A DNA stretch of 64,000 nt from a phage: the sequence record PX969468.1. One strand, written 5' to 3'. Positions 1-64,000 of the stretch are shown here, piece after piece. Within the stretch, counting starts at the first letter, position 1; every line of letters begins with the position of its first letter. The notes below the pieces were generated by a model that worked only from the letters and a program-made list of their open reading frames with translations, made no database searches and had not been told where the DNA came from. Made by a program: the position numbers and the translations under genes.

Positions 1-560
1 GACAAGTTTTTCTCCTCTTTGTCAAGTGCTGCATGAAAAATTTACAAACTGGTATGGTAGCATTTTTGCGGCCCTGTTTACATTCAGGAGTGTATGTATA
101 ACCCTTGTTGTGTGGGCGTTTAGACGTCTGGACGGTCAGAAGTCCGCAGGTTAATATCTAATCTATTGGTCGCTAACTATATCCCCCACAAATAATAAGA
201 AATGCAATTGTTATGTGCGTAAACAGTGACTCATGTTATCAATCCCTGTATGTATCGCCAGTGGTGCGCATAATGGGTATTATGTTAAATTGCCCGTAAT
301 GATAACTATTCTCACAATGATAGGTATTCTCATTCAACCCCGCAAAACAGGTTGCAAATGTTGTGCCACTGTGTGAACGGCCTCACCTATTAATCTGCCT
401 CACTGCCCCGATATTTGAGAATTGTTATAAGAATGAGAAGTATTCCCATTTCGTCCGCCTGGCAGCACTCCAGTCGCTACCGGCTCCTGACAGGGAAGCA
501 CTCCTGTTGGTCAGGTCAAAATCGTGGTATAACTGGGTCTATTCAGATATTTCTGGCTGA

Positions 561-1748
561 CTCTTCAGGTCTGTGTGGGAAAAGCCAACCCCTCCGGCGG
601 CTGGGAGGGGGTCAATTAAAAAATTTACGTGGTGTATGAAGCGCTCTTCAGGTAAGGCATGTATTATGGGATGAAACCCTCTTCAGGCAATGATATTTGT
701 AGGTGTGATATTTGCTGGAGAGCCAGATATGACGGGACTCCCGGCGGGGCAGGGGTAGTACAGACAGGGAAAATATGGGGATGTAGTTGGGTGAATTGAT
801 CAGGCAGGTAGAGTATGGAATATGTTACAAGTATGTTAAATATGGAGGGTGAATATCTGCAGGATTTGTGTGTAAAATCAAAGACTTAAGTAGTGTTGTG
901 GTATTTTCTATAAATAATTCAAGTTTAATAGGTAATATTTGTCTCTATCCACTTTGTGTGGTAAACAAATTCAAATGAGGTTGGTTTACAAGTGTATACA
1001 TAATATACAAATTAAAGATACAAGAAACCCCCCTCCCCCTTCGGCTACCATTCACCTTTTCCTCTGACTGGTACTTAAACACTTATTCAGACTCTTCAGG
1101 TTATCACCCATATACCATATGGCAGTGACTGGTGTCCTCCGGCCCCTCTTTCGTCACCCGTCCGCTTCGCCATGCTAATGCCATAGCCAAATGTTCGGTT
1201 GTTCACCCTGTTCACTCAGGTGTATCTCCATACCCCTTCAAACCGAAGAGAACAGAAAACCCGAATTACTCGGTAAAAGAAAAGAGAAGAACTTAATTTT
1301 ATCAGGATAGGCAAGAATGTCAAGGCATGACTGCTCACTAAACAAGCAAACAGTCATGTGTGGGAGGTAAGTGATTGTGGTGGTGGGAAATTTAGTTGAA
1401 AGATGGGTTATAGGTGCTTCCAGCACTTTAGCCGGGCAGCTAATTGTGTGTCAGTCCAGCGGTTCATCCTCTACTTCACTGAAATCAATGTTCATGGTCT
1501 CTTCCCAACCATCGATCTCAGCACAAGAGTGGAGTTATTTAGGGTTTACTCCCAAAGCCTCAGCAACAGAGTCTATATTTAACACCTCTGGCAGGTATGA
1601 TTCATCGAATTCAAGGTAAATCAGGCCACGAGTGTTGTCAGCTCCACCAAATATTTCTATCTTCATGAAATCTCCTCTGGAAATGAGAGTGTGAACAGGG
1701 TTTTATACGTTCCAATGCACTGGAATTATACACGTTTGCCTCTTCAGG
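561..1748 (+). repeat. Five same-orientation copies of the 9-mer CTCTTCAGG (561-569, 644-652, 679-687, 1092-1100, 1740-1748) in an ORF-poor region
   Basis: Read directly from the sequence. About 0.2 copies per strand would be expected by chance in 64 kb. Region 1-1240 has no convincing ORF with an RBS. Confidence 0.5.
1535..1666 (-). CDS. hypothetical small protein (43 aa)
   Basis: ATG preceded by AGGAGA at 4 nt spacing. Below the ORF-track size cutoff. MKIEIFGGADNTRGLIYLEF... Confidence 0.35.
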   Translation of the reverse strand: MKIEIFGGADNTRGLIYLEFDESYLPEVLNIDSVAEALGVNPK

Positions 1749-1787
1749 CCATGCTTTAGCATGAGGAATCTGTGTGGGCTCGGTGCT

Positions 1788-2201
1788 TCATAGTCTACCG
1801 CCCCTAAACTCTTCGTGCTCAGGCATAATAGAGAACCAGATATCTACGATGTCCTCCCACGTCAGGTCATCAGCCTCAGGATCTACCTGGAGCGAAGATG
1901 AAGAGTCATCAGAATCGAAGTTTTCCTCTTTCACTGGCTCAGCCAATGGACATATGGTCACTCCTTCAAATGTCTCTTCAGATACATGTGTGTTGATCAT
2001 GTTCCACCCGTGAGTATTCCGGCAACAGCCGCTATGGACGTAATGATCATCAGGATCACCACTAAAACTTCGGACAGTGTTTTCATTGTGTATTCCATAT
2101 TCTCCAAATGATGTGTGGATATTATCACCGGAGCGGCAATGTGTCAACAGAAACGCCGCGAGGGTTTGGTTAAAATCCGAGCGTATGGTGATTTGGGTCA
2201 A
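1788..2201 (-). CDS. hypothetical acidic protein; start uncertain
   Basis: Track ORF with acidic C-terminus. An alternative 33-aa hydrophobic ORF (1997..2098) overlaps it in another frame. Confidence 0.3.
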   Translation of the reverse strand: MTQITIRSDFNQTLAAFLLTHCRSGDNIHTSFGEYGIHNENTVRSFSGDPDDHYVHSGCCRNTHGWNMINTHVSEETFEGVTICPLAEPVKEENFDSDDSSSSLQVDPEADDLTWEDIVDIWFSIMPEHEEFRGGRL

Positions 2202-2359
2202 AACGGACGTGCGTTCTCGCTACGCTCGAAAAGAGAGTTGTTTGTAGGAAGCTCTTAAACGCTCTGTAATGAGATTATCTGTCCAAGGTATGCAATCGTG
2301 CACCAGATAAAGAAAAGGACGCCACAGAGCGTCCTAGGTGTCTTAAATTTGATATTTTG

Positions 2360-2659
2360 CTATACCCATGATGGCTTATCAAGGTTGGAGTAGCTGAAAG
2401 GTGTCAAAAGGTGACTGTCAAAATCTCTCAAACTATCCAGATCTTTTTCCTCGTCCTGACACCATCTGTGCCTGCATTTATTGTTGTAGTGCATAGAATG
2501 CATGGCGTTCTGCAACTTAACAGGCACAAGCGATTCAGGAGTAGATAGTATTGTTGGGTATGCCAGAACCACTTCAAACAGTGGAAACACATCGAAACTA
2601 AAATCTACCTCTGCAGAGGTTGATGGCATGTAGGAGTATTTAGCCGCCTTTGTAGACAT
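2360..2659 (-). CDS. hypothetical protein
   Basis: Track ORF; start moved to the ATG preceded by GAGGTGG. Confidence 0.5.
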   Translation of the reverse strand: MSTKAAKYSYMPSTSAEVDFSFDVFPLFEVVLAYPTILSTPESLVPVKLQNAMHSMHYNNKCRHRWCQDEEKDLDSLRDFDSHLLTPFSYSNLDKPSWV

Positions 2660-2667
2660 AATCCACC

Positions 2668-3000
2668 TCACACAGGTTTGATAATACCTTCACCGAATAA
2701 CTCTTCGTATCTAATCTTATCCGGATCCCACTCCTGGATAATTTCGAAGATAATATCCAACCCTGGGATAATCACTTCTCCGGTATCAAGCTTAGCAAGA
2801 ACAAAACCGGAAGGTTGAATGGTTTCCCAGTTACGGCGATCAGAATAAAATACTTCGAAAATATCACCAACCTCAATCCGTTTCTGTTGCTCAAGATGCT
2901 CAAGGTTCTCTTTCATACGGATGCAGCGGATTTTTCGTGCAGGCCATAGACCACCTGCATCACGTTCATTCAATTCTTTTACAGTGATCCGTATACCCAT
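2668..3000 (-). CDS. hypothetical protein
   Basis: Track ORF in the co-oriented minus-strand gene array. Confidence 0.5.
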   Translation of the reverse strand: MGIRITVKELNERDAGGLWPARKIRCIRMKENLEHLEQQKRIEVGDIFEVFYSDRRNWETIQPSGFVLAKLDTGEVIIPGLDIIFEIIQEWDPDKIRYEELFGEGIIKPV

Positions 3001-3027
3001 CTCAAATCTCCTTCATAGATAGTAAAA

Positions 3028-3047
3028 AGAGGGGCCCAAGCCCCTCT
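3028..3047 (-). terminator. rho-independent terminator-like hairpin (AGAGGGGC-CCAA-GCCCCTCT)
   Basis: Perfect 8-bp GC-rich stem with 4-nt loop, followed on the minus strand by a T-rich run, just downstream of CDS 3056..3361. Confidence 0.6.
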
Positions 3048-3055
3048 CTTTGTCA

Positions 3056-3361
3056 TTATTCTACAGAGCGTTTGAACAGAATGTCTGCCTCGGACATGTG
3101 CTCAACCTCTTCTTCGATTTTAGCTCGACGTTTTTCAGCCTCATAGCGAATATCGAACTCGGTAGCCACCAGAGATTTGATGAATTTAGGAGAATACAGG
3201 TGATCCTGCTTCTCAACGAGAATGATATCCTTAATGGCATCTTTCAGATCTTTAATCTGAAGTTGGAGTTCCACCAGTTCTTCGATTGTCTTGCGAAGGC
3301 GATCACGCTCTGCAGTGTCAGAAGGAAGGGAGGTGAACAGTTCAACTTTAGATTTAGCCAT
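3056..3361 (-). CDS. hypothetical coiled-coil protein
   Basis: Track ORF; charged heptad-like sequence. Confidence 0.5.
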   Translation of the reverse strand: MAKSKVELFTSLPSDTAERDRLRKTIEELVELQLQIKDLKDAIKDIILVEKQDHLYSPKFIKSLVATEFDIRYEAEKRRAKIEEEVEHMSEADILFKRSVE

Positions 3362-3389
3362 AGTAAGAGTCTCCTTATGTTGTTTTAAA

Positions 3390-3641
3390 TTAACGTTCTA
3401 CAAAAATACCGTTCAGCTCAATAACCAGGAATTTCTGGTCTTCACTATCGTCTCGTGCCAGCACCTCACAGACGTATCGGTCATCTCCATCATCATCGCA
3501 GTCAAATACAAGACTGAGGACTTTATCATGATAAACCTTCGCCACTACCGCCTCGTAAGTATTGCCGATTGTGAATCCAAGATAATCTCCAATGCATTTG
3601 ACAACAACATGATCGCCAGCATTCAAGTCAATCTTCGTCAT
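3390..3641 (-). CDS. hypothetical protein
   Basis: Track ORF; start moved to the internal ATG (MTKIDLN...) preceded by AAGGAG. Confidence 0.5.
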   Translation of the reverse strand: MTKIDLNAGDHVVVKCIGDYLGFTIGNTYEAVVAKVYHDKVLSLVFDCDDDGDDRYVCEVLARDDSEDQKFLVIELNGIFVER

Positions 3642-3796
3642 TACTGCGCTCCTTGGGTAATAATACTGTATGTAAAACTTTAACCAGAGATGTGAATAAC
3701 GCCCCAAAACACACTGATAGCGCTAAAACAGACAAGGCCATCATTAAAGCTTCAGTAAAATCAGTCATTCCTCACCTCTTGTTAGTCACTATACTA

Positions 3797-4060
3797 TCAT
3801 TTATCCTCGCCGTCAAGAACTTTTTTAAATCTTTCAGGTATGTCACCCGTTCTTAGATAGTTCATGACCTCACAAGGTTCCCACTTGAATTTCTTACAGA
3901 GCAGGGCGGCTGAGATTGTCTCATTGCGGAAAGAAAGGATATTAATATCCCACTCTGAGAACCCTAATTTCCGAAGAGTGGCTATAGAAATCCTCACAGC
4001 AACCCAGCAAGAGAGGCACGCAACAAACGCCACTGCTATAACCCACATCAGGATGTTCAT
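3797..4060 (-). CDS. hypothetical membrane protein (N-terminal TM helix)
   Basis: Track ORF; hydrophobic N-terminus; GAGGTG upstream of the ATG. Confidence 0.5.
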   Translation of the reverse strand: MNILMWVIAVAFVACLSCWVAVRISIATLRKLGFSEWDINILSFRNETISAALLCKKFKWEPCEVMNYLRTGDIPERFKKVLDGEDK

Positions 4061-4069
4061 ACAAGCACC

Positions 4070-4153
4070 TCACTGAAATACAAGACACAGTGTTAAGGTT
4101 ACTGACCAGCAAATAATTAACAGTGCCGTTGCAACCTTGGCAAGATTTATCAT
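4070..4153 (-). CDS. small hydrophobic peptide (27 aa)
   Basis: ATG overlaps the stop of the upstream gene (ATGA coupling). MINLAKVATALLIICWSVTLTLCLVFQ. Confidence 0.35.
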   Translation of the reverse strand: MINLAKVATALLIICWSVTLTLCLVFQ

Positions 4154-4437
4154 AGTGCCTCTAAGATTTCATATCCTTCGGGTCGGAATACAAGCCACTC
4201 CGTGGCTCCGTTTGGTCGATACGCTTTATACAGAACAACCTGATCTCGGCACATGCACATAGCTACATAGTTTTCATCCACACCTGCAGCCTGCATTGCA
4301 GCTTCTTCTCCGGCAACTGCTTTGCTTACAACCTCCTTGGTAGGCAGGTGTGCGATCAGCTCGTCACCATCATTAATTCCAAAATGGCTGAGCTCCCCAT
4401 TGGTATCTTTAATCTTAATCTTAACCAGATCTTTCAT
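4150..4437 (-). CDS. hypothetical protein
   Basis: Track ORF; tight coupling with neighbours. Confidence 0.5.
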   Translation of the reverse strand: MKDLVKIKIKDTNGELSHFGINDGDELIAHLPTKEVVSKAVAGEEAAMQAAGVDENYVAMCMCRDQVVLYKAYRPNGATEWLVFRPEGYEILEAL

Positions 4438-4766
4438 TAGTCTTCCTCCAGGTTCAAAGGCCCTAAGATTTCATATGCCAGATTAGAAGTTACCAGAGGG
4501 TCTTCTGCATCTTTAGTATTATACCACCCGTGAATAACCAGAGTCCCACTCTGTTTCATATCCAACTGGAACTGTTCTGCAGTTTCCTCATCCATCTCTA
4601 AGATCTCCATGAGGTATTTGATGTTAGGAAGGTATGCAGCTGTTACAGTTCCCTCCACCAAACCTTCGGGCCAACCTACATCTGGATGACAAGTAGGAAC
4701 CAGGTTGGTCAGCTTAATGGTGTACGCTTTTTCTGCACGAGCCTTCAGTAACGGGTCAATCTTCAT
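4437..4766 (-). CDS. hypothetical protein
   Basis: Track ORF; overlapping stop/start with neighbours. Confidence 0.5.
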   Translation of the reverse strand: MKIDPLLKARAEKAYTIKLTNLVPTCHPDVGWPEGLVEGTVTAAYLPNIKYLMEILEMDEETAEQFQLDMKQSGTLVIHGWYNTKDAEDPLVTSNLAYEILGPLNLEED

Positions 4767-5116
4767 TATTCGTCCTCCTCTTCGGTGCCTGCTTCCAGTA
4801 ATAAGTTAAGAATATCTTCTGCACAAGGCTCATAGAACTCTTGGCCTTCATTATCGATGATTTTGTAGTCATCTCCACGAATAATCAGAGGATCACTCTC
4901 AAAATTATCGAGGCCTTTAACAACGACAACACGATCGATTGCCATCATTGTAAGAACTTTATCGACATCTTCCTCTGCTACACCATACTGCAGCAGAATG
5001 TCTTTGGTAGGAGGAACAGCATCCACCACAACGCCGTTACCAAAACCTTCCGGAAGTTTAGCTAAAATATCTTCCGGAACCACATTCACATCAAAACCGG
5101 TAATTTCTACTTTCAT
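4766..5116 (-). CDS. hypothetical small acidic protein (paralog family A)
   Basis: Track ORF; MKVEITG... N-terminus and acidic C-terminus shared with other family members. Confidence 0.5.
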   Translation of the reverse strand: MKVEITGFDVNVVPEDILAKLPEGFGNGVVVDAVPPTKDILLQYGVAEEDVDKVLTMMAIDRVVVVKGLDNFESDPLIIRGDDYKIIDNEGQEFYEPCAEDILNLLLEAGTEEEDE

Positions 5117-5365
5117 TTACAGCACCTCTTCGTCAACTAATTCATAAAAATGACCAGGAATCATGATTGGATCGTCCTCTTCCCCAATGAAGAGAGTGCC
5201 GTCCATAATTAGCATAATCATTGTTGCCGCACCATCTTCTGCAAAACTATTTACCATTTCTCGGGTAGGAATTTGTGCTTCAATGATATCCCCGTTTTTA
5301 AATGGAAAATCGAAATCGATACCTTCTAAAGCGGCCTCATCAATATTCTTAAGTTTAATTTTCAT
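5117..5365 (-). CDS. hypothetical small acidic protein (paralog family A)
   Basis: Start moved to MKIKLKN..., preceded by AGGAGA. Confidence 0.5.
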   Translation of the reverse strand: MKIKLKNIDEAALEGIDFDFPFKNGDIIEAQIPTREMVNSFAEDGAATMIMLIMDGTLFIGEEDDPIMIPGHFYELVDEEVL

Positions 5366-5445
5366 TATTAAAATCTCCTGTTTTGTTAAGATGGATGTAT
5401 TATTGCACACAGGGTTGGCGTTGTCAATACCTGTGTGCAAGAAAA

Positions 5446-5841
5446 TCACTGAAACAATGCGGATAAATTACCTTCTGGTGGGAACTTATCTGCCAAAAAC
5501 GGTGTTAGCACAGTAGCCTTCTGAAGATCTGGGGTCCACTCGTTGTTCAGAACATCCCAGTAGTACGCAATGTTGCTGTGCGGGTGCCGCATTACGAACT
5601 TTTTCCCTTCGTAGTCATCTGAAACCTCTACAGAAGAAATAACAACAGAATCTTCAAGGGTTTCTTCATAGAAAGACCCGCCTTCAAATTTCCAACGAGA
5701 TGCAAGAGCCCCTGCCTTGAACGCTGCAGATAACGGACTGTCGGCAAGAACATACATTTCTTGCACTCTGTCGCTGCGATCTTTGCTTCTTACGTTGTAC
5801 ACAGTATCTGAGCTATACTCAACACGGTATAGGCTTACCAT
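5446..5841 (-). CDS. hypothetical protein (paralog family B)
   Basis: Shares the C-terminal motif FV..HP.S....YW.....WTP with CDS 7652..8050. Confidence 0.5.
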   Translation of the reverse strand: MVSLYRVEYSSDTVYNVRSKDRSDRVQEMYVLADSPLSAAFKAGALASRWKFEGGSFYEETLEDSVVISSVEVSDDYEGKKFVMRHPHSNIAYYWDVLNNEWTPDLQKATVLTPFLADKFPPEGNLSALFQ

Positions 5842-6200
5842 TACCGCACCTCCTCAATAACTTCCACATCTGAACCCACCACAAATGCAAAAGGACAGGT
5901 TTCATGAAAGACATCCGGATCGCCGCCAAGCTTGCTAACAATTTCTCCACCACTAATAAACACAAGCTCACCGATATTCATCAGATTGCTGAAATAGTAT
6001 CCATAATGATTAAAGAATGCAGCCGGGTCAGGTAAACTAGTAGCCTCAAGTTCTACATCGTTTGAGATTACTTTCCTATCATAACCTCTCGCCTTCTGAG
6101 ATGCAAGATCTGCAGAATCTTCAGGCGACCGGAGATGCACAGGAATTGTTTCACCAATAAATCGTACTTTCATATTCTCACCCAACAACCATAGCTTCAA
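5841..6200 (-). CDS. hypothetical protein (paralog family A-like, ends ...DVEVIEEVR)
   Basis: Track ORF; C-terminus resembles 8052..8306 and 8296..8523. Confidence 0.45.
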   Translation of the reverse strand: MKLWLLGENMKVRFIGETIPVHLRSPEDSADLASQKARGYDRKVISNDVELEATSLPDPAAFFNHYGYYFSNLMNIGELVFISGGEIVSKLGGDPDVFHETCPFAFVVGSDVEVIEEVR

Positions 6201-6441
6201 AAGGAGTCATGAACGAATAAACGGCATCATCATCTGCTTCAGGGAATGCTCCCAAAGACTTCATGTCTGAGCCCTTGACAAATACAAGGTTTTGATCAAA
6301 AGCTTCTTGGGGATCAATCCGATACATATCTCGTAGAATATCGCTTACCTCCTCATCAAGAGGTGAGTATGCTGTGCACGTTTTTCCGATCAAGCTTTGA
6401 GAATCAGGGTATCCACCTGAAGTTTTAAAATAAACAATCAT
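6178..6441 (-). CDS. hypothetical protein
   Basis: Track ORF; GAGGTGAT upstream of the ATG. Confidence 0.45.
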   Translation of the reverse strand: MIVYFKTSGGYPDSQSLIGKTCTAYSPLDEEVSDILRDMYRIDPQEAFDQNLVFVKGSDMKSLGAFPEADDDAVYSFMTPFEAMVVG

Positions 6442-6536
6442 ATAGTATCACCTCTGGCAAGAGATGGGGATTCCTTTCCCACAAATAATTACAAACTTTT
6501 CTTTTTATTGAGAGAAGTATGCTAATCCAAGCAGGA

Positions 6537-6806
6537 TTACTCTTCTACAATCTCATACACATCAGGAGTTACAATCAACTCTTCTCCGTTACCCGGTGCA
6601 ACAAACACCACCAAGCCTTCAGGTGTGTGCTTTTTAGCCATCTCGATAACATCTTCTCGCAGGGCTGGCTCCATCAGATCAAAGCCTTCACCCAAGGCAT
6701 CACGAACTACTTTCATGTAGTCCACTGGTTGTGCTTCAACGATCATGCCTTCAACCAGTCCACAGTTTTTGTCTGCCAGCTCAGTTTTGAATAATTTAAT
6801 TTTCAT
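6537..6806 (-). CDS. hypothetical small acidic protein (paralog family A)
   Basis: MKIKLFKTE... start and ...YEIVEE end. Confidence 0.5.
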   Translation of the reverse strand: MKIKLFKTELADKNCGLVEGMIVEAQPVDYMKVVRDALGEGFDLMEPALREDVIEMAKKHTPEGLVVFVAPGNGEELIVTPDVYEIVEE

Positions 6807-6832
6807 TTAGAGGTCTCCTCAATTATTTGATA

Positions 6833-6934
6833 TTAATAGCCGTAACCTAACATATTAACTACAACTGCGATTGCAAACATAATTTCAAAGCATGCAATCT
6901 CTACATTTGGGACTAATTTCTTAATCACTCCCAT
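6833..6934 (-). CDS. small hydrophobic peptide (33 aa)
   Basis: ATG preceded by GAGGTG at 6 nt, immediately downstream of the HPF-like gene. MGVIKKLVPNVEIACFEIMFAIAVVVNMLGYGY. Confidence 0.4.
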   Translation of the reverse strand: MGVIKKLVPNVEIACFEIMFAIAVVVNMLGYGY

Positions 6935-6943
6935 TATAGCACC

Positions 6944-7261
6944 TCATTCTCCAAAGTCAATCTTTACTTTGCCTTTCCCCTTACCTTTCTTTCCACCGCA
7001 CTTAGCCAGCTGACGTGCTGCAACATCTACCATACGGTCAGTTGCCTCGTAAGCGTCACTGCCTTTAGCTTTGGCAATAACTTCTTTTCCGGAAGTGTCA
7101 AAAATGAACGCCATGACTTCCTGGTGATCATTTTCAACTTTTACACTTACACGTGCATGATTTACAGAAGGATGTAGACGCTCCAGTTTTGACATTTTGT
7201 GGGAAATGAAAGACACCATGCCTTCAGTGATTTCTACGTTGCCAGTGATTTCAATCTGCAT
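6944..7261 (-). CDS. ribosome hibernation promoting factor / RaiA (YfiA) family protein
   Basis: 105 aa; MQIEITGNVEITEGMVSFISHKMSKLERL... and ...DAYEATDRMVDVAARQLAK align by eye with E. coli RaiA/HPF; Lys/Gly-rich tail. Confidence 0.65.
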   Translation of the reverse strand: MQIEITGNVEITEGMVSFISHKMSKLERLHPSVNHARVSVKVENDHQEVMAFIFDTSGKEVIAKAKGSDAYEATDRMVDVAARQLAKCGGKKGKGKGKVKIDFGE

Positions 7262-7343
7262 AACGTGCTCCTTTTAAAGAAGAGGGAACCAAACCCTCTT
7301 TGAAAATAATGATACTAAAGATCAAGTGTTGTGTCAACAGTTT

Positions 7344-7634
7344 TTACAGCTTGTCGTCGATAGTTTTTAAAATATCTACTGCAAGATCTGCCATTTTACG
7401 AACATACTCTGCAAACTCAACAGGATCCTTGATCAATGAGTTCACAGGGTCATACCCTAAAGCGTTTAAAATGGCTACAGCATCCACGACCTTCTCATCA
7501 TTTGCGAAGATCTCACCGTCAAACTTGTAGGTCCATTTTGAGTCAATCTTGGCATGGCAGGATTGGTCCATGCTTATTACACCATCTTTTTTAAACGATT
7601 CGGTGTTATCAGTGTCTAAAACTAAATCCATCAT
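7344..7634 (-). CDS. hypothetical protein
   Basis: Track ORF. Confidence 0.5.
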   Translation of the reverse strand: MMDLVLDTDNTESFKKDGVISMDQSCHAKIDSKWTYKFDGEIFANDEKVVDAVAILNALGYDPVNSLIKDPVEFAEYVRKMADLAVDILKTIDDKL

Positions 7635-7651
7635 GTAAGTACCCCACTATT

Positions 7652-8050
7652 TCAGCTTATCTTTTCTTCAACAACCCCATAGCTTGGGGCAGAGTCAAGA
7701 GCTTTCTGGTTTAAAAGTGGTGTAGCAGAATCTGCAAACGGTGTCCAGGTTTTTGTTCTGGCATTCCAGTAATGCTTCACTCTAGAATCAGGATGCACTA
7801 TAACAAAAACTTTTTCACTTGTCAACACATTAATTTCTTCCACACCCTTGCTGATAATTTCTCCGTCATAGCCACCAGTCTGGTATCCTTCGTACCAGGT
7901 TCTTGCATAGGCATAGCCAGCCTGCCAGCATGCAGCCTCCTCCGAGGTGGAGACTACGTAAAAGTCTTTCTCAAATTCCGGAATACGCCCCTGCTTTACG
8001 CTCCAAGCTCCGCGAATTTTCATTGTTACTTTGAAAAGCTTGTTCTTCAT
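7652..8050 (-). CDS. hypothetical protein (paralog family B)
   Basis: Paralog of 5446..5841 (HPDSRVKHYWNARTKTWTP). Confidence 0.5.
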   Translation of the reverse strand: MKNKLFKVTMKIRGAWSVKQGRIPEFEKDFYVVSTSEEAACWQAGYAYARTWYEGYQTGGYDGEIISKGVEEINVLTSEKVFVIVHPDSRVKHYWNARTKTWTPFADSATPLLNQKALDSAPSYGVVEEKIS

Positions 8051-8051
8051 A

Positions 8052-8306
8052 CTACCGCTCTACAATCTCTACATCTGTTCCTACACCGAAGGCATAGTAA
8101 TGTTCTTCCCCAAAGTAATACTTGGGGACACCCGCTTTGATCAGATCTAACCCGCGAATAAATACCACACAGTGTGATACAGTGGAATGCTTCTGACGCA
8201 CAGGATCGTTGTCAGGCAACCATTCGAAGTATACCGCAGGTACAACCTTCCCTTTAAGAAAGGATTGCCCCAAGTAGACGTTAGAATCAAGAATTTTAAC
8301 CTTCAT
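8052..8306 (-). CDS. hypothetical small protein (paralog family A)
   Basis: MKVKILDS...GLDLIKAG...GTDVEIVER. Confidence 0.5.
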   Translation of the reverse strand: MKVKILDSNVYLGQSFLKGKVVPAVYFEWLPDNDPVRQKHSTVSHCVVFIRGLDLIKAGVPKYYFGEEHYYAFGVGTDVEIVER

Positions 8307-8523
8307 GATCGTCCTCCACTATCTCTACATCCTCACCTAGGGCAAAGTTGTAGGCCCACTGGCTGTCAAAGCAGTCCTGAGATGCTCCAGCGGCAATAAG
8401 ATCTGCACCCTTTATTTTTAAAAGGTCAGGATAATCTTCGTTAGGGACAGCGGTAAACACTTTACCCACTAAAGGCTCCTGACCAATATAGAAGCTTGAA
8501 TCTAAAACTTTAACTTTCATCAA
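8296..8523 (-). CDS. hypothetical small protein (paralog family A)
   Basis: MMKVKVLDS...GADLIAAG...GEDVEIVEDD; tandem duplicate of 8052..8306. Confidence 0.5.
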   Translation of the reverse strand: MMKVKVLDSSFYIGQEPLVGKVFTAVPNEDYPDLLKIKGADLIAAGASQDCFDSQWAYNFALGEDVEIVEDDHEG

Positions 8524-8804
8524 CGGTCTCCCTCAGGTGGTTGGGGGACGTAAACACTGTTACGAATCTCATCAGCGGTGTAGTAGCAGGTTTTTCCAGC
8601 CCTGTCCCTAGCAGCAATATATTCAGCTATACCTACAAGCGCCATGGCTTTGGTAGCATATCTCCCTAATTCATCTGCTCCCCAGTAGAATTTAGACCAA
8701 TATGGGATAAGTCCAAACAAATATACCTTTTGTCTCACTTCCCAATAGGTCTCTTTACTACACACCTTGAACTCCACATCTGTATCGCAAATCTTTTTCA
8801 TCAC
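8520..8804 (-). CDS. hypothetical protein
   Basis: Track ORF trimmed to the internal ATG (MKKICDTD...) that overlaps the upstream stop as ATGA. Confidence 0.45.
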   Translation of the reverse strand: MMKKICDTDVEFKVCSKETYWEVRQKVYLFGLIPYWSKFYWGADELGRYATKAMALVGIAEYIAARDRAGKTCYYTADEIRNSVYVPQPPEGDR

Positions 8805-9097
8805 TGCCCCTCTTCTGTGGTTGGATTGGTAGTAAGATATTGTGCATTGGCCGGAGGTACACCAGACATCTTCCACACAATCATACATTTATACCCAGGA
8901 ATTCTCCTAAAAGATGCTCCTGAGGTATCCGTGCAGGAATATTTCCGTTTACCGAACCCGTTCTCAAGCATGATCCAGTATCCCGTGTCTTTATCACCTG
9001 GAATTGGTAATCCCTCATCGTCCACCCACTGAATGGACCACGGCACGATGGCTACAGCTTTATATTTAAACTTTTTAAACCACTCAAAAAGTTTCAT
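8801..9097 (-). CDS. hypothetical protein
   Basis: Track ORF. Confidence 0.45.
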   Translation of the reverse strand: MKLFEWFKKFKYKAVAIVPWSIQWVDDEGLPIPGDKDTGYWIMLENGFGKRKYSCTDTSGASFRRIPGYKCMIVWKMSGVPPANAQYLTTNPTTEEGQ

Positions 9098-9100
9098 AAT

Positions 9101-9190
9101 TCAGCCTCGCATAGACATAATCACTATAAACAGGCAAACAATGAATCCGAATGCCACGCCACCCATAAACGTTAATATTGATGCAATCAT
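9101..9190 (-). CDS. small hydrophobic peptide (29 aa)
   Basis: MIASILTFMGGVAFGFIVCLFIVIMSMRG; only a weak RBS. Confidence 0.3.
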   Translation of the reverse strand: MIASILTFMGGVAFGFIVCLFIVIMSMRG

Positions 9191-9192
9191 AG

Positions 9193-9378
9193 TCAATCAG
9201 TCTCGCTTGGCAACTCTTCCACCTTAACATGCCGAAAAGTGTTACCGTAATGGTTGATCCATGACATCAGCTCACTTTCTTGCTCTTCCTCTGGAATGAA
9301 CTCTCGAATACTGACAAGTTTTAAGAAAACCCAATCACAATCTGCACCCATTCTACCAGACAGACAATAGTGCTTCAT
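9193..9378 (-). CDS. hypothetical protein
   Basis: Track ORF. Confidence 0.4.
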   Translation of the reverse strand: MKHYCLSGRMGADCDWVFLKLVSIREFIPEEEQESELMSWINHYGNTFRHVKVEELPSETD

Positions 9379-9397
9379 AAAAACCCTCCATCCTGGT

Positions 9398-9598
9398 TTA
9401 GAATACTGCCTCTTTTAATGATCCAAGGAGCAGCAGGTGTGAAATCTGATCCACATTCATGGTAGATTCAATCTCCTCTCCTTTGAAAGGTTCTCGGCAA
9501 AACAGTACTACATTCGGGTTTTCGCTACGCACTATATAATACAGATCGTTCAAATAATTCTCATAGTAGGTATTAAATTTAAGAATTTTGTCACTCAT
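9398..9598 (-). CDS. hypothetical protein
   Basis: Track ORF. Confidence 0.45.
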   Translation of the reverse strand: MSDKILKFNTYYENYLNDLYYIVRSENPNVVLFCREPFKGEEIESTMNVDQISHLLLLGSLKEAVF

Positions 9599-9882
9599 TT
9601 TCTACTCCTCTTCTTAGATTTTTGGGGAGAAACGCTTTCTGCAATACGAGACAAACGTTCTTCTGAAGCCTTGCCTATTCCAGGTTTTTTGAGTGGATTA
9701 TCTTTATGACCACAATCCAATTGGATATCGGATACCTCTCCAACCTTGTAAGTCAATTCTAGCAAAAGGTTGTCGTCCTTGTCAAATGTTTTTACGATAA
9801 ATTTTTTATCGTCCTCCTGAACCTCATATCGGGTACCTGCAGTATACAGCATGGTGCCATCAGTATAGGATATCCAGATCAT
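9595..9882 (-). CDS. hypothetical protein (basic C-terminus)
   Basis: Track ORF; overlapping stop/start. Confidence 0.45.
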   Translation of the reverse strand: MIWISYTDGTMLYTAGTRYEVQEDDKKFIVKTFDKDDNLLLELTYKVGEVSDIQLDCGHKDNPLKKPGIGKASEERLSRIAESVSPQKSKKRSRK

Positions 9883-10226
9883 TGAGCCTCCTTCTGCTGC
9901 AACAGCATTAACTCTTTGTTAGAGATCTTTACTGCTGTTTTTATTGTTCCATCTTCACGGAACCACGACCAGAACTCTACAGTGTCACCACTATCAAGCA
10001 AAGCATGCCCATGGTAAAAATCCTTGTCCTTAGACAGTTTCTCATCTATATCTGCATCAACACATTCGTGATCCATAGCATTTTGCCTGAATGCATCGGT
10101 TATGCCAATGCATGCCTTGCTCTCAAGACTGGTATATCCGATATCTTTTAATTCAGTTTCCCAAGTCCAGTATCCTACAAAAGCTACAACAGCTGCCCAC
10201 ATTAATACCGACTTAATCTTTGGCAT
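9879..10226 (-). CDS. hypothetical membrane-anchored protein
   Basis: N-terminal TM helix (VLMWAAVVAFVGYWTW). Confidence 0.45.
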   Translation of the reverse strand: MPKIKSVLMWAAVVAFVGYWTWETELKDIGYTSLESKACIGITDAFRQNAMDHECVDADIDEKLSKDKDFYHGHALLDSGDTVEFWSWFREDGTIKTAVKISNKELMLLQQKEAQ

Positions 10227-10286
10227 TCTCTCTACCTCTTTCTTAGTTTATTTAATCATGGCACATCCTTTGTGCCTTGTTGCACA

Positions 10287-10748
10287 CTACTTGAACAACA
10301 GTTCAAGATAGTGCAAAATTAACAGAAGTTGAATTACGCCTAGCACAACGGCGAGTATGTTAATCTTAGAATCAAAAAACTTCTTAACTTTTACCCTAAA
10401 AGGCTCTTTAATGTCCTTTACGATCCTATTTATAGATGATTTCATATCCCTGATTACCATCCTAAACATTAGAGACGGATCCTCCTTCTCTGTAACAGAA
10501 TCGAAAACATACTCTCTTCGGTCATAAGGCCCTCCAGATCTGCGTATTAACCTCTCCACAGAGACCTCGTACGACACACCTGTAACGTAATCATCTATGA
10601 CAAGTAGTGACGGGTCTTTATCATCCAAGGGTATCAAAGTTATCTTTCCAGATTTTGTTAAAATTTCTCCTTTTTCAAGCAAGGTGTACCAATGCTCTCT
10701 ACCAAGGTTGTTGAGGCACGTTTTTACATATTTAACAAACATCGTCAC
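10287..10748 (-). CDS. hypothetical protein with C-terminal TM helix
   Basis: Track ORF; hydrophobic C-terminus (ILAVVLGVIQLLLILHYL). Confidence 0.45.
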   Translation of the reverse strand: MTMFVKYVKTCLNNLGREHWYTLLEKGEILTKSGKITLIPLDDKDPSLLVIDDYVTGVSYEVSVERLIRRSGGPYDRREYVFDSVTEKEDPSLMFRMVIRDMKSSINRIVKDIKEPFRVKVKKFFDSKINILAVVLGVIQLLLILHYLELLFK

Positions 10749-10948
10749 CCCTCATCACACGTCTGATATAACCATTCTATGAAATCTTGATACCACTCTC
10801 CCTCTGAGCGCTCCGTAGGCCAATAATCTTCCCCCTCTCTTGCATTAAAATCTGAGTATTCGACTTTCCACTCCTTTACCAGCTCGTGGAGAAGGTTTTC
10901 AGCCTGTTCTAAGGATTTATTTTTTGTCATTACTGTCCCCTTTTTCAA
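10745..10948 (-). CDS. hypothetical protein
   Basis: Track ORF; start could be the internal MTKNK. Confidence 0.4.
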   Translation of the reverse strand: MKKGTVMTKNKSLEQAENLLHELVKEWKVEYSDFNAREGEDYWPTERSEGEWYQDFIEWLYQTCDEG

Positions 10949-11036
10949 GATAATTATACATTAGTGCCGCACCACCCAAAATGGCTACCAGCAGTAATAC
11001 TCCGGAGAGCATTTCAATAAACATGGCTTGAAACAT
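10917..11036 (-). CDS. small hydrophobic peptide (39 aa)
   Basis: ATG preceded by GAGGGG at 8 nt. MFQAMFIEMLSGVLLLVAILGGAALMYNYLEKGDSNDKK. Confidence 0.4.
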   Translation of the reverse strand: MFQAMFIEMLSGVLLLVAILGGAALMYNYLEKGDSNDKK

Positions 11037-11150
11037 TAGAAGGTCCCCTCTAATTTCACGCACCATTTTAAATACACACTCTTTTCCCATGAAGATACTG
11101 AACTAAGGTCTGTATAGAATGCAATCTCCCTAAGAACAGTATAAACAGTT

Positions 11151-11387
11151 TCAGTCACTGTTACCATTCTTATCTGCCTCCTTCATTTTTCTGACGGTTT
11201 TACAGTGATCTACCAAGCACATAACAACAATGAAGAGAACGACAGGCCAAAAAGGTGCGGCAGTGATTATAGTTATAAAGTCGTCAAACTTAATTTTTCT
11301 ACAAGATATGATGCAAAGAGTTGCTAAAACAACCATTGTCAGAAAGGTCAATGCGCAATACCAAACCAACACAGTATCTATGGCCAT
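11151..11387 (-). CDS. small membrane protein, two TM helices, charged C-terminus (holin-like topology)
   Basis: Hydrophobicity pattern only; not adjacent to the endolysin. Confidence 0.4.
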   Translation of the reverse strand: MAIDTVLVWYCALTFLTMVVLATLCIISCRKIKFDDFITIITAAPFWPVVLFIVVMCLVDHCKTVRKMKEADKNGNSD

Positions 11388-11388
11388 A

Positions 11389-11916
11389 TTACATCTCCTG
11401 GTTCAAACTGTTAAGAAAGGATACTCTGTCTTCGCTATTTTTCTCTGTGATATACCTTCCAAACATGGAAAGAATCACATGCTTCAAGTAATCTTTTTCT
11501 GGGTCGCTTAGATGATTGCGTGGCTTTATTTCCACATCATGGTAGTCATACAATCCACAATCATGATACCCCCAGTATCGACACACCTCAATACTGATCG
11601 GGAGTTTTTTGTCACACGAAACTTTCCAACGGGTTACGTTGTTACCAGGGGATAAATCCTCGCCCACCTTCACGAATGACAAATCGTAATTCATAAACTT
11701 TTCGTACAGTTTAAGTACAAAACCCTCTACCTGTGGAGAAACACCAGCCACTAGCTGGGCGTATCTATATTTACTTTCAATAATTTTTCGGCGCTTTGCT
11801 GTAAGGTTTATTGCAGCAATTTGACTCTCTGAGTATCTCCAAGGCTTATATATAAATGCTTTCGGGTCTTTATCGCCATAAAAATCTTTCCAATCAACCA
11901 GTAGCATACCTGTCAC
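11389..11916 (-). CDS. hypothetical protein
   Basis: Track ORF. Confidence 0.5.
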   Translation of the reverse strand: MTGMLLVDWKDFYGDKDPKAFIYKPWRYSESQIAAINLTAKRRKIIESKYRYAQLVAGVSPQVEGFVLKLYEKFMNYDLSFVKVGEDLSPGNNVTRWKVSCDKKLPISIEVCRYWGYHDCGLYDYHDVEIKPRNHLSDPEKDYLKHVILSMFGRYITEKNSEDRVSFLNSLNQEM

Positions 11917-12146
11917 TCCTCCACAACTTCAAGGCCTTTGCCGCCTCGTTCTGGTAGATTACTTAAAGACAGGTAATACGTATAGTCAGGAGAGATCCTG
12001 CCAGACTCTGCACCTGCAGATAGTAAATCTTTTCCCTTAACCATGACAACATTATCGTTTGCAGATAGTCGTTTTGCTTCCACAATTTTACCAACGCAGT
12101 CAACCAAGGAAGGGTACCCTAAATCTGTAAGAAATTTAACTTTCAT
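11913..12146 (-). CDS. hypothetical small protein (paralog family A)
   Basis: MKVKFLTDL...GKDLLSAG...GLEVVEE. Confidence 0.5.
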   Translation of the reverse strand: MKVKFLTDLGYPSLVDCVGKIVEAKRLSANDNVVMVKGKDLLSAGAESGRISPDYTYYLSLSNLPERGGKGLEVVEE

Positions 12147-12185
12147 GCTACCTCCTACTTCTACCGTCCCTGGTAAGATAAATTA

Positions 12186-12584
12186 TTACTGAACAGAGCG
12201 CGGAGCTGGGAAGGATAACTCTTCTAAAGAGAAGATTTCATTCCCCACAATCCATGTTGCAGGATCATCTGGGTTGACTGGATAGATAATCATCACCTCG
12301 TCAGTGTTACATACCCGCTTTTTACCTGTGGAGTCATCAGCGACCAGCATGCGCGGTTCTTCAGAAATGCACAGGTAGCCTCCTCGGCCCACTGTTCCTT
12401 CCACAGGATCTTGTCCTTTGATCACGATGATTATCTTCTCTCCTGAGGTGATATTACCTTGCACACTCACCGTTTGACCAACTTTAGATGTGCCGAACTT
12501 GGTGGTTTCAAACATTAAATCTCGAATTACTGTTGCATAGTCTCCAGACACTTTCTTACCTTCTTTAGTGATCTCAATCTTCAT
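12186..12584 (-). CDS. hypothetical protein
   Basis: Track ORF. Confidence 0.5.
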   Translation of the reverse strand: MKIEITKEGKKVSGDYATVIRDLMFETTKFGTSKVGQTVSVQGNITSGEKIIIVIKGQDPVEGTVGRGGYLCISEEPRMLVADDSTGKKRVCNTDEVMIIYPVNPDDPATWIVGNEIFSLEELSFPAPRSVQ

Positions 12585-12847
12585 ACACTGGGCTCCTTAA
12601 ATGAATCTATGTAATCAATTAAATCCCAAGCATCCCTATGACCTGTCAGAGGGTATACTTCTCCAAGAGGGATCATAGCAATAAGTCTATCAAAAACCCA
12701 ATCTGGACGCAACATTTTATGGTGATATTCCCACTCACCTTCTACAGATTTTTTCTGAGTAATCAGGATCTCTGTGTAGTGTTTCGCCTGTCTTGAGTAA
12801 ATTGAAAATGACTTGTACATAAATGACCCCCTTGTTGAGAACAACAA
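12581..12847 (-). CDS. hypothetical protein
   Basis: Track ORF. Confidence 0.45.
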   Translation of the reverse strand: MLFSTRGSFMYKSFSIYSRQAKHYTEILITQKKSVEGEWEYHHKMLRPDWVFDRLIAMIPLGEVYPLTGHRDAWDLIDYIDSFKEPSV

Positions 12848-12854
12848 TACATAA

Positions 12855-13139
12855 CTACCAGGTTACTGTCAAGTAGGCAACCGTGTTATTTTTCTCTGGA
12901 GAGATGCCAACAACATCTACCTGCAGACCTCCTGCCCTCAAATCCCCAACAATATGCGGGAAGTAATCTGAGAGATGTGAGGGTAGATTTATCGAAAATC
13001 CGCATCCCAGAAAGCCTGCTAACGCTTTATTTTGTATCTCCCCTACAATCGCATCATAAATGGAGTTAAGCTCGTCAGGGAGCGTTACAGGACGTTTTAG
13101 CGCTAACTGGTGCAACTTGTCCTTAGCACTCATTTTCAT
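12855..13139 (-). CDS. hypothetical protein
   Basis: Start moved to MKMSAKDK..., which overlaps the upstream stop as ATGA. Confidence 0.45.
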   Translation of the reverse strand: MKMSAKDKLHQLALKRPVTLPDELNSIYDAIVGEIQNKALAGFLGCGFSINLPSHLSDYFPHIVGDLRAGGLQVDVVGISPEKNNTVAYLTVTW

Positions 13140-13669
13140 TTCAAATCTACCTCTGGTGGTGCCAACCACATAAATGGCGGCAAGTCTAGACGGTTTTTCT
13201 TGTCCCATACAAAATATGCATATGCCTGCCCATCCGTTCTACCATTGGATTGGAATGACGGGCGCTTAGATATTGTGATCACAGTGGTAGGTGCATTATC
13301 AAGCCACCATTCAAATCTGGCCTTGCTTTCCAGAAAATTAAGACGCAAAAGCATAATAACTACGTCGGCATCTTTCAACGCCTTGTCCACAAACTCACGG
13401 GCCAGGCTGTACGGCGGGTTGGTGATAATACAGTCAACATGGTTGTATTCTGTATTCAGATAGTCAACACCTTCTTGGATTTCTCCCCATGCAGATCCTA
13501 ACGGCATACGGGAGTAGAACACACCTGAGGCACTATTCCTGCAAGGCTCTAAGTAGGTCCAGTCTTCTGGGAACGGAATAAGGTCATACAGCCCTTCTGC
13601 ACACCACTCCGGTGTCACATACTCATCGTAGGCGTTACGTTGTTCATCAGGTTTTCTAGCACAAGTCAT
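13136..13669 (-). CDS. DNA N6-adenine (or N4-cytosine) methyltransferase, small phage Dam-like
   Basis: ITNPPY catalytic motif (motif IV of amino-methyltransferases). Confidence 0.55.
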   Translation of the reverse strand: MTCARKPDEQRNAYDEYVTPEWCAEGLYDLIPFPEDWTYLEPCRNSASGVFYSRMPLGSAWGEIQEGVDYLNTEYNHVDCIITNPPYSLAREFVDKALKDADVVIMLLRLNFLESKARFEWWLDNAPTTVITISKRPSFQSNGRTDGQAYAYFVWDKKNRLDLPPFMWLAPPEVDLK

Positions 13670-13720
13670 GCAAATCTCCAGATCATAAAAGCCCTCCGAA
13701 GAGGGCTTTAGAATTAATGT

Positions 13721-14770
13721 TTAAGCTTCTTCGACAATTCCTGCACCCAGGATTTTTTCATTGAGCTCTTTTGCTGTTTTAATAATATTGTCCACCAGAC
13801 GCTTGCGCGTCTTATCTTTCACCTTAACCTCTTCACCGCCGTTCAGAGTAGTCTTCAATTGAGACAGAATATCCTGAAGTTCAACGACAGAGAATCTCTG
13901 CAGATCTTCTGAAGTAATCTCACCCAGGGCAATTCTGACGGTCTCGCCACTTTCCATCTGCAGATTCAGGAACACAGTGTGAACATCACCTTTCGAACCA
14001 CCCGCTTTTGCAGATTCAACAGCATGAACTAACTCATCTAAAGATGTGCACTGGTGAATCTCCGGAAGACCTGCTTCACCTAACACGCCTTCTTCATCAC
14101 CTTTTGCCAGAAGCTTTTTCGGTTTTTGTCCGTTCTGGATGCGTTGTATGTTGCCTTCATCCAGAATAATAGCTCCAGTGCGTGCTGCCAGCTCTTCTCC
14201 GTCCAACCACACTTCGCCACCAGCTGTGATGGATGCGATCTCATCTTCTGTCAGCACCCCACCGTAGTATTTTTCGATCAGGCGTTCAAAACGTTTTTTC
14301 CAGTAGCTGACCTGAGTATTCATGTTCACACCGTTACCATAAGTGCCACCTTGATAGTAGTGGAACATAAACTCTGTGTCCGGAGCCACAGTACGTTCTT
14401 TACAACCAAGCCATAAGATTGTTCCAGCAGAGCAGCACATCCCTTCAGCATGTGCAACAACGCTTGCCTGAGACTCGCGGAATGCCTGCAGATAAGCCAT
14501 TGCAATGTGCACGCAACCTCCAGGGCTATTGATGATCACCCGAATGCTTTCTTCCGGCTGAGCCATACGGATCGTCTGCAGACGAGACATATGATCTTGT
14601 AAGTCTTCCAAATCGTCGATATAAAGAACGTGGTCAACAACAGGTGTTGGGTAGCTGTATGTTTCCATAATACCACCCGGCATACCAAACATTTTATTAC
14701 TCATAGGTTCGAAACCGTTCTGTTTTTCTTTCATGCCGTGTACCATGGTGCTGCGAGGTGTTAAATTCAT
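13721..14770 (-). CDS. ClpP/S49-fold serine protease with charged coiled-coil C-terminal extension (possible prohead protease-scaffold type)
   Basis: INSPGGCVHIAMAYLQAF and GMCCSAGTILWLGC resemble ClpP/SppA motifs; the C-terminal third is charged and helical. Confidence 0.55.
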   Translation of the reverse strand: MNLTPRSTMVHGMKEKQNGFEPMSNKMFGMPGGIMETYSYPTPVVDHVLYIDDLEDLQDHMSRLQTIRMAQPEESIRVIINSPGGCVHIAMAYLQAFRESQASVVAHAEGMCCSAGTILWLGCKERTVAPDTEFMFHYYQGGTYGNGVNMNTQVSYWKKRFERLIEKYYGGVLTEDEIASITAGGEVWLDGEELAARTGAIILDEGNIQRIQNGQKPKKLLAKGDEEGVLGEAGLPEIHQCTSLDELVHAVESAKAGGSKGDVHTVFLNLQMESGETVRIALGEITSEDLQRFSVVELQDILSQLKTTLNGGEEVKVKDKTRKRLVDNIIKTAKELNEKILGAGIVEEA

Positions 14771-14830
14771 GAGAAATCCTTAATATTGGAAGTTGAAAGC
14801 TATTTATTTAAACCTGATTCACATTTACCT

Positions 14831-15142
14831 TTATTTAGCAATCACTAGGGAATACTTACGATTGTTAGAAGCATCACAGCTCAATGATTGCCAGTCTACC
14901 ACATACCACGTATCATTGTCAACAATTACTTTATCGCCTGTTCTGTAGCAGGTACTGCTTTCAATAATCCGAGACTCGATAAAGAATCTGTGTCGGCGCT
15001 CACGTAGCAACGCTAAGTTGATTATATCACCACCACTGTCCTTGATCCACACATTCTTGGATCCTTTATTTGCCAAAATTGTCTCGCCGTTGTAGACAAA
15101 CAGGCAGTATATTTTATTCAGTCTCTCTTGTATTGTAGCCAT
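14831..15142 (-). CDS. hypothetical protein
   Basis: Track ORF; AGGAGA upstream; downstream of promoter 15173..15201. Confidence 0.5.
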   Translation of the reverse strand: MATIQERLNKIYCLFVYNGETILANKGSKNVWIKDSGGDIINLALLRERRHRFFIESRIIESSTCYRTGDKVIVDNDTWYVVDWQSLSCDASNNRKYSLVIAK

Positions 15143-15172
15143 ACTATCTCCTTCTACTTGTCTTGTCCGATA

Positions 15173-15201
15173 ATAATATCTAAAGCTTACCTGTTTGTCA
15201 A
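15173..15201 (-). promoter_or_regulatory. sigma70-like promoter (TTGACA-17-TATTAT)
   Basis: Consensus hexamers at 17-bp spacing on the minus strand upstream of CDS 14831..15142. Confidence 0.5.
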
Positions 15202-15245
15202 CAACTGTTTTAGATATTTAAGGGTGGAATAACCACCCTTCTATA

Positions 15246-16034
15246 TTACTCGGAAACAGGGGTCCAAATATGATTTGCACGATCCTCGATAAGATTGAGT
15301 GCAATCTGACGACCCAACCCGGAACGAACGACATCATCTGGACTATCAAAGCTGATCATTCCAACCTCAGGATCTGGATGGCGAGTAAAGAAATCCGTCA
15401 CCCATGCAAGGCCAGATTTACCAGGGATGTCACGTTGGCTATTATCACCCATAATTACAAGAGTGGCTTGATCAGAGATCCTTGTGATAATTGACAACAT
15501 TTCTTCAGGGTTAGTTTGCTGTGCCTCGTCAATCAGGACAAAGCATCGCTCATCGAAACTACGACCACGAATGCTTTCAACTTCACAAATCTCTATACGA
15601 CTGTTCTGACCGTCTCCCAGCATTGCGGCAAAAGCACCTTTGCCAACACGGCGACAAATCGTGTCCATCATGCTTCGAAGATAGGGCCACAGTTTCTGCA
15701 TTGCATTTCCAGGTTTAAATCCTGAAGTCTTTCCTGTCTGAACGTAAGGGCGTGCAACAATGATCTTATCAATCTCGTTCTTACGCAGAAGATCACCTGC
15801 ATATGCAGATGCCATGAACGTCTTACCGGATCCAAACACACCGTTTACAATGATAATCTTACGCGACCCTAGATAATCAAGATACTTTTGCTGCTTTTTA
15901 TTCATTGGTCGGAGAGCTGGAGCGGTGTGCTCTCGTTCGTCAGCAAATTTTTCAGCAGCCTTACGCAGGCGATCAGATTTGCGAGCCTCTCTAGCTTCAT
16001 CACGCATGCGTTTTGTTTCTTTAGCTCGACCCAT
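15246..16034 (-). CDS. phoH: PhoH-like ATPase
   Basis: Walker A GVFGSGKTFMA, Walker B VLIDEAQ, and overall PhoH-like sequence. Confidence 0.75.
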   Translation of the reverse strand: MGRAKETKRMRDEAREARKSDRLRKAAEKFADEREHTAPALRPMNKKQQKYLDYLGSRKIIIVNGVFGSGKTFMASAYAGDLLRKNEIDKIIVARPYVQTGKTSGFKPGNAMQKLWPYLRSMMDTICRRVGKGAFAAMLGDGQNSRIEICEVESIRGRSFDERCFVLIDEAQQTNPEEMLSIITRISDQATLVIMGDNSQRDIPGKSGLAWVTDFFTRHPDPEVGMISFDSPDDVVRSGLGRQIALNLIEDRANHIWTPVSE

Positions 16035-16072
16035 GTTGGGACTCCTTTCAGATTGAGATGTGTCAAGTGCTT

Positions 16073-16423
16073 TTACTGCAATAGTTTTTCAATAGCCGCT
16101 TCCATACTGCTTGCAACAGCCTGAACTCGGATATTCATCTCTTCTTGGTGGATCAGCTCCTTAAGCTCTTTAATGGTAAATTCTTTAGAGAAACCTTCCA
16201 CCATAATCTTGTGTAAGGCTTCTTGCGTGTCTACCTGCAAGAACTTTTCCAGTTTGTTGGCAGAGGCTTCTAAATCAGCCCGAATGCGAGGGTCATCTGT
16301 GCGATTCAGCATTAGGCGTAAGCCATCAAGATTAGTAGAAATAGCGTCTGCATGTTGAGTAACTAACCGTGGCAAAATGAGATCTACAAACTTATTAGCC
16401 AAATCGATACGTTCTTGTGTCAC
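16073..16423 (-). CDS. hypothetical protein
   Basis: Track ORF; GTG start overlaps the stop of the upstream peptide gene. Confidence 0.45.
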   Translation of the reverse strand: MTQERIDLANKFVDLILPRLVTQHADAISTNLDGLRLMLNRTDDPRIRADLEASANKLEKFLQVDTQEALHKIMVEGFSKEFTIKELKELIHQEEMNIRVQAVASSMEAAIEKLLQ

Positions 16424-16533
16424 TGTTGCACCCCCTCTTCATCTTCATGATGTTTCTTTTCACGCTTGTGTTTTTTCTTAAGCTCAAGCGCAATCTCTTT
16501 CTTGTACGCCTTCTTCAAGGCTTTTTTAGCCAT
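16420..16533 (-). CDS. small Lys-rich basic peptide (37 aa)
   Basis: GGAGG RBS; MAKKALKKAYKKEIALELKKKHKREKKHHEDEEGVQQ. Confidence 0.45.
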   Translation of the reverse strand: MAKKALKKAYKKEIALELKKKHKREKKHHEDEEGVQQ

Positions 16534-16597
16534 TTGGCACCTCCTCTGCTTTCATTTTACGATAATTATACCTATCTAAACAAAGCTTTGTCAACAA

Positions 16598-17071
16598 CTA
16601 GTCTACCTGGACCCAACCGCCTGCTACTTTTTTAAACATTCTTTGGTTATCGCTACCTCGGAACGGTTTCTTGGTTGGTAAATCTTTTACATACTTACCG
16701 TCAATGATGATATCAGCCAGTTTAAGAACATCACTAGAGATATGGTCAAATGTGAACCCAGTATATACAAGAATAGTTTTCTTGTCACCAAATTTTTCCT
16801 TAATTTTCTCCATCAGGCTAATAATATCTGGCTCATTATAGTATGCTAAGGGTTCTCCACCCAGCAGAGAGATACCGCACACAGACGGGTTATCTAAATC
16901 TGACAAGATTTTTTGCAAGTCTTCTTCAGTGAACTCTCTTCCCTTATCTTTTGACCAAAATGCCTGATTAAAGCAACCAGGGCAAGCGTGTGGGCACCCA
17001 GATACCCACAAGGCAGTTCTAATACCTGGCCCTTCGGTATAAGATATTTCTGTGTATCCGGCAATGTTCAT
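16598..17071 (-). CDS. nrdG: anaerobic ribonucleotide reductase activating protein (radical SAM)
   Basis: CxxxCxxC-type cluster (GCPHACPGC), GGEPL motif, NrdG size, adjacent to nrdD. Confidence 0.8.
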   Translation of the reverse strand: MNIAGYTEISYTEGPGIRTALWVSGCPHACPGCFNQAFWSKDKGREFTEEDLQKILSDLDNPSVCGISLLGGEPLAYYNEPDIISLMEKIKEKFGDKKTILVYTGFTFDHISSDVLKLADIIIDGKYVKDLPTKKPFRGSDNQRMFKKVAGGWVQVD

Positions 17072-17193
17072 AGATACTCCGCATCACATTCAGGACAATG
17101 CCAAATAAAATCATCAAGTGCCTTGCACCAACGAAGATTGCACTTACAACCGCAGTGTTTACAAATTTTTACTTTAAAGCCACCAGATGACAT
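17068..17193 (-). CDS. small Cys-rich zinc-ribbon-like protein (41 aa)
   Basis: AAGGAG RBS at 5 nt; seven Cys (CKHCGCKC...C...CPEC); stop overlaps the nrdG start. Confidence 0.5.
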   Translation of the reverse strand: MSSGGFKVKICKHCGCKCNLRWCKALDDFIWHCPECDAEYL

Positions 17194-17254
17194 AACAACT
17201 CCTTAATTTACAACGGACTGAAGGGCTAGAATAAAGCTGGCCCTTTGTGTGTTA

Positions 17255-18415
17255 TTATTTATTAGCAAATTTCTTCAAATGTTCTTCTACTAGCTCGAAT
17301 ACCTCCGGTCTGTAGTAGAAGAACTCTCGACAGCCATCAAACTTCTCTGTGAAGTTGATTTTGTATTGGCTCAAGGCTTGGTGCATAGCTTTTTCTAAAG
17401 TTTGCATGTCGTCTGTTGTTCCTTCCCAAGTTTTTATAACATGTAGATCAGAGAATCTAGCACCAGCTTTTTTAGCTCTTTTTAACACATCTTTTCTTCG
17501 TTCATCTACCCGGACACTCACACCAATTTTCATCATAGTTGGTACTTCCAGATCGTCAACCATGATATAAAGGCTACCATGTTCATGAGATAAGAAGCCG
17601 ACTTTAGCACATTTTTGACAGCCAGCTTTTTGGTTGATGTGGACAAACGGTTTTTGTGTGAACTCCCCGTGAATCGGACAGATGATAGTGACCTCTGTCT
17701 CCCTATTAACATATTCCACCCCGGAATAATCGTATTTATCTTTATGGATAGCTCTGGCTCTTGCCTCAAACCTTTTAGCCACCTCAGATGCTTTCTTTCT
17801 CTGCGTCTTCCTACTAACCTCGGCCACCTTCTTCTTCCCGCACTCGGGGCAACCTTTTCCACTTGGTGCATGGTCATGAGGTCTTTGTGGGAAGTGAGCA
17901 CCACATGTATTACAGATTATCTCCACTTTATCATTACCGGTTTTATAATTTACAAGAGAGTAATCATACTTATCGCCATGAAGCGCTTTTGCCTCAGCGA
18001 TCCACTCTTCAGTAGTCTTTCTCTCAGTTCCTCCACACTTACGGCAACCCCCCTCGCGGAGATGGTTATCAGGCTTTTGCTCAAACTCGCCGTGAACAGG
18101 ACAAACAATCACAACTTTAGTTTTAGCATTTACATACTCTACCTTAGAGTAATCATATTTATAATTATACTTAGCCTCGGCCTCCGCTTTAAATTTTTCA
18201 GCAGAAGCCGCTCTTTCTGCTTCAATCTGACATTTTGGGCAACCCTGTTTTTTACGGAGGTGATCTCCAAGAGTTTTCTTAAATTCTCCATGCTCAGGGC
18301 ATATAATTACAACCTTGGTGTGTGCACCCACATATTTGACTTTGGAATAATCATATTTATCACCATGAACTGCTTTCGCCCCCTCTATAAAATCTTCGGT
18401 TGTAAGTTTTCTCAC
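17255..18415 (-). CDS. repeat protein: four tandem ~60-aa zinc-ribbon-like modules plus C-terminal T5orf172/GIY-YIG-like domain (possible mobile endonuclease-like protein)
   Basis: Four repeats of YDYSKV.YV...TKVVIICPxHGEF...HL...GCxKC; C-terminus LYIM...MKIGVS...R...DLHVIK...REFF. Family assignment is from memory. Confidence 0.45.
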   Translation of the reverse strand: MRKLTTEDFIEGAKAVHGDKYDYSKVKYVGAHTKVVIICPEHGEFKKTLGDHLRKKQGCPKCQIEAERAASAEKFKAEAEAKYNYKYDYSKVEYVNAKTKVVIVCPVHGEFEQKPDNHLREGGCRKCGGTERKTTEEWIAEAKALHGDKYDYSLVNYKTGNDKVEIICNTCGAHFPQRPHDHAPSGKGCPECGKKKVAEVSRKTQRKKASEVAKRFEARARAIHKDKYDYSGVEYVNRETEVTIICPIHGEFTQKPFVHINQKAGCQKCAKVGFLSHEHGSLYIMVDDLEVPTMMKIGVSVRVDERRKDVLKRAKKAGARFSDLHVIKTWEGTTDDMQTLEKAMHQALSQYKINFTEKFDGCREFFYYRPEVFELVEEHLKKFANK

Positions 18416-18481
18416 TGCTGAATCCTCTTAGTTCTCGTCTTTGAACTAAGGGTGCCACATCCTTGTGGCTTTTGTCAAGTA

Positions 18482-19744
18482 TCAGCAACCACAACTTCCG
18501 TAGTGCTTAACTCGCTCGATAACTTCCGCTTGCTTACCTTTATTGTAAGGACGGGAGTTAGGACTGGAAAGGTATCCAGATACACGCCTGATCACACTGA
18601 TCGTACCTTCCTCATGGTTTCCACAACAAGGGCATATAAAACCTCTTGGAGAGGCTTTAAATTCTCCCTGGAAACCGCACTTGAAGCATTGGTCAACAGG
18701 CTGGTTTATACCGAAGTACATAATGTGTTTATACCCGAAGTCAACAAGAGCCTCTAAAGCATCCAGGTTGTTTTTCAGGTTAGGTGTTTCTACGTATCCG
18801 ATGTTGCCACCAGAGGAGATCATAGCAAAACCTTCCTCATACTCCCACTTATCAAAAGGAGAGCTATTTATCCATACTGGCTGATGGAAACTGTTGGTGA
18901 GATATTCATGCTCGTGCTTCAACACTTCCGGATATTCACGATCCAGACAGGTTGCAGCTTTATAGCATAGACTCTCAGAAGGAGTGCCGTACAAGCTAAA
19001 TGCTAGTCTACTTTCCTTCTTGTATCGCTCACAAGCATCTCTCATGTGCTGAAGGATTTCAAGAGCTAAAGCCTTGTCACCCTCTCTACCCAAAATCTGA
19101 CAGGTTTCATACACACCGATATACCCAATACTGATGGAAGCGTACCCGTCATAGAAGAGTTTATCAATACTCTCTTCAGGATCCAGGCGAGCAAGAGCGC
19201 CTTCACACCACATGATGGGGTTCTGCCCTGCCTTTGTTCCTTTTAGACGATTAACCCTTACAAGGTGAGCCTCGTATGCAAGATCCAAGTATTCGTCAAG
19301 AACTGCAAAGAAATCAACACCTTCCGTCTTGGCTTTTGCCGCAATCATTGGCAGGTTAAGGCTAACAACACCTAAGTTAAATCTACCAAGGTATTTCTCC
19401 TCGCCTGTTTCCAAGTCATTGTATTTGCTAAGAAAACTCCGGCAACCCATGCTCGTTACTTTGCCATCTGTCGAGCCTGTCACTTTTCTATTTAGTGGTA
19501 CAGATACGAAGTCAGGGTAGATACGTTCTGCACAGCATTCCAGAGCTAATCGTTTCAAATCATAGTTAGGATCCCCAGGGTTCATGTTGACACCCTCTTC
19601 CAGGAAGAACAGCACTTTAGGGAACACAGGTGTGATACGTTCTTCACCAAGACCCATTTTGTGGACTTTCAAGTAGTTTTTGGTAATCATTCTACCAAAG
19701 ACCGAGGTATCCAGTCCTAAACTTAATGTGATGAATGGAGTCTG
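18482..19744 (-). CDS. nrdD: anaerobic ribonucleoside-triphosphate reductase, exon 2
   Basis: In-frame extension upstream of the track ATG reads QTPFITLSLGLDTSVFGRM..., continuing T4 NrdD-like sequence; glycyl-radical motif RVSGYL and CxxC pairs at the C-terminus. Confidence 0.7.
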   Translation of the reverse strand, partial: QTPFITLSLGLDTSVFGRMITKNYLKVHKMGLGEERITPVFPKVLFFLEEGVNMNPGDPNYDLKRLALECCAERIYPDFVSVPLNRKVTGSTDGKVTSMGCRSFLSKYNDLETGEEKYLGRFNLGVVSLNLPMIAAKAKTEGVDFFAVLDEYLDLAYEAHLVRVNRLKGTKAGQNPIMWCEGALARLDPEESIDKLFYDGYASISIGYIGVYETCQILGREGDKALALEILQHMRDACERYKKESRLAFSLYGTPSESLCYKAATCLDREYPEVLKHEHEYLTNSFHQPVWINSSPFDKWEYEEGFAMISSGGNIGYVETPNLKNNLDALEALVDFGYKHIMYFGINQPVDQCFKCGFQGEFKASPRGFICPCCGNHEEGTISVIRRVSGYLSSPNSRPYNKGKQAEVIERVKHYGSCGC

Positions 19745-20541
19745 CTGTCTCCTCTCTGTGTTTCCACAGGGCCAGACTATCTCTTACTCTACTTCAATAA
19801 GATAATAACCCTTTATTGTGAGATGCTTACCTTCGGCATTTCCTTCGATAGCCCTATGAACGTTACCTACGTTCAAATTTAAGGCTTTTGCACAGGCATA
19901 AAGTGAAGGATATTCACCCACCAAGGTTTTCCCTTTATATGCCTGCACTTTCCTATAGCACTTACCTGGACAAAGTCCTGTTCGGAAAGCATGTCTCTTA
20001 TTATCTTCCGGCAAAACCCACTCTAGGTTAGACGGATGATCATTCAATGTATTGCCATCTTTATGATTCACTTCCCAGTTTTCAGGATCTTCTGGGACAT
20101 CTGGCAAACAATACAAGGCAACAATCCTTGAGGTTTGGATTCGAATCTTTTTACCTTTGTGGTTGAAAGAGTACATATAACGGCGTTTAACATGCTTGTT
20201 ACCTTTTCCATAACCTCCCCACAATATTGGGTGTAGCATTCCACGTTTTCCGTATACGTTTCCAACCTCATCAATCACATAGTTTGATTCTTCACCATTA
20301 AGAATGATCTTTTTCATAGAGCCTCTCCATTTCGAAGTTAGTATTTCAACTAACCCCTACACTACTTGGTTCAGAAATGTTTGTCAAGCATCTCTGCCTT
20401 TCGTTAGTCGTTACAACCGTTCCAACTCCTGTAAGAACTAGTCACGGGATTGGCATAGCTTTCGCCTTAGCGTTCCCCGTTAGCCGGATTTACCGACCCC
20501 TCTTATGAGGTTAGGAGAGTTTTACAACGGCCAGTTTGTTA
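19745..20541 (-). mobile_element. putative group I intron interrupting nrdD (about 797 nt) carrying an HNH endonuclease ORF
   Basis: Exon 1 ends ...TSVNG on a U; exon 2 resumes at QTPF after a G; the interval holds 224 nt non-coding, an HNH ORF, and 39 nt. T4 nrdD is known to carry a group I intron. Confidence 0.65.
19784..20317 (-). CDS. HNH homing endonuclease (intron-encoded)
   Basis: HNH motif VNHKDGNTLNDHPSNLEWVLPEDNKRHA. Confidence 0.65.
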   Translation of the reverse strand: MKKIILNGEESNYVIDEVGNVYGKRGMLHPILWGGYGKGNKHVKRRYMYSFNHKGKKIRIQTSRIVALYCLPDVPEDPENWEVNHKDGNTLNDHPSNLEWVLPEDNKRHAFRTGLCPGKCYRKVQAYKGKTLVGEYPSLYACAKALNLNVGNVHRAIEGNAEGKHLTIKGYYLIEVE

Positions 20542-21402
20542 ACCGTTGACAGAAGTTAACGTATTGATTTGGTAGAGCAAAGTCTGCATACTATCAAACA
20601 CGTCTTTATCTGTCATTTGCATTGCAACAGTCTCAGCATCTGGCAACCAATGTTCCTGACAAAATTTAAGGTTCTTCTCGTAGGTTGCTTCAGCATACTG
20701 TGCCAGATAATGATCAATATGGCTCATGGTCTGACCACCATATTGAGCACTAGCTACTGCACTAGAGATTTGGCTAAGGATTGTTGTTGCAACCCCTATT
20801 GACTTCGGCTTACTGACATGGGCGTTGCCAATGTTGAATCCGTTTTCCAGCATATCCGGATAATTTACCAAACAACAGTTTGTTAACGGACTGATCAGGT
20901 AGTCAAGATCATGCACATGGATGAAGCCTTTGTTGTGCTCTTCGGAGACACGGTCTGGCAGGATCTGTGTTGATGCAAGATGTTTGCTAAGGATGCCTGC
21001 AAGCAGGTCACGATGAGTATGAACATGATTAGTAGGCTTATTTGCGTTTTCTTTTGTAAATTCATCACAAGTTCGATCCAAGAAGCCACTAATATCTGCA
21101 AGCAGTTTTCCACCTGCCTCTCTGTTATTATCTCTTGTCTGTCTGTACTGGATGTATTCTCTGGCTGCACATTTTAAACCCATATCCATAAGAGCATCTT
21201 CAACAAGGATATGGATATTTTTTACAGAGATCGTGCACTGATCGGTTGGTAGATTGTTAGCAACAACTTCATTAACCGCACAGGCGATCCGGTAAGCTTC
21301 TTCTTCAGTATGTCCAGACTCAAGTAAGGCGGACTCTGCCGCCTTGATCACCTTAATTCCGTTATAGAACTCTTCTCTACCGTCCCGTTTTACAACTTTC
21401 AC
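20542..21402 (-). CDS. nrdD: anaerobic ribonucleoside-triphosphate reductase, exon 1
   Basis: ATP-cone N-terminus (KVVKRDGREEFYNGIKVIKA); ...KGFIHVHDLDY...GFNIGNAHVSKPKSIGVATTI... matches T4 NrdD from memory; ends at an in-frame stop inside the intron. Confidence 0.7.
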
Positions 21403-21677
21403 TTTTTCTCTCCAAAACCATTCTTAACAAAAGAGATGAAATCGTCGGCACCGCCTATATGGACACTGTCAAGATCGCTTTCTAAGAAGATCTGCGGCAA
21501 CGTTCTGGGGACGATTGGACTACACTTCTCAATAAGCTCTTCTTTTGTGTAGCCCTCGCCAAGTGTCTTATATACAAAAGGCAGACCTTTACTGACTGCA
21601 AATTCTTTTGCTCTTACACAATGTGGGCAGTTATCTTTACCGTAAATAATAAAGAAAAAAGATTTTTCACAGCTCAT
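21399..21677 (-). CDS. glutaredoxin/thioredoxin-like protein
   Basis: CPHC active-site motif after a beta-strand start (FFFIIYGKDNCPHC). Confidence 0.6.
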   Translation of the reverse strand: MSCEKSFFFIIYGKDNCPHCVRAKEFAVSKGLPFVYKTLGEGYTKEELIEKCSPIVPRTLPQIFLESDLDSVHIGGADDFISFVKNGFGEKK

Positions 21678-21680
21678 GTA

Positions 21681-22769
21681 TTAAAACTCCCAAATTTCTT
21701 CTTCAGCGTCATTAACAGTTGTGTTGACGCGGTAGTCAGTGTTCGACATTTCTTGGTTCGCCGTCTGTTGCAATGAAGGTTTCATCCACACCTGCATAAA
21801 CGGTAGAGGGTCCTTTGTTGGCGGCACAAAGTCTTTGTCGATGCCGTAGTAATCATAAATCGGTGAGCAGTTATAGTCAACCCATTCTTTAAGCAACGGT
21901 GAGTTAAGACCTATAATCGCTCTTCCTTCGCTGAAAATATAGTCACTCCAACCGTACTCTTTGGTTCGTACTTCATCAAGAATCTCTTTTAACTCCCCTT
22001 TTATCTCAAGGAAGCTTTTCTCCCATGCCGGATCATTAAGCAGGATATCAATGATGGCAAAATCACCTTTCGAATGTAGCATTTCGTCAAGCATGATTTT
22101 TTGAACAAGCTGCGCCACCTGAACAAAAATACCCTGTTCAGCTACTGCGAAAGTGCATGCAAAACTTGCAATAAACTCAATACTTTCCAGGGCTAAAAGT
22201 GCAAAAAGCGCTCTAAGAATGCATTTCCGCACAATATCTTCTTCAACACTAGAAGGATCCAGTCGGTATTTTGCACCAATAACCTCAAGCTCTTGCATGT
22301 ATTTGACAATAACGCCAGATCTGCTCAGAACGTTTTGGTTTTCCTGAATCTCTTCTATAATCTCACGGGCATTGGGGAGGCATTGTCTAACAATCTCTGA
22401 GTAAGTTAGTGCGTGAAGAACTTCAATCTCTGACTGTTTCATCAATAGAGTGAAAAGCTCACTATTAGTGATGAATGGTGAAAAGAGGCAGATGATCGAT
22501 CTTGCCGCAACGCTATCAGCCTCCCATTGCCACATCAAGGTCTGCACCATCACATCATAAGTTGACTTGGAGCATGTTACAAAATCTGAAATAGATTGCG
22601 ACAAATCCACTTCATCCTCTGCCCAGTCTTGTTCTTTTTGTTTTTTGTACAGTTCGAACAGTTGTGGATATTTTTTGTTGATAGAGTCGTACATACCCAT
22701 TTGCTGTCCCAGAAACAGCGGATAGTCACCAGTTTTATGAGCGGTGTTCTCAGCATTAAATACAGCCAT
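21681..22769 (-). CDS. nrdB: ribonucleotide reductase class I small subunit
   Basis: Ferritin-like iron-ligand pattern and R2 length; start moved to the ATG (MAVFNAEN...) with an AGAGGT RBS. Confidence 0.7.
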   Translation of the reverse strand: MAVFNAENTAHKTGDYPLFLGQQMGMYDSINKKYPQLFELYKKQKEQDWAEDEVDLSQSISDFVTCSKSTYDVMVQTLMWQWEADSVAARSIICLFSPFITNSELFTLLMKQSEIEVLHALTYSEIVRQCLPNAREIIEEIQENQNVLSRSGVIVKYMQELEVIGAKYRLDPSSVEEDIVRKCILRALFALLALESIEFIASFACTFAVAEQGIFVQVAQLVQKIMLDEMLHSKGDFAIIDILLNDPAWEKSFLEIKGELKEILDEVRTKEYGWSDYIFSEGRAIIGLNSPLLKEWVDYNCSPIYDYYGIDKDFVPPTKDPLPFMQVWMKPSLQQTANQEMSNTDYRVNTTVNDAEEEIWEF

Positions 22770-22807
22770 TATTCTACCTCTAAAATGGGGCCGAAGCCCC
22801 TTTAAAA

Positions 22808-25123
22808 TTATAGTGCACAGCTTTCGCAATACGGATCTTCAACTGAACTATCTGCAATCAAAGGGTAGTTCTTTCTGGTTTCATCTTCAGCCTGTTTCTT
22901 GGCATGAAGTTCCTCTGCCAAGGAGTCACCAGCACCAACCCTAGAGTTTAAATAATACCATGTCTTCATCCCGAATTTAGTGGCACGGATAAGGTACCCT
23001 AGCTGCTCCTTCATTGAAATTTTACCATCTTTCAACTTGGTGTAGTCTATGTATAAATCCGCGCTGATTGCCTGACCTGTGAATTTTTGAATCACAGCAT
23101 ACATATCGATCATGTCGTTAGTATCAACGTCCCAAGCCGAAGTGTAATACTCTTTCAACTCATCATAGTCAGGAACGATAAACAGCACCTGCCCTTGTGG
23201 CGACTTTTTAAAGATAATGTGCTCACGGACAGGATAAACCCCGTTAGTGGTGTTTGTTGCCAGCGAAGAGCTTTCATTAGGCATATATGCTTCAAGAACG
23301 CTATTACGTAGCCCACCATTTTCAATGATTTCTTTACGTAACCCTTCCCAATCCTGTTTAAGAGAAGGATCTTTCACCACGCTATCGACCTCTTTGTTAT
23401 AGGTGTCGATTGGTAACCAACCTTCTGGATATTTTGTTTTATGCATCCACTCGCAGACACCACGCTCTTTTGCCAACCGTAAACTTGCCTTATGCAAGCT
23501 GTAGCTGTGAAGTTCTGCAAGATCGTGAACAAGCTGTTTACTTTCAGGAGATCCGTAAGTAATCTTGTGGCTGGCAATAAAATGTGCAACGTTGGTAAGG
23601 CCAACCCCGATGGATCTGCGTTTTTTAACAGTGCTCTCCATATTTTCATACGGATATGTCATGATTTCCATAACATTGTCAATCATAAGCACCGTGTAGT
23701 ATGCAACATCCTCATACTCTTCTGGAGTAACCCTTCCAGCTACAAGGGATGACAGGAAGCACAATGCAACTTCGCCGTCATCAACATCGTGCTTGAAGAT
23801 ATTACGCATATCTGAATAGCCTTTTGTCGGGAGGGCTATTTCTGCACACAGGTTACTTGAATAGATCACATCTTTAAAAGGTGTATGTCTATTCATCTCG
23901 TCTGTCCAGTATACGTACAGCCTTCCAACCTCAGTACGCTGCGTGATCAGCTCAACAGCAAGATCTCTAGCTCGGATCCATGTTTTAGGAATACTATCAT
24001 CTTTAGCTATACGATCAACCTCTGCATCAAACTCCTCCATAGACATGGTGAAGATACCTTCATGCAGTTGAGGCGCGTGCTTATAAGAAACAAGCATCCA
24101 ATCTAAATTCTTAGCCACACGGTTGATAAACGACCTATTAATACCTATAGAGTAGTCCATGGTGTTGATTCTTTTTGAAGCAACAGTCATAGGGTTTCTC
24201 AAACGGATTAGCTCATCAATCTGCGGGTCTAGTGCAAGAAATGATACTGTTGCAGAACCGCCACGTGATTGTTGTCTGTTCTCCTTAACCCCAGCATCAA
24301 TACCTCGATAATATGGAATCTTACCCATGTGTTTAATAGTGTTACCACGAACACCATCGCCTGCAGATCTTGATGATAAATAGTAGCCGATACCTGCTTG
24401 GTTAACCGTCATTGTGTACGCAACTTCACGTGCCACACCAATAGATTTTGCTGTATCGTCAGCTTTTATTACACAACAAGATGCATACCCTGTCTTACCT
24501 GTGCGCAGCCCGTTTAAGTACGGTGTCGGGGCATTGATCTTTAAGTCGGACAGATAAGTGTATAATTTTACAACATCGTTGATACGACGTTCTTTCGGCA
24601 TATTCTTCATGACAGCCATTGCTATCCCCATAAACATCATCTGGGGAGATTCAAACAAGGTGTCTTTAAGAGTATCCTTGATCCCGTATTTGTCGCGAAA
24701 CTGTTTAAGGACTGCATAGCCATAACCGAGATCTTTACTGTGGTCAATAACAGCGTCTAAAGTGTTTAGCTCGGTAAAGCTATAGCCCATATCCTCCCAA
24801 TACCCTTTCTCAACCATGGTATTGTAAAATGATGGTAAGGAAGGGATCTTTGTAAACCCTCCAAAAGCCTCTTTATAAATCTGACCAATAAGAACACGAC
24901 CAGCCATACGGGAATGTGCTTCGTCTTTACGGCTAACACAGGAGTCTATGATAGCTTGGTTAACTTCTTTGGTTGTACATCCATCATACAGTCGTTTGTA
25001 TGCATCCAGTGCAATGTGTGACCAATTGCCGTTACCGTCGTCACCGAAAATAGCTGCCTTATTTAAACGTTCTGGATCGAATGCCACTTCACATCCGTTG
25101 CTTTTAATTACCTTGGTGATCAA
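22808..25123 (-). CDS. nrdA: ribonucleotide reductase class I large subunit
   Basis: 771 aa; N-terminal ATP-cone; C-terminal Cys pair (YCESCAL); immediately upstream of nrdB. Confidence 0.8.
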   Translation of the reverse strand: MITKVIKSNGCEVAFDPERLNKAAIFGDDGNGNWSHIALDAYKRLYDGCTTKEVNQAIIDSCVSRKDEAHSRMAGRVLIGQIYKEAFGGFTKIPSLPSFYNTMVEKGYWEDMGYSFTELNTLDAVIDHSKDLGYGYAVLKQFRDKYGIKDTLKDTLFESPQMMFMGIAMAVMKNMPKERRINDVVKLYTYLSDLKINAPTPYLNGLRTGKTGYASCCVIKADDTAKSIGVAREVAYTMTVNQAGIGYYLSSRSAGDGVRGNTIKHMGKIPYYRGIDAGVKENRQQSRGGSATVSFLALDPQIDELIRLRNPMTVASKRINTMDYSIGINRSFINRVAKNLDWMLVSYKHAPQLHEGIFTMSMEEFDAEVDRIAKDDSIPKTWIRARDLAVELITQRTEVGRLYVYWTDEMNRHTPFKDVIYSSNLCAEIALPTKGYSDMRNIFKHDVDDGEVALCFLSSLVAGRVTPEEYEDVAYYTVLMIDNVMEIMTYPYENMESTVKKRRSIGVGLTNVAHFIASHKITYGSPESKQLVHDLAELHSYSLHKASLRLAKERGVCEWMHKTKYPEGWLPIDTYNKEVDSVVKDPSLKQDWEGLRKEIIENGGLRNSVLEAYMPNESSSLATNTTNGVYPVREHIIFKKSPQGQVLFIVPDYDELKEYYTSAWDVDTNDMIDMYAVIQKFTGQAISADLYIDYTKLKDGKISMKEQLGYLIRATKFGMKTWYYLNSRVGAGDSLAEELHAKKQAEDETRKNYPLIADSSVEDPYCESCAL

Positions 25124-25350
25124 TTTGCTTCCTCCACTTCACTAACGTATTTATCAAGGCAGGTATCAGTATCTTGCTGGATAAAAGTATCCTCTTCTAC
25201 AGAGATATTTATAATTTTACCTGTATACTCGTCATAATAGACATCATCATACATTTTAATATCGTTTGTCAGGCCATTGAACCAAAGCCAACCAACATAC
25301 TCTGCCCGACTTGCAAAACCAAGATCCTTCCACTTGGAGTTATGACTCAT
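25120..25350 (-). CDS. hypothetical protein
   Basis: Start moved to MSHNSKWK..., preceded by AAGGTGGTG. Confidence 0.45.
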   Translation of the reverse strand: MSHNSKWKDLGFASRAEYVGWLWFNGLTNDIKMYDDVYYDEYTGKIINISVEEDTFIQQDTDTCLDKYVSEVEEAN

Positions 25351-25360
25351 CTTCACCACC

Positions 25361-25822
25361 TTAGCTTTCAATACCGAATAATTTTTCCAGGCGATGCAGA
25401 TCTTCAAAATTGAAAGGTTCATCAACAATATGAATATCTTCAGCCTTTTCAGATTGTTTTGTATACTTTCTTACATTAACACGATCCTCTACAGGGATAT
25501 CATACGGAAGATCTTGAACAAGCATTGCCTCACCGGGTGCTTTATCTACATCTAAAATATCTACACCGTTATACATTTGCGGGTATCTAAAGTCTGCACG
25601 CATGACACCAGCAAATACATCTGCCTTTCGATAATGTGTTGGCTTATTTTTGCATCGAACATTTTTTCCACGAAGAACATCAATACTTTTTAAATCAAAA
25701 CCTACGGCAAAGAGTGCAGCTCGGAGACCGTTTCGTGTGCGAACGTTAAACCCGGGAACGGTAGATAGGAAATCCAAAGTAACTGAAATAAATGTCTTTT
25801 TAGGAATCATAACATTACTCAT
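25361..25822 (-). CDS. hypothetical protein
   Basis: Start moved to MSNVMIPKK... (GGAGA RBS) because the track ATG lies inside the -10 element of promoter 25863..25891. Confidence 0.45.
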   Translation of the reverse strand: MSNVMIPKKTFISVTLDFLSTVPGFNVRTRNGLRAALFAVGFDLKSIDVLRGKNVRCKNKPTHYRKADVFAGVMRADFRYPQMYNGVDILDVDKAPGEAMLVQDLPYDIPVEDRVNVRKYTKQSEKAEDIHIVDEPFNFEDLHRLEKLFGIES

Positions 25823-25862
25823 ATCTGTCTCCATTTCTGGCTCACTAACAAAGTGAGCCATT

Positions 25863-25891
25863 ATTATAGATTATCTAATACTATTAGTCAA
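25863..25891 (-). promoter_or_regulatory. sigma70 consensus promoter (TTGACT-17-TATAAT)
   Basis: Perfect -10 and near-perfect -35 at 17-bp spacing on the minus strand, between thyX and the downstream gene. Confidence 0.55.
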
Positions 25892-25920
25892 CACAAAAGT
25901 TACCTATCGCTGTGATAGGA

Positions 25921-26904
25921 TTAACCTTTCACGAAGTGGTTATTAAGCAGCTGTCTGTGCTGAACCCACCCACAAAAGTTGGCAGACCAGAATTTACCAT
26001 CACGGTCTTGATGGGTTACACCTTCCTGCCAAGTACTAATGTCTTGTGTGATTTCACATGAAGACAGGTAGTAGTTTAAACGTTCCATTGCGTTATCATG
26101 ATCCATAGGTGTTGCCTGGTGTTCGTAAGGGCTTGCATGAATACGATCCCCACCAATCAACTTTTTAGCCACACTGTCTGCCTTTTCAAACGTACTGTCA
26201 ATATTTCGATAAGATACTTGTGCACAGCAACTAGCACTAATAGACAGAGCTTCTTTAGTATCAAGAATGCAGAGCTTTCCTTCTGTGTCACGTACAGCGT
26301 AGTTAAACTCTCCGTCCAAATAAACGTGCTCTACGTATGGAGTGTGCCATTGACCTGGTTTAAGGATTTCAGGAGTGCTATTCACAAGAGCTTCCCACAT
26401 ACAATTAGCCAACATCTGAATCGTAGGATCCGCATCGTGCCAGCAACGGAGATGGAAAAAATTATTCCACTCTGTGCTTGTTACAACTGTTTTCATGCGC
26501 TGAAACGGCTCCACTAAGCGGTTACATACTTGTTTATGGTAACCAGCAAGGGCGAACTTCTCTGCATGCCAAGCGGCGTTTTTTGCAGCTTCTTTCCAAA
26601 ACTCTTCAGGGGTTAGCTCCATGTCAGTGTACTCTACACGGATCTTTTGATCGTGTTCCCCACCATCTTCCATCCCTCGCTTATTTACACCGAAGCGAAC
26701 TGGCATTGCCGGATTCTCCACAATCTGTTGCAGCATCTTGCCGACAGGCACTGCACGGGAAGACATGGCGTTTCGGCTGAACACTCGGTGCGTCATAAGC
26801 TCTGAGTGAATAATTCGAGGATACTCTAGTTCAAAAGTGGTGATACGCTTACCTTTCTCGGAAATGCTGTCAGCAATGATCTTTGCAGTGCACAGTTTTA
26901 GCAT
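25921..26904 (-). CDS. thyX: flavin-dependent thymidylate synthase (ThyX-like)
   Basis: THRVFSRNAMSSRAV resembles the ThyX RHRxxxxxxxSxR signature; nucleotide-metabolism context. Confidence 0.5.
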   Translation of the reverse strand: MLKLCTAKIIADSISEKGKRITTFELEYPRIIHSELMTHRVFSRNAMSSRAVPVGKMLQQIVENPAMPVRFGVNKRGMEDGGEHDQKIRVEYTDMELTPEEFWKEAAKNAAWHAEKFALAGYHKQVCNRLVEPFQRMKTVVTSTEWNNFFHLRCWHDADPTIQMLANCMWEALVNSTPEILKPGQWHTPYVEHVYLDGEFNYAVRDTEGKLCILDTKEALSISASCCAQVSYRNIDSTFEKADSVAKKLIGGDRIHASPYEHQATPMDHDNAMERLNYYLSSCEITQDISTWQEGVTHQDRDGKFWSANFCGWVQHRQLLNNHFVKG

Positions 26905-27104
26905 TATTTAGCTCTCCTTGTTTTAATTTTGGAAATTTCGTCTGGGTTTATGTTAGCCTTAAATGCAAGGTATCTGTTGAACATATCGGAGCACATGTCT
27001 TGGGTGATCCTGGAGGCATACACCAGCTTACCTCCCAGATCATACACCTCTAGCCAGTCACCGTATCTGACTACAGGATCGCCACCTTTAGAACATCTGC
27101 CCAT
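26904..27104 (-). CDS. hypothetical protein
   Basis: Track ORF. Confidence 0.45.
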   Translation of the reverse strand: MGRCSKGGDPVVRYGDWLEVYDLGGKLVYASRITQDMCSDMFNRYLAFKANINPDEISKIKTRRAK

Positions 27105-27105
27105 T

Positions 27106-27699
27106 TCAAATACCTTCTAAAAACTTTCCTATTTTATACCAGCTATCAGCGGTATAGTCAACACTGACCTTTAACTCCTCAAATTGCTCATAAGGCGTAT
27201 CTTTTAAGATTTTAATAACTTCAGGTCGTGAAGCGAATTGGTTCAGGTATTCATGCCTGTCGTCAATTATAACATCTACAGCCACATTTCCTTTAAAATG
27301 TGTGGCGTAGAATCCGTGGCCCTGGGTGTGATCGTCCAGATCCATAAACTCACTTGTCCAACGCTTTAAGAACCTTGATTTAGATGCAAGGTGACCTTTC
27401 TTGCATACCGAGATAAATGCAAGCTTGTGACCACGAGCCACCAAATCTTTCATAACCTCAATAGCCCCCTCTTCAGGCTTAAGGAAGTCGTAGAGGAACG
27501 GATCACTCCAGAAATCAAAAGGTCCTATGATGTTTTCTTTGGGGCGATCAGGCCAATACTTTGACAGATCGTAATACATCAGCCCATTAGAAGGTTTAAC
27601 GACTGTCTTACTGGCTGGACCATACAAACGCTCCAACCACTCCCACCATGCTGTTCCTGAATCTACCAGTGTCAAATCTACATCAATTCCGATTAACAT
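27106..27699 (-). CDS. HAD-superfamily hydrolase, 5'(3')-deoxyribonucleotidase-like
   Basis: N-terminal DxDxT motif (IGIDVDLTLVDS); about 190 aa. Confidence 0.5.
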   Translation of the reverse strand: MLIGIDVDLTLVDSGTAWWEWLERLYGPASKTVVKPSNGLMYYDLSKYWPDRPKENIIGPFDFWSDPFLYDFLKPEEGAIEVMKDLVARGHKLAFISVCKKGHLASKSRFLKRWTSEFMDLDDHTQGHGFYATHFKGNVAVDVIIDDRHEYLNQFASRPEVIKILKDTPYEQFEELKVSVDYTADSWYKIGKFLEGI

Positions 27700-28310
27700 T
27701 CTTCTTGGGCCTCTTTAGCATCAATATACTTGCACACAATCTCCGATGCACATCCCCAAGGTGCACCTTCAGGATTTACAACATCGAACTCAATCCCTTT
27801 TATTCCATTCTTTTCCAGACTTAGATAGGTTCTGGAATCATTTCCCCAGTCATATCCAACACGGTGAATACGGAACAACAACAGATCTCCACCTGTGCTG
27901 TATGCGTACTCACTAAGGCATGCCAGCTCCTCTTTGAATCCACCATCGGAGTAAACAACAACCCCTTTACCTTTAGGGAAATCTTTCTTCAAGGATGTGA
28001 CTGCGGCCTTACCGAAAGCATCTTCACCAAAGATAGGTTTAATCAGATTTTCACTACAATGGATCATCCACTCTCGCGGAGAAACATGCTTACCGTCTAT
28101 CATTAAGAAAGGGCAAGGCTCTTCTTTGTAGTGGCGGTCATAAAGTGCATTCCAGAGTTGAGGAGTTACACCAGCTGCCTTAATTGCCACGCTGAAGAGC
28201 ATCTCCTTAACCTCACGATGGTGTGAGTTAGGAATAGCTTCCAACAAGAGATCTGCAATGTGATCCTTACCACTACTAGGTGGGGCGTTAAGAACAATAA
28301 TATCCATCAA
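27693..28310 (-). CDS. deoxynucleoside monophosphate kinase-like P-loop kinase
   Basis: P-loop NAPPSSGKDHIADLL resembles the T4 gene 1 dNMP kinase N-terminus. Confidence 0.5.
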   Translation of the reverse strand: MMDIIVLNAPPSSGKDHIADLLLEAIPNSHHREVKEMLFSVAIKAAGVTPQLWNALYDRHYKEEPCPFLMIDGKHVSPREWMIHCSENLIKPIFGEDAFGKAAVTSLKKDFPKGKGVVVYSDGGFKEELACLSEYAYSTGGDLLLFRIHRVGYDWGNDSRTYLSLEKNGIKGIEFDVVNPEGAPWGCASEIVCKYIDAKEAQEEC

Positions 28311-28510
28311 AAACCTCCGTGGTATTCTTCAACTGCATCAATAATACTTTTACACTCATCTACCAGCTCGTTAGCCACTACAGCATCGTCTTCCCAAACA
28401 GCCTCTTCAATCTGATCAAGCAATGATCGCATCTTATCCATCATTTCTGGGATAAAGTTTTCTGAAAAGCTGTCTGGAACTGTTAACTTTAGTGTCATTG
28501 CGGTCTCCAA
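28307..28510 (-). CDS. hypothetical protein
   Basis: Track ORF. Confidence 0.45.
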   Translation of the reverse strand: METAMTLKLTVPDSFSENFIPEMMDKMRSLLDQIEEAVWEDDAVVANELVDECKSIIDAVEEYHGGF

Positions 28511-28525
28511 TCATACTATGCGTTA

Positions 28526-28984
28526 TTAGAAGTTTGTTTTTACACGTCCCTTTTCATCTACCTCATTGTTAGCTAAAAGCGTTACAAAGTCTGTGAAACG
28601 GACATGAAGAACTCTTTTCTTGTCAAGGTATCCTAAAGCCACCCCTGAAAAATTTAGCATCAAGGGGGCTAAAGAAGCTCTAGCACTGAAATGCTGTTGT
28701 TCTACTCTTCCTACACCCTTAGTGTAGGATGGGTTAAGATTGTAAGTTCTGAATCCCAGTTTTGTTGGAGCTTTAGAATTAAAAACAACTTTATAGCGTT
28801 TCTTACTCAACTTATGCTCCAGGATAAGAATTCCCTTATCACCCTTGATAAGTTGAAAATCTGTAAAGTGCTCTTTTAAGACGAAAGGTAGTGCCAGTCC
28901 CATAGCCTGGCCTCTTTGTACCGCTGTCTCACCAAAAGCTTTTGCATCAGTAAGTTCTTTGGTCAAGTCTATGCTTTTGATCAT
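28526..28984 (-). CDS. hypothetical protein (downstream of methyltransferase)
   Basis: Track ORF overlapping the 3' end of the methyltransferase gene. Confidence 0.45.
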   Translation of the reverse strand: MIKSIDLTKELTDAKAFGETAVQRGQAMGLALPFVLKEHFTDFQLIKGDKGILILEHKLSKKRYKVVFNSKAPTKLGFRTYNLNPSYTKGVGRVEQQHFSARASLAPLMLNFSGVALGYLDKKRVLHVRFTDFVTLLANNEVDEKGRVKTNF

Positions 28985-29765
28985 ACCGGGTCTCCAAAAT
29001 GTATTGTAGTTCTTTCTTGCCTATACTCTTCATTCCAGCAGTCTTACCTGCTTCTTCTTGAAAAGAAGAATAGCATTCAGCAAACACTCTGTCAACACCG
29101 TCAACTAAAGATTTTATGAAATATGTAGATTCTTCAGATTTTGGATCATCATCACCCAATACTTTTCCAGCGTTATACCCAACACGTCTTACACAGAAGT
29201 CGTAGTCATCCGGTGTGCCAAAAGAAAATAACTTATTCTCTCCAATCTCTACAGGATCCCTATTGCACGCCTTTTTCTCCCAAATTTGGAAAACACATGG
29301 CACGTCATAAGGTTTGCCATTAAGTAAAAACGAGTTCTTAGGGCACCTTTCGCTGTAGACAAGGTGCATAGACATGTCCAGCCTGTTTGAAAAAAATATT
29401 TTTTCAAATGTCCGTGGCAAGATGAAGGCTATAGCCCCGCCAAGCTCTAGCAATGATGCACAATGGTTAAAGAATTTGCAAGCTAAAGATGAATTCTTAC
29501 CAAACGGTGGGTTACCTATGAAGACATCTGCCTTGGGGTGCACCTCCAAGAAGTTTGCCTGAATGCACGGTGTTGGTCCTTCAAATTCAGGATCTGGTAC
29601 TAAATCGTACGACAGTATCTCTGAAAATAGTTTTGAAAAAGAACCTCTTCCAGCAGAAGGCTCAACGTATGCACAATTCCCATACTTATCTTTTACTTTA
29701 CCAACAAGATATTCTGCATACTCAGGGTTTGTGTAATATTTGTCGTTGGACTCTTTCTTACTCAA
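28947..29765 (-). CDS. DNA N6-adenine methyltransferase
   Basis: Motif I-like VEPSAGRGSF and motif IV FIGNPPFG; probable TTG start preceded by GGAGG. Confidence 0.6.
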   Translation of the reverse strand: MSKKESNDKYYTNPEYAEYLVGKVKDKYGNCAYVEPSAGRGSFSKLFSEILSYDLVPDPEFEGPTPCIQANFLEVHPKADVFIGNPPFGKNSSLACKFFNHCASLLELGGAIAFILPRTFEKIFFSNRLDMSMHLVYSERCPKNSFLLNGKPYDVPCVFQIWEKKACNRDPVEIGENKLFSFGTPDDYDFCVRRVGYNAGKVLGDDDPKSEESTYFIKSLVDGVDRVFAECYSSFQEEAGKTAGMKSIGKKELQYILETRYDQKHRLDQRTY

Positions 29766-29770
29766 AGTGC

Positions 29771-29802
29771 CTCCAAAAGGAAAAGGGAGGCGCAAGCCTC
29801 CC
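29771..29802 (-). terminator. rho-independent terminator (GGGAGGC-GCAA-GCCTCCC plus T-run)
   Basis: 7-bp GC stem with GNRA loop, followed on the minus strand by TTTTCCTTTT; lies between the exonuclease and methyltransferase genes. Confidence 0.6.
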
Positions 29803-29810
29803 TATACTTG

Positions 29811-30794
29811 TTAGATTATCTGAATCAGGGTGTTTTTCATCTCTTCTCGGGTACGGATGTTGTTACGATCACGAACAACAGATCCACAACCTTCGCAGCG
29901 GTATGTTTTAAATGCACTCAGCTGAGTATATGCCAAAGCTTCTTCCTCGTGAAGGTGTTCTCCACCACAGCGTGGGCAACGAACCTTTGGCTCCTCGTCC
30001 TGGTAATACAATGACATGTTTGGGTGTTGCTTAGCAAACGGGCGAGCCAGCAAATACAGTCCTTCCAGAGACAGGATATCACCAACATTATACTCCCGCA
30101 TCTGCTTAAATGCCTCAAGATCACCATGGACACACTTGATCCACATTTCAAATGTGTGATCAATCAGTTTCTGTCGGGCCAGTTGGAAGTATTTGCATGC
30201 ATACTCCAAAGTGTTTGCATTCAAACGGAATGCCTTCTTGATCATTTTAAGGGTGTCAACCTCTTTGTAGGGGCTTGTTGGAGGCAACCCGTGAAATGCA
30301 AATCGTTGGTTGGCCCACCCGCAGTCAAAACCTGAATTGTGGGCTACTGCGACATCGCATTTATCCAGATAATACCACAAATCCTGAATCAATTCGAGAT
30401 CATTGTGAATATCTTCATCCCACATTTTGTAATCTGGAAGAGCGCAGTCAACTACACTAGGGCTGTCTAACCACTTACCTGCGAAAGTTAGCATATAGGG
30501 CATAACTTCAATACCACAGGTTTGAATGTTGGTCTTATAGTGCCCAAAGAACCAGCCGTTTGTTGGGGATGTCTCTGTATCATACACCCAAACTTTAGCA
30601 CCTTTGTGCTCTTCAAGGAAGCGCTCCGTTGCTTCTCCTACAATCTCTGACATATTCTCTTGTGCACGTTTAAGCTGTAGTCGGATCCAGCTCTCACGTG
30701 ACTCACGGCCTAAAAATTCACGAGCAATTTGTCTATTAGTGTATCCCTGTTGCTTTAGTGTTAAAATTTGCTCAAGAGTTAACTTTGTCATCAT
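29811..30794 (-). CDS. DnaQ-like (DEDDy) 3'-5' exonuclease with N-terminal HTH and C-terminal zinc ribbon
   Basis: Exo motifs VWVYDTETSP, AHNSGFDCGW and YNVGDILSLE; C-terminal CPRCG...CEGCG. Confidence 0.55.
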   Translation of the reverse strand: MMTKLTLEQILTLKQQGYTNRQIAREFLGRESRESWIRLQLKRAQENMSEIVGEATERFLEEHKGAKVWVYDTETSPTNGWFFGHYKTNIQTCGIEVMPYMLTFAGKWLDSPSVVDCALPDYKMWDEDIHNDLELIQDLWYYLDKCDVAVAHNSGFDCGWANQRFAFHGLPPTSPYKEVDTLKMIKKAFRLNANTLEYACKYFQLARQKLIDHTFEMWIKCVHGDLEAFKQMREYNVGDILSLEGLYLLARPFAKQHPNMSLYYQDEEPKVRCPRCGGEHLHEEEALAYTQLSAFKTYRCEGCGSVVRDRNNIRTREEMKNTLIQII

Positions 30795-30806
30795 CGTTAA
30801 GATTCC

Positions 30807-31028
30807 TTAGTAAAACTGAAGAATGTCTTTTAAAGCGAAGTCACGATATTCGCCCTTGTCTACATCGAAGGCACGCATCAACCACTGCTCTTCTTTATGA
30901 TACTCTGTAGAGCCAAACCATAAATTAGGCTCAGTAACGCAGCGATCTGCAACAACACCTTTCCAGTTACGGTATTTCATCCTGATCAGGACTGAGTCGC
31001 AAGGATTGAATACCTTTTTCATCCCCAT
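30807..31028 (-). CDS. hypothetical protein
   Basis: Track ORF; overlaps the 3' end of the upstream gene. Confidence 0.4.
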   Translation of the reverse strand: MGMKKVFNPCDSVLIRMKYRNWKGVVADRCVTEPNLWFGSTEYHKEEQWLMRAFDVDKGEYRDFALKDILQFY

Positions 31029-31572
31029 AGAAATCTCTCTCCTCAGTTTTCTTTATAAACTCTTGCATGTAGAACTCAATAGCCTCATGCTTGGTGCACT
31101 CCGGATCAATGACAAGATTGAGATCTGATTCTGCTCGTGCAATAATCGTAGCTTTAGAGCATCTCCTCAAGAACTTTGTCATATCATCTCTGTAGTTTTT
31201 GTGGAGCGGGAAGTCGCTGTAGTCTTTCTCCAAATAGTCAGCCATCCGGCGCAACGCCTCTGATAAACTGCAATCTGTATACTCGTTACAGTATTTCATC
31301 CAGTATTTAAGCACATACCCCTCAAAGGTATTAGTGCATTGAGACAAAACACCCCTGCAACGACCAGTCAGATGATCATGATCTAAACAAGGCTTACGAA
31401 GTGGCTCGCACAAGATCGGATCAAGACCATCCTGCTCCTCTGACAATTCTTTTCGAAAGTTGGCTATGTCCTTAGAATCTTTTAACCACCCGTTATGAAC
31501 GGGGGCTTTGACAGCTTTCTTTCTTATTTTACGCTTTGCGATAATCCCTCCAGATGCGCCCTGCCTATCCAA
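30967..31572 (-). CDS. endonuclease VII-like (T4 gp49-type) junction-resolving nuclease; start uncertain
   Basis: CLDHDHLTGRCRGVLSQCTN matches the EndoVII DHDHxxGxxRGxLCxxCN core. Confidence 0.5.
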   Translation of the reverse strand: MDRQGASGGIIAKRKIRKKAVKAPVHNGWLKDSKDIANFRKELSEEQDGLDPILCEPLRKPCLDHDHLTGRCRGVLSQCTNTFEGYVLKYWMKYCNEYTDCSLSEALRRMADYLEKDYSDFPLHKNYRDDMTKFLRRCSKATIIARAESDLNLVIDPECTKHEAIEFYMQEFIKKTEERDFYGDEKGIQSLRLSPDQDEIP

Positions 31573-32153
31573 TAAGCATCTGCGAGATCGGCCTTACCTT
31601 GTACCAAATTGATCCCATCTAGGAACCCAGGTTCAGATACTTCGCAGGCCTTAACCATCAACTTTTTATCCATTGTAACAGGTTTCTTCACAGTATGCTC
31701 TTTACCTGTCTTTTTGTCAAGCTTTTTCTTCTCCTCGAAAGCAAGTTCCTCAGGAAGATGACTACGAGCAAACTTTTTGGCAGTTGTTGGTGTCACTGTG
31801 TGGACCTTAAACAGGCCGTCATTTTCACAATCAGCTAAGGCATCCCAAAGCATAACTTCAAGACCGTAAAACAACCCAGCCAGTTCACGTGTGGCATCCC
31901 CGCGTGATCCAAAGGAAAGCCCTTCCATAACTACGGTGTCAACGCCGTGCGTGTGGATATAATATCTGACCTGTTTGCAGATCCAGTCAATACGCTCAGC
32001 AGCTGTTGCAAAAGAAACCGTCCCTGGTTTCTTCTCTTTTGCAGATGAGCTTTGAGTTCGTAACACAACCTTATGAACAGGCTTTCCATCGTCCCATACA
32101 ACGCAAGCTGTGTGTGTCAACGACTGGTCTATGGATAATAGACGCTCTCTCAT
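31524..32153 (-). CDS. RuvC-like Holliday junction resolvase (RNase H fold)
   Basis: N-terminal LLSIDQSLTHTACVV and VVMEGLSFG resemble RuvC/YqgF catalytic strands. Confidence 0.45.
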   Translation of the reverse strand: MRERLLSIDQSLTHTACVVWDDGKPVHKVVLRTQSSSAKEKKPGTVSFATAAERIDWICKQVRYYIHTHGVDTVVMEGLSFGSRGDATRELAGLFYGLEVMLWDALADCENDGLFKVHTVTPTTAKKFARSHLPEELAFEEKKKLDKKTGKEHTVKKPVTMDKKLMVKACEVSEPGFLDGINLVQGKADLADAYWIGRAHLEGLSQSVK

Positions 32154-32485
32154 GCTTCCTCATCCTCCTCTCCTTCATCAGGAGCATAAGCCTTATCTTT
32201 GAACAAGACGAGAGAGCAAAGCTTAACATCTGTTTCCACACTGGTGAACATGCATAACCGCTCGCCCTCAATCAGCTCACAATCCTCTTTTAAAACAGCA
32301 GACCATACACGGTCATCTGCGTAATCATCCGTGTACAGGATGTATGAAATGGTGTCATCTTCATACAACCGCCACATACCTGTGGCAACAACGAATGTGT
32401 TTTTTGTTTTAAGTGTCCCTGTTGTATGATCATCCTCAAAAACAGCTTCCATAATTGCGTTATCTACAGCATTTTTAGTCATCAA
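32150..32485 (-). CDS. hypothetical acidic protein
   Basis: Track ORF. Confidence 0.45.
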   Translation of the reverse strand: MMTKNAVDNAIMEAVFEDDHTTGTLKTKNTFVVATGMWRLYEDDTISYILYTDDYADDRVWSAVLKEDCELIEGERLCMFTSVETDVKLCSLVLFKDKAYAPDEGEEDEEA

Positions 32486-33621
32486 ATTGCTCCAACATTT
32501 CTAAGAACATTAACAAGTTTTGTTTGATCATTGAATGTTCGCTTCATATACAAACAGTCAAAAATTATACTCATCCATTGACCTACGGAAATTCTGCGAT
32601 CAATACCATTGAAGTCAGTATACTTAACAACACCTTTCGGGAACCACTTCTTGTACTGATCAATAATAGCCACCCACATCTCCTTTGGAGTGCTGCACTG
32701 AGACAGTAGGTAGAATGCTGAGGCATCCCCGAACTTACCCTTACCGATAAGTCCTTGATACGGCTTGATATTGTCAGCAGAGTCACCACACAGCATTTGG
32801 TATCCGAAGAACAGCATCCCGTAACCACCAACCTCTCCATTAGGCTTCATGAAGATGTTCCCCATACCGTTATCGATCAGCATAGGGGTTTCCCTTACAA
32901 AATCTCCCTTATCGTTTCGCATGGGATCGAACACAAGCCCCGGTAGTGTTCTTTGGTCCTTATCAATAGAGATAATAAACTTGTTGAACTTACCTGTTTT
33001 TTGGTAGTGGTTCCAACCTTCAAATTGCTGGATAGCTAACCAGTCGTCAGCCTCGATACCGTTGATCACTTGAGCATTATACTGCTTTTGGAGATACTGT
33101 CTTGCATCTCCAAGCAGCAGTGGTCGAAGAGTATTGTTACGGTTGGCTTTATATCTTTCCGGCATGGGAAGATCTAGTCTGAAATTACCTGTGCCTCCAA
33201 GTACCCCTACGCACCGATCTTCCGGAATACCGAGATAATTAAGGACTGCATTAGCTTTACACTTAATTGTGTGCAAGCAGTTCTCTACAGGATCAGGGGT
33301 TTGGATATCCAAGACATCGAAATCTTCTCGTGTCCACGGAATAAACTCCTTGCCAGCCTTTTTACATGCAGCTTCACGGTTGGTATTCTCAGCTTTTAAC
33401 CAACCACCAACGGTGTTCTTCTGCCGCCCCCAGAACTCTGTTCGTGTTTTAAACATCTTCTTACGTCCGGAGGCTTTGTGTGTTACCTCAATTGTCCTTT
33501 TTTCACAACTTGCTGCAGCTTGATATGCAACCTGATCGAAGTCATAATAAACTATAGCGTCAGGTTCAAGAAGATCAGCCAGACAATCTATGGACTCAAT
33601 AAGTGGATATTCTCTACTCAA
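32482..33621 (-). CDS. 5'-3' exonuclease / flap endonuclease (RNase H-like)
   Basis: GIEADDWLAIQQ matches the GxEADD motif of 5' nucleases. Confidence 0.6.
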   Translation of the reverse strand: MSREYPLIESIDCLADLLEPDAIVYYDFDQVAYQAAASCEKRTIEVTHKASGRKKMFKTRTEFWGRQKNTVGGWLKAENTNREAACKKAGKEFIPWTREDFDVLDIQTPDPVENCLHTIKCKANAVLNYLGIPEDRCVGVLGGTGNFRLDLPMPERYKANRNNTLRPLLLGDARQYLQKQYNAQVINGIEADDWLAIQQFEGWNHYQKTGKFNKFIISIDKDQRTLPGLVFDPMRNDKGDFVRETPMLIDNGMGNIFMKPNGEVGGYGMLFFGYQMLCGDSADNIKPYQGLIGKGKFGDASAFYLLSQCSTPKEMWVAIIDQYKKWFPKGVVKYTDFNGIDRRISVGQWMSIIFDCLYMKRTFNDQTKLVNVLRNVGAI

Positions 33622-33922
33622 AGACCCTCCTGTTAGTTATTCTGCAAGATGGTTGGATGCTGTAATGGAATGCATCATCACTCTCTGCAATAAGTGACTC
33701 AACATCCCAATACTTTTCAAAAAGGAACGGATTAGACCCCCAGTGGTGGGTTATTTTCATCAAGGAGTCTGGTATCATATAACCACAGATCTTAATTACA
33801 TCGCCAGGTTGAATTGTGTTTTCATGAAGGTTGCTTGCCTTCTTCAGAATCATACCTTTATGATTCTCGTTTGCATACAACTGGACAATATCTTTATCTT
33901 CAACAATAAAAATTTTAAGCAT
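33614..33922 (-). CDS. hypothetical protein
   Basis: Track ORF. Confidence 0.45.
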   Translation of the reverse strand: MLKIFIVEDKDIVQLYANENHKGMILKKASNLHENTIQPGDVIKICGYMIPDSLMKITHHWGSNPFLFEKYWDVESLIAESDDAFHYSIQPSCRITNRRVFE

Positions 33923-33981
33923 ATCTAGTTCTCCTAGTTTATAGATATCTGACCGATAATATCAGATTAATAACACTTTTG

Positions 33982-34275
33982 TCAAGACTTTTTAGTCTTT
34001 CTTGGAGAGCTTTTTGTTGATCTTTTCCTTTTGTGGTAGATTCCAAGTGCAGCGTTTTCTTGGGCGCACGTTTTAACAGTTCTCAGACAAGAACTTTCAG
34101 CTTTAGGCAGGTTTAACTCCCACCAACCAAGCCAGTAAAGTTCTGATTCAGACAACTGCTCAGATTCAGCCTTCCGATACAAGGCTTGCATACCTCTGAT
34201 GATATCGTCCAGAGGTGTATCGAATACAAAAGCTGTCTTATCGAATTTCTCTTTTACAGGTCTCTTAGCCATCAA
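33982..34275 (-). CDS. hypothetical protein (basic C-terminus)
   Basis: Track ORF. Confidence 0.45.
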   Translation of the reverse strand: MMAKRPVKEKFDKTAFVFDTPLDDIIRGMQALYRKAESEQLSESELYWLGWWELNLPKAESSCLRTVKTCAQENAALGIYHKRKRSTKSSPRKTKKS

Positions 34276-34729
34276 GGTAACCCTCTATCCACGAAAAGTC
34301 AGTCTTCCATTCTGGAACTTTACTAAGCTCACGCCACTCTGCAAAGCAGTCTCTGTAATACGCCTCTGCCATACCTTTGGTGATCTTATTCACCTTAGCC
34401 AACTGATTAACTGCCTGAGCATACTTTCCACGGATATTTGCTAACCCAGGATGCACCGATGTGTGACAATCTGGGCACAACGCTATCAGTCCGACAAGCC
34501 GGATCACTCCATCTTCGAAAGTGTAAAGTTCATGACACTCCACTGGGTGTTTGCTGCCTTTACCGCCGCACACCTCACAGGTGTAGTTGGCTTCTCTATA
34601 GCACTTCTTGCGGATCTTATCCCACTCACTCTTCTTTACAGCGTTTCGGAGGTTATTATACCAAGCTGTTTCTGGGATCAGTTGCACAATAAGCCTGCGT
34701 TCAGACTTCATTAAACGTCCGTCTTCCAC
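34265..34729 (-). CDS. HNH-like zinc-finger nuclease family protein
   Basis: CEVCGG...HPVECHELY...LCPDCH pattern. Confidence 0.4.
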   Translation of the reverse strand: MEDGRLMKSERRLIVQLIPETAWYNNLRNAVKKSEWDKIRKKCYREANYTCEVCGGKGSKHPVECHELYTFEDGVIRLVGLIALCPDCHTSVHPGLANIRGKYAQAVNQLAKVNKITKGMAEAYYRDCFAEWRELSKVPEWKTDFSWIEGYLDG

Positions 34730-34738
34730 GTATTCTCC

Positions 34739-34945
34739 TCATTCAAAGAAATGGGTGCGAGGACAAGATCCAGCCTCGCCTTGTTTCACAAGCTCGTAGA
34801 GCTCACCTTGACTTGTCTCATAAAGGCAAATACGTTTACCATTGTCCCGGTATACATCGACAAGATACGCTGTTTCACCTGCAAACACGACACCACAGGC
34901 CAGACATGCTGCCATGAACAAAATTGCCAACAGAAAATCTTTCAT
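34739..34945 (-). CDS. small secreted protein or lipoprotein (signal peptide)
   Basis: N-terminal hydrophobic signal (MKDFLLAILFMAACLACGVVFAG). Confidence 0.45.
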   Translation of the reverse strand: MKDFLLAILFMAACLACGVVFAGETAYLVDVYRDNGKRICLYETSQGELYELVKQGEAGSCPRTHFFE

Positions 34946-35008
34946 GGTTAAACCCTCCTAAACATTTTATGAGGTAACAATACCACGTCCGTGTGGTTAT
35001 GTCAATGA

Positions 35009-35770
35009 TCAATCCTTAACACAAGGTCTTGGATAGCCTCTGGATAACTTCCACTCAGTTAGTGACATCTCTCCGTAGAGACAGTTTACTTCCCAAGACT
35101 TTCTTGCACAAACTGCCTCCCACCACGGATTTAGCCACTTCCTGTCGTTGAAGCACCTTAAGTTTCTTCCTTTGTTATCTCGTGCCCTCCAACAGGTATC
35201 TTTCTTAGACCAATCAATACCGGGCAGGATATTATTCTTGTGCGGGTTTGGAACTATCTTTAAAGCCTCTTCCGGGTTGGCTATCGACCATTCAATCCTA
35301 GATTTAGCCTCTTCGAAAGTGTCAAAATCTCCCAACCTAACATTTACCCTATTTATCCTTCTACTTGCCCTCCACTTACCCTCTCTTTTCAGCCATACCA
35401 CACCAGTCACTGTAGAGGTATTATTGCTTTGTACATTTTCCAAGGCTCTCTTACAGTAGTTATCCCATGGCTTCAACATTTGAAGGTTTTCTATCTTGTC
35501 TACAGGCACTCCGTTAGTAGAATTTTTCTTAGATACGATATGATCGATATGCCAAGTATCTGTGACACATCCGTAAAACATGTCAAAAATTTCCCTATGT
35601 CTGCCACGTTTAACATTTGTCAGCTTATTGTACACTTGGAAATATCCAGTCTTTTTGTTGTAGTGTCCAGCCCTATTTCCATTCCTACTGTAGCCAGGTT
35701 TCCAAAAGATTAGATCACCATCCTTGTACCAATAAGGGTAATGATCATTAAAAAAGAAATGTATCTTCAT
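35009..35770 (-). CDS. free-standing HNH homing endonuclease with AP2-like DNA-binding domain
   Basis: HNH motif HIDHIVSKKNSTNGVPVDKIENLQML; AP2-like VTGVVWLKREGKWRASRRINRVNVRLGDFDTFEEA. Confidence 0.65.
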   Translation of the reverse strand: MKIHFFFNDHYPYWYKDGDLIFWKPGYSRNGNRAGHYNKKTGYFQVYNKLTNVKRGRHREIFDMFYGCVTDTWHIDHIVSKKNSTNGVPVDKIENLQMLKPWDNYCKRALENVQSNNTSTVTGVVWLKREGKWRASRRINRVNVRLGDFDTFEEAKSRIEWSIANPEEALKIVPNPHKNNILPGIDWSKKDTCWRARDNKGRNLRCFNDRKWLNPWWEAVCARKSWEVNCLYGEMSLTEWKLSRGYPRPCVKD

Positions 35771-35824
35771 ATCTCAACACACCTCTGGTGTAGAAAGGTA
35801 GGCGAGTGGCCTACCTTTTGATCA

Positions 35825-36322
35825 TTAATCCAGAACAACACCTCCAAACTCTACAAATTTCTTAAGCAACTTGTCAATGGTTTTTGGATTTTGGTCGTAC
35901 TGGTTGTATGGGAACGAAGCCCAAATATTTGAGGTCTTACGTATAGCAGATTTAATATGACCGTTATCTATGTCTTCAAGTGCTTTACGTTCCCTGATCA
36001 ACTGGATTGCCCACTTATCCTGGCTATCTGGTCCAAAATCCGGCAACTTAAGCTGTTTTTTGTAGTGTTCCCAGTATTTGACAAGAAATTGATATTTACC
36101 GCAGGCTGTAGTTCTTTGCCCTTTTGAGTTAAACACTTTACCAGGGCGACCGTTTGCAAAAGGGTGTGTAGAAAAATCTGTAAAGATTTCAGGTTTTCCG
36201 TCCATCCCGTATGCTACAACATCGTATCCTCCACATTTGGTGGCAGGGTGGGTTGTTGTTCCCTCTGCCCAGCCAATAAGATCCAAGAAAGCTTTTCGTT
36301 GAATATTTTTATCAAGTTTCAT
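35825..36322 (-). CDS. endolysin, lambda R-like lytic transglycosylase
   Basis: NIQRKAFLDLIGWAEGT... aligns by eye with lambda R (NNQRKAFLDMLAWSEGT), including the catalytic Glu context; 165 aa. Confidence 0.8.
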   Translation of the reverse strand: MKLDKNIQRKAFLDLIGWAEGTTTHPATKCGGYDVVAYGMDGKPEIFTDFSTHPFANGRPGKVFNSKGQRTTACGKYQFLVKYWEHYKKQLKLPDFGPDSQDKWAIQLIRERKALEDIDNGHIKSAIRKTSNIWASFPYNQYDQNPKTIDKLLKKFVEFGGVVLD

Positions 36323-36464
36323 TTTTCATACTCTCCAGTTCACTCATAACGAGCCCCGATCAGCACCACTGTGTGGTGTGGCTAGGTTGCCCAGTTCATA
36401 CATCAGGGCATATGTAGGTGCAAATTGAAAACACTTATTCAATTGGCTACTAAACATACCTAAA

Positions 36465-37748
36465 TTATTCCAGCACCTCCCAAGTGTCTGGGTTAACATT
36501 TCGGACGCAGATACCGACAGGGAATTGGTAGTTATTGTCTTCTGTCCTTGCTTGATATTTGAAGGTGACAAACTTGCCGATCATTTCCTGCATTCTGTCA
36601 TAGCTACGCTCCTCGTGCGTACCTTTCATCTTCATTTTAACAACAATACCTTCCTTGTCAACACAGATAAGAACACCTTCATCATTCTTATCTTTCTCAA
36701 CGTCAATAACTTTCACCTCTGCGTCGTTGAACTTTTTCCATTTCAATGCTTCAGATGTTCGCTGACCGTACTCGTATTTACCGCAGAAATTACGCATGAT
36801 AGTACCTTCATATCCTTCGGACATGAATATACCAACAGATTCTTCGCAATGATCAACTGTGTACGCAAGCTCTGCGTCAACAACCTTGATATGGTCAAGC
36901 ATCAGAGTGGTAACGGTATCCTCTGCATCCATAAGATCCTTGCAGCGTCCAGACTCTGTTTCTGGATCCCACCACACCTTGTCGCTAGGAATATCAAAAA
37001 TGTGATACTCCAGATCGTAGCTACAGTACCCACCGTAACGCAAATCATCACGAACAGGCTCAACATCGACAGGAATATCTACCTTGTTGAAGTTTTTGTA
37101 TGTTGATAAGCCTGCCTTAATTGCGGCATGACGGCGTTTTTTATCTGCCTCATAGTCTTTATCGATCTCGGCCTGAATCTCTTCCTGTGTGCGCCACCGT
37201 TTAGCAAGAGACACTATTTTCTGCAAAGGAAGACCATGAATGTATAGTTCCCCATCAAGTTGTTTAATCCCAGTGGTAGAATGGAAAGAACGAAGTTGCT
37301 CTAAAAGCTTTCCTTGAATAGGGTAGGACTTATTACCACGGGAAATAAATTTAGGCTCACCGTTTTGGAAAACAACTAGTAGACGAAGGCCATCTAACTT
37401 ACGCAAGATCCAGCAAGGTAATTTAAGTGCCTTTCCACGCTTCAGGTAGTCATGCACCAGCATGGGTAAAAGGTCAACACCCTGCTCGCAATCTTCCATA
37501 TTTTCAACATACCCCAGACGGACTTGTTTTTCCCACTTACTGATCGCTTCCAGCTCAGCCTGTTGCTCAGCTGTAGTTTCATTGGCACGACCCACGTTCT
37601 TAGGTGTGCAGATCGTCTCTTTGTATTGCAGTTTACCATCAAGCTTGCCAAACTCTACGATAACCTTATCACCATCCGTGAATACTTTCCACTGTTGGTA
37701 GCTGCCATCTTTATTCAGTGCGTACAGTGTTGTTTTGATTTGATGCAT
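36465..37748 (-). CDS. ATP-dependent DNA ligase
   Basis: Nucleotidyltransferase motifs KLDGLR (I), DGELY (III), EGYEGTIMR (IV), LKWKK (V). Confidence 0.65.
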   Translation of the reverse strand: MHQIKTTLYALNKDGSYQQWKVFTDGDKVIVEFGKLDGKLQYKETICTPKNVGRANETTAEQQAELEAISKWEKQVRLGYVENMEDCEQGVDLLPMLVHDYLKRGKALKLPCWILRKLDGLRLLVVFQNGEPKFISRGNKSYPIQGKLLEQLRSFHSTTGIKQLDGELYIHGLPLQKIVSLAKRWRTQEEIQAEIDKDYEADKKRRHAAIKAGLSTYKNFNKVDIPVDVEPVRDDLRYGGYCSYDLEYHIFDIPSDKVWWDPETESGRCKDLMDAEDTVTTLMLDHIKVVDAELAYTVDHCEESVGIFMSEGYEGTIMRNFCGKYEYGQRTSEALKWKKFNDAEVKVIDVEKDKNDEGVLICVDKEGIVVKMKMKGTHEERSYDRMQEMIGKFVTFKYQARTEDNNYQFPVGICVRNVNPDTWEVLE

Positions 37749-38017
37749 TACTCGGCCTCTTCCTTAAAAATTTTAAACATCTCTTCTTTACTCATTACCA
37801 ACCAGTCTCCCATAAAGTCAACTAACCAATCTCCCTGGTACAAGACTAGGTTACCAAACGGCTCTACAAGCTCACACATGCGACGAAGATCTCTGGTCCG
37901 AACAGGTGACGATGTAAACACACCTGTATCAATCCACCGTTGCAGATCAGATACTGATGAAGAGCTTCCGTCAAACTGGTGTGCTTCTACAGGTTTAGCA
38001 AGATTAAATAACGGCAT
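37748..38017 (-). CDS. hypothetical protein
   Basis: Track ORF. Confidence 0.45.
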   Translation of the reverse strand: MPLFNLAKPVEAHQFDGSSSSVSDLQRWIDTGVFTSSPVRTRDLRRMCELVEPFGNLVLYQGDWLVDFMGDWLVMSKEEMFKIFKEEAE

Positions 38018-38312
38018 TACAGTCCTCCTTATCTAATAGGTCTTTTATCGGGTAAACAAGCAGGTGTGGATCGTAATAATTTATAGTTTTATTCTGCCAC
38101 ACTATGAACTTAATTACAACTAAATTTACCACATCTTTATCTCCATGTAGTCCAACACACAGATTTGTCCATATTTTGTGGTTGAATACTTTGCTGTCGA
38201 TGTAGATCTTAGTGTCAAACTTATCCTCTATCCTGCCTATGAGTTTAACCAACTCTTTCATCTGATCCCCAAACACAGCATCGTTTTCAAGATCTCTAGA
38301 GTGCTTGTACAT
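38004..38312 (-). CDS. hypothetical protein
   Basis: Track ORF. Confidence 0.45.
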   Translation of the reverse strand: MYKHSRDLENDAVFGDQMKELVKLIGRIEDKFDTKIYIDSKVFNHKIWTNLCVGLHGDKDVVNLVVIKFIVWQNKTINYYDPHLLVYPIKDLLDKEDCNAVI

Positions 38313-38376
38313 AACTTTCTACCTCACTTGCATACTTTCCTAAACAAGTAAAGCCGGGATCGCCCCGGCTATGTTA

Positions 38377-39090
38377 TTAAATATATTCTGTTACATCCTT
38401 GAAGCTTGAAGGCTTCATAATCTTACCTTTACTGTCGAGGAATATGATAACTTTATTTCCGTTGTAGAATTCTTCTTTAGCAACAAAACCTTCATAGCGA
38501 CCATCAAAGCGTCGCTCAAGATCTTTAATCTCCAACTCGATGAGTTGTTCAACAGGCATATCTGCACTGGCACCGTGTGAATACCGCAGATGGTTGACGC
38601 GTGCAAACTTGCTGTCATTAGATTTTAGAACCTTCCGCATCATCCCGCACACATCACCGCGAAGCTGGAACAGCAAAGCTGTTGACAACTCTGCTAAGCG
38701 GTAAGCAGACGCTCTTTGCTTAGAGGTATTTTTCGCAGCGATCAGTGTATCATAAAATTCACCGATCTTAAACTTAAGACCTCGCGGATTATCAAACAGG
38801 TTTGACCACTTTTCATGGTTATCGTTAACAAGATAAGCGGCATAACTTGTGACAACATGAAGATCGCAGGCCTCTTTTAGGAGATGATCCCCACCATCAC
38901 CTTTCTCCAACTCTTCCAAAACCTCATTGAACTCTTCCTCAATGAAACTCAGCTGAAGTTCGAATGGTGTGTATGATTTTTTCACTTTAGCTGCTACACG
39001 GTTCCAGTTTTCCACCCAGTTGGCAGACCAAAGGTAGTTTTCAGGCTGGGACAGTTTTTCCAGGTTGTCGATCAGTTTAGTATTCAGCAT
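38377..39090 (-). CDS. hypothetical protein (possible MazG-like NTP pyrophosphohydrolase)
   Basis: Acidic helical EE..E pattern (FIEEEFNEVLEELEKGDGGDHLLKEACDL); weak. Confidence 0.35.
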   Translation of the reverse strand: MLNTKLIDNLEKLSQPENYLWSANWVENWNRVAAKVKKSYTPFELQLSFIEEEFNEVLEELEKGDGGDHLLKEACDLHVVTSYAAYLVNDNHEKWSNLFDNPRGLKFKIGEFYDTLIAAKNTSKQRASAYRLAELSTALLFQLRGDVCGMMRKVLKSNDSKFARVNHLRYSHGASADMPVEQLIELEIKDLERRFDGRYEGFVAKEEFYNGNKVIIFLDSKGKIMKPSSFKDVTEYI

Positions 39091-39104
39091 TAAAAGGCCT
39101 CCGC

Positions 39105-39866
39105 TTACAGTTCCATAAAGTTTTCTACGATGTCAATAAATGTTTTATCAGAGAAAGCGTCAACCGCCCCGTTAAACCAAACTGGGATGCCGCGATCCTC
39201 ATATTGATAAAGGTCGCTACGTGAAATGCCGCTTCCATCTGCACTCTGCGAATCATACTTGTTTACAATCAGTAGTTTTGTGCCTTTACAAGTAGCAGGA
39301 AACAATTCCCAGTTAAAATTAATAACTGTGTTAGAACAACCCACCAGAATCACCATATCATTGCTGGTAAGAGATGTCAATAGGTCATACATGTCTGTAT
39401 ACTTAGGAGCAACCTCACCGAAGAACACCACATTGGGCTTAACCCAAGTATACTTGCCTGTATCTACCTCCGTGTATCCGATATTTTTAATTACATCATT
39501 ACCTTCAGCATCTTCGTAGGTGATTTCAGGCAAATACCCGTGGACATGTAAGATATCTTCATGTTTAACACCAGCACGCTCCAGCAAATCATCTATATTG
39601 GTTGTCAGGTTGATCACACGACCAGACCAACGTGAATACCACTCAGCGATCCGGAGATGTGCAAGGTTAGGATCAACACTGCCCAGAGCTACACGCCGTG
39701 CATTGTAAAAGTCATGCACCTTATAGTAGTTCTTGGCAAAGGTGTGGATGTTACACACCTCATCGATGCTGAAATTCTCCCACATTGCAGTTTGACCAGA
39801 ACGAAAAGTTGGGATCCCAGATTCTGCGCTCAAGCCAGCACCAGAAATAACAATAAGTCGTCGCAT
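39105..39866 (-). CDS. Sir2-family NAD-dependent enzyme
   Basis: ISGAGLSAESGIPTFRSG NAD-binding signature; 253 aa. Confidence 0.65.
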   Translation of the reverse strand: MRRLIVISGAGLSAESGIPTFRSGQTAMWENFSIDEVCNIHTFAKNYYKVHDFYNARRVALGSVDPNLAHLRIAEWYSRWSGRVINLTTNIDDLLERAGVKHEDILHVHGYLPEITYEDAEGNDVIKNIGYTEVDTGKYTWVKPNVVFFGEVAPKYTDMYDLLTSLTSNDMVILVGCSNTVINFNWELFPATCKGTKLLIVNKYDSQSADGSGISRSDLYQYEDRGIPVWFNGAVDAFSDKTFIDIVENFMEL

Positions 39867-39874
39867 AAATGTCC

Positions 39875-40225
39875 TTAGTAGATGTTTTGGTTGATCTCTA
39901 TTCCAAACTTCTTGAATGAGTCAGCAGCAAGCATAAATTTACGAGCCGCTGATGGGTTAGAAGTATGCACGAAAATCTTCACGTTGTCAACTACAGGAGG
40001 CTTACCAAATACAAATTTTTCCTCCAACATAGATAGGCAATCGTACCCTTCAAATACCTCTCCAAGATCGTTGTCCATGTGCCACTCAGAAACGCGCCTG
40101 TAGAGCTTTCCCTTATCGTTAATAAAATCCATAAACTCAGAGGAATTCTTTAGCCAAATAGCATCGGGGATCCCATAATTTGACGGATCTCTCAAGTCAT
40201 CCAGCCACACGATCAACTTCTTCAT
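39875..40225 (-). CDS. hypothetical protein
   Basis: Track ORF between the Sir2-like and RNA ligase genes. Confidence 0.45.
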   Translation of the reverse strand: MKKLIVWLDDLRDPSNYGIPDAIWLKNSSEFMDFINDKGKLYRRVSEWHMDNDLGEVFEGYDCLSMLEEKFVFGKPPVVDNVKIFVHTSNPSAARKFMLAADSFKKFGIEINQNIY

Positions 40226-41157
40226 TGCATATAGTCCTCGTTGTGGAAATAGCAGTCAAGTATCTCACGGCGTTCCTGCTCTAGGAGGCAGTTCCACACA
40301 TCTTCTGTGTAATTGTTACGAATGAAGTTTACCATGCCGTAAAACTCTTCGTCAATACGTTTAAAGATATCATCATCCCAAATCTTCCAAGCTTTACCCC
40401 TCATTACGGCCTTCCGTGCCAAATAGTATGGAGACTTGATCTTCAGCTGCAGATCATAAGGGTAGTAAGGCTTACGAATCATATACCCTTCACCTCTTGT
40501 TTCTGCAGCTAATTCTTTTGCATAGCTGAACGGAATTTCACGCACAGTGTGAGGACGTTTTGCACCAAGGTATTTGGCAATCCCATCTAAAGCTGCTTCT
40601 GGTAGCATTATTCCAGAATCATTATATCTGCAACCTATCAAATATGCGCCATGATCTTCCTGAACAATATGCGGATCTGAAGGGTGACAAATTTCAAACA
40701 TGAATGTCATGTTTTCATGGCCCATAACCTTCTTGATAAGATCTAAATTACCACATTGCTCCTGGATGGTTTCCTTTGCAAGGTTACAATATGGAGAATC
40801 AAGAGACCCGGTTGTTGAAAACAATAGTTCACCTTTATGAGATGATACCACACCAAGGAATCCGTTCTTTTTCTCTACCGCCGTCACAAGTTTATTGTCA
40901 GGCAGGTTGGTGGAGTTTTCTCCCAAATTAAACACTTTTGTGAAGGGCCATGCCACAACATTTCCTTCATTACCGACAACAATGCCTCGGCACTCTAGTA
41001 AACGCGGAGACAAATGCCATAAATTGTTGTAGAATACTTTTCTGGCATATTTGTAGATCTTTAATCCAAGATCTGGGTAATATCTGCTGGTTACAAGACC
41101 TTTGTCAACCAGGTCGTCTGCATTAAAATACTTCATCATACATTCCTCATTTGTCAT
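40222..41157 (-). CDS. RNA ligase-like nucleotidyltransferase
   Basis: Putative adenylylation motif VEKKNGFLGVV (KxxG); sits next to a polynucleotide kinase and separately from the DNA ligase. Confidence 0.45.
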   Translation of the reverse strand: MTNEECMMKYFNADDLVDKGLVTSRYYPDLGLKIYKYARKVFYNNLWHLSPRLLECRGIVVGNEGNVVAWPFTKVFNLGENSTNLPDNKLVTAVEKKNGFLGVVSSHKGELLFSTTGSLDSPYCNLAKETIQEQCGNLDLIKKVMGHENMTFMFEICHPSDPHIVQEDHGAYLIGCRYNDSGIMLPEAALDGIAKYLGAKRPHTVREIPFSYAKELAAETRGEGYMIRKPYYPYDLQLKIKSPYYLARKAVMRGKAWKIWDDDIFKRIDEEFYGMVNFIRNNYTEDVWNCLLEQERREILDCYFHNEDYMQ

Positions 41158-41200
41158 TTTGTCCCTTTATTCTGCCACACAAATAACCTGGTGTCAACAC

Positions 41201-41229
41201 TTGAAATTAACAAAACAGTTAGGTATACT
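41201..41229 (+). promoter_or_regulatory. sigma70-like promoter (TTGAAA-17-TATACT)
   Basis: Hexamers at 17-bp spacing, about 30 nt upstream of the first plus-strand gene. Confidence 0.5.
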
Positions 41230-41257
41230 CTCATTAAAATTAAAACGGAGAGTTACT

Positions 41258-41668
41258 ATGTCTAAAATGCTATATATCGTGCGTGGTCTACCAGGGTCTG
41301 GCAAATCAACACTGGCAAATGCGCTATCTTTAGAAGGTCTGTATCCACATTTTGAGAACGATATGTTCTGGTACGACGATGACGGCAATTACAATTGGGA
41401 TGCAAGTAAAGTAACACTTGCAGCAAAATGGTGCAAAGATAACGTAGAAGATATGATGCGTATGGGCTACGACCGTATCGTGGTAAGTAATACGTTTACA
41501 AAAGAAAAATATGTGCAAGAATATATTGACATGGCGATCAGTCATGGATATAGTTATACCGTGATCGTGGTTGAAAACCGCCATGGTAATAAAAGCATTC
41601 ATGATGTTCCAGACAGGGTTGTGGATCGTATGGAACGCCAGCTTAAAAACTGCATTAAACTTAAATGA
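41258..41668 (+). CDS. polynucleotide kinase-like P-loop kinase (Pnk kinase domain)
   Basis: LYIVRGLPGSGKSTLANAL resembles the T4 Pnkp kinase N-terminus; GGAGAG RBS. Confidence 0.55.
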   Translation: MSKMLYIVRGLPGSGKSTLANALSLEGLYPHFENDMFWYDDDGNYNWDASKVTLAAKWCKDNVEDMMRMGYDRIVVSNTFTKEKYVQEYIDMAISHGYSYTVIVVENRHGNKSIHDVPDRVVDRMERQLKNCIKLK

Positions 41669-41675
41669 GGAATGT

Positions 41676-42230
41676 ATGAAATACTTTGTAACAAGCGACA
41701 CACACTTTCTCCACCAGCGGGTAATGGAGTTCGACTCATGTCAAAAACACAGATCTCAGTATGATCACAATCTTGACAGTATGAATGCGGGAATCATCAC
41801 CAAGTGGAACTCTGTTGTGTCACCTGCAGACACTGTGTTTCACTTGGGGGATATTGCGTGCACTAATGATAAGAATATCAACAAATTGCTTCCAGATGTT
41901 CTAAATATGTTGAACGGACATATTATTCTTGTTCGTGGTAACCATGACACAAGGACGACTGTCAGAATTATGAAAGAGTTCGGTCATGAGGTTGTAGATT
42001 ATTACGAGCTTCGCCACAACAAGAATTTGATCTGTATGAGCCATTACCAGTTTGCAAAGTGGAACAGAAAGCCTCACGGATCAGTCCAACTGTTCGGTCA
42101 TGCTCACGGAACCACACAGCAGTTGTTTGGCAGGCAGTTTGATGTCGGTTGGGATGTGTGGGGGAGACTCTTACCATTAGAAGAGGCATACCGTATTGCA
42201 ATGAGTCTTGCTATTGACAGCGGGGAGTAA
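41676..42230 (+). CDS. calcineurin-like metallophosphoesterase
   Basis: Motifs DTHF, GDI and GNHD; GAGGAA RBS. Confidence 0.6.
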   Translation: MKYFVTSDTHFLHQRVMEFDSCQKHRSQYDHNLDSMNAGIITKWNSVVSPADTVFHLGDIACTNDKNINKLLPDVLNMLNGHIILVRGNHDTRTTVRIMKEFGHEVVDYYELRHNKNLICMSHYQFAKWNRKPHGSVQLFGHAHGTTQQLFGRQFDVGWDVWGRLLPLEEAYRIAMSLAIDSGE

Positions 42231-42277
42231 TCCCTGCTATTTTAAAGAAAATTGCCACACAAGGAGAATCAGGAGAT

Positions 42278-42628
42278 ATGAAAGATGAGGATAAGCTGCT
42301 ATATCTTAAAGTCCCCCTTGAAATACTGTCTATGTCAAAAGTTTTGAATGGCACAACTGGGGAGGTTGTTGTTCTTGACTTATATGACAAGATCGTATAC
42401 TGCTACCTGCACAACTGGTATAAGCTTGGAGAAAATTCACGCTTCACACCCAGCACCAGGAAAATTGCAGCAGATGTTGGGATAAAGAAAACAAAAGCAG
42501 CAGCGTGCGTTAAAACTTTAGAATGTGCAGGAGTGGTTGAAATATCCACACAAGGGAGAGGTAAAAGATGCACATTTTCCAAAGTTTTGCCACCAGAAGA
42601 AGTTATTCGAATGTCAACAACTGGTTAG
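42278..42628 (+). CDS. helix-turn-helix DNA-binding protein (putative regulator or initiator)
   Basis: HTH-like segment RKIAADVGIKKTKAAACVKTLECAGVV; directly upstream of the iteron array. Confidence 0.45.
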   Translation: MKDEDKLLYLKVPLEILSMSKVLNGTTGEVVVLDLYDKIVYCYLHNWYKLGENSRFTPSTRKIAADVGIKKTKAAACVKTLECAGVVEISTQGRGKRCTFSKVLPPEEVIRMSTTG

Positions 42629-42700
42629 ACCAGTAAAAACTTAAACATCTGTACTATAAGGATTTGTATGTTTTATGTTCACTCTGGAGCAGAAGTTAGT

Positions 42701-42785
42701 AACTGTCCGTGATACGGACACTACTGTCCGTCACGCGGACACATCTGCCCGTAATACGGACACTAACTGTCCGTGATACGGACAC
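42701..42785 (+). repeat. Four tandem 21-bp direct repeats, each with a 15-bp palindrome GTCCGT-N3-ACGGAC (iteron/operator array)
   Basis: Repeat cores at 42705-42719, 42726-42740, 42747-42761 and 42769-42783; 21-bp period. Confidence 0.7.
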
Positions 42786-42925
42786 ATAAAGAATATAACT
42801 AAAATAACTAAATAATAAAAAATAAAAGATCTAGTACTTATGGTACTAAAGTACATATACTTAACTTATGTAGAATATACTAGATCCTAAGTACCATGTT
42901 TTAAATTTATTACTTATTATGGGTA
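42786..42925 (+). other. AT-rich block with a 9-bp inverted repeat (GATCTAGTA ... TACTAGATC); possible DNA-unwinding element
   Basis: Strongly AT-rich by eye, directly after the iterons. Confidence 0.5.
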
Positions 42926-43160
42926 GTGTCGGCCCTTCATTGGCACTCGCCTACGAGGGGCGAGATGCCGGGCCTCCATAGTGCACACAATAACAGAAGT
43001 GCATACATGCAGGACTGTTAACATGTGTGGGAACGAAGCGATAGCGCAGGCCAAAGGCCGAGCACTAATGTGGACCACCGACGAAAGCTTGCCAGCGCCG
43101 GAAGGAGTCGGTTGAGAGCCTCCCGCGCGAGTTCGGATAAAGTTTATGTGTGGAAACTGA
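42926..43160 (+). other. GC-rich ORF-free segment; candidate structured non-coding RNA
   Basis: No ORF of 60 aa or more in any frame between 42628 and 43290; abrupt rise in GC; multiple stem-forming segments. Confidence 0.35.
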
Positions 43161-43289
43161 CAAGAAGGACCCTAAATCGCTCCACAGCTATATAAACTAT
43201 ACCAAGTAAGGCAATCGCACCAGTTTGATAGAAAAGCTCGTTACAAAGCGATACAGTGAGTTTTTCTATAACTTGAAGAGGAGGCTGCT

Positions 43290-43868
43290 ATGAGTTCACG
43301 CAAAGATGCCAGTGAAAAGATTGCAAAACGTTATCAGAATGAAGAACAGATGGAGAAAACTTTCAAGTGGAAGCCAGGTTTCCAGCGTAATCATTCTAAC
43401 GCTCGTGATCGTAAGCATCCTGATAAGTGGCTAACACCGCCAAATGATGGCATGCAGGTTGGTGATGAGAAGGAGCTATCACCTGGAAAAGATGGCAACT
43501 ACATTCGCACTAAGGACGCTAGTCCAAAGGATGACAGCTATCTTGTAGATAAGGTTCTTAATGGTATTGATGTAGATGTTGACACTACACGGAACTTTTT
43601 TCTTGGGTGGTATCGCACAGGTTTTTTCGACATCAAGGCCATTCGTCGTGTTTGTGATATTAAAAAGTCTGCATATGATGACGACTCGTTACATCGCACA
43701 CTGAGACAATATTCAGAAAGATATGGTCATCCGGTTATCACTCTTGACGATGTTAACGAAGTGATGTATCATGCAGAGGTTGTTGCAGGCAGATTTGGTG
43801 ATGCATATCTTGATATCCTTTCTGCAAACGATGAGGTAATGTTGAATAAGATTTACTACGAACGTTGA
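43290..43868 (+). CDS. hypothetical protein
   Basis: Track ORF; GAGGAGG RBS. Confidence 0.55.
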   Translation: MSSRKDASEKIAKRYQNEEQMEKTFKWKPGFQRNHSNARDRKHPDKWLTPPNDGMQVGDEKELSPGKDGNYIRTKDASPKDDSYLVDKVLNGIDVDVDTTRNFFLGWYRTGFFDIKAIRRVCDIKKSAYDDDSLHRTLRQYSERYGHPVITLDDVNEVMYHAEVVAGRFGDAYLDILSANDEVMLNKIYYER

Positions 43869-43878
43869 GGAGAGCTTA

Positions 43879-44067
43879 ATGAACAATCCGGTAGCAAAGA
43901 ATTGTAATAAGTTCAACAAGTCTGCAATTCACACTGACAGGAAAAAGAGCTGGTCACCGGACATTGACGAGGAGCTGGAGAATTACTTTGAAGATCTGGT
44001 TACCAATGCAGGCGAGGTTGCGATTAAAGAATACGCAGACAGGAGGGATAAGGCCGGAATCTGTTGA
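43879..44067 (+). CDS. hypothetical protein
   Basis: Track ORF; GAGGAG RBS. Confidence 0.45.
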   Translation: MNNPVAKNCNKFNKSAIHTDRKKSWSPDIDEELENYFEDLVTNAGEVAIKEYADRRDKAGIC

Positions 44068-44143
44068 CAAAAATAATGTTACCTGATAAGATCTGCAATA
44101 TGATGTGATACAATTTTAACTTACGAGGTCTACAGGTAATGCT

Positions 44144-44386
44144 ATGTTTAAGGTTAAGCTCGTTTTCCGTTCCATGAATGAGGATTATTTAGAAGATGAA
44201 GGTGAATTTCGTGCACTAGATGATGCAATAGATTTTGCCAACGACTTAGCTTGTATGAATACGGGTTATGGTTTATGTTGTTGGGATGGTGGTGTTCAGA
44301 TTGGTGATAGCAAGATCTTCTACTTCTACCCTGAGCCCGATAACAAACAAATTAAGTATGTTTTATTTATTTGTGCTTTACAATGA
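44144..44386 (+). CDS. hypothetical protein
   Basis: Track ORF. Confidence 0.45.
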   Translation: MFKVKLVFRSMNEDYLEDEGEFRALDDAIDFANDLACMNTGYGLCCWDGGVQIGDSKIFYFYPEPDNKQIKYVLFICALQ

Positions 44387-44399
44387 GGTTGTTTTCGTG

Positions 44400-44720
44400 T
44401 ATCATGATGAATATCCAATTTAAAGATGAGTTTGATGGCTTTATCTCCGGATGCTTTGAAACAGGGTTCGGAGAAGGCTGAGTTACCCTTAGAGGGCTTG
44501 ATAGTGCACCACACTTAAAATGGTAGGGGCAGCCAGCACATGACGATGTGACCCCAGCCAACCTGTAATAAGGTCGAGCCAGAGCGCGGTAATGGGTATC
44601 TGGTAACCCACTCGTTGGGTCTTGTTGGTCCAGGACGCTGGGCAAGTCGCAGGGAACACCACCCTGCGGCGAACTTGACAATCAGTATTTGCCGTGATAA
44701 AATCCACCTATCACGTGATA
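44400..44720 (+). other. GC-rich segment upstream of the tRNA cluster; candidate stable structured RNA
   Basis: Only mutually overlapping ORFs on both strands; GC-rich with hairpins such as CAGGG-aacaccac-CCCTG. Confidence 0.35.
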
Positions 44721-44731
44721 ATGGAGGAAAC

Positions 44732-45070
44732 ATGGCGGATACAACTAAAAAGCGTCGCCGTAGAGGCAGACCTCTGAAAGAGGAGTCCAACGCCATTCAG
44801 CTAGAGAAGAACATTCTTGATATGAAGGAATCTTTTATAGCGATGGTTCCAGAAGCTCACAAAGTTTTAAGAGAGCTGATGTTGGATCCGAAAACCAAGC
44901 AAAATATTCGTCAAAGCATTGCAGAGTATGTCCTTGATAAGGCAGACCGAATGCAGGAAGAATATGATGAGATGTTTGGTGAAGAGGAAGAGGTGGTAGT
45001 AGAAGAGGCTGAAAAACCAGCACCTTTTATGCCATTTACCACAGAGATACAGCCTGTTGGCAATAGTTAA
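44732..45070 (+). CDS. small basic protein with AT-hook-like KKRRRRGRP segment
   Basis: Start moved to the ATG preceded by GGAGG. Confidence 0.5.
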   Translation: MADTTKKRRRRGRPLKEESNAIQLEKNILDMKESFIAMVPEAHKVLRELMLDPKTKQNIRQSIAEYVLDKADRMQEEYDEMFGEEEEVVVEEAEKPAPFMPFTTEIQPVGNS

Positions 45071-45079
45071 AATATTTTC

Positions 45080-45108
45080 TTGACAAACTTTGCTTAACAG
45101 TGTAATAT
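45080..45108 (+). promoter_or_regulatory. sigma70 consensus promoter upstream of the tRNA cluster (TTGACA-17-TAATAT)
   Basis: Perfect -35, 17-bp spacer, near-consensus -10; about 60 nt before the first tRNA. Confidence 0.6.
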
Positions 45109-45166
45109 TATAAACATGGTCTCCCACCTTTTCTGGCGGCTCAGGTGTAAAAGAAAGCCACCCAGT

Positions 45167-45241
45167 GCCCTGTTAGCTTAGTGGATAAAGCAGCGGCCTT
45201 CTAAGCCGTTGACACTGGTTCGAGTCCAGTACGGGGTGCCA
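45167..45241 (+). tRNA. tRNA-Arg (anticodon TCT)
   Basis: Cloverleaf folded by eye: 7-bp acceptor stem, D-arm GCTT/AAGC, anticodon loop CTTCTAA, T-arm ACTGG-TTCGAGT-CCAGT, encoded CCA. Confidence 0.75.
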
Positions 45242-45245
45242 AATT

Positions 45246-45332
45246 GGGGAGTTATCCCGTAGAGGTAGCGGTGTAGACTGTAAATCTATTGTCATTGCGA
45301 CTCGGGTGGTTCGACTCCACCACTCCCCACCA
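45246..45332 (+). tRNA. tRNA-Tyr (anticodon GTA), type II with long variable arm
   Basis: Acceptor GGGGAGT/ACTCCCC, anticodon loop CTGTAAA, T-arm GGTGG-TTCGACT-CCACC, CCA. Confidence 0.75.
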
Positions 45333-45446
45333 AATTTATATTTTTAAATGCATAAATCATACAGATAATGACATTGATATTTATCGTCGTTTATACTAGT
45401 CACTAACTGCTCGAAAATCAGTGTCATTATCAGTGTAATTTATAAA

Positions 45447-45537
45447 GGAGGGTAGGGAGCAATGGTGCTCAAGCGGTCTTGAAAACCGTCCCGTTGAGGA
45501 TGACTCGATGATGGTTCGATTCCATTACTCTCCGCCA
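45447..45537 (+). tRNA. tRNA-Ser (anticodon TGA), type II
   Basis: Acceptor GGAGGGT/ACTCTCC, anticodon loop CTTGAAA, long variable arm, T-loop TTCGATT, CCA. Confidence 0.65.
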
Positions 45538-45635
45538 CATTGTTGACCTTGTAATTAAGCGAAAGCCGGAAGCAGAACCGGATTATCAAATGTTACAGTC
45601 GTCATCGCCGACTAGCCACATGGTCAACATATTGC

Positions 45636-45734
45636 GCTAGGTAAGCCCTTTGGCAAGGGCGAGGATTTTTAATCCTGAAAATAGACGAGGTAGTCGTTGA
45701 ATACATAGGTGGTTCGATTCCATCACCTAGCACC
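45636..45734 (+). tRNA. atypical tRNA-like gene (about 99 nt; Lys TTT-like anticodon loop; about 29-nt extra region); possible pseudogene
   Basis: Perfect 7-bp acceptor (GCTAGGT/ACCTAGC), D-arm, T-arm GGTGG-TTCGATT-CCATC, anticodon loop TTTTTAA with a 4-bp stem; insertion too long for a canonical type I tRNA; no full CCA. Confidence 0.35.
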
Positions 45735-45738
45735 TTTT

Positions 45739-45814
45739 GCTGATGTAGCACAATTGGCAGTGCAATTGATTTGTAATCAATAGGTTGCAGGTTCAAGTCC
45801 TGCCATCAGCACCA
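45739..45814 (+). tRNA. tRNA-Thr (anticodon TGT)
   Basis: Acceptor GCTGATG/CATCAGC, D-arm GCAC/GTGC, anticodon stem ATTGA/TCAAT, loop TTTGTAA, T-arm GCAGG-TTCAAGT-CCTGC, CCA. Confidence 0.8.
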
Positions 45815-45815
45815 T

Positions 45816-45890
45816 GGCCCTGTAGCTGGAAGGTTCAAGCAAGCGACTCATAATCGCCAGACGGTGGTTCAATTCCACCCAGGGCCACCA
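45816..45890 (+). tRNA. tRNA-Met or Ile2 (anticodon CAT)
   Basis: Acceptor GGCCCTG/CAGGGCC, anticodon loop CTCATAA, T-arm GGTGG-TTCAATT-CCACC, CCA; G1-C72 argues against initiator. Confidence 0.7.
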
Positions 45891-45901
45891 AATAATAAAT
45901 A

Positions 45902-45978
45902 CTCCGCGTAGCTCAGCTTGGTAGAGCGCCTGATTTGGGATCAGGAGGTCGAGTGTTCGAATCACTCCGTGGAGACCA
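45902..45978 (+). tRNA. tRNA-Pro (anticodon TGG)
   Basis: C1-G72 acceptor, D-arm GCTCAGCTTGGTAGAGC, anticodon stem CCTGA/TCAGG, loop TTTGGGA, T-arm GAGTG-TTCGAAT-CACTC, CCA. Confidence 0.8.
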
Positions 45979-46024
45979 CCTTTAGTTATACTTTAAATAT
46001 ATACACACAAAAGGAACCTTTAAA

Positions 46025-46294
46025 ATGTATACACTTAAAATTGTAGAACGTGTAAATCCAACCCATACTTTAGATCTTCGTGACGATTTCAACCCTCTTG
46101 CTGTAAATCTTCGAGAGTCGTATCATGAACTAAGCTGCGATGCAGTTGTGGTCTTCTTTGAAGACAACTCTGAAGGGGCAGTAGCTTGTGTTGTTGATAG
46201 CGAGCAGAAGTTTTATATTTACAGAGATGTGGATGCTTACTTGATGAATGAGAATGCGGTTACTGTCAGAATCATCCACCGAGTGCCTCGATAA
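46025..46294 (+). CDS. hypothetical protein
   Basis: Track ORF; AAGGAA RBS. Confidence 0.5.
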   Translation: MYTLKIVERVNPTHTLDLRDDFNPLAVNLRESYHELSCDAVVVFFEDNSEGAVACVVDSEQKFYIYRDVDAYLMNENAVTVRIIHRVPR

Positions 46295-46347
46295 GTATTA
46301 GTCTCCTTTTAGTTAGTTTCGATCTATTTAGGTTACTCAATTTTAAC

Positions 46348-46382
46348 CCGCCCCGTTAGCTGTATAGCTGCGGGGTTTTTTC
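46348..46382 (+). terminator. rho-independent terminator (GC hairpin plus TTTTTT)
   Basis: CCCCG...CGGGG stem followed by a T6 run downstream of CDS 46025..46294. Confidence 0.55.
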
Positions 46383-46399
46383 GTTTCTGGAGCCTTAAA

Positions 46400-46798
46400 A
46401 TGATTTCAGTCTTAACATTGATGAGTAAATACAGAGGGATCATAAAAGGTTTAGTTTTTGCAGCGGCTATAGGCATGGCTTATCTTGGGGCCGTGTATTG
46501 GTTTAACTCTAAGCTCAATGATGCTTATCAGGAAGGTGTGTCAGCAACAGAGTTAAAGTGGGAACGGATCCTTGACCAACAACAAAAGCAGGCCGACAAA
46601 ATTAAAATGGGCCACGCAGAGGAGGTTAAAAACCTTGAAAAATCTCTTTCTGATCTACAGGATAAATTAAATATGGCTGAGAAGGCAGGTAAAGAAAAGC
46701 AGATTATCTACCTCCAATCTCCTGAAGGTAAGAAGTCAACACTTCCTGATCAGCTAATAGATATTTATAATGAGAGTATCAATCAGGAGGTTCGATGA
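46400..46798 (+). CDS. i-spanin (Rz-like): N-terminal TM helix plus periplasmic coiled coil
   Basis: TM segment GLVFAAAIGMAYLGAVYWF then charged coiled-coil; immediately followed by a lipoprotein gene. Confidence 0.6.
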   Translation: MISVLTLMSKYRGIIKGLVFAAAIGMAYLGAVYWFNSKLNDAYQEGVSATELKWERILDQQQKQADKIKMGHAEEVKNLEKSLSDLQDKLNMAEKAGKEKQIIYLQSPEGKKSTLPDQLIDIYNESINQEVR

Positions 46799-47082
46799 GA
46801 GTTACTGCACTGGTTGTTTTGTGCTTGTTATTGTGTGGGTGTGCAACCAGCGTTGAGAGAGAATACAAGATTGACCCTCCGGATGTAGGAAGGTTGATTG
46901 TTAAACCTCCCGAGGGTGCTATGAAACCACCTGCTAAAGCTATCCCTTTGAAGAAAGGTGCGCCAGATGCGGTGAATTCTGGCATTATGAGGGATAATAA
47001 CCTGTCTTGTAGTAATGATAGAGCTAAATTGATCATTTTGCAAGACTATATAAGAACACTGTTTCCAAAGGAGAGAGGTTAA
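46795..47082 (+). CDS. o-spanin (Rz1-like) outer-membrane lipoprotein
   Basis: Signal peptide with lipobox-like LLCGC, proline-rich mature region; start overlaps the i-spanin stop (separate architecture). Confidence 0.6.
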   Translation: MRVTALVVLCLLLCGCATSVEREYKIDPPDVGRLIVKPPEGAMKPPAKAIPLKKGAPDAVNSGIMRDNNLSCSNDRAKLIILQDYIRTLFPKERG

Positions 47083-47507
47083 TGTCTAAGATTTACGGAC
47101 CGTGTTCTGAAAAGCAGAAGATGATCCTAGAGAACGATGCAGATATTTTGGTGATCGGAGGTGCAGCTGGGTCTGGAAAGTCGTTCCTCTTGCAGCTAAT
47201 GCCACTTAAAATTATTGATGACCCACACAGCTCTGTGGTTATGTTCCGAAGAACAACTCCACAGTTGGAAGGTGAGGGTGGGCTATGGCCTAAAGCAGTA
47301 GCTATTTACAGTGATCTGCCTGAAAACATTAAACCAAAGTTCAGAGAGAAGGATCATAAGTTTATTTTTCCACGGTTTGATCCGAGCACTGGCAAGTGGG
47401 ACAGGAGCAAAAAAGGGGCCGTTGTAAAATACTGCCACATGGAGTATGTCCAAGATAAGCTTAACCATCAAGGCCTTGAGTACACCATGGTTTGCTTCGA
47501 TGAGGGT
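47082..47507 (+). CDS. terminase large subunit, exon 1 (ATPase N-terminal part)
   Basis: Walker A GGAAGSGKS, Walker B-like MVCFDEG; reading frame stops right after the Walker B region. Confidence 0.65.
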
Positions 47508-47557
47508 TAATTTGTAGCTCTCGTAAAACCTCCCTAATTGCGGGGAAATCTTTATTA

Positions 47558-47586
47558 TTGACACCACCAACCTGTTATGGTAACAT
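47558..47586 (+). promoter_or_regulatory. sigma70-like promoter inside the intron (TTGACA-17-TAACAT)
   Basis: Hexamers at 17-bp spacing about 140 nt upstream of the endonuclease ORF. Confidence 0.4.
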
Positions 47587-47725
47587 GATAGAGGCTTCGA
47601 AGAGAGATCGAAGGTATGGTAACAGTGTGTTGATTTAGATAATCCGCAGCGAAGCATCCGAGAGGATGAACGTTCAACGACTAGTCGAAAGACGTAGAAT
47701 CAAGCGATTCGAAACGGGAGGGTGA

Positions 47726-48316
47726 ATGTGTAATACTAAAAAATGTATGGATTGCCAAAGAGTTCTACCTCTTGATGATTTCTTTTTATCATCTAAGAGC
47801 CAGGATGGATACTCAGGTACATGCAAGGAATGCTATATGTACTACAGGAAGAATGGATCTCGTAGAAACAAAAATATGGTTAAGAGAGATGATGCAGCAT
47901 CTTTTATTCAAGACTTACTGAAGAAAGGTGAGCTTTTTGAATGTAAATCTTGTCATGAAAGTATGCTTGCTGATAGTTTTTACACAAAACGCGACTATGG
48001 TAAAGTGTATCTAGTCACGAACAGGTGTAAGATGTGTGAAAAGTTTTATCAGATTGAGAAGAAATTTCACATAACAAAAGATGAATACTATCGTCTACTC
48101 TCAGATCAAGATCATAAGTGTGCAATCTGTAGAATATCTCTTGATGAGTATAAGACTCAAGGATATAGAGATTTCTTTTGTGTTGATCATGACCATAAAA
48201 CTGGTGCTGTAAGAGGGTTGCTTTGTGATAAATGCAACAGGGCTTTAGGTTTCTTCCAAGAGGATGAGGAAACCATTCTTAGAGCGGCAGAGTATTTACA
48301 CATTCATAAGATATAG
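47726..48316 (+). CDS. endonuclease VII-like / HNH-family zinc-finger homing endonuclease (intron-encoded)
   Basis: CVDHDHKTGAVRGLLCDKCNRALGF matches the EndoVII core; several upstream CxxC pairs. Confidence 0.6.
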   Translation: MCNTKKCMDCQRVLPLDDFFLSSKSQDGYSGTCKECYMYYRKNGSRRNKNMVKRDDAASFIQDLLKKGELFECKSCHESMLADSFYTKRDYGKVYLVTNRCKMCEKFYQIEKKFHITKDEYYRLLSDQDHKCAICRISLDEYKTQGYRDFFCVDHDHKTGAVRGLLCDKCNRALGFFQEDEETILRAAEYLHIHKI

Positions 48317-48390
48317 TCTGGTCTGCATGGAGACATGCAGCTGCCTGAAAATGGCGGGGCAAGACTAGCGACCTTGCCCGAACATAAACG

Positions 48391-49512
48391 ACGCAATTCG
48401 AATGGGAGCAGATAGACTATTTGATGTCTCGTCTGCGATCTCAGTCAAAGTATCCATCAAGAATGGTTATCAGCTGTAACCCCGACTCAGAACACATGCT
48501 TGCCAAACTGGTTAGGTGGTGGTTGGACGATGAAGGGTATCCAGATCCGGAGAAATGCGGTAAGAAAAGATATTTTATCCGACGCGACGGGGAATTTATC
48601 TGGGGAGATTCTAAAGAAGAGTTGATAGAGAAATACACCACGGTTAACGGACTTGGCGTAGAGATCAAGCCAAGACCGTTGTCATTCTCGTTCATAGGCG
48701 CAACAATATTCGATAATCCTGTCTGTTTGAGAGACAACCCAGAATACCTTGCTTTCCTCGAAGGTCTACCAGAGCTGGAAAAAGCTCAGCTTCTCCATGG
48801 TAACTGGTTTGCAAAGCCTGAGGGTGCAAACTATTTTCAAAGATCTTTCCTTCGTGATGCCGATAGAGTACCTCTTGGGTCAGTATCTTGCAGGGCATGG
48901 GATAAGGCAGGAACCGAGAGAACTTCCGGTAATAAATTTCCTGACTTTACTGCCAGTATTAAGGTAAGTAAAGATAGCGACGGATTTTATTACCTGTCCG
49001 GTGATTATTGTCCTGAGAACGTGGATGACGGGAGGTATTCCACAGGTCTGGAAGGCAAGTTCTGTAAAAAGGCTGGTGAACGAGATGTGATCATCAGGAA
49101 ACAGGCGCAGTTCGATGGTGATGATTGCATAATCGTCTTCTCTGTGGACCCAGGGCAGGCAGGTAAGAGTGAGTTCTTAACCTCCTCCAGATCCTTGCTT
49201 GCCGAAGGGTTCAGGGTTGAAGAAGACCCAATGCCTTCCAACAAGTCTAAACTGACAAGGTTCTCACCTTTTGCCAATCTTGCCCAACAAGGAATGGTGA
49301 GGATTGTAAAATCCAGTTTCCATCCTGATACTCTGGAAGCATTTCTGACTGAACTTGAAAAATTCAACGGGGAAAGATCAACATTTAACAGAAAAGACGA
49401 CTGGGCCGACTGCGTAGCTTCTGCGATTAATTTCCTGGAGAAAGAGGAGGTAGCACTTCCTTGTGTGATTCCATCAATCTCATCACCTTCTATGTTCAAG
49501 CGTTTTATCTAA
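48391..49512 (+). CDS. terminase large subunit, exon 2 (ATPase motif C plus nuclease domain)
   Basis: In-frame region upstream of the track start reads TQFEWEQIDYLMSRLRS...; ISCNPD coupling motif; nuclease Asp contexts RAWDKAGT, IVFSVDPGQ, DDWADCVASA. Confidence 0.65.
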   Translation, partial: TQFEWEQIDYLMSRLRSQSKYPSRMVISCNPDSEHMLAKLVRWWLDDEGYPDPEKCGKKRYFIRRDGEFIWGDSKEELIEKYTTVNGLGVEIKPRPLSFSFIGATIFDNPVCLRDNPEYLAFLEGLPELEKAQLLHGNWFAKPEGANYFQRSFLRDADRVPLGSVSCRAWDKAGTERTSGNKFPDFTASIKVSKDSDGFYYLSGDYCPENVDDGRYSTGLEGKFCKKAGERDVIIRKQAQFDGDDCIIVFSVDPGQAGKSEFLTSSRSLLAEGFRVEEDPMPSNKSKLTRFSPFANLAQQGMVRIVKSSFHPDTLEAFLTELEKFNGERSTFNRKDDWADCVASAINFLEKEEVALPCVIPSISSPSMFKRFI

Positions 49513-49562
49513 GTGTTGCCAATCTTAATTAGATGTGGTACAATAAAGTAATTGGAGATACT

Positions 49563-49588
49563 AGCCCTCTGACGAGGGCTATTTTGTT
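49563..49588 (+). terminator. terminator-like hairpin (AGCCCTC-TGAC-GAGGGCT plus T-rich tail)
   Basis: 7-bp stem then ATTTTGTT, after the terminase gene. Confidence 0.45.
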
Positions 49589-49612
49589 ATACTGTTTTGA
49601 GGGGTAAAGCTT

Positions 49613-51169
49613 GTGTCCAAAAAGAACCGCAGGAAACACAACGCCACAGCCAAAACTGTGAATAAATCTGGGAACGCAGGCGCACCAACTCATAATGTTC
49701 GTATGAGTGAGATCGGTTCTGGCGCACTTTCCCAAATTATGGCAGAATCGCAATCTATGATGGTTGAGGAATTGCGTTGGCCTCAGCTGATTGCCACAGT
49801 GGAGACTATGAAATGTGATTCCACAGTTGCTACTGCCTTAGATACAAAATATGTTTTCATCACGAAAGCATTCAATGATTTTAAGATCCTTTATAATGTT
49901 AAAAGTGAAGACTCTAAGAAAGCTGCCGAGCTTATAGAGTATTCTTTGCGTAATTTGGCAAACCAACAAACTCTTCGAGATATTGCAAGAAGCGCAGCTA
50001 CCTTTAACGAGTATGGTTTTTCACTGTTTGAGAAAGTATACCGCAGAGAGAAAGAAGGTAAATACGCCGGGATGCTTCTTATTGATAAAATTGCATTCCG
50101 ACCTCAGGCCAGTTTGTCCAGATCAGAGCCGTTTGTCTTTGACAAGAATAGTAGAACACTGACAGGTATTTATCAATCACCTAATGCATTTCTAAACACG
50201 CAGAATGCACGCTGGGCTGGTCCTCTTGCTGCAATGCCTTCAAAAGGCTTTAATGAGCCTGAAATTTTCATCCCTGCTAAAAAGCTTATGCTCATGACTC
50301 TGTCAGGAACAGAATCTAACCCTGCAGGTGTGTCACCAATGATAGGTTGCTACAGATCTTTCCGTGAGAAAGTCTTGATTGAAAACCTTGAGGTAGTTGG
50401 CTGCTCCAAAGACCTTGGTGGTGTGCTTGAGCTGAAAATTCCTTCCAATATTCTGAACAAGGCCAGCATTGACCCGAATTCAATGGAAGGGAGAATGGTT
50501 GCAGATCTTATGCTTGACGCAGCAAATGCCCATAGTGGGGAGCAAAGTTTCTTTATACTTCCGTCTGATAGAGATAAGTCTGGTAAAGAGCTTTACTCCA
50601 TGACCCTGAAGGGGGTTGATGGTATGGGCAAGCAGTATTCGACTAAAGATTTGATTGATGCCCGTAAGAAGGCGATTCTTGACCGTTTCGGTGCTGGCTT
50701 TATTAACCTCGGTAACGATAACGTTGGATCCTTCTCTCTGTCTGAGTCAAAACAGTCTATCCATGGTCATTTTGTTCAGCGTGATATAGATATTATCACT
50801 GAAGCCTTCAATAAGGATCTTATTCCACAGCTTCTGGCATTGAATGGTATCATCCTTGAAGATGATGATATGCCTAAACTGAAACCTGGTCTGATTGAAG
50901 AGGTGGACATGGAGAGCTTCTCCAAATTTGTCCAGAGGATCGGTGCTGTAGGTTACTTGCCAAAAACTCCTGCAGTAATTAATAAGATTCTTGAAGTAGG
51001 CGGGTTTGATGAAAGATTTGACGAGGACATGGATCAGGAAGAGCTGATGAAGCTCTTGGGCCAGGATATCAGTAGGGCTGGTGATGGAATGGCTGCAGGA
51101 TCCACTGGTAACGGCACTTCTAAGATGTCATCAACCAGAGATAATTCCATATCCAACATGGAAAATTAA
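49613..51169 (+). CDS. portal protein (putative)
   Basis: 518 aa immediately after the terminase; GTG start with GAGGGG RBS; position and size only. Confidence 0.5.
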   Translation: MSKKNRRKHNATAKTVNKSGNAGAPTHNVRMSEIGSGALSQIMAESQSMMVEELRWPQLIATVETMKCDSTVATALDTKYVFITKAFNDFKILYNVKSEDSKKAAELIEYSLRNLANQQTLRDIARSAATFNEYGFSLFEKVYRREKEGKYAGMLLIDKIAFRPQASLSRSEPFVFDKNSRTLTGIYQSPNAFLNTQNARWAGPLAAMPSKGFNEPEIFIPAKKLMLMTLSGTESNPAGVSPMIGCYRSFREKVLIENLEVVGCSKDLGGVLELKIPSNILNKASIDPNSMEGRMVADLMLDAANAHSGEQSFFILPSDRDKSGKELYSMTLKGVDGMGKQYSTKDLIDARKKAILDRFGAGFINLGNDNVGSFSLSESKQSIHGHFVQRDIDIITEAFNKDLIPQLLALNGIILEDDDMPKLKPGLIEEVDMESFSKFVQRIGAVGYLPKTPAVINKILEVGGFDERFDEDMDQEELMKLLGQDISRAGDGMAAGSTGNGTSKMSSTRDNSISNMEN

Positions 51170-51236
51170 AAATTATCAACACAGGGGGTTGCAAAACCTC
51201 CTTTGGCGTGATAAAATAATCCACATGGGGAATAAG

Positions 51237-51656
51237 ATGCCACAGGAAGAAATGATTTCCTACGAAATCATCTACGAGCCTGACACTAAAGATGCTCACG
51301 GTGAGTGGATGAGTAAAGACACCATCAAAAAGGCTAAAGATAACTGGGACGCAGCATACGCCGCAGGCCTAGTTTCTGAAAACCTTTTTCACTTGACCTC
51401 TACAGATGCTTTCACTATTGAAAAGACGTGGATTCAAGAAGAGTTTGATGTTGTAGTAATTGGCACTGAGCAGGTCATCAAGGCTGGCTCTTGGGTTGCT
51501 AAAGTTAAATACAATAATCCTGAACTATGGGAAGCTAAGAAGGCTGGCATTGTTGGTGGCCTAAGCATTCAGGCAACAGGTAATGTTGATGAAGAAACTG
51601 GTGAAATTACCAACGTAAACTTCGGGATCAGTGTTGTAGAAGAGGGCAATGAATAA
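51237..51656 (+). CDS. hypothetical head-module protein; start uncertain
   Basis: Track ORF between portal and scaffold. Confidence 0.4.
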   Translation: MPQEEMISYEIIYEPDTKDAHGEWMSKDTIKKAKDNWDAAYAAGLVSENLFHLTSTDAFTIEKTWIQEEFDVVVIGTEQVIKAGSWVAKVKYNNPELWEAKKAGIVGGLSIQATGNVDEETGEITNVNFGISVVEEGNE

Positions 51657-52633
51657 TGTCTGAAAAAACGATTACTATTAAAGAGAAGGGGATTGCCCTG
51701 TGCCATAAGGCGCAAGGCTATAGCGCTAACAACAGACCTGTATCTCTTTTGATGAAGAGTGATCTTAAGCCTGAGCAGTTAACAGACGACATTGTTAAGG
51801 CACTTCGCCAAGTTACTGTGGAGCTTAGTTTTGAAGAATACCTGCGTCGTTTCTTCGATATGTGGTATGATGATGCTAAAGCACTTGCACACATGCTTGG
51901 TTTTGAGATTGAAGAGGAGGCTTGGGCTAAAGAGCATCCTGATTGGGAATGGGCGCAAGCTGACGCAGAGTCTTGTATTGCATGGCTGGAAGAGCGTTGT
52001 GATAACGTGACCATTCATAAAGCTGCAAAAGAAGGCAAACAGCTTAGTGTGGTAGATCAATACAGCCTGTTAAAAACACAACAGATTTTTGAACAAGTAA
52101 CCGCTGATCTCTTCGATAAAGAAGGGAACCTGATCAAGGCGGTACAGGAACCTGCTGAGGTGGATAAAACTACCGAGGTGGATGATGTTGCAAAATCCGC
52201 AAATACCGAGGAGAATCCGGTGGACGTAACCAAAACTAAAGAGTATCTGGATCTGCTGAAGCAAGTAGAAGAGCTGAAAGCAACCCAGAGTAAAGCTGAA
52301 GAAATCATCAAGGCCCAGGTTGAAGTTGAAAAAGCTAAAATGCTGACTAAGGCTCAAGCTTTAAGCTTTGTTGGTGAAGAAGATCACGCAACCCTGGTTG
52401 ACTTCATGCTGGAAAAAGCTAACGAACCTATCGTAGCTATGCTGGAGAAAGCTCAAGCAAAAATTGAAGAGCTGGAAGCAGAGGTGCATAAAACTAAAGA
52501 AGAGTTTGCCACCACTGAACATGGTAATGATGGCGAACCTGTTGTGGATGATATTGCAAAATCCGCAGAAGAAATTCTTGCTGAAAACGTTGCAAAAGCA
52601 CTTGCTCGTGCACGTGCAGAATCTGCCAAATAA
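51656..52633 (+). CDS. scaffolding protein (putative)
   Basis: Long charged helical region (KAEEIIKAQVEVEKAKMLTKAQALS...) upstream of the capsid genes. Confidence 0.5.
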   Translation: MSEKTITIKEKGIALCHKAQGYSANNRPVSLLMKSDLKPEQLTDDIVKALRQVTVELSFEEYLRRFFDMWYDDAKALAHMLGFEIEEEAWAKEHPDWEWAQADAESCIAWLEERCDNVTIHKAAKEGKQLSVVDQYSLLKTQQIFEQVTADLFDKEGNLIKAVQEPAEVDKTTEVDDVAKSANTEENPVDVTKTKEYLDLLKQVEELKATQSKAEEIIKAQVEVEKAKMLTKAQALSFVGEEDHATLVDFMLEKANEPIVAMLEKAQAKIEELEAEVHKTKEEFATTEHGNDGEPVVDDIAKSAEEILAENVAKALARARAESAK

Positions 52634-52653
52634 GACATTAACGGGGGAAATAA

Positions 52654-53043
52654 ATGATTACCGCTCAATATTCTGATATCGTGCTCGGCAAAGTTGATTC
52701 TAGCGATGCTGGCTACAATTTTAAAGAGATGGAAATTACACTGACAGAGCACCATCATGCTGGTACTGTTGTAACAAAAACTGGCACTATCGCTAACGAT
52801 GATGGCTCAGACGTTTATGGTGTTCTCGTAGACCGAGCTCTGGTAAAAGATGCAGGAAAAGTTCATCTCGCTGAGCCTCTGCAAACAGGTCAGAAATATA
52901 AACTGGTTGTTGCAGTTCACGGTGTTACCTTTGCAAAAGATAAGCTGCTGGGGTCTAACGGTGAAGCAGCTAAGCAGGCTGTTCTTGAAAAGCTGGAAGC
53001 TCTGGGTAACAAAGTTCACGTCCAGACTCTTGGTGAAGAGTAA
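52654..53043 (+). CDS. head decoration or minor capsid protein (putative)
   Basis: 129 aa directly before the major capsid gene; codon use typical of highly expressed genes. Confidence 0.4.
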   Translation: MITAQYSDIVLGKVDSSDAGYNFKEMEITLTEHHHAGTVVTKTGTIANDDGSDVYGVLVDRALVKDAGKVHLAEPLQTGQKYKLVVAVHGVTFAKDKLLGSNGEAAKQAVLEKLEALGNKVHVQTLGEE

Positions 53044-53091
53044 GCCCTAAATTGTTCGGGAAAATATTTAAGTTTTACTTTGGAGAAATAA

Positions 53092-54102
53092 ATGATTACT
53101 CGTAAAGATGAATTTGGCATTGTCGATTTAGGTGCTACTCTGGACCTTGTTCCGCGTCAATTTCGCCTGATTACCGGTATGGATCTGTTCGAAACTCGTC
53201 TCGGCACCTCAACAATTGCTCAGATTGAACGTGTTGATGAAGTTGTAACCGACATTCCGGCACGCCGTCGTGGTGGTGAGCGTAACTACGTGGGTAGTGA
53301 ACGTGCTCAGGTTAAAAACCTGAACATCCCGTTCTTCCCTCTGGACAAAGGCATCACCGCAGCAGATGTTCAGAACTTCCGTCGTTACTTCACCCCTGAT
53401 GCTCCGAAAACTGTTCAGGACGTAGTAACCCGCGTTGTTCGCCGTATCCGTGTTTCTCATGAAGCACTGCGTGAGAAAGCACTGTTCCAGGCTATTCTGG
53501 GTAAATCCTATGCGCCTGGTGACACAACCTGTCAGTATGACTACTACACTCTGTGGGGTGTGTCTCAGAAGTCTGTTGAGATTGACCCTGCAAAAGCAGA
53601 TCAGGATCCGATGGAGGTTCTGGAAGAAGCTCGTCTGCACATCGCGCTGCAAGCTGGCGATAACGCAGCTGGCTATCGTATTGTAGCCCTGTGCTCACCA
53701 GAGTTCTTCAGTGCTATTACCCATCACCCTCTGGTAGAACTGGCATACACCTATTACGGCTCTGCTCAGGAACCTCTGCGTCGCCGTCTGGGTGCTGGCG
53801 GTCAAGACAGCGTATACCGTGTGTTTGAGCATAAAGGTATCACCTTTATCGAAGATATCTCTGGCAATATTCCTAAGAAAGAAGCTCGCATTCTGCCGAT
53901 GGGTATTGATCAGATGTTCCAGCTGCACTTTGCTCCGGCAGACGATGTTAACGAAGCAAACACCCCAGCACAGGAACTGTACATGTGGTATAAACACTCT
54001 GCATACCTGCGTGAAGAGAAGATTGAATCTGAAACTTCTATGCTGGCAGTTAACACCCGTCCAGAGCTGGTTGTTAAAGTAACTCTGAAAAACGGTGACT
54101 AA
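53092..54102 (+). CDS. major capsid protein (putative)
   Basis: 336 aa after scaffold and decoration genes; strong codon bias; followed by the strongest terminator in the window. Confidence 0.55.
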   Translation: MITRKDEFGIVDLGATLDLVPRQFRLITGMDLFETRLGTSTIAQIERVDEVVTDIPARRRGGERNYVGSERAQVKNLNIPFFPLDKGITAADVQNFRRYFTPDAPKTVQDVVTRVVRRIRVSHEALREKALFQAILGKSYAPGDTTCQYDYYTLWGVSQKSVEIDPAKADQDPMEVLEEARLHIALQAGDNAAGYRIVALCSPEFFSAITHHPLVELAYTYYGSAQEPLRRRLGAGGQDSVYRVFEHKGITFIEDISGNIPKKEARILPMGIDQMFQLHFAPADDVNEANTPAQELYMWYKHSAYLREEKIESETSMLAVNTRPELVVKVTLKNGD

Positions 54103-54126
54103 TCACTAAGGTGATTCATCCCATAC

Positions 54127-54160
54127 GGGGAGGGGGTTCTCCCCTCCCCTTTTTATTTAT
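54127..54160 (+). terminator. rho-independent terminator (GGGGAGGGG-TTCT-CCCCTCCCC plus TTTTTATTT)
   Basis: 9-bp G/C stem and T-run immediately after the capsid gene. Confidence 0.8.
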
Positions 54161-54182
54161 TAGGGTTTAACAGGAGTGTCCC

Positions 54183-55010
54183 GTGAAGAGAGCCGTATAT
54201 CCAGTTGAGTATGATCCTCTATTAAGAGTTTTCAACAATCAGTTAAGTTTTTATCAATTTTTAGCACAATATAACCCAGAAATCAATGTTGGTTTATCAG
54301 CCCTGCTGCCACCAACAGAATTCGTTATTGGCAGTGTTCACTATCCATGCAGAACGATTGTAGACTTCTTCGAGAAGATTGCAAAACATACAGGCCTGCC
54401 AATTGATACTGGTATTTCAACTATCCGTATGGGTGTTATTCTTCTGTTCTTCACAGAAAACCTTGATGAAAGCACTTTAACACTGCAAAGCGGGGATGTC
54501 AATATCACACTCACTCCGTCAGTGTTTAAAGAGGTAGATGCTGCTTTCCAAGTTTCCGTGGCAGAGGGCCATTTATGGGACCCTGTAGGGATGCCTAAAA
54601 AAGTGACCATAAACGATGAGCAATGCAACATTGTTTATGAAGAAGATACCCAAACTTTCACCATTGAGTGGCCTAAGAAACGTTCTCAGGTTGTAAATCT
54701 TGGACTGGTCTCTACGATAGCTCCACCTCCTGAACCAGAGCCGGAGCCGCCTGTAGGTCCTACTGAACCTAGTGGTGACGGTGAAGTTACTGTAGCAGAT
54801 CCGCAAGATGTGACTGTATCATCTTCCTCATTTGTAGCCATTGAGAATAAGGATGAAATCCTTAAACAGGCCGCAGCTCTTAACAACGAAGATGACAAAA
54901 GTGGTTCAAAAGATGCACTCCAAACCTTCGCTAAAGAGTACGGTGTTACCTTAAGTAAGGCAAAAACTTTCCAAAATATGATGAAAGATTTTGAGGCTGC
55001 ACTGGCATAA
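54183..55010 (+). CDS. hypothetical structural protein with Pro/Glu-rich linker
   Basis: GTG start with AGGAG RBS; linker PPPEPEPEPPVGPTEPSGDGE. Confidence 0.5.
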   Translation: MKRAVYPVEYDPLLRVFNNQLSFYQFLAQYNPEINVGLSALLPPTEFVIGSVHYPCRTIVDFFEKIAKHTGLPIDTGISTIRMGVILLFFTENLDESTLTLQSGDVNITLTPSVFKEVDAAFQVSVAEGHLWDPVGMPKKVTINDEQCNIVYEEDTQTFTIEWPKKRSQVVNLGLVSTIAPPPEPEPEPPVGPTEPSGDGEVTVADPQDVTVSSSSFVAIENKDEILKQAAALNNEDDKSGSKDALQTFAKEYGVTLSKAKTFQNMMKDFEAALA

Positions 55011-55019
55011 TTTTGTTAA

Positions 55020-55055
55020 GGCCCCTTCCAAATCAGGAATGGGGCTTTATTTTTA
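55020..55055 (+). terminator. terminator-like hairpin plus T-run
   Basis: GCCCCTTCC...GGAATGGGGC followed by TTTATTTTT. Confidence 0.5.
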
Positions 55056-55069
55056 CGAGGTATTTTCAA

Positions 55070-55690
55070 ATGGCATGGTATGAAGATGAAGAGATTATCC
55101 CGTCACCGCCTAACCATGATGGTGTAGTCGATACCCCAGAAGAGCCACCAAAAGAAGATCCTGTACCTCCAGAACCTGATCCAGACCAACCTCTTATTAA
55201 TATTATGAGGTTGTTGCTCGGCAATGTTGATGAGGAAACTCTCCCTGATGAGGTAATTAAAACATTCCTTGACATGGAGAAGTTGAAACTAAATTATCCG
55301 GCAGATCCTGATAAGCTACCTCTACTTAAATACAATGTGCTTGTGCAACTTGTGCGGTGGCTGATGATGCAGGAAGTGTCCAGCGGTAATGCAAGTATAA
55401 CTTCCCGTCTGGAAAAAATAGGTGATGAGACTATAGAGATTCGTGGTGGGTCTTCCTACGCTCAATGGAAAGATTTCCTTGATTGGCTGCTGGCACACCC
55501 CGACTATGTAGATTCTGAGCTAGATGCTTACAGCAGAATGATTATCATTGGTGGTGTTCGTGTAGATGAAGGAATTCGGGTTAAATTTAATGAAAACAGC
55601 AACGGGCCGTTCGATGTCCAGGGTATTACACCTATCAGTGGTCTAAATAACCAACCTCCTCGCCACCCAAGACGCAAACGCAGTTTTTAA
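55070..55690 (+). CDS. hypothetical head-tail joining region protein
   Basis: Start moved to MAWYEDEE... downstream of the terminator hairpin. Confidence 0.5.
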   Translation: MAWYEDEEIIPSPPNHDGVVDTPEEPPKEDPVPPEPDPDQPLINIMRLLLGNVDEETLPDEVIKTFLDMEKLKLNYPADPDKLPLLKYNVLVQLVRWLMMQEVSSGNASITSRLEKIGDETIEIRGGSSYAQWKDFLDWLLAHPDYVDSELDAYSRMIIIGGVRVDEGIRVKFNENSNGPFDVQGITPISGLNNQPPRHPRRKRSF

Positions 55691-55696
55691 AAATTG

Positions 55697-55725
55697 TTGC
55701 TTTTGATGTATCTTTGTGGTAAAAT
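55697..55725 (+). promoter_or_regulatory. sigma70-like promoter with extended -10 (TTGCTT-17-TGgTAAAAT)
   Basis: Shares the tGGTAAAATAC motif with the promoter at 59218..59246. Confidence 0.5.
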
Positions 55726-55743
55726 ACATTAGTGAGGGATATA

Positions 55744-56202
55744 ATGCTAAAGGTTAAATGTCAAACAAGGTTCAACCTAAAGCGTTTAGATCGCTTCTAC
55801 AAAGAACTTGTGAGACTTGAAAGTAAAACAATAACCTACGGCTTTTATGACGAACCTCACCCGTCAGGCTTAAATATGGCAACATTGGCAGCCATTCACA
55901 ACTTCGGTTGGAACGGGCTGCCTGTTCGCAATTTCATGGAGACAGCCTTTGCATTTCACAGCACTCAACTACAGACCTTGACAGAAAAATTGTTGAGAGC
56001 TATGGCTAGAGGATCAAGTGCAGAGGCTATTCTTAAGCAGATGGGGGACACAGGGGCCAAAGCTATCCAGTTTGTTATTGAGGCTGGTCAGTTTAGTAAC
56101 CCTACTGTTAGTGAGCAGTGGGCACAAGAAAAGGGCTTCAACGAGGCTATGCGGCATTACGATGTGCTGCTTGAATCTGCAACCTTTAAAATTGGACAGT
56201 AA
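55744..56202 (+). CDS. hypothetical structural protein (neck/tail completion region)
   Basis: ATG preceded by GAGGGA. Confidence 0.5.
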   Translation: MLKVKCQTRFNLKRLDRFYKELVRLESKTITYGFYDEPHPSGLNMATLAAIHNFGWNGLPVRNFMETAFAFHSTQLQTLTEKLLRAMARGSSAEAILKQMGDTGAKAIQFVIEAGQFSNPTVSEQWAQEKGFNEAMRHYDVLLESATFKIGQ

Positions 56203-56217
56203 AAATAAGGGGGTTGA

Positions 56218-56643
56218 GTGGCAGCAGGTTATAAGCTGATAGGAAAGAACAGGCTAATACCTCGTAAAACATTCAAAGGTCGCCACAGAGTGTATAACAA
56301 AACAGTTGGTGGTCCTTTTGCTAACGAGGGGTTAGAACTTAAGTATGAAGAGTTTGATGTCTTAGAGTGTGTTGTGCAGCCGTTGACAGGAAGGGCAGCC
56401 AAAGATTACTCCTCTCAAATAAACCCTGAAGGTGACAGACAGTACGAGGCTTTTACAGTTTACTCCTCAACCAAGTTGTATAGTCCGGATGAAGGAACAT
56501 ATGCAATGGCTGACCAAATTCAGCTGCCCGACATCCGTGGTGACTTGAAATGGTTTACTGTTTTAAAATGCGATGCATATGTTACCTCTGGTGGTGGGAG
56601 ATATAGATTTTTTGTGGTAGAAGAGCCTGAAGGAGAAAACTGA
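56218..56643 (+). CDS. hypothetical structural protein
   Basis: GTG start with GGGGG RBS. Confidence 0.5.
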   Translation: MAAGYKLIGKNRLIPRKTFKGRHRVYNKTVGGPFANEGLELKYEEFDVLECVVQPLTGRAAKDYSSQINPEGDRQYEAFTVYSSTKLYSPDEGTYAMADQIQLPDIRGDLKWFTVLKCDAYVTSGGGRYRFFVVEEPEGEN

Positions 56644-57194
56644 TGGAAGCTTTCGAAAAAGTTTTTTCTGATCTTGAAACAACCATTGCTAAGCTCGTCA
56701 AGGTTGCCACAGGAAGAACTGTAGTTCTGGCAGAAAGCTCTACCATACCTAAGCCGGAAGGTGAGTTTGTACTTTTACAAACCTTGGCGATCAATCCAAC
56801 CACTTGGGAAGATAATGAGTTTCAAGACGCGGAGGGTAATGCCTACGTCACCCACAGTTACACTGTTACTTATCTGTTAACAGCTTATCGTGGCAGGGCA
56901 TATGCTGCACTTAGCAGAGTATTGCAAGCAATAAACCTTCCGATGTTTTATGACAAGTATTTCCCTCTGGGATCGTGCTTTGCCTACTCTAACAATTCAA
57001 CAATCTCACCTCAAAGAGTGCCGTTGAATAAGCAGACGTATGAAAATAGAGCCACTGTGATGCTGACATTTAACGTAAGGTTTGTTGAAACAGACATTGG
57101 GGCTTTTGAGGATCTTGAGGGAATTAAGGCTGAAATAACCACACACTTCCCTTCACCCAATTCTGGTAAAGCGGTTACAGACAGTGGTCAGTAA
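56643..57194 (+). CDS. hypothetical structural protein
   Basis: Translationally coupled (ATGA overlap). Confidence 0.5.
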   Translation: MEAFEKVFSDLETTIAKLVKVATGRTVVLAESSTIPKPEGEFVLLQTLAINPTTWEDNEFQDAEGNAYVTHSYTVTYLLTAYRGRAYAALSRVLQAINLPMFYDKYFPLGSCFAYSNNSTISPQRVPLNKQTYENRATVMLTFNVRFVETDIGAFEDLEGIKAEITTHFPSPNSGKAVTDSGQ

Positions 57195-57266
57195 TCGTTA
57201 TAATTGTGTAGTGTAATGATTACACTGCGTGTTTGATATCCGTGCACAGATATTAAGAGGAAACAA

Positions 57267-58643
57267 ATGCCATATTTAGATAAAGTGGTAGATGTTACAG
57301 TTAACCTCGGAACCCAGCCTATTGACACTGTAGGTTTCGAAACTCCCCTGTTCATCGCTATCCACAACAACTTTACTGAGCGAGCTCGCGTATATGCAGA
57401 GCTGGATCAGATGGTGGAAGATGGTTTCGCACAAGGCTCTGCAGCGTATGAGTTTGCAGCAAAAGCTTTTGGTGGTGTATTCCCTCCACAATACGTTATG
57501 ATCGGTAGACAGGCCAAAGAAAAGACCACTGTAGATTTTAAAGGTATTGCTGCCGCAGCTGATACCGATGTCGTAATGACTATTGCAAAAGGTAGCTACA
57601 ATACCTCTTTGATAGTCCCTATCTCTGGTGGAACAGCTGCAACTCAGATTGCAGAATCAATGAAGACTAAAATCGAAGCAGATGATAACTTGGACGATAT
57701 CACTGTAGAGGCTGCTGATGGTGTTATCACCATCACTGGTGACTGTACTGTTGGTTACCATACTGGTAACTATACAATCAAAAATATCGCCAATGCTGAA
57801 AAACCTTCTACAGTAGTTGATAAGATCAATGCTGAGCGTGACAATTGGTACTTCCTGTGCCATGAAGACCACACCGACATTGAAGCATGTGCTAAGTGGG
57901 CTCAGGCTAACTACAAGCTGCATGTCTACTCTACGGCAGAAGATGTGACTGGTAAAGATAATAACATCGCCACCAAACTGAAAGCTGCACAATATGACAG
58001 TGTCGGCATGTACGATCCTCGCGCAGATAAGGACTTCCCAGAGGGTGGTATCGTAGGCGCTATGGCATCCAACGATCCGTCTTACGGTGACAGCTTGCAT
58101 TTAAAACAGATGCCGGGTGTGATTGCACCATCTATGACTTTAACTCAGCGTATGGCGATTTGGGAAAACCACGTTAACTTCTACAGAATGATTAACGGTG
58201 TTGGTGCTTTCTGGGAAGGCAAGTGTGCTTCAGGTCAGTATGCAGACGCTATTCGTTTTGCACACTGGATCAAGTTCAGATCTGAAGAATCTATGTTTGG
58301 GTACATGCATCGTCGCTCCAACATGGGTTTAAGCATGAAGATGTCTGATGATGATCTTCCGGTTATCAAGTCTGTCCTGATGAACAACCCAATCAACACT
58401 GGCATTAAGAATGGTGCGATCCTGACAGGTTTTGACGAAGACAACAATGTGTTCTACGACCCGATCATCACAGTTCCTAAACGTGCAGAGATTCCAACCA
58501 ATCAGTTGGCTGCTCGTGTTCTGGAAGGTGTGAAAGTAGAACTGGTGTATAACAACGCCCTGCACTTCGTTCGTATCCGGATCAACGTCCTTCTGGACAA
58601 AGTTGGTTCTAAATCCACCAATGCTGTTGCAATGACTGAATAA
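57267..58643 (+). CDS. tail sheath protein (putative)
   Basis: 458 aa immediately followed by a 157-aa tube-sized protein, chaperone and tape measure (contractile-tail gene order); strong codon bias. Confidence 0.5.
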   Translation: MPYLDKVVDVTVNLGTQPIDTVGFETPLFIAIHNNFTERARVYAELDQMVEDGFAQGSAAYEFAAKAFGGVFPPQYVMIGRQAKEKTTVDFKGIAAAADTDVVMTIAKGSYNTSLIVPISGGTAATQIAESMKTKIEADDNLDDITVEAADGVITITGDCTVGYHTGNYTIKNIANAEKPSTVVDKINAERDNWYFLCHEDHTDIEACAKWAQANYKLHVYSTAEDVTGKDNNIATKLKAAQYDSVGMYDPRADKDFPEGGIVGAMASNDPSYGDSLHLKQMPGVIAPSMTLTQRMAIWENHVNFYRMINGVGAFWEGKCASGQYADAIRFAHWIKFRSEESMFGYMHRRSNMGLSMKMSDDDLPVIKSVLMNNPINTGIKNGAILTGFDEDNNVFYDPIITVPKRAEIPTNQLAARVLEGVKVELVYNNALHFVRIRINVLLDKVGSKSTNAVAMTE

Positions 58644-58653
58644 GGAAGACTAG

Positions 58654-59127
58654 ATGGAAACTCAAATTTTAACTCCTTATGCTTATGATCCTAAAAAGGT
58701 CAAACTGTATCTGATGCAGCAGCGTGTCACTGGCTTCGCTGCTGACACCAAGATCGTTGTTTCAAGAAACGAAGACAACATCTACCCTCACGTTGGTGTG
58801 GATGGCGAAATGTCTGCTGCCCTGTCTCGTAACCAATCTGGTGTTATGACTGTATCTTTGCAGAACACTTCTGTATGGAACGCTTACCTTTCTGACTGGC
58901 AGAAACAGGCATCGATTACTGGCCTGGTATTCTTCCCGGTTCTGCTGGAAGGTAGCCAGGGCCCTGGTATTTCCACAATTGGTTGGATCCAGAAACAGCC
59001 TGACCTGACTTACGGAACCGAAGTAGGTCAGCTGGACTGGGATATCGGTATTCTGGATGCATGGCTCAACCGTGATAACATCACTGGTGCTCTTACTGGC
59101 CTCGCAGGTCTTGCAGGTATTATCTAA
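58654..59127 (+). CDS. tail tube protein (putative)
   Basis: 157 aa between sheath and chaperone genes. Confidence 0.5.
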   Translation: METQILTPYAYDPKKVKLYLMQQRVTGFAADTKIVVSRNEDNIYPHVGVDGEMSAALSRNQSGVMTVSLQNTSVWNAYLSDWQKQASITGLVFFPVLLEGSQGPGISTIGWIQKQPDLTYGTEVGQLDWDIGILDAWLNRDNITGALTGLAGLAGII

Positions 59128-59145
59128 GGGCACACTTTAGCATAA

Positions 59146-59170
59146 GCCTCACCTTCGGGTGGGGCTTTTT
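59146..59170 (+). terminator. rho-independent terminator (8-bp stem, TTCG loop, T5)
   Basis: GCCTCACC-TTCG-GGTGGGGC followed by TTTTT. Confidence 0.7.
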
Positions 59171-59217
59171 GCTTTTATGGTTTTGACACACGTTCTTGAA
59201 TTGCTTGAAAGGTTAAA

Positions 59218-59246
59218 TTGACAATGCACCATAATCATGGTAAAAT
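59218..59246 (+). promoter_or_regulatory. sigma70-like promoter (TTGACA-17-TGgTAAAAT)
   Basis: Consensus -35 and extended -10 upstream of the chaperone gene. Confidence 0.55.
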
Positions 59247-59289
59247 ACACAAATATGGTGCACAACATGACTAATAAGGATGCTATAAA

Positions 59290-59763
59290 ATGGCTATAAA
59301 CTTTAGACCTACAACAGAGATTGATTTAGCAGGGCACAACTTTGTGATCACCCACTGGGGACCGATGAAAGCAATGAAAAACATGCCTAAAATCGGTAAG
59401 ATTGTGGCTGTCCCGCTAGGTGCTATCGGTGGATCTATTATCTCAGGCGGTCAGAACATGGCAGAGGTCCTTCCTACAGCTCTGGCTTACCTGTTCCAAG
59501 AACTTGATGATAACTCTATTGAAGAGCTATTTAAAATCTTGTTCGAAGATATTACCGTAGATGGTGTGGATAAGCTTAACCCGGATGTTGTGTTTGCAGG
59601 GCATCTGCTGGAGATGATTAAGCTGGCAGGTAAGGTTCTGGAGGTTAACTACGGCTGTTTTTTCACACAAGACGGTTTAGGAAGCCTTCTGGAGATGTTA
59701 CAGCAGATGGGTATGATTCAGCAGGTGAACAACCTGGATCAGACTCCGGAAGAGCAGGAATAA
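59290..59763 (+). CDS. tail assembly chaperone (short form)
   Basis: Located between tube and tape measure genes; contains a slippery heptamer and an overlapping -1 frame ORF. Confidence 0.6.
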   Translation: MAINFRPTTEIDLAGHNFVITHWGPMKAMKNMPKIGKIVAVPLGAIGGSIISGGQNMAEVLPTALAYLFQELDDNSIEELFKILFEDITVDGVDKLNPDVVFAGHLLEMIKLAGKVLEVNYGCFFTQDGLGSLLEMLQQMGMIQQVNNLDQTPEEQE

Positions 59764-60023
59764 GCAAGGTTGTTGTGAGGGCCAGTGAGTGGGCAGCCAA
59801 GAACAGTTCACTCAACTGGTTCGACTTTCTTTGGTGCAGGGTGCTCAAGAATTTCAAAGGGGAAAATTTTGAATCGCTAAATCTTGCAGATATGGCGTAT
59901 TTCCTGAAGCTCTGTGAGTATCTTGATATCGAAGAATTCCTAGATACCGTCCAAAACAGGGAAATGGAGCGGGAGCAGAAGGCTGCCGCAGCTGCTGCGA
60001 AAGCTAAGCGCAGGAGAGGATAA
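59290..60023 (+). CDS. tail assembly chaperone, predicted -1 frameshift-extended form (about 244 aa)
   Basis: Slippery T TTT TTC at 59658-59664; the -1 frame is open from 59649 to 60023 and covers track ORF 59775..60023. Confidence 0.5.
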
Positions 60024-60027
60024 TCTA

Positions 60028-60066
60028 AGGGCCGGATTCCTTTTCTGGGATCTGGCCCTTTTTATT
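60028..60066 (+). terminator. terminator-like hairpin plus T-run
   Basis: AGGGCCGGA...TCTGGCCCT followed by TTTTTATT. Confidence 0.5.
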
Positions 60067-60077
60067 ATGAGGAAACC

Positions 60078-62411
60078 ATGGCTACAAACAAAATAGTTGC
60101 CACAACAGTCAACAAGATTGGCTTTGAGATAGAGAACTCCTCCTACAAAAAAGCTGTAGAGAAAATTCGCAGTATTGGGAGGGAGTTCAGGAAACTGGGC
60201 GAGGATTTTAACTCAGCCAACCCCATGAGTAGATGGCAGGCGGTAGCTGTTAAAACCCAGCAGACAATGCAGAGGGTTGCCAGACAGCAATCTCAGGCAA
60301 ATGCTAAACTGCACAGAGAGAGCGTAGCACAGGCCAAGAAAGAGGCTGCAGTAAGGGCTGCAATAGAACGTAGGGAGAATGCGAGACGTAAACAAGCTGT
60401 AGGTAATCTTACCGCTAAAAATCCAGAAATGGCTAGGATGCGTAAGTTCTACCAGCAGCAAGCTAAAGAGGCCAAAAAGGCTGCCAAATCTGCACCAGTG
60501 TCTTACGGCGGTTATAAGCCACCTAAGGCAAGAGTTCTGGCTAATGCTAAAGCTTTCAAATATATCCCCGGTAACCCTAATATGGGTGGTGTGGCTTCCG
60601 ACCCTAATCTTGTGAAAGCTCAGACAGCTGCTATGAATCGTTATCATAGACAGCTAAGAAGGGACGGTAAAGCTGGTATGGATAATAGGCTTATGTCGGA
60701 TCGTGAGGCAAGAAGAACCCACCTCTACAACTCCGCGATAAGACTTTCTGCCAAGTATGGTGCCGGATTCCGTGGAAGCTTGCCAGGATACTCAGAGTTA
60801 GAGTCCAGGTTTGCTCGCGGGGAGATGAAAAAGTCAACCTTTAACGCCCACCTGTCAGCGCTGCAGTCTGGATTTAAAAGTGCCACCAGCCAAACGCTTA
60901 CACTAGGCGATGCCATGAGAGACTTACGTAGATCTGTTATTAATGCAACAGCTGCGTATACAGCTTTTTCTGGATTTGCTGCGGTTAACAGATCCGGTCA
61001 CATGATGGAGGGGGCAAGTGCTGCTCTTACTGCTGTTACTGGAGATCCAAACAAAGCCAACAGTGAGGTTGCGTTTGTCCAGCAAGAGGCTATGCGTCTT
61101 GGTTTTGATCTCAAATCTGGTCTTCAAGGTTACGCCCAAATGTCGGTAAACGCCAAAAACCAGATGACAAACCAGGAAGTGCATGAGCTGTTTTCTGCAT
61201 ATTCCCAGTATGCTGCTGCTTATGGTGCTGATGAGGTAAAATACCAGCGCGGTATTATGGCAATCCAACAGATGCTCGGTAAGGGACAAGTAATGTCCGA
61301 AGAGCTGAAGCAACAACTCGCTGAAGCATTGCCTGGTGCATATGAACCTTTTATCAAGGCCACCAAAGAGGCTTTTGGTCTTTCTGAACTCTCCATGGAT
61401 CAGTTCATGGACATGATGAAGAAAGGTGAGGTTAAAACAGCCAAGATCATGAAGTATGTAGCTAAGTACATGAACGAGGCATCTGCAGCTGGTTATGAAA
61501 GAATGCAGAAGTCTAACGTGCTGGCAGAAAACAGACTGAAAACCTTCATCGAACTGACTCGTCAGAAACTGTTCACCCGTTGGTCTGACGAACTAACAGA
61601 GTTCTATTATACACTAATCCGCACTGGTGAGACTCTGCAATTTGTGTGGGATGCCTCTGGTGATTTTGTTAGCGGGTTTGTGAGAGGCCTTAACTGGGTA
61701 GTTGGTGAACTAAACAATACTATAGTTAAGATCCGCATGTTTTTCCTTGAATGGGGTATTAAATGGGGATTCATAACAGCTAAGACGAAGGAATATTCTG
61801 AAGAGCTTCATGACACCTTTAGCTATGCTAAATGGGCAGGGTTTGCTGCTGCCATCATGCTGGTCGTCAACGCCCTAACAAAAGGTTTTGTCATGGCATC
61901 TATGCTTGTAAAAACCTTTAAATTCCTTAATTCTCTAAGAGGTGCAGCTGGAGCAGCAGGTGCAGCTACTGCAGAAGGATCTGGTGGTGGCGCGGCAGGA
62001 AAAGGTGGAGGTGGCCTCAAGACACCTGGTGGTAAAGTTGGTCTGCTTGGCAAGCTGGGCATTATCGGTACAATATTAAGCGCCGGGGAATTATTTAATG
62101 ACCGTTTCAACCCGCTGAGTGAAAGAAATCAGCAACTGGATACTATCAGCGATATGATTCGCAAAGATATCATATCGGGAGGTAACGGGTTTGTTAATCC
62201 TTTGGACACCTTGCCGGGTGGGACTCTTCCGTTGCCAGGTGGTCCTGGTTTTGCTTCTCAATTAAGAACTATGGAAATGCTACCTTTAGAGATCAGTGAT
62301 GGGAAAATCACGCTTTCCATAGATGAGGGCGAGTTTAGCAAAATACTTGATGCAAAACTTGAGTGGGAGAACAGTAAAGATATCAACTTCATGTCTACCG
62401 ACCTTTGGTAG
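60078..62411 (+). CDS. tail tape measure protein
   Basis: 777 aa, Ala/Gln-rich helical N-terminus, Gly-rich tract (GAAGAAGAATAEGSGGGAAGKGGGG), directly after the chaperone pair. Confidence 0.7.
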   Translation: MATNKIVATTVNKIGFEIENSSYKKAVEKIRSIGREFRKLGEDFNSANPMSRWQAVAVKTQQTMQRVARQQSQANAKLHRESVAQAKKEAAVRAAIERRENARRKQAVGNLTAKNPEMARMRKFYQQQAKEAKKAAKSAPVSYGGYKPPKARVLANAKAFKYIPGNPNMGGVASDPNLVKAQTAAMNRYHRQLRRDGKAGMDNRLMSDREARRTHLYNSAIRLSAKYGAGFRGSLPGYSELESRFARGEMKKSTFNAHLSALQSGFKSATSQTLTLGDAMRDLRRSVINATAAYTAFSGFAAVNRSGHMMEGASAALTAVTGDPNKANSEVAFVQQEAMRLGFDLKSGLQGYAQMSVNAKNQMTNQEVHELFSAYSQYAAAYGADEVKYQRGIMAIQQMLGKGQVMSEELKQQLAEALPGAYEPFIKATKEAFGLSELSMDQFMDMMKKGEVKTAKIMKYVAKYMNEASAAGYERMQKSNVLAENRLKTFIELTRQKLFTRWSDELTEFYYTLIRTGETLQFVWDASGDFVSGFVRGLNWVVGELNNTIVKIRMFFLEWGIKWGFITAKTKEYSEELHDTFSYAKWAGFAAAIMLVVNALTKGFVMASMLVKTFKFLNSLRGAAGAAGAATAEGSGGGAAGKGGGGLKTPGGKVGLLGKLGIIGTILSAGELFNDRFNPLSERNQQLDTISDMIRKDIISGGNGFVNPLDTLPGGTLPLPGGPGFASQLRTMEMLPLEISDGKITLSIDEGEFSKILDAKLEWENSKDINFMSTDLW

Positions 62412-62421
62412 TAAACTGTGT

Positions 62422-62447
62422 AGGGGGCTCTGGCCCCCTTTATTTTA
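62422..62447 (+). terminator. rho-independent terminator (AGGGGGC-TCTG-GCCCCCT plus T-rich)
   Basis: 7-bp stem followed by TTATTTTAT. Confidence 0.6.
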
Positions 62448-62515
62448 TCAGTGTTGTAAAAACGGCTATTTTATGATACAATATTTAGATGGTATCGGAG
62501 TGTCCTGGAGAGGTT

Positions 62516-63400
62516 ATGCAAAGTAATATAGTTGATGAAAAAGACCTGTACAAGCCTCAAGAGGTTAAATCTCCAAAGGCTGAAAAGGCAGAGCAGCAAA
62601 CCGAAAGCGATGTAAAGTACACTATGTTTGTCAGCGGTCTTAACTATGGCGGTCGCAACATAGAAATGAAGGGTAAAAACTTTACTAACGATCTTGCCAT
62701 TATCTTCGATCAGGTTGAGAATTACTCTTTCAAACATTCTGTTGATAAGACGGGGTTTGCGGTGGAAGATAAATCTACCCTGTCAGACCACGCTGTAATT
62801 AAAGATGGTGTATTTTCTTTTACCGGTAGGGTAAATACATCTCCACATATAATCTATGAGCAAAACTACATCGATAGGAATACTGACTCTAAAAACCCTG
62901 CAGCATCTATGCGACCAAGTGCTGCACTGGAGGCTTTGACTGAGATCATTAACAAGCGACAGTTGGTTTCTTTGGTTACCGAGGAGAGACTTCTTGAGAA
63001 CTACATCATAACCAGCCTTTCTGCCAGCAAGTCTGTTGGTGAAGGTGCTGCAATGGTTTTTGATGTAGAACTTACAGAGTTCCGCACATTCTACTTGAAC
63101 AAAGTTGTTAATGCAACTGTATACAGCAATCCTAAGAAAGTAGGCAAGACCCAACAAAAAGGTGCTGTCAACGACTGTAAGAATGGTAGTAACGTAGGTA
63201 ACAAGAGGGACACAGGAGCATTCGCAGACACCGCATCCACAAATGCTGCAGAGGAGTGGCAGCCATATAAATCTATGATGTGGACAGATGAAAACGGTGT
63301 TACCCAATCGGCTGCGGATTGGTATTACCAGGAATATGGAAGACCTTCTACCATAGTCCCATCTGAGCAGGGAAACTACGACAAAGTTAACGGGAAATAA
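62516..63400 (+). CDS. hypothetical tail/baseplate-region protein
   Basis: Start moved to MQSNIVDEK... (GGAGAGG RBS) downstream of a TTGTAA/TACAAT promoter-like element; start coordinate may be off by 1. Confidence 0.5.
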   Translation: MQSNIVDEKDLYKPQEVKSPKAEKAEQQTESDVKYTMFVSGLNYGGRNIEMKGKNFTNDLAIIFDQVENYSFKHSVDKTGFAVEDKSTLSDHAVIKDGVFSFTGRVNTSPHIIYEQNYIDRNTDSKNPAASMRPSAALEALTEIINKRQLVSLVTEERLLENYIITSLSASKSVGEGAAMVFDVELTEFRTFYLNKVVNATVYSNPKKVGKTQQKGAVNDCKNGSNVGNKRDTGAFADTASTNAAEEWQPYKSMMWTDENGVTQSAADWYYQEYGRPSTIVPSEQGNYDKVNGK

Positions 63401-63412
63401 GGGGAGCGTATA

Positions 63413-63793
63413 ATGGAGCTTAAAGATTGGTGCATAATCACCTTTGTGTGGGACATTGACGGCTTTCCTGATCAAACCATGCGTGTTGTTTTAGACAATG
63501 AAACGTATGAAATGCGTATGCAATGGAATGAGAGGGATGAGTCCTGGTGGTTATCTCTTGGTCCAGTAGGTGACAGCCCTTTAGTAACCAGAAAAGTAAC
63601 AGCTTGTCAAGATATTTTAGACGGACTGCATTACAGAGATGATTTACCAAAAGGTAGACTGATGGCGCTGTCGTTTAAAGACGATCAATATTGGGGTAGG
63701 GTTGGAAGATATAACCTTGGGGCGAGATCTGAGCTACAGCTTGTATACGGCACCCCGGTTGATCTTTACAAGGAACAGCAAGGGTTAGAATAA
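63413..63793 (+). CDS. hypothetical tail/baseplate-region protein
   Basis: Track ORF; GGGGAG RBS. Confidence 0.5.
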   Translation: MELKDWCIITFVWDIDGFPDQTMRVVLDNETYEMRMQWNERDESWWLSLGPVGDSPLVTRKVTACQDILDGLHYRDDLPKGRLMALSFKDDQYWGRVGRYNLGARSELQLVYGTPVDLYKEQQGLE

Positions 63794-64000
63794 TGGCAGA
63801 GTACAGACGTAGAACATGGCGATTATTGTTTGGTCGTCCGGTAGAGCATGGGGGTAAATCAAAAACCAATATCCCAAAATCTGTTGAAAAGAAAGGGGAT
63901 AGTGATTCCGGAGTTTATGAAGTTAGCTCAGACACTGGTGCTGCCAATATAGAGTTTGACATACAAAAGGACAATACCAAAGAGCCGAACAAAGGTTATG
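63793..64000 (+). CDS. hypothetical protein, 5' partial (runs off the window)
   Basis: ATG overlaps the upstream stop; open to the window end. Confidence 0.4.
   Translation, partial: MAEYRRRTWRLLFGRPVEHGGKSKTNIPKSVEKKGDSDSGVYEVSSDTGAANIEFDIQKDNTKEPNKGY

Follow-up and report, generated by a model that had tools for sequence, protein, structure and literature searches.

An oriented short-repeat module beside the direct terminal repeat of Vequintavirus DNA, a candidate signal for end formation and packaging

The terminal repeat and the gene-free zone

By sequence comparison the window (the whole stretch of 64,000 nucleotides that was analysed) is DNA of a Vequintavirus, an rV5-like myophage of E. 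coli, its positions 1-2400 being 95-96% identical to many Vequintavirus records. Alignment also identifies window position 1 as the physical genome end, since the record of phage Gotham terminates exactly there and the records of HdK5, Pr121LW, ECP2303 and YN3 also start or end at this position. The first and last 459 bp of Gotham are identical and both align to window 1-459, which thus belongs to a direct terminal repeat (DTR); the window holds only one genome end, and the evidence for two copies of the repeat is that of Gotham, whose unique sequence after the DTR begins TGGCAGCACTC, i.e. window 460-470. Terminal repeats of 459 bp in Gotham (PMC7471380) and of 458 bp in EdH4 and HdK5 (PMC6563267) have been published, and fixed ends are backed by sequencing reads for Gotham (PMC7471380), for EdH4 and HdK5 (PMC6563267) and for KPP-1 (PMC9862379). 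The map of rV5 shows a "non-coding" box of 2.4-2.6 kb, gene-free between ORF163 and ORF164, half of which is window 460-1447; this box and the 458/459-bp vequintavirus repeats are the same locus as the region described here. The DTR itself is therefore already known, whereas the oriented motif module beside it appears to be undescribed: the vequintavirus papers report the repeat length or the lack of ORFs and nothing further on the locus, and a literature search found no description of the CCTGAAGWG/AAATATC repeats, the GRCGGAC boundary or their cross-genus conservation, and no vequintavirus transcriptome. The features of the DTR and of the zone next to it are as follows, the DTR start being at 459 and its far end at position 1.

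1-459, no strand: direct terminal repeat (DTR), to which the annotated 459-bp repeat_region of Gotham aligns
1-26, no strand: conserved terminal sequence at the far DTR end (GACAAGTTTTTCTCCTCTTTGTCAAG), aligning with the last bases of the KPP-1 DTR and with PVP-SE1
261-290, no strand: 30-nt DTR core block, the most widely conserved non-coding element among those found here
298-314, 316-332 and 432-448, no strand: DTR-internal repeats AATGAnAnnTATTCTCA, from repeat analysis
416-428, no strand: inverted copy of the DTR-internal repeat AATGAnAnnTATTCTCA, from repeat analysis
410-416, minus strand: AAATATC, 43 nt inside the DTR start, at the same offset in other genomes
453-459, minus strand: DTR-start heptamer GGCGGAC, kept in the form GRCGGAC at the DTR start elsewhere
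460-545, no strand: hypervariable, indel-rich spacer just outside the DTR (identity 0.67-0.79 with several indels among 12 relatives)
589-610, minus strand: terminator-like GC-rich hairpin followed by a U-run (7-bp stem with 6 G-C pairs, then TTGGCTTTTC)
850-1020, no strand: AT-rich segment of 27-28% G+C, between plus-strand G-rich 700-900 and C-rich 1000-1250
1022-1385, no strand: segment nearly invariant in 13 vequintaviruses, including a C6TC5 tract, motif copy 4 and the promoter of the next line
1323 to 1296, minus strand: predicted strong sigma-70 promoter TTGACA-16-TGnTAAAAT, matching at 11/12 positions and invariant in 13 phages

Several elements of the DTR extend well beyond the genus. 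The last bases of the KPP-1 DTR (TTGACAAGGAGAGAGAATTGTG) can be aligned to window 1-26, with TTGACAARGAG...TTGT in common at the far end. The core block at 261-290 has 90% identity in PVP-SE1 and 4MG and 81% in KPP-1, and is matched at about 97% over 29-31 nt in Certrevirus, Avunavirus, Pectobacterium and Serratia phages as well as within the annotated DTR of Hena1. The internal repeats carry a repeat_region annotation in magaca and Alma, and similar AATGAGAAT words are found in the KPP-1 DTR. AAATATC lies at +43 in seven genomes of six genera (the window, Gotham, KPP-1, PVP-SE1, 4MG, Av-05 and Hena1), and at +46 in CR3, for which the DTR boundary is an estimate. GRCGGAC opens both the annotated DTR of Hena1 and that of KPP-1, which was placed experimentally and assigned by PhageTerm to the T7-type class (PMC9862379), and it falls exactly at the homology-predicted DTR start of PVP-SE1, 4MG and Av-05. 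Since the heptamer is found in the window and in these five relatives, and the far end is common with KPP-1, the boundaries are homologous to those of the relatives, and GGCGGAC at 453-459 probably represents the context of the cleavage site.

The array of genes read in the direction of the DTR has its untranslated tail at 460 to about 1447. An ORF-poor region had been marked at 1-1240 from the letters alone, and its non-coding character is borne out: ten short ORFs of 39-74 aa are present, none with a PHROG match; relatives mostly have nothing annotated here, and their sparse annotations disagree with one another. In the best-conserved of these ORFs the substitutions examined, in an alignment read by eye, alter the amino acid. 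The extent had been set too short, in that the gene-free zone reaches about 1447 (1534 in this phage, which has a stop codon in its last gene) and continues on the circular map for about 1 kb to the left of position 1. Gene content around the end region varies between relatives, and neither window 1022-1385, with its C6TC5 tract at about 1029-1040, nor the wider 750-1450 has a counterpart in KPP-1, where the corresponding zone measures just 335 nt. The zone of the window shows no enrichment of Chi sites, DnaA boxes or IHF sites, with a single IHF consensus, and GATC is nearly absent (one site in 1450 nt).

Two signals of transcription are predicted within this tail. The GC-rich hairpin noted earlier at 590-612 is real, at 589-610, and has the sequence features of an intrinsic (Rho-independent) terminator; it stays strong in roughly half of the relatives only. 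The window, rV5, LL12 and C2 have the strong form, and eight other phages show it weakened or replaced. C-rich CCCCTCCCCCGCCCGGAGGG hairpin elements occur 70-130 nt before the DTR start in PVP-SE1, 4MG and KPP-1, the PVP-SE1 counterpart having its T-run on the opposite strand. The promoter predicted at 1323 to 1296 lies beyond the last gene and points at the DTR with no ORF downstream, and such orphan, DTR-directed promoters with a TG-extended -10 are found in the window, KPP-1, PVP-SE1 and 4MG. An RNA gene had also been suggested for the region; no member of a known family is apparent, as covariance-model searches of window 1-2600 on both strands gave no Rfam match at E<=1, and the folding z-scores (-1.2 and -1.5) are unremarkable.

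Oriented repeats upstream of the DTR start

The repeats in question are a 9-mer with the consensus CCTGAAGWG (core CTGAAG), of which CTCTTCAGG, or CCTGAAGAG on the sense strand of the DTR-ward array, is the Vequintavirus form, and the heptamer AAATATC. Outside the DTR they are placed as listed here.

546-552, minus strand: AAATATC copy 93 nt before the DTR start, from the motif scan
561-569, minus strand: motif copy 1, an exact CCTGAAGAG, 102 nt upstream of the DTR start
644-652, minus strand: motif copy 2, an exact match, forming a 35-nt tandem pair with copy 3
679-687, minus strand: motif copy 3, an exact match, overlapping a weak promoter-like site
692-698 and 707-713, minus strand: two AAATATC copies directly upstream of motif copy 3, from the motif scan
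1092-1100, minus strand: motif copy 4, an exact match
1740-1748, minus strand: motif copy 5, intergenic, upstream of the last gene, with TATAAT 9 nt on
1974-1982, minus strand: motif copy 6, a degenerate form reading TCTGAAGAG, shortly before a ribosome-binding site

The 64-kb window has 8 exact matches to CTCTTCAGG, all on the plus strand (starting at 561, 644, 679, 1092, 1740, 19172, 26602 and 27469), against 0.6 expected, a dinucleotide-shuffle null being one that underestimates the background of this motif. Near-matches elsewhere are always antisense to the local genes and can therefore be ascribed to coding bias, and the remaining CCTGAAG occurrences of the early array are all within ORFs. 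In the complete relative Gotham, with the rest of its genome as the null, 5 of the 9 genome copies fall in 1.3 kb where 0.02 would be expected (P ~2e-11). A similar density genome-wide, which the sequence-only reading had named as its refutation, was thus not seen and the cluster stands; its count of five copies within 1-1240 comes down to four, the fifth lying at 1740, 500 nt outside that interval. The copies are irregularly spaced (83, 35, 413 and 648 nt). Two losses apart, 12 relatives have them at homologous positions, and within the genus they are conserved no better than their immediate flanks. Copy 6 differs by one mismatch (CTCTTCAGA) and is exact in Murica, and the promoter-like site over copy 3 reads TTGCCT-16-CATAAT (690 to 663). 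No motif copy is found inside the DTR (window 1-459) and, in the Vequintavirus comparison, none in the 2.5 kb on its other side. AAATATC is likewise enriched in the pre-DTR zone of Gotham (5 copies against 0.11 expected, P ~1e-7), and 4 of the 6 genome copies of CAAATATC in that phage are in the zone from -700 to +60. Together the CTGAAG-type and AAATATC repeats, all sense-oriented, extend from 640 nt upstream of the window DTR start to 43 nt inside it, and this layout of short oriented repeats near a cut, repeated in other genera, is the sequence pattern of a terminase recognition site.

Mydovirus, Seunavirus and Avunavirus also have CCTGAAGWG or its CTGAAG core clustered shortly before the DTR, and weaker forms are seen in Henunavirus and Certrevirus. 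In several genera of the Vequintavirinae the cluster occupies a few hundred bases ahead of the DTR start, and the far side of the DTR has no copy. In KPP-1 the copies are at 1990, 2042 and 3000, and the context of window copy 1 (GACCTGAAGAGTCAGCC) and the AAATATC pair at 692-713 match, respectively, KPP-1 GACCTGAAGTGTCAGCC and twin AAAATATCA repeats. Of the 8 copies in the PVP-SE1 genome, 4 fall within the 667 nt preceding the DTR (P ~3e-10); 4MG has four copies, and Av-05 has three ATCTCTGAAGG copies whose CTGAAG core lies 54, 26 and 11 nt before the DTR start. CTGAAG is absent altogether from Hena1, and the non-coding zone of CR3 has only a CCTAAAGAG variant. The nearest copy is 11 to 317 nt from the cut depending on the genus, and each genome has one to four additional sense copies of AAATATC upstream of the cut. 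The flanking genes are unrelated between genera (those of the window and KPP-1 give no match by tblastx), yet the motif stays tied to the DTR. A conserved 101-aa neighbour, the homologue of PVP-SE1 gp115, was rejected as a synteny anchor, as in other genera it lies 33-36 kb from the terminal repeat. Neither was a mirror-image motif common to the genera found across the DTR, the words on the other side all being specific to a lineage (GTAAACA-type repeats in Vequintavirus, TTATCATTTG in KPP-1, for example). Pattern scans of IMG/VR for two or three spaced motif copies returned unrelated coding repeats only, none with a BLAST match to the window, and a host-derived element was dismissed in view of there being no match in 5,426 E. 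coli genomes.

Packaging signal or other functions of the repeat zone

After the cross-genus comparison the best-supported reading of the motif zone, to which a probability of about one half can be given, is that of a cis-acting module for end formation and packaging. Such a module would act as the signal by which genome ends are formed from replicated concatemers, its short repeats being candidate binding sites that would bring the packaging enzyme, either terminase or a partner of it, to the cut close by and set the direction of packaging, perhaps assisted by transcription from the orphan promoter, as in T7. This reading is favored by the non-random, oriented occurrence of the motif, its recurrence across genera without conserved neighbor genes, its link to the cut site, the orphan promoters that point at the DTR, and the precedent of T7 together with the T7-type class of KPP-1. 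The option of a terminal repeat or packaging region, raised earlier for the whole of 1-1240, is thereby divided: 1-459 is the DTR, and the motif copies and the hairpin lie outside it, in the adjacent unique DNA. Counting against a packaging function are window copies 1740 and 1974 and two copies each in KPP-1 and 4MG, which lie between genes, 1.3-1.5 kb from the DTR, a long way off for a signal at the cut; the coincidence of several copies with transcription signals; the range in distance of the nearest copy from the cut; the lack of CTGAAG in Hena1 and the mere variant in CR3; and the conservation of copies within the genus at the level of their flanks. The 30-nt core and the +43 AAATATC are better conserved, and these may be what is really recognized, the 9-mer then having some other role. 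Headful packaging has been inferred for a vequintavirus in one paper, on weak evidence.

It is possible, if on balance unlikely, that the motif is instead a transcription signal, to which a factor of the phage or the host would bind as to an operator, a roadblock or a terminator-promoter module, so as to control the small genes at the end of the array and to halt transcription before the terminal repeat and the opposing array. The earlier suggestion of a regulatory region survives to the extent that some copies overlap promoter-like or terminator-like sites. The motif is always on the array sense strand; KPP-1 2042 and 3000 and 4MG 2413 fall in the -35/spacer of sigma-70-like promoters, 2042 and 2413 as TTGACCTGAAG(A/T)GTC...TATACT, a 10/12 sigma-70 match upstream of a real gene, and 3000 in a similar promoter-like match at 2996-3024; in the window, copy 679 is followed by CATAAT and copy 1740 by TATAAT, each 9-10 nt downstream. 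KPP-1 1990, 4MG 2361 and PVP-SE1 3694 are in terminator-like hairpin loops, the first two within textbook terminators at 1983-2006 and 2354-2377. Moreover, two arrays converge here, where the authors of rV5 expected terminators and found none, and the minus-strand RNA of 700-950 is strongly C-rich and G-poor, resembling a Rho-loading site. However, the 30 ordinary sigma-70-like promoters of the array are without such a spacer, so that a general early-promoter consensus element was rejected as well, and there is no intergenic copy elsewhere in the array. Four of the window copies have no gene to regulate, copies 561, 644 and 1092 have no usable -10, and stems around the window copies are at most 3 bp. 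The three copies of Av-05 adjoin the cut site rather than a gene, and the motif remains DTR-tied where flanking genes are wholly different between genera. Were the motif transcriptional after all, it would mark a conserved control point where two early arrays converge.

The nearly invariant segment of about 360 nt, with its 11/12 promoter lacking a downstream ORF, the C6TC5 tract and the 27% G+C block flanked by a sharp GC-skew inversion, might also suggest a transcription-primed replication origin in which the promoter at 1323 to 1296 would yield a G-rich RNA forming a stable hybrid at the G5AG6 tract beside AT-rich 850-1020, with the 9-mers as iterons or loading sites; a promoter, a G-rich RNA and an AT-rich region are combined in the T7 and T4 origins, in ColE1 and in mitochondrial CSBII. 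Such an origin seems improbable here, as KPP-1, with its 335-nt zone, has nothing corresponding to 750-1450 and yet conserves the motif, the spacing is too irregular for iterons, DnaA boxes are not enriched and IHF has a single consensus, and skew analysis of rV5 showed only changes linked to transcription direction. Transcription from the same predicted promoter would carry the motif into RNA, and 9 of 17 copies in four genomes lie within stems of at least 3 bp (6 of 17 within stems of at least 4 bp), while C-CUGAAGA-G is exactly positions 31-39 of PVP-SE1 tRNA-Phe. A non-coding RNA with CCUGAAGAG as a protein-binding loop, a tRNA-Phe anticodon-arm mimic or a boxB-like element (lambda nutL boxB being GCCCUGAAGAAGGGC) acting as decoy or in antitermination, is nevertheless quite improbable given the Rfam result and z-scores above, the two pairing registers with stems of only 1-3 bp at the window copies, the derivation of several strong hairpins from orthologous copies of one terminator, which are not independent, and the Av-05 variant CUCUGAAGG, which violates the anticodon-loop pattern. 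That the copies are functionless leftovers of local duplication or of decayed promoter/terminator cassettes at a gene-poor, recombination-prone end would agree with the 35-nt tandem duplication of copies 644 and 679, with the indel-rich surroundings and variable gene content, and with a within-genus conservation no better than that of the flanks, but is very improbable in the face of the same 9-mer, in the same orientation and on the same DTR side, in genera whose surroundings and genes cannot be aligned, and of an enrichment that is independent and extreme in Gotham and PVP-SE1.

Other identities of the motif were considered and rejected. CUGAAGAG fits the CUGANGA core of a hammerhead ribozyme, and copy 1092 has a possible stem II and GAAA, but drawing by eye gave neither a stem III nor a cleavage site, and Rfam was negative. 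A lambda-type nut boxB has a 5-bp stem closing a GAAGA/GAAAA pentaloop and is promoter-proximal; the stems here are of 1-3 bp in two registers and the position is at the distal end of the transcription unit, and lambda boxA/boxB was discarded. A Shine-Dalgarno role would have a plausible distance to a start codon only for copies 1740 and 1092, whose ORFs are not conserved.

Comparison with known packaging systems

In T7, arrays of short repeats lie beside the terminal repeat. The locus resembles the T7/T3 concatemer junction in that the terminal repeat is direct, exact and short (160 bp in T7 and 459 bp in this phage), in the non-coding DNA adjoining the repeat, in a gene-less promoter firing into it (T7 phiOR; predicted at window 1323 to 1296), and in the T7-type assignment of the relative KPP-1 by PhageTerm. 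The T7 polymerase pauses at the concatemer junction and recruits gp18/gp19, and sequences for packaging specificity lie near the termini (PMC3276506). Unlike T7/T3, the promoter here is of the host sigma-70 type, these phages encode no phage RNA polymerase, the phage is a myovirus with a 137-kb genome, and the motifs have no sequence similarity to T7. A T7-like coupling of end-making to transcription by host RNA polymerase can be envisioned for the Vequintavirinae, in which the orphan promoter would drive polymerase through the CCTGAAGWG and AAATATC array towards the GRCGGAC cut, and the elements, on the DNA or the nascent RNA, would stall polymerase or recruit terminase and so fix both the cut position and the packaging direction; in an RNA version of the scheme C-CUGAAGA-G would copy the anticodon arm of a phage-type tRNA-Phe. 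As a whole this scheme is rather unlikely.

Phage P1 packages headfuls from a single pac cut that has hexamers on both sides, and Dam methylation of GATC in the hexamers regulates the process. AAATATC is comparable in that a fixed cut has it on either side at conserved distances, within the DTR at +43 and in 1-4 copies upstream, whereas the second word, the 9-mer, is on one side only; unlike P1, the ends here are fixed and the zone is nearly GATC-free. The three close oriented copies at 561, 644 and 679, 100-230 bp to one side only of the cut, recall lambda cosB, but lambda has cohesive ends and not a duplicated repeat, and its R1-R3 sites are of 16 bp, with an IHF bend, and are bound by the small terminase gpNu1. 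In adenovirus the A repeats of the packaging domain follow the inverted terminal repeat, ahead of the first gene, and define the end that is packaged first. The multiple redundant oriented short repeats just inside one terminal repeat look alike in the two cases, by analogy only, as adenovirus infects eukaryotes, its terminal repeat is inverted and its proteins are unrelated.

Among phages whose terminal repeats are short and exact, only the T7-like podoviruses have had the recognition and cutting of their concatemers worked out, and the repeats provide a small defined set of sites for mutation by which this could be approached in a large myovirus. Widely isolated, the rV5-like phages serve in therapeutic and food-safety cocktails; their records have been deposited with arbitrary starts, and the 2.5-kb gene-free box has been unexplained since 2013. 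The boundary signature (GRCGGAC, AAATATC 43 nt inside, the 30-nt core and upstream CTGAAG-type repeats) allows the true genome ends to be placed from sequence alone, and it held in seven genomes of six genera and approximately in a Certrevirus.

The terminal repeat and its setting

All 122 phage records matched by window 1-2400, at 90-97% identity, belong to rV5-like myophages (genus Vequintavirus), and a more sensitive search with window 1-1450 gave no match beyond that genus. Nineteen of the matching records are named "Campylobacter phage"; these are 90-96% identical to the present E. coli phage, are marked UNVERIFIED, carry the taxonomy Vequintavirus, and their host label appears to be wrong. 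The minus-strand genes of the window extend from ~41 kb down to ~1.45 kb, which bears out the earlier placement of the region at the far (3') end of the minus-strand array. The array's last gene, 71 aa in Gotham, has in the window an in-frame TAA at codon 44 (1535-1537) with the remaining frame intact, which reflects a sequencing error or else a nonsense mutation of recent origin. The region is ORF-poor as had been claimed: the longest ORF is 74 aa, a PHROG search with its ten ORFs found no match, and annotation in the relatives is absent or mutually contradictory. Circularly permuted records extend the gene-free zone ~1 kb further left of position 1. The rV5 zone, 2.6 kb long, lies between ORF164 and ORF163 and is drawn as a grey "non-coding" box in which bidirectional terminators were expected and not found (PMC3606486).

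Two gene arrays converge in this zone on a direct terminal repeat (DTR). Window position 1 is exactly where the Gotham record ends, and that of HdK5 ends there too; the annotated 459-bp repeat_region of Gotham aligns to window 1-459, and Gotham's two ends are identical across 459 bp, with the unique sequence after the repeat corresponding to window 460 onward. These record ends and the identical ends of Gotham indicate that window 1-459 is the DTR and position 1 the physical genome end, a structural identification that, on these alignments, is very probably correct. The suggestion of a terminal repeat made by the sequence-only reading therefore holds for 1-459 and fails for the flagged 9-mer, CTCTTCAGG (CCTGAAGWG type on the minus strand), since every copy lies outside the repeat and none within it.

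Features of the terminal repeat and the adjoining region (window coordinates)
261-290, inside the DTR: 30-nt block, ~97% conserved in Certrevirus, Avunavirus, Pectobacterium and Serratia phages, 90% in Seunavirus
298-332 and 416-448, in the DTR: AATGAnAnnTATTCTCA (core TGAGAAT/ATTCTCA), three direct copies and one inverted
410, plus strand, inside the DTR: fourth GATATTT
460-545, directly outside the repeat: indel-rich stretch, where identity to the window falls to 0.67-0.79
546-720: conserved block with three motif copies, a hairpin and three GATATTT (plus strand: 546, 692, 707)
561, 644, 679, 1092, 1740, 19172, 26602, 27469, plus strand: exact copies of CTCTTCAGG
700-900, 850-1020 and 1000-1250, plus strand: strongly G-rich, AT-rich (27% G+C) and C-rich, respectively
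1022-1385: nearly invariant ~360-nt segment in 13 vequintaviruses that are 5-8% divergent elsewhere; includes motif copy 1092
1323 to 1296, minus strand, in the invariant segment: predicted consensus-type sigma-70 promoter TTGACA-16-TGnTAAAAT, 11/12, the region's best promoter match

An oriented 9-mer on one side of the repeat

The 64-kb window holds eight exact copies of CTCTTCAGG, all on the plus strand, against 0.6 expected from a shuffle null, an expectation that is too low. One-mismatch matches elsewhere are always antisense to local genes and every other CCTGAAG of the array lies within an ORF, so the background stems from codon usage. The cluster survives the genome-wide comparison that the sequence-only reading had advised: with an empirical background, 5 of the 9 copies in the complete genome of Gotham, a close relative, fall within 1.3 kb, against 0.02 expected (P ~2e-11). 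Of the five copies first reported in 1-1240, the clustering stands and the count does not, as four are inside that interval and the fifth is at 1740; a sixth, at 1974, has one mismatch in the window and is exact in Murica. The first five of these occupy homologous positions in 12 relatives, with one lost in FV3 and one in C2, and no copy was found in the 2.5 kb beyond window position 1 in any relative examined.

The DTR of the Mydovirus KPP-1, 514 bp long, was placed by coverage and PhageTerm and classed as T7-type (PMC9862379). It likewise lies in a gene-free gap between converging arrays; its flanking genes have no detectable similarity to the window, and the two DTRs have their far end in common. 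Short DNA blocks match between the two, in opposite orientation of the KPP-1 record: ~37 nt inside the DTR, the twin GATATTT repeats and the context of motif copy 561. The KPP-1 repeat also holds AATGAGAAT words that resemble AATGAnAnnTATTCTCA. Read in the sense direction of the array leading into the DTR, the motif is CCTGAAGAG, and its types recur in several genera.

Sense-strand motif copies in other genera
KPP-1: CCTGAAGAG at 1990 and 2042; CCTGAAGTG at 3000, 317 nt before the DTR
PVP-SE1 (Seunavirus): CCTGAAGWG at 3666, 3694, 3718 and 4046, and one CCTAAAGAG variant, in the non-coding zone after the last gene
4MG (Seunavirus): four copies
Av-05 (Avunavirus): three ATCTCTGAAGG copies, the CTGAAG core 54, 26 and 11 nt before the predicted DTR start
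Hena1 (Henunavirus): CCTGAGTGTCC and CCTGAACGTCC variants 55-100 nt before the annotated DTR
CR3 (Certrevirus): only a CCTAAAGAG variant in the zone

Four of the 8 copies in the whole PVP-SE1 genome fall in this 667-nt non-coding zone after the last gene (P ~3e-10). The anticodon arm of the PVP-SE1 tRNA-Phe (12982-13057 of sequence L189) reads GC-CUGAAGA-GC, so that this tRNA loop accounts for one of the eight CCTGAAGAG copies in the genome. No comparable word shared between genera was found on the other side of the DTR. That flank, left of position 1 and outside the window (2850-3000 of sequence L003, ~2350-2500 of L127-L136), is a hypervariable array of imperfect ~16-nt repeats of the type (C/G)(A/G)TGTAAACA(G/A)T, whose copy number varies among relatives; Gotham has GTGTGTAAA there at -123, -60 and -44.

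The repeat boundary and a candidate end-formation module

GRCGGAC opens the DTR in the window (minus strand, 459-453), in KPP-1 and in the annotated repeat of Hena1, and is found in PVP-SE1, 4MG and Av-05 at the exact positions that homology predicts. AAATATC, the minus-strand form of GATATTT, stands at +43 inside the DTR start in 7/7 genomes (window, Gotham, KPP-1, PVP-SE1, 4MG, Av-05, Hena1) and at +46 in CR3, where the boundary is estimated; upstream of the start are 1-4 more sense copies within 30-400 nt. In Gotham, 4 of the 6 genome copies of CAAATATC lie between -700 and +60. In four genomes a TG-extended -10 sigma-70-like promoter just past the last ORF fires towards the DTR. Small palindromes are seen at both repeat boundaries, TGTCA|GACA in Gotham and GCC|TGGC in the window (positions 0/1 and 459/460).

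By this comparative evidence the 9-mer is shown to be a component of a conserved, oriented, one-sided module around the predicted DTR-start cut site across the phage subfamily, and the module is tied to the DTR and not to any gene. The module may be a cis signal for concatemer cutting and packaging start, a function to which we give a probability of about 0.5. Short repeats beside a cut or terminal repeat follow the same logic in P1 pac, lambda cosB and the adenovirus A repeats, and here they would bind protein and thereby place the enzyme and define polarity. T7 offers the closest parallel that has been worked out: its packaging specificity comes from sequences near the ends, and gp18 and gp19 are recruited by the pausing of RNA polymerase at the concatemer junction (PMC3276506). 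The 261-290 block is the best-conserved non-coding sequence met in the subfamily, and this 30-nt core together with AAATATC at +43, both more conserved than the 9-mer, may be what is primarily recognised. The terminal repeat has already been published, as has the non-coding box; no description of the CCTGAAGWG/AAATATC repeats, the GRCGGAC boundary, the 30-nt core or the cross-genus conservation was found in the searchable literature. The module adds an uncharacterised case to a type of element already known, the end-formation site flanked by repeats, and makes no new category.

Transcription signals, the invariant segment and rival readings

Some motif copies lie between genes 1.3-1.5 kb away from the DTR, which counts against a packaging role, and several fall on transcription signals: in both KPP-1 and 4MG, TTGACCTGAAGAGTC...TATACT makes a good promoter, and GGGAGCC-TGAAGA-GGCTCC followed by a T-run forms a terminator. 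Stems of at least 3 bp enclose 9 of 17 motif copies across four genomes; however, around the window's own copies they are only 1-3 bp, two pairing registers are in use, and a number of the strong hairpins are mutual orthologues. Hairpin-embedded copies with a 7-nt loop mimic the PVP-SE1 tRNA-Phe anticodon loop. The distant copies, the overlap with transcription signals and the stems therefore make a transcriptional role, as an operator, roadblock or terminator module where the two arrays converge, the main rival. We consider it rather unlikely. The hairpin noted in the sequence-only reading is real, at 589-610 and terminator-like on the minus strand, but is well kept in only about half of the relatives. 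RNA folding is unremarkable (z-scores -1.2 and -1.5) and an Rfam search of the region gave no match.

The invariant segment 1022-1385 gave no match in Rfam or in E. coli and is without a counterpart in KPP-1. Its promoter is aimed at the DTR with no ORF downstream, and an origin primed from 1323 is possible for the Vequintavirus-specific part, 750-1450; such an origin fails to explain the motif in KPP-1, which is without a counterpart of 750-1450. A C6TC5 tract at ~1029-1040, directly before the 27% G+C block (850-1020), would read G5AG6 in the transcript from this promoter. The mitochondrial CSBII element (AAACCCCCCCTCCCCC) terminates primer transcripts; the likeness of the tract to it is probably a coincidence, yet is compatible with an R-loop origin.

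The early array (window 1-41500, minus strand) has ~30 sigma-70 consensus matches of at least 10/12, mostly with perfect TTGACA, among which no common spacer motif was found. GATC occurs once in window 1-1450, as against ~5.5 per kb over the whole window. In the tRNA cluster, at 45636-45734, ARAGORN predicts a tRNA of 99 nt whose anticodon has four bases (atcc), at a place where Gotham has an annotated 97-nt tRNA-Lys.

Follow-up and report, generated by a model that had tools for sequence, protein, structure and literature searches.

Putative small genes for single-helix membrane peptides in the packed gene array of an rV5-like Escherichia coli myovirus

Six short open reading frames (ORFs), here called A to F, in the genome of an rV5-like E. 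coli myovirus are probably genuine small genes, each encoding a peptide of 27–46 aa that is essentially one transmembrane (TM) helix. The window, i.e., the whole stretch of DNA analysed, comprises 64,000 nucleotides (sequence record PX969468.1) and is matched at 80–99% identity by 123 phage records, all of which are Vequintavirus. Genome comparisons suggest that the frames, lengths and hydrophobic character of all six ORFs are under purifying selection genus-wide. Real, translated and membrane-inserted peptides are highly likely for C, D, E and F, and reasonably likely for A and B. The features are as follows:

1997..2098, minus strand: E, 33 aa, MEYTMKTLSEVLVVILMIITSIAAVAGILTGGT
3628..3768, minus strand: F, 46 aa, single TM-like segment, same gene type as A to E
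4070..4153, minus strand: A, 27 aa (84 nt), MINLAKVATALLIICWSVTLTLCLVFQ
6833..6934, minus strand: B, 33 aa, MGVIKKLVPNVEIACFEIMFAIAVVVNMLGYGY
9101..9190, minus strand: C, 29 aa, MIASILTFMGGVAFGFIVCLFIVIMSMRG
10917..11036, minus strand: D, 39 aa, MFQAMFIEMLSGVLLLVAILGGAALMYNYLEKGDSNDKK

The five ORFs of the original prediction, A to E, were confirmed at these positions, all on the minus strand; F was absent from its list. A to E are found within a densely packed small-gene array, where the gaps are mostly shorter than 30 nt. The gaps that they fill lie between same-strand genes and are otherwise empty, with no other predicted content. The peptides are indeed single-TM-like, with one hydrophobic stretch per ORF: the best 19-residue Kyte-Doolittle window of each scores 2.15–2.95, the usual TM threshold being approximately 1.6. 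Small-xxx-small motifs are present in C, D and E, the one TM-like segment of C having a GxxxG motif, and the TM segment of D is followed by a polar tail, YNYLEKGDSNDKK.

Shine-Dalgarno (SD) sequences or stop/start coupling, also predicted, were found for the set, with the qualification that C has adjacent stop/start junctions but no good SD. B is preceded by AGGTG 6 nt upstream, kept in 21/21 genomes, and D by GAGGGG 8 nt upstream; D also shares TAATG with the 43-aa ORF before it (11036..11167), overlaps the start of the next gene by the 14 nt at its own end, and would be 35 aa long if started at ATG-11024. The ATG of A overlaps the stop of the upstream gene 4150..4437 (ATGA), with GAGG 4 nt upstream, and its stop sits within the SD (TGAGGTG) of the downstream gene 3797..4060, which encodes an 87-aa membrane protein with an N-terminal TM segment. 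In the window C has GAGA approximately 12 nt upstream, where most relatives have GAGG; 2 nt separate the stop of the preceding gene from the ATG of C, and 3 nt separate the stop of C from the following ATG. In E, GGAGA is only 2 nt before ATG-2098, and the stop overlaps the start of gene 1788..2000 (ATGA).

Conservation of the frames in homologous regions had been set beforehand as the refutation test, and it was found for all five predicted ORFs. The frames are intact in 20/20 genomes for A, 21/21 for B, 20/20 for D, 21/21 for F and 18/21 for E, the latter count including a diverged positional ortholog in the most divergent genome (L004). E is disrupted in a few genomes, and C is intact in every genome carrying it. 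In the ORF frame, pN/pS is 0.07 for D, 0.22 for E, 0.28 for F, 0.31 for C, 0.36 for A and 0.42–0.5 for B. The other forward frames of C, D and E give 0.6–2.9 or zero synonymous differences, whereas those of A give 0.40 and 0.78, a weak contrast with its own frame. Against the most divergent genome the ratios are 0.09 (D), 0.38 (E) and 0.25 (F), compared to 0.03–0.36 in flanking genes. Variable sites at codon positions 1/2/3 number 6/5/9 in A, 7/3/5 in B, 3/4/20 in D (20/27 at position 3, P = 2e-5) and 6/5/15 in E (15/26 at position 3), and D of phage Aya has an in-frame 3-nt insertion. The selection signal for A and B appears weak, and in A and C the overlap with the stop codon and SD of the neighbours partly dictates that starts and stops are conserved. 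A literature search found no published Ribo-seq, infected-cell proteomics or transcriptomes for any Vequintavirus.

The ORFs had been described as unannotated and missed by gene callers, which is correct for A only, since B, C, D and E are annotated in relatives. No feature was annotated over A in 48 annotated records (60 records sampled) and 0/10 of its variants were found in a collection of 15 billion proteins; A, alone of the five, is without annotation in any record checked and is a probable new gene. B, D and F correspond to ORF145 (gp140), ORF131 (gp126) and ORF156 (gp151) of rV5, each listed as "membrane protein, 1 TMD" on the basis of TMHMM and Phobius (Kropinski et al., 2013, Virol J 10:76; PMC3606486 Table S3). 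The counterparts have equal length, the same array position and near-identical sequence, the window copies differing by 0–3 residues, and D starts with ATG in the window but GTG in rV5. C and E are annotated CDSs in BASEL phage CarlMeissner (bas48_0161, identical in sequence to C, and bas48_0137, respectively) and in MiataMamis (CDS0044 and CDS0068), and E also in JES2013 (ORF152) and Murica. In BASEL, MiataMamis and JES2013 these orthologs, 29–33 aa long, are labelled "hypothetical protein" only; most other records omit them, and rV5 has at the E locus an over-extended 101-aa ORF162 running across E in another frame. Matches to PHROG families were obtained for B (15151, E = 3e-25), D (15251), F (16755) and E (34195, over residues 5–33), and D has only one other cluster among 1.84 billion representatives. 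Homology, domains (Pfam, PHROGs) and gene context assigned no function to A to E, and the neighbours are also without assigned function. Small-gene families have reportedly been predicted in phage genomes by Fremin et al. in 2022. Those families and the catalogued intergenic smORFs of Enterobacteriaceae (PMC11188072) are of the same class as the present ORFs: conserved ORFs of <50 codons, found via comparative signatures, that are often hydrophobic or TM and often escape gene callers.

Among other explanations the one that survives best, although unlikely, concerns mainly B and takes the conserved entity to be a nucleotide-level element (promoter, 5′ leader, RNA structure or protein-binding site), the open frame being its by-product. 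The pS of B is 0.03–0.17 vs. 0.30–0.55 in both flanking genes (three comparisons, binomial P = 8e-4, 0.03 and 5e-4). Because its synonymous sites are 3–10 times more conserved than those of its neighbours, part of the conservation is at the nucleotide rather than the peptide level. B lies directly 3′ of a phage ribosome-hibernation-factor homolog (6944..7261), and the following site overlaps its start:

6933..6960, minus strand: sigma-70-like site, near-consensus TTGACT-16-TATAAT, TG-extended, consensus match only

The −10 hexamer of this site overlaps the start codon of B and reads TACAAT, not TATAAT, in most relatives; the putative promoter is one candidate for the extra constraint. RNA folding is predicted to be somewhat stronger than in shuffles (z = −2.3), but no Rfam family matches. 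Against an element alone stand a conserved SD at ideal spacing, a frame open in every genome, conservative changes in codons 2–4 and 10, and the 1 TMD given by two predictors; such an element may also be embedded within B, which makes it compatible with a real gene. The synonymous divergence of C, D and E is ordinary, and therefore this explanation is not applicable to them.

C is a discrete presence/absence module, found in 91 Vequintavirus records and cleanly absent in 6/20 loci examined. The module of 96 nt is common to E. coli temperate phages and lies between direct repeats:

9196..9206, minus strand: 5′ direct repeat of the module, GCGAGACTGAT, forming the end of gene 9193..9378 upstream
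9099..9110, minus strand: 3′ direct repeat of the module, GCGAGGCTGAAT, comprising the final codons of C with its stop, and the SD of gene 8801..9097

Genomes without C have a single repeat copy, GCGAGGCTGAATTATG, and in the prophage copies the module is bounded on each side by CGAGGCTGATTATG. Homologs are carried by 10 chromosomes of E. coli and by 8 viral contigs of IMG/VR. Comparison with one prophage (L022) gave a pS of 0.52 and a pN of 0.137 (ratio 0.26), with 7/2/11 differences at the three codon positions. These data show that purifying selection on C holds in unrelated temperate phages too, and indicate that C has moved horizontally as a unit. In temperate phages C heads arrays of 7–9 tandem micro TM genes.

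For A, C and E mainly, it could be supposed that ribosome passage through the gap maintains translational coupling and mRNA protection, the peptide being incidental. Such relay ORFs would fit the stop/start junctions, overlapping or adjacent, that bound each of the three on one or both sides, the poor SD of C and the fast evolution of A, which has 48% amino-acid identity to its ortholog in the most divergent genome compared to 76–86% in neighbouring genes. A relay, however, has no reason to stay hydrophobic. A is 27 codons long in 20/20 genomes, that ortholog included, and although 40/78 internal bases (51%) are changed there, hydropathy is still 2.7 (P = 0.009 for remaining open and TM-like in a neutral simulation). 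C is likewise hydrophobic and constrained in its different, prophage context. Moreover, where C is missing, an ATGA overlap links the two flanking genes directly, which leaves no need for a relay in those genomes, and D and B have strong SDs of their own. The relay explanation is thus improbable.

Still less probable are lysis-related or toxin-like peptides, namely holin/antiholin partners or membrane poisons resembling type I toxins. The type I toxins Hok, Ldr, Ibs, TisB and ShoB are hydrophobic single-helix peptides of 18–50 aa, and the present ORFs are similar to Hok, Ibs and TisB in size and hydrophobicity. These toxins, however, are encoded in free-standing loci together with an antisense RNA antitoxin, whereas A to E are embedded in translationally coupled operons, and no antisense-RNA antitoxin family or other Rfam match was found in the region. 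Regarding lysis, the prophage homologs of C sit just past a holin-lysozyme-Rz cassette, and D is two genes downstream of a 78-aa 2-TMD protein, the "putative holin" of the rV5 paper, with two further 1-TMD proteins nearby (PMC3606486). That label was guessed from the TMD count alone, and by the rV5 map the lysin gp89 is approximately 22 kb from ORF131, the ortholog of D (PMC3606486). A role in lysis is considered very doubtful.

Hydrophobic ORFs easily arise in T-rich sequence, and AT-richness partly accounts for the hydrophobicity of intergenic smORFs (PMC11188072). Short ORFs are also plentiful, a six-frame census giving 741 of 20–59 aa, of which approximately 2% are TM-like; in this crude census TM-like micro-ORFs are only approximately 3.6-fold enriched in coding-strand gaps (7/100 vs. 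13/641; P = 0.011). When each gap was shuffled by mononucleotides, the share of trials that yielded an ORF of ≥25 aa and hydropathy ≥2.0 was 0.09% for A, 0.29% for B, 0.89% for C, 0.15% for D and 0.03% for E. That the ORFs are functionless chance products of T-rich non-coding spacers is nevertheless extremely improbable given these per-gap probabilities (0.0003–0.009), the genus-wide retention with third-position-biased variation, the in-frame indel in D, the apparent transfer of C as a unit, the otherwise empty gaps in so packed an array, and the fact that frameshifts and stops at a neutral rate are not seen in relatives for A, B and D.

If the six ORFs are small genes, the peptides would be translated from polycistronic mRNA, B and D from their own SD and A, C and E through stop/start coupling with neighbour cistrons, and would insert in the inner membrane. 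The membrane-targeted effector role suggested originally is plausible. The action would be non-catalytic, a single helix either packing against membrane proteins of the host or the phage, or perturbing the membrane; that a membrane protein is specifically modulated by helix-helix contact, as opposed to generic perturbation, is a tentative choice, somewhat short of even. The roles would be accessory, such as host takeover, exclusion or anti-defence, given that approximately a quarter of genomes lack C and that E is disrupted in a few. T4 Imm and Sp, P22 SieA and HK97 gp15 are superinfection-exclusion or host-takeover inner-membrane proteins without enzymatic domains. Being phage inner-membrane proteins that act on host membrane functions, they are the favoured functional analogy, but they are larger (about 80–160+ aa, often multi-pass) and without homology to A to F. 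SieA is described as a phage exclusion membrane protein (PMC10883804). The proposed insertion would resemble that of the 27-aa E. coli YohP, which is reported to be SRP-inserted and to depolarise the membrane (PMC7549839; bioRxiv 10.1101/2025.05.06.652344). As YohP is described in these reports, the likeness is in size and one-TM-helix architecture and nothing else: YohP is host-encoded, stress-induced and without sequence similarity, whereas the phage peptides are operon members with predicted membrane insertion.

The start of E may differ from that given above, since codons 2–4 are variable while M5-K6-T7 are conserved, making ATG-2086 the likelier start (29 aa, MKTLSEVLVVILMIITSIAAVAGILTGGT). 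Just upstream of E there is a further site:

2119..2147, minus strand: sigma-70-like site, TTGACA-17-TAATAT, TG-extended, consensus match only

Its −35 sits at the end of an ultra-conserved block of approximately 93 nt. This putative promoter follows a terminator-like hairpin (2316..2335), and a transcription unit may therefore have E as its first cistron.

A Megablast search with positions 1500-12500 of the window returned 123 phage records, with identities of 80-99%. Each is a Vequintavirus (an rV5-like E. coli myovirus), and ECML-10 (97%) and JES2013 (96.5%) come closest. GC skew and the ORF map reveal a single long minus-strand gene array extending from approximately 1.7 to 41 kb, and the region holding the micro-ORFs considered here is the stretch called "88 mainly small ORFs" in the rV5 paper (PMC3606486). 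The original prediction had listed five micro-ORFs (A-E), to which a sixth of the same type (F) is added here.

Features of the window discussed in the text (coordinates, strand, description)
1997..2098 (-), micro-ORF E, 33 or 29 aa
3628..3768 (-), micro-ORF F, 46 aa
4070..4153 (-), micro-ORF A, 27 aa
6833..6934 (-), micro-ORF B, 33 aa
6960..6933 (-), near-consensus sigma-70-like site TTGACT-16-TATAAT, by consensus match, its -10 overlapping the ATG of B
6944..7261 (-), homolog of the ribosome hibernation factor HPF/RaiA, directly upstream of B
9101..9190 (-), micro-ORF C, 29 aa
9099..9110 and 9196..9206 (-), direct repeat of about 11 nt, GCGAG(A/G)CTGA, flanking C and coinciding with the SD-stop junction
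10917..11036 (-), micro-ORF D, 39 aa
45167..45975 (+), tRNA cluster of six genes, by Rfam

All five predicted micro-ORFs were found on the minus strand at these positions, and the claim that they encode single-TM-like peptides was borne out by top 19-residue Kyte-Doolittle windows of 2.15-2.95. Transmembrane prediction, which had been proposed as a check, agrees, as TMHMM and Phobius scored one TMD for each of the B, D and F orthologs of rV5 (PMC3606486 Table S3). Together with F, the ORFs comprise 27-46 aa with one hydrophobic segment and no other domain, which on sequence places them among small single-pass membrane proteins (<50 aa). TM-like ORFs of at least 25 aa arose in 0.03-0.9% of trials with shuffled gaps. 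In a crude census of all six frames, 7 of 100 micro-ORFs in coding-strand gaps were TM-like, versus 13 of 641 elsewhere (P = 0.011), and the credible TM-like ones all lie between 2 and 11.4 kb. The statement that most of the ORFs have Shine-Dalgarno (SD) sequences or coupled starts holds broadly, with the exception of C, which has no good SD and whose start is apparently served by the stop 2 nt before the ATG, and of E, whose GGAGA is too close to ATG-2098. For E, a 29-aa form starting at ATG-2086 is favored, since codons 2-4 are variable, M5 is conserved and PHROG 34195 covers residues 5-33. The length of D also needed correction, and it is best read as 39 aa rather than as the 57-aa extension used in some records.

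Of the five, only A is unannotated as had been claimed; B, C, D and E are annotated in related genomes. A is thus the sole new gene among A-E, the other four being already in GenBank. B (ORF145/gp140), D (ORF131/gp126) and F (ORF156) are described in rV5 as "membrane protein, 1 TMD" (Kropinski et al., 2013; PMC3606486 Table S3). The BASEL phage CarlMeissner has both C and E as CDS (bas48_0161 and bas48_0137, respectively), as does MiataMamis, and E is annotated also in JES2013 and Murica. Profile searches placed B in PHROG 15151 (E = 3.4e-25, residues 1-33 of a 33-position profile), D in PHROG 15251 (E = 1.4e-30, residues 1-39 of a 39-position profile), E in PHROG 34195, the JES2013 ORF152 family (E = 4.6e-21, residues 5-33 on profile positions 1-29 of 29), and F in PHROG 16755; no function is attached to any of these four families. 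The position of B is that of rV5 gp140, with the HPF/RaiA homolog of the phage encoded immediately upstream, and the position of D is orthologous to gp126. The exact sequence of C falls inside the 29-aa cluster of bas48_0161 and E. coli EQT27264, defined by at least 90% identity to members. A had no PHROG match in the profile search, and a collection of some 15 billion proteins contains none of the 10 sequence variants searched. The interior of A is matched by 118 phage records; 60 records were sampled at even intervals down the ranking, and the 48 that are annotated all lack a feature over it. Prodigal has a minimum gene length of 90 nt, which would explain why A, at 84 nt, was never called. 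Such genes may lie under common minimum lengths, and their coverage is therefore likely to be incomplete.

For each ORF, conservation was assessed in an alignment covering 18 loci from related phages in GenBank and 2 from IMG/VR, the divergent comparison resting on a single contig, L004, the most divergent of the Vequintavirus contigs. Conservation of the reading frames, another check proposed originally, was found: A was intact in 20/20 genomes, B in 21/21, D in 20/20 and E in 18/21, and C was intact wherever present. D has an in-frame 3-nt insertion in one genome, and codon position 3 holds 20 of its 27 variable sites (P = 2e-5). In the ORF frame of D, pN/pS is 0.07, versus 2-3 in both other forward frames; against L004 it is 0.09 (flanking genes, 0.03-0.36). 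An exhaustive phmmer search of 1.84 billion representative proteins gave only one further cluster for D, a 40-aa protein with 59% identity on short contigs, in which IEMLSG...ILGGA...LEK is kept. Copies of B and D are present on hundreds of metagenomic contigs. Counted among the intact copies of E is that of L004, a diverged positional ortholog. The variable sites of E are distributed 6/5/15 by codon position, and pN/pS is 0.22, versus 0.62 in the frame of rV5 ORF162, an over-extended 101-aa ORF that crosses E in a different frame and has stops in some relatives. A keeps 27 codons in all 20 genomes. Within the genus its signal is weak, with pN/pS of 0.36 and only modestly higher values (0.40-0.78) in alternative frames. 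The positional ortholog of A in L004 is MMNMSKVVTAALVITIISTVLLCVFGH, and its GTG start overlaps the upstream stop. Between the two, 40 of the 78 internal bases differ (15/8/18 by codon position, position 2 being the least changed), hydropathy is still 2.7, and in simulations with an equal amount of neutral change an open, TM-like frame survives in 0.9% of trials. When the DNA of A, B, D, E and F was joined into a single query, no match was obtained in 5,426 E. coli genomes. L004 also has an additional TM-like micro-ORF of 39 aa, MLDLAYFLTVIGTPFVAAYGVWVVMERNTLKDFLVKKGL, at 6731..6850, corresponding to a gap in the window (6442..6536, 95 nt) that is empty; this protein is present in the protein collection, and the contigs on which it was seen reach 138 kb.

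A literature search found no Ribo-seq, transcriptome, tagging or fractionation data for Vequintavirus. Judged by their sequences, A-F are real, conserved genes for TM-like peptides, of a known and ordinary phage gene kind. Phage accessory regions abound in small single-helix membrane proteins, a recognized class, and the findings on A-F mostly leave the current picture unchanged. More interesting leads are the C module, the micro-gene arrays of prophages, the frozen synonymous sites of B and a conserved block upstream of E.

C was found in 91 Vequintavirus records and is cleanly absent from 6 of the 20 loci compared, with a pN/pS of 0.31 within the genus. In genomes without C the flanking genes are joined by one GCGAGGCTGAATTATG, in those with C a 96-nt insert lies between two copies of the direct repeat, and prophage copies of the module have CGAGGCTGATTATG on either side. 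This suggests that C may be gained or lost by microhomology at intercistronic junctions. The 100-nt stretch with C, and nothing of its surroundings, recurs in E. coli: 10 of 5,426 complete genomes have it in a prophage, with the lysis cassette on one side and the terminase genes on the other. It is also present on 8 IMG/VR contigs of 21-54 kb. One copy, that of L026, differs from the copy in the window at 3 of 90 bases, and others are 78% identical (pS 0.52, pN 0.137), the replacements being conservative hydrophobic ones only. Two degenerate-pattern scans gave no match to C in GTDB species-representative genomes, and the module is thus rare outside E. coli prophages and Vequintavirus. The same 100 nt in prophages and Vequintavirus shows that the ORF was transferred horizontally as one unit, which is the strongest single argument for such a tiny ORF being a gene. 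C is therefore a clean natural case of a gene module of about 100 nt, bounded by microhomology and common to a virulent phage and temperate prophages, and its function is easily testable, since phages with and without it occur in nature, for example rV5 versus Murica. The label 'DUF1043' on one metagenomic homolog of C was judged a compositional match of TM helices and no sign of relationship.

In E. coli temperate phages and prophages, the homolog of C is the first of 7-9 back-to-back micro-ORFs of 20-36 aa. These arrays were located in three loci:

L026, 5902-6623, micro-ORF array
L023, 5956-6601, micro-ORF array
L021, 6006-6724, micro-ORF array

They have the lysis cassette on one side, with a 180-aa gene in between, and the small terminase gene on the other. 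The peptides begin with a short polar head (frequently M-[DN]-x-[YI]-[DE]) and continue as a single hydrophobic helix. With 20 orthologous pairs taken together, the ORF frame has a pN/pS of 0.37, versus 1.02 and 0.89 in the other frames, and differences are distributed 66/58/121 by codon position. None of the array micro-ORFs is annotated by PGAP, which in L021 instead puts an overlapping 64-aa 'hypothetical protein' there; these unannotated tandem arrays may merit a study of their own. We consider it improbable that the micro TM genes in general would be exchangeable cassettes moving between temperate and virulent coliphages, with conserved CGAGGCTGA-TT-ATG SD-stop-start junctions serving as recombination microhomology, and that the tandem temperate arrays of 7-9 paralogs would form a diversifying arsenal of membrane-targeted micro-effectors (e.g., for exclusion or counter-defence) invisible to standard pipelines.

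In B the SD is conserved as well, and pN/pS (0.4-0.5) is uninformative, since synonymous sites hardly vary. In three independent comparisons its pS is 0.17, 0.10 and 0.03, versus 0.55, 0.30 and 0.32 for the genes on its two sides (P = 8e-4, 0.03 and 5e-4), and the synonymous sites of its 3' two-thirds (6833..6905) are 3-10 times more conserved than those of either flanking gene. Something besides the peptide thus constrains the last approximately 75 nt, candidates being the sigma-70-like site at the ATG of B, an internal inverted repeat and RNA structure (predicted fold, z = -2.3). In a tblastn search of the phage collection, the neighboring HPF homolog matched only Vequintavirus relatives (over 90% identity) and one Salmonella HPF at 40%, and as a query in IMG/VR it gave two loci only.

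Next to no sequence variation among genomes is seen in B and in a block of approximately 93 nt (2138..2230) upstream of E. Identity across the block is about 100% among the 19 closer Vequintavirus genomes of the alignment and 90-97% in L004, with the flanks falling to 47-60%. On one side of the block lies a terminator-like hairpin (2316..2335), on the other a promoter-like site (2147..2119); the block holds the inverted repeat CGAGCGTA/TACGCTCG and is crossed by the annotation of rV5 ORF162. There was no credible Rfam match to the block, and its predicted fold is unremarkable (z = -1.1).

Pfam and PHROGs gave no function for the A-F peptides or the neighboring proteins. The favored reading is that A-F may be non-enzymatic accessory peptides of the inner membrane, which would act via their single helix. 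The analogy is with host peptides such as the 27-aa YohP, described as SRP-inserted and depolarising the membrane (PMC7549839; bioRxiv 10.1101/2025.05.06.652344). This reading fits the GxxxG/AxxxG-type motifs in C, D and E, the coupling of A to a gene for an 87-aa membrane protein (3797..4060) and the location of D within a cluster of membrane-protein genes, near that of a 2-TMD protein (11151..11387). The role of membrane-targeted effectors suggested originally is plausible but hypothetical. A role in lysis, as holin or antiholin, is unlikely, because on the rV5 map the lysin gene product gp89 lies approximately 22 kb from ORF131, the D ortholog; that the array with the prophage homologs of C follows the lysis cassette, past the 180-aa gene, is suggestive only. 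A type I toxin-antitoxin arrangement is not seen, as there is no Rfam antitoxin RNA in the window (at the gathering threshold Rfam returned tRNAs only, and around E nothing credible at E <= 1) and the ORFs are coupled in operons, not free-standing. Lipoprotein exclusion proteins of the Llp/Cor type were dismissed on inspection of the sequences, which have no Cys in a lipobox [LVI][ASTVI][GAS]C context. If an accessory inner-membrane peptide of this kind did target a specific host membrane protein, it could, speculatively, provide a compact tool or lead.

Among the records resembling the window, 18 MG0656xx entries titled 'Campylobacter phage' are 92-93% identical to it over 11 kb. Those inspected are marked UNVERIFIED with C. 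jejuni as the host, and the name or host assignment of these records looks doubtful.

Follow-up and report, generated by a model that had tools for sequence, protein, structure and literature searches.

Twelve small genes of an E. coli Vequintavirus (rV5-like) genome, all on the minus strand within ~8 kb of the 64,000-nt stretch analyzed here (PX969468.1, hereafter the window), fall into three paralog families, for which a role as host-specific accessory factors is the best reading. In the reading that we favor, at a probability of roughly 55%, these are three old accessory families in which small beta-barrels would serve as protein-binding modules, and the trio 6178-5841-5446, with 7652 in part, is needed on the clinical strain CFE311. 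Phages of this genus are abundant, infect a broad range of E. coli hosts, and are included in biocontrol and therapy cocktails, yet they plate poorly on clinical isolates.

The gene block and its promoters

The genes, named by their low-coordinate ends, comprise five members of family A, five of family B, and two of family C, the latter encoding ~131 residues each (Table 1). Each C gene lies directly 3′ of a pair of A genes, in the orders 8296-8052-7652 and 6178-5841-5446. Each of the nine positions at which an earlier note, made from the sequence alone, had placed such genes marks the low-coordinate end of a real minus-strand ORF; the start codons of three were corrected (5117-5365, 5841-6173, and 8296-8520), each of them preceded by a Shine-Dalgarno sequence. 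The tandem paralogs are genuine and belong to a run of small accessory genes driven from sigma-70-type promoters. Paralogs go unmentioned in the original rV5 genome paper.

By its match to the consensus, the promoter at 7309..7337, which coincides in position with the annotated rV5 promoter P144, is the likely start of a transcript carrying a hibernation-factor gene and then 6537, 6178, 5841, and 5446, and the one at 5399..5427, at the position of rV5 promoter P150, is the likely start for 5117, 4766, 4437, and 4150. We infer that the block is expressed early; no transcriptome was found.

Table 1 Family genes and promoters in the window, with their rV5 and Bas54 counterparts.
Coordinates	Strand	Feature	Size or elements	rV5	Bas54	Remark
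11913..12146	-	Family A	77 aa	gp122	bas54_0166	Isolated from the other copies
8296..8520	-	Family A	74 aa	gp135	bas54_0159	Minimal form; 11-nt overlap with 8052
8052..8306	-	Family A	84 aa	gp136	bas54_0158	Short insertion between strands 2 and 3
7652..8050	-	Family C	132 aa	gp137	bas54_0157	Directly after A pair 8296-8052
7309..7337	-	Sigma-70-type promoter	TTGACA, 17 nt, TATCAT			Consensus scan 11/12
6537..6806	-	Family B	89 aa	gp141	bas54_0153	
6178..6441	-	Family A	87 aa	gp142	bas54_0152	~20-residue insertion between strands 2 and 3
5841..6173	-	Family A, divergent	110 aa	gp143	bas54_0151	
5446..5841	-	Family C	131 aa	gp144	bas54_0150	Directly after A pair 6178-5841
5399..5427	-	Sigma-70-type promoter, extended -10	TTGACA, 17 nt, TG-n-AATAAT			Consensus scan 11/12 plus TG
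5117..5365	-	Family B	82 aa	gp145	bas54_0149	Minimal form; first gene of its promoter
4766..5116	-	Family B	116 aa	gp146	bas54_0148	28-residue acidic C-terminal extension
4437..4766	-	Family B	109 aa	gp147	bas54_0147	N-terminal extension
4150..4437	-	Family B	95 aa	gp148 + gp149 (two ORFs)	bas54_0146	

Similarity within and between families

BLASTP, Smith-Waterman comparison against shuffled sequences, and leave-one-out profiles all bore out a similarity that goes beyond composition. By BLASTP, 8296 matched 8052 (43% identity, E = 1e-15) and 11913 (E = 1.7e-6), 5117 matched 4766 (E = 5e-5), and 8052 matched 5841 (E = 5e-4); the corresponding Smith-Waterman z-scores were 25, 15.6, 9.2, and 8.9. 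In leave-one-out hhalign comparisons, family A reached 95.9-99.6% and family B 92-97%, against no more than 1.5% for 17 neighbouring control genes. Individual values were 98.8% for 11913, 96.7% for 6178 (E = 3e-10), 92% for 6537 (E = 6e-7), 96% for 4766, 92.9% for 4437, and 95% for 4150. The most divergent A member, 5841, retains an MKVRF first strand and a clearly A-type C-terminal half around a long insertion; it scored 95.9% when left out and 97.1% (E = 6e-11) against a broad A profile. The proposed second pair, 5446 and 7652, also held up, since both match phrog_7379 (E = 2e-66 and 1e-73, respectively) and each other (hhalign 97%; BLASTP 28% identity over 119 residues, E = 7e-10; z = 14.1).

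The seven proteins that the earlier note had united by an MK(V/I)K start and an acidic VE-type end do not form one family but belong to two, four to A and three to B, and it had missed 6178 (A) as well as 4437 and 4150 (B). Between the A and B profiles, hhalign gave a non-significant 5-13% (E = 0.002-0.007), confined to the first 27 residues, and hmmsearch cross-matches had E > 0.2. A link sought through a broader A profile was likewise non-significant.

Of the listed proteins, 4766 lacks the stated motif at its C-terminus; its DDYKIID strand is internal and followed by the acidic tail. The motifs are also in part generic. MK starts occur in 17 of the 100 window genes, and where no more than 5 nt separate a stop codon from the next start, D/E make up 31% of the last five residues, compared to 16% elsewhere (p = 0.003), or 24% versus 16% once the 12 family genes are removed (one-sided p = 0.04). 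The final codons of 8296, 5841, 4766, 4437, and 5117 overlap a GGAGG-type Shine-Dalgarno sequence of the next gene, such that the acidic C-termini partly encode the ribosome-binding site of the gene that follows. One could therefore hold that there are no true families, and that a compositional or convergent resemblance arose from common MK starts, from terminal strands that are amphipathic, and from tails made Glu-rich by the ribosome-binding site of the following gene. This would account for the apparent A-B link only; within each family the similarity is domain-wide and holds up against shuffled sequences, in composition-corrected BLAST, and under leave-one-out testing, with the controls at background, which makes this explanation very improbable for the families themselves. 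The lesson is rather one of caution: where phage genes are closely packed, translation signals and the way a beta-barrel closes can account for part of the MK starts and acidic tails that they share.

Relatives and age of the copies

Three A members match the PHROG 5009 HMM over their full length (residues 1-74 or 1-84), namely 8296 (E = 2.9e-38), 11913 (E = 8.5e-36), and 8052 (E = 5.1e-27); 6178 matches weakly (E = 1.2e-4), and 5841 gave no match at E ≤ 0.01. All 37 aligned family A proteins (4 from the window and 33 relatives) match this PHROG, with a consensus of the type MKVKLLxxGGYxG...GKxVxA...IxGxxLIxxGA...YxF...ExExxEE, whereas 5841, family B, and family C fall outside it. PHROG 5009 and the related phrog_13367 and phrog_8603 group small phage proteins without assigned function, and neither a Pfam counterpart nor a solved structure was found for PHROG 5009. 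Each B member has a PHROG of its own (12794, 12457, 12155, 12359, and, for 6537, 11868).

Searches of Pfam, NCBIfam, and PDB sequences returned nothing above threshold and no solved relative, and the Pfam curated cut-offs, including those of SH3, KOW, and LSm, were reached by none of the 10 A and B proteins and none of the 37 aligned A proteins. Word-indexed homolog searches run with the alignment of each family recovered Vequintavirus-like orthologs alone and hence gave no functional leads. When 8296, 5117, and 7652 were compared to phages by tblastn, the matches stayed within the genus, except that an unclassified fecal phage contig contained a marginal fragment matching 5117 (E = 0.6). P0072, in which 4437 appears fused to a DUF7399 domain, was dismissed as the product of a 657-bp contig.

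Outside the genus, family A occurs in phage RB49, in a lambdoid prophage, and in ~48-kb viral contigs. The RB49 homologs (two clear and two weak matches) lie in the hyperplastic region between dam and gene 38, and the prophage homolog in a moron region flanked by the Q antiterminator and the holin. Only Vequintavirus-like phages have five A copies, one being usual in the other carriers, and no C-like gene was found adjoining the A homologs of other phages.

The copies had been described as diversifying, a view contradicted by their fixed number, their low dN/dS, and the existence of an ortholog for each A and B paralog. Five A and five B copies are present in six other Vequintavirus genomes and in the sister clade, where one contig carries a truncated 8052-like copy. 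The dN/dS of the family genes is 0.04-0.14 (median 0.08, compared to 0.11 for neighbours; Mann-Whitney p = 0.65), with the exception of 5117 (0.30). Because a separate sister-clade ortholog exists for each A and B paralog (28-74% identity, the lowest being that of 4766), the expansion is old and each copy has been kept. Allelic replacement was seen in 5117 and 8052 only: the window carries a rare 5117 allele that shares ~50% identity with the common allele, and the alleles of 8052 form three classes that are 77-83% identical. In family C, 7652 is missing from the sister clade and is truncated or fused in some genomes; a 96-aa sister-clade gene at its position was tested as a diverged C member and proved unrelated.

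These losses, the truncated 8052-like copy, the 4150 ortholog split in rV5, and the tolerance of all 12 orthologs to insertion on K-12 (see below) might suggest redundant duplicates decaying without current function. Such decay is hardly credible given the low dN/dS, the separately maintained A and B orthologs, and the four orthologs that are conditionally required.

Predicted barrels, insertion phenotypes, and proposed role

AlphaFold models (pLDDT 91 for family A and 82 for family B) predict that both are single-domain, SH3-like, five-stranded small beta-barrels. The MK(V/I)K motif falls on the first predicted strand and the (V/Y)E(I/V)VE motif on the last, two strands that in SH3-type barrels would adjoin each other. 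What sets the paralogs apart is chiefly the sequence inserted between strands 2 and 3, along with their loops. Most A and B members are strongly acidic (pI 4.05-4.8, the lower value being that of 4766, with 25% D/E); 11913 is less so (pI 5.4), and 8052 (pI 6.8) and, in family C, 7652 (pI 7.8) also depart from this trend.

Phenotypes were taken from phage Bas54 transposon insertions in the HIDEN-SEQ preprint (10.1101/2025.11.20.689424, Extended Data Table 8), a single Tn-seq experiment given as supplementary data; the relevant Bas54 orthologs are 95-99% identical to the window genes (99% for 5446). One clinical strain could be read, the uropathogenic CFE311, as the sheet labelled CFE303 duplicates its analysis. 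On K-12, all 12 orthologs tolerated insertions, nine being classed as 'Non-essential' and three as 'Intermediate' (10.1101/2025.11.20.689424). On CFE311, counts fell to zero for bas54_0152 (6178; log2FC -7.16), bas54_0151 (5841; -6.17), and bas54_0150 (5446; -6.77), and bas54_0157 (7652) showed a partial loss (-2.14), with adjusted p < 1e-5 for all four (10.1101/2025.11.20.689424). The other 8 of the 12 orthologs had no significant phenotype there, among them bas54_0153 (6537; log2FC -2.78) and that of the isolated 11913, which showed no effect (10.1101/2025.11.20.689424).

Insertions in the upstream, co-transcribed 0155 and 0154 were not depleted, which argues against simple polarity, although partial polar effects may act inside 0152-0151-0150. 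The requirement on CFE311 could also stem from host physiology instead of immunity. The earlier suggestion of host takeover or anti-defence is supported in part, in that dispensability on K-12 combined with a need for some of the genes on a clinical isolate is the pattern expected of host-specific or anti-defence factors.

In the reading we favor, host RNA polymerase would transcribe the block from its sigma-70-type promoters together with the phage ribosome-hibernation factor, and the mostly acidic barrels, we infer, would bind proteins, each member with its own host factor to neutralise or redirect. The products of 6178, 5841, and 5446, and partly of 7652, would most plausibly overcome a strain-specific immunity or host barrier on CFE311. 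A bolder version, possible but doubtful, makes the A-A-C triplets duplicated three-component counter-defence cassettes, with the two A proteins of each as adaptors for its C protein against different immunity systems of pathogenic E. coli and the four-gene B array as a second adaptor set. If true, such cassettes would constitute a new class of phage anti-defence system, modular in design, whose small beta-barrel scaffold also occurs on its own in T4-like phages and lambdoid prophages.

In any case, twelve 'hypothetical' genes resolve into three families and two predicted barrel scaffolds, and 6178, 5841, 5446, and 7652 make a short list of candidate host-range or anti-defence genes. This suggests that PHROG 5009 proteins of other phages and prophages may act similarly.

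[quoted passage not shown] As here, a large lytic myovirus carries several early or accessory, laboratory non-essential paralogs, too diverged for BLAST, that AlphaFold models as five-stranded small beta-barrels. A relation was nevertheless rejected: hmmsearch with the A and B profiles gave E > 0.2 for all three, and the best hhalign match (6.4%) covered 12 columns of the GoF C-terminal domain, aligning non-homologous stretches. The T4 proteins moreover follow their N-terminal bent sheet of five beta-strands with a linker and an additional C-terminal domain, whereas 8296 and 5117 are single-domain proteins and only 4766 is tailed. By analogy with the role proposed for this T4 family, the barrels might bind RNA and regulate mRNA stability or translation post-transcriptionally alongside the hibernation factor. 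We regard this as unlikely, as a strongly acidic pI is unfavourable for nucleic-acid binding, the sequences are unrelated, the RNA effect of GoF itself is seen only in a gain-of-function mutant, and a strain-specific need sits poorly with a general role in gene expression. Cellular SH3, KOW, PsaE, and integrase C-terminal-domain barrels share 5-24% identity with the families and resemble them at the fold level only.

Another comparison is with Ocr, ArdA, and Arn, acidic proteins of the DNA-mimic type that counter restriction or other defences aimed at DNA. These too are small, acidic, non-essential phage proteins, with early expression documented for Ocr and Arn only, and host-type promoters (hence presumably early expression) and dispensability on a restriction-deficient laboratory strain would suit such a function; their folds differ from those of A and B, and we find a mimic role quite improbable. 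Vequintavirinae have been reported to be highly restriction-sensitive.

A last comparison lies within the same genome, where the ortholog of bas54_0140, an anti-DS-28 gene whose target was validated by knockout (10.1101/2025.11.20.689424), occupies positions 2360-2671, ~1.5 kb past the cluster. All-versus-all hhalign found no homology between it and A, B, or C. Like the family genes, it is one of the small genes of the block served by sigma-70-type promoters, and in the same screen bas54_0140 accepted insertions on K-12 but was conditionally essential on CFE311.

Three paralog families in a conserved gene block

All genes between ~1.8 and 41.4 kb of the window lie on the minus strand, and the stretch from 4 to 12.6 kb shares 91–97% identity with over 100 rV5-like Escherichia phages (genus Vequintavirus), with ECML-10 and JES2013 as its nearest relatives. 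Eighteen GenBank "Campylobacter phage" records (MG0656xx series, listed host C. jejuni) are also 90–99% identical to this E. coli Vequintavirus region, and their host labels look doubtful.

We compared all-vs-all the 35 minus-strand genes at 1.8–13.7 kb, each named here by the low-coordinate end of its open reading frame. Significant pairs were 8296/8052 (43% identity, BLASTP with composition correction E = 1e-15, Smith-Waterman z = 25 against 300 shuffles), 5446/7652 (28% identity over 119 residues, E = 7e-10, z = 14), 8296/11913 (E = 1.7e-6, z = 15.6), 5117/4766 (E = 5e-5, z = 9.2), and 8052/5841 (E = 5e-4, z = 8.9), and the shuffle test also pulled 6178, 4150, 4437, and 6537 into groups. 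Per-gene profiles were then built from database matches and orthologs in rV5, EcoIv14a_Aya, and a metagenomic sister clade. Across all 595 pairs, hhalign returned exactly three groups, families A, B, and C (see table), and no others. When each member was left out in turn, those of A matched the other four with 95.9–99.6% probability and those of B with 92–97%, compared with at most 1.5% against A or B for 17 controls drawn from this block. Scanning all 64 kb of the window with the profiles recovered five A genes, five B genes, and no more.

The earlier note had gathered seven small acidic proteins with an MK(V/I)K start and a VE-type end into one set. Similarity beyond chance holds within each of the three families, but the seven are not a single family, as they mix A with B and omit 6178, 4437, and 4150; the A–B link was not significant by profile (probability 5–13%, E ~0.005, first 27 residues only). 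The relatedness of 5446 and 7652, also proposed there, was confirmed, and the pair constitutes family C.

The examined records label every family gene "hypothetical protein" (rV5 counterparts gp122, gp135–137, and gp141–149). One of two strong predicted sigma-70-type promoters within the cluster precedes the hibernation factor gene followed by 6537, 6178, 5841, and 5446, and the other precedes 5117, 4766, 4437, and 4150. The rV5 paper assigned the block to the transcription unit of nucleotide-metabolism genes and did not mention the paralogs; the block is presumably expressed early.

Family genes and associated features of the window, with orthologs in phage Bas54 assigned by BLASTP
Feature	Position	Strand	Bas54 ortholog	Identity	Remark
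11913		-	bas54_0166	95%	family A
8296		-	bas54_0159	95%	family A
8052		-	bas54_0158	80%	family A
6178		-	bas54_0152	99%	family A
5841		-	bas54_0151	95%	family A
6537		-	bas54_0153	99%	family B
5117	5117–5365	-	bas54_0149	52%	family B
4766		-	bas54_0148	100%	family B
4437		-	bas54_0147	97%	family B
4150		-	bas54_0146	99%	family B
7652		-	bas54_0157	98%	family C
5446		-	bas54_0150	99%	family C
Ribosome hibernation factor, RaiA/HPF type	6944–7261	-	bas54_0155		Pfam Ribosomal_S30AE, E = 4e-13
Predicted sigma-70-type promoter	7337–7309	-			TTGACA-17-TATCAT, at position of rV5-annotated P144
Predicted sigma-70-type promoter	5427–5399	-			TTGACA-17-TG-n-AATAAT, at position of rV5-annotated P150
Anti-DS-28 gene ortholog	2360–2671	-	bas54_0140	99%	103 aa
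Block absent from Bas54	8861–10712				~1.85 kb, running from 8801 to 10287
ORF-poor region	1–1450				aligns with part of the ~2-kb bas54_0134–bas54_0135 intergenic region

Predicted barrel fold and the shared end motifs

The AlphaFold2 model of the family A protein 8296, made from the family alignment, was confident (pLDDT 91.3, pTM 0.79), with predicted strands at residues 2–5, 21–23, 33–37, 56–61, and 65–69 and a short helix at 38–43. The model of the family B protein 5117 was usable (pLDDT 82.2) and has the same strand order, with two helices added between strands 2 and 3. From the strand positions in both models, MK(V/I)K would therefore be strand 1 and (V/Y)E(I/V)VE strand 5, and the pairing of these strands in SH3-type barrels would explain why hydrophobic and charged residues alternate at both ends. 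The insertions of the A members 8052, 6178, and 5841 sit where B has its helices. Because the predicted fold class, the insertion site, and the neighborhood are the same, common descent of A and B is plausible, at roughly even odds.

The end motifs are also partly generic. An MK start is found in 17 of 100 window genes, and the last codons of 8296, 5841, 5117, 4766, and 4437 overlap a GGAGG-type ribosome-binding site that serves the following gene. Such overlaps (for example at 8296–8306, 5841–5850, 4766–4775, and 4437–4446) occur window-wide where genes abut. Asp and Glu make up 31% of the last five residues when the next start is at most 5 nt from the stop codon, versus 16% in other genes (p = 0.003, window-wide), and 24% versus 16% without the family genes (one-sided p = 0.04). 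C-terminal codons that double as a ribosome-binding site thus enrich for Glu and Asp and are a source of spurious "acidic tail" motifs. Of the ten proteins in families A and B, eight have an isoelectric point of 4.05–4.8.

Copy number, selection, and distribution

Six other Vequintavirus genomes share this complement of five A and five B genes, gene order included, and so does a sister-clade contig whose orthologs are only 28–74% identical. A tblastn search with 8296 found 234 places in 118 phage records, about two per genome; in our reading, the neighbors 8296 and 8052 were counted as one place and 11913 as the other. In comparisons within Vequintavirus, dN/dS (Nei-Gojobori) was 0.04–0.14 for all of the ten A and B genes but one, with a median of 0.08 versus 0.11 for neighbor genes (Mann-Whitney p = 0.65). 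The description of these arrays as diversifying is thus mostly not supported, 5117 and 8052 being the exceptions. Constant copies and low dN/dS mean that the duplications are old and each copy is individually maintained, which argues for distinct, non-redundant roles over an ongoing arms-race array.

Of 120 phage records, just 2 (MiataMamis among them) match the window allele of 5117 at 99% identity or more. This allele is 50–59% identical to the common allele, while the flanking genes are 98–100% identical. Replacement affects the middle of the protein, with the first seven and about the last twelve residues conserved, a pattern that points to localized allelic replacement. For 8052, three allele classes (77–83% identical) were found. 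Some decay is seen at the margins of the set. A few genomes have 7652 in truncated or fused form, and the sister clade lacks it. The 4150 gene (95 aa) is uninterrupted in the window and most relatives. Its rV5 ortholog (rV5 10099–10369 versus window 4150–4437) is annotated as two overlapping ORFs, gp148 and gp149, indicating a frameshift or sequencing error.

A family A profile run exhaustively against 1.84 billion cluster representatives matched only 42 proteins at E ≤ 0.001, mostly of 63–87 residues (consensus MKVKLLxxGGYxG...GKxVxA...GxxLIxxGA...YxF...ExExxEE); a few relatives have two or three tandem domain copies or an additional C-terminal region. All 37 aligned A proteins (4 from the window and 33 relatives) matched PHROG 5009 and none matched Pfam, while B and C are represented solely by uncharacterized PHROGs. 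Family A homologs occur in the T4-like phage RB49 (ORF073c, ORF074c, and two weaker copies, in the small-ORF stretch that separates dam from gene 38), in Iodobacter phage phiPLPE, and, mostly as single copies, in ~48-kb IMG/VR contigs. In a lambdoid E. coli prophage, a single copy lies between the genes for the Q antiterminator and holin, a classic site of accessory "moron" genes. In word-indexed homolog searches, family B was seen only in Vequintavirus-like genomes, with a structural match outside the genus to a protein of 86 residues from Vibrio phage Vc1 (TM 0.77, 28% identity), and family C was seen only in this lineage.

A 1580-bp metagenome contig (203–340 and 309–1580, versus window 8415–7155) contains a chimeric family A gene, whose 5′ two-thirds is 91% identical to the prophage copy and whose 3′ third, like the genes that follow, shares 87% identity with the window, with the junction in the conserved GADLIAAGA-coding stretch. 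Its presence in two independent samples is suggestive of prophage–lytic phage recombination, the alternative being an assembly chimera.

Host-dependent requirement and possible roles

Bas54, identified from its locus tags as phage MaxBurger, has orthologs of all 12 family genes and was analyzed by transposon-insertion sequencing in the HIDEN-SEQ 2025 preprint (10.1101/2025.11.20.689424). In the K-12 reference library, nine of the 12 orthologs were "Non-essential" and three (bas54_0151–0153) "Intermediate". On the uropathogenic strain CFE311, relative to K-12 BW25113, insertions in bas54_0150, 0151, and 0152 fell to zero (log2FC −6.77, −6.17, and −7.16; adjusted p < 1e-5), those in bas54_0157 dropped 4.4-fold (adjusted p < 1e-5), those in bas54_0153 dropped non-significantly, and the remaining seven orthologs were unaffected. 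The upstream bas54_0155 (hibernation factor, which takes insertions on both hosts) and 0154, on the same presumed transcript, were not depleted, which argues against simple polarity; the authors also reported little polarity overall.

Only bas54_0063 and bas54_0140, both of which counter the predicted system DS-28, were taken further by the authors, bas54_0140 being needed together with a MoxR ATPase against DS-28 of CFE311, as validated by knockout (10.1101/2025.11.20.689424). The window ortholog of bas54_0140 lies ~1.5 kb outside the cluster and was unrelated to families A, B, and C by all-vs-all hhalign. Four of the twelve family genes thus carry an unexploited experimental pointer to host-specific function, from preprint transposon insertions on one clinical strain. 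In Extended Data Table 8 of the preprint (sheets S6 and S7), the sheet labeled "resampling_K-12_vs_CFE303" has the console line and values of the CFE311 sheet, so that CFE311 is the one clinical strain that can be read.

The block absent from Bas54 includes the ortholog of a predominant rV5 "virion structural protein" (detected by mass spectrometry), which is therefore dispensable in a viable relative. The bas54_0134–bas54_0135 intergenic region, part of which aligns with the ORF-poor window end, received zero insertions according to the HIDEN-SEQ authors (10.1101/2025.11.20.689424), which makes it a candidate essential non-coding locus.

The conditional requirement does not fall on random family members. 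It affects three neighbors, 6178 (A), 5841 (A), and 5446 (C), and the second C gene, 7652, which comes after the A pair 8296-8052. The order A-A-C is present twice (8296-8052-7652 and 6178-5841-5446), and by hhalign the nearest paralog of 5841 is 8052 and that of 6178, marginally, 8296. Order and nearest pairs would fit a duplicated three-gene cassette, a speculative reading since 8296 and 8052 are closer to each other than either is to its putative counterpart.

With the family anatomy now clearer than in the earlier note, which read these genes as host-takeover or anti-defense arrays, they represent old accessory-gene paralog families, a genuine feature of an ordinary kind. In the best-supported reading, they are host-specific accessory factors on a small, mostly acidic β-barrel scaffold, the A and B barrels most likely binding host proteins. 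An Ocr-like anti-restriction role, which the acidity might evoke, is disfavored by the predicted barrel fold and because Vequintavirinae are reportedly very sensitive to type II and III restriction. RNA binding, as proposed for T4 GoF, is possible but disfavored by the acidity of the proteins.

[quoted passage not shown] These are nonetheless the nearest described analogue, a set of early, non-essential paralogs whose N-terminal barrel is SH3/LSm-like, recognized only through deep searches and AlphaFold (PMC12152347), and by sequence comparison they appear as a separate family analogous to A and B.
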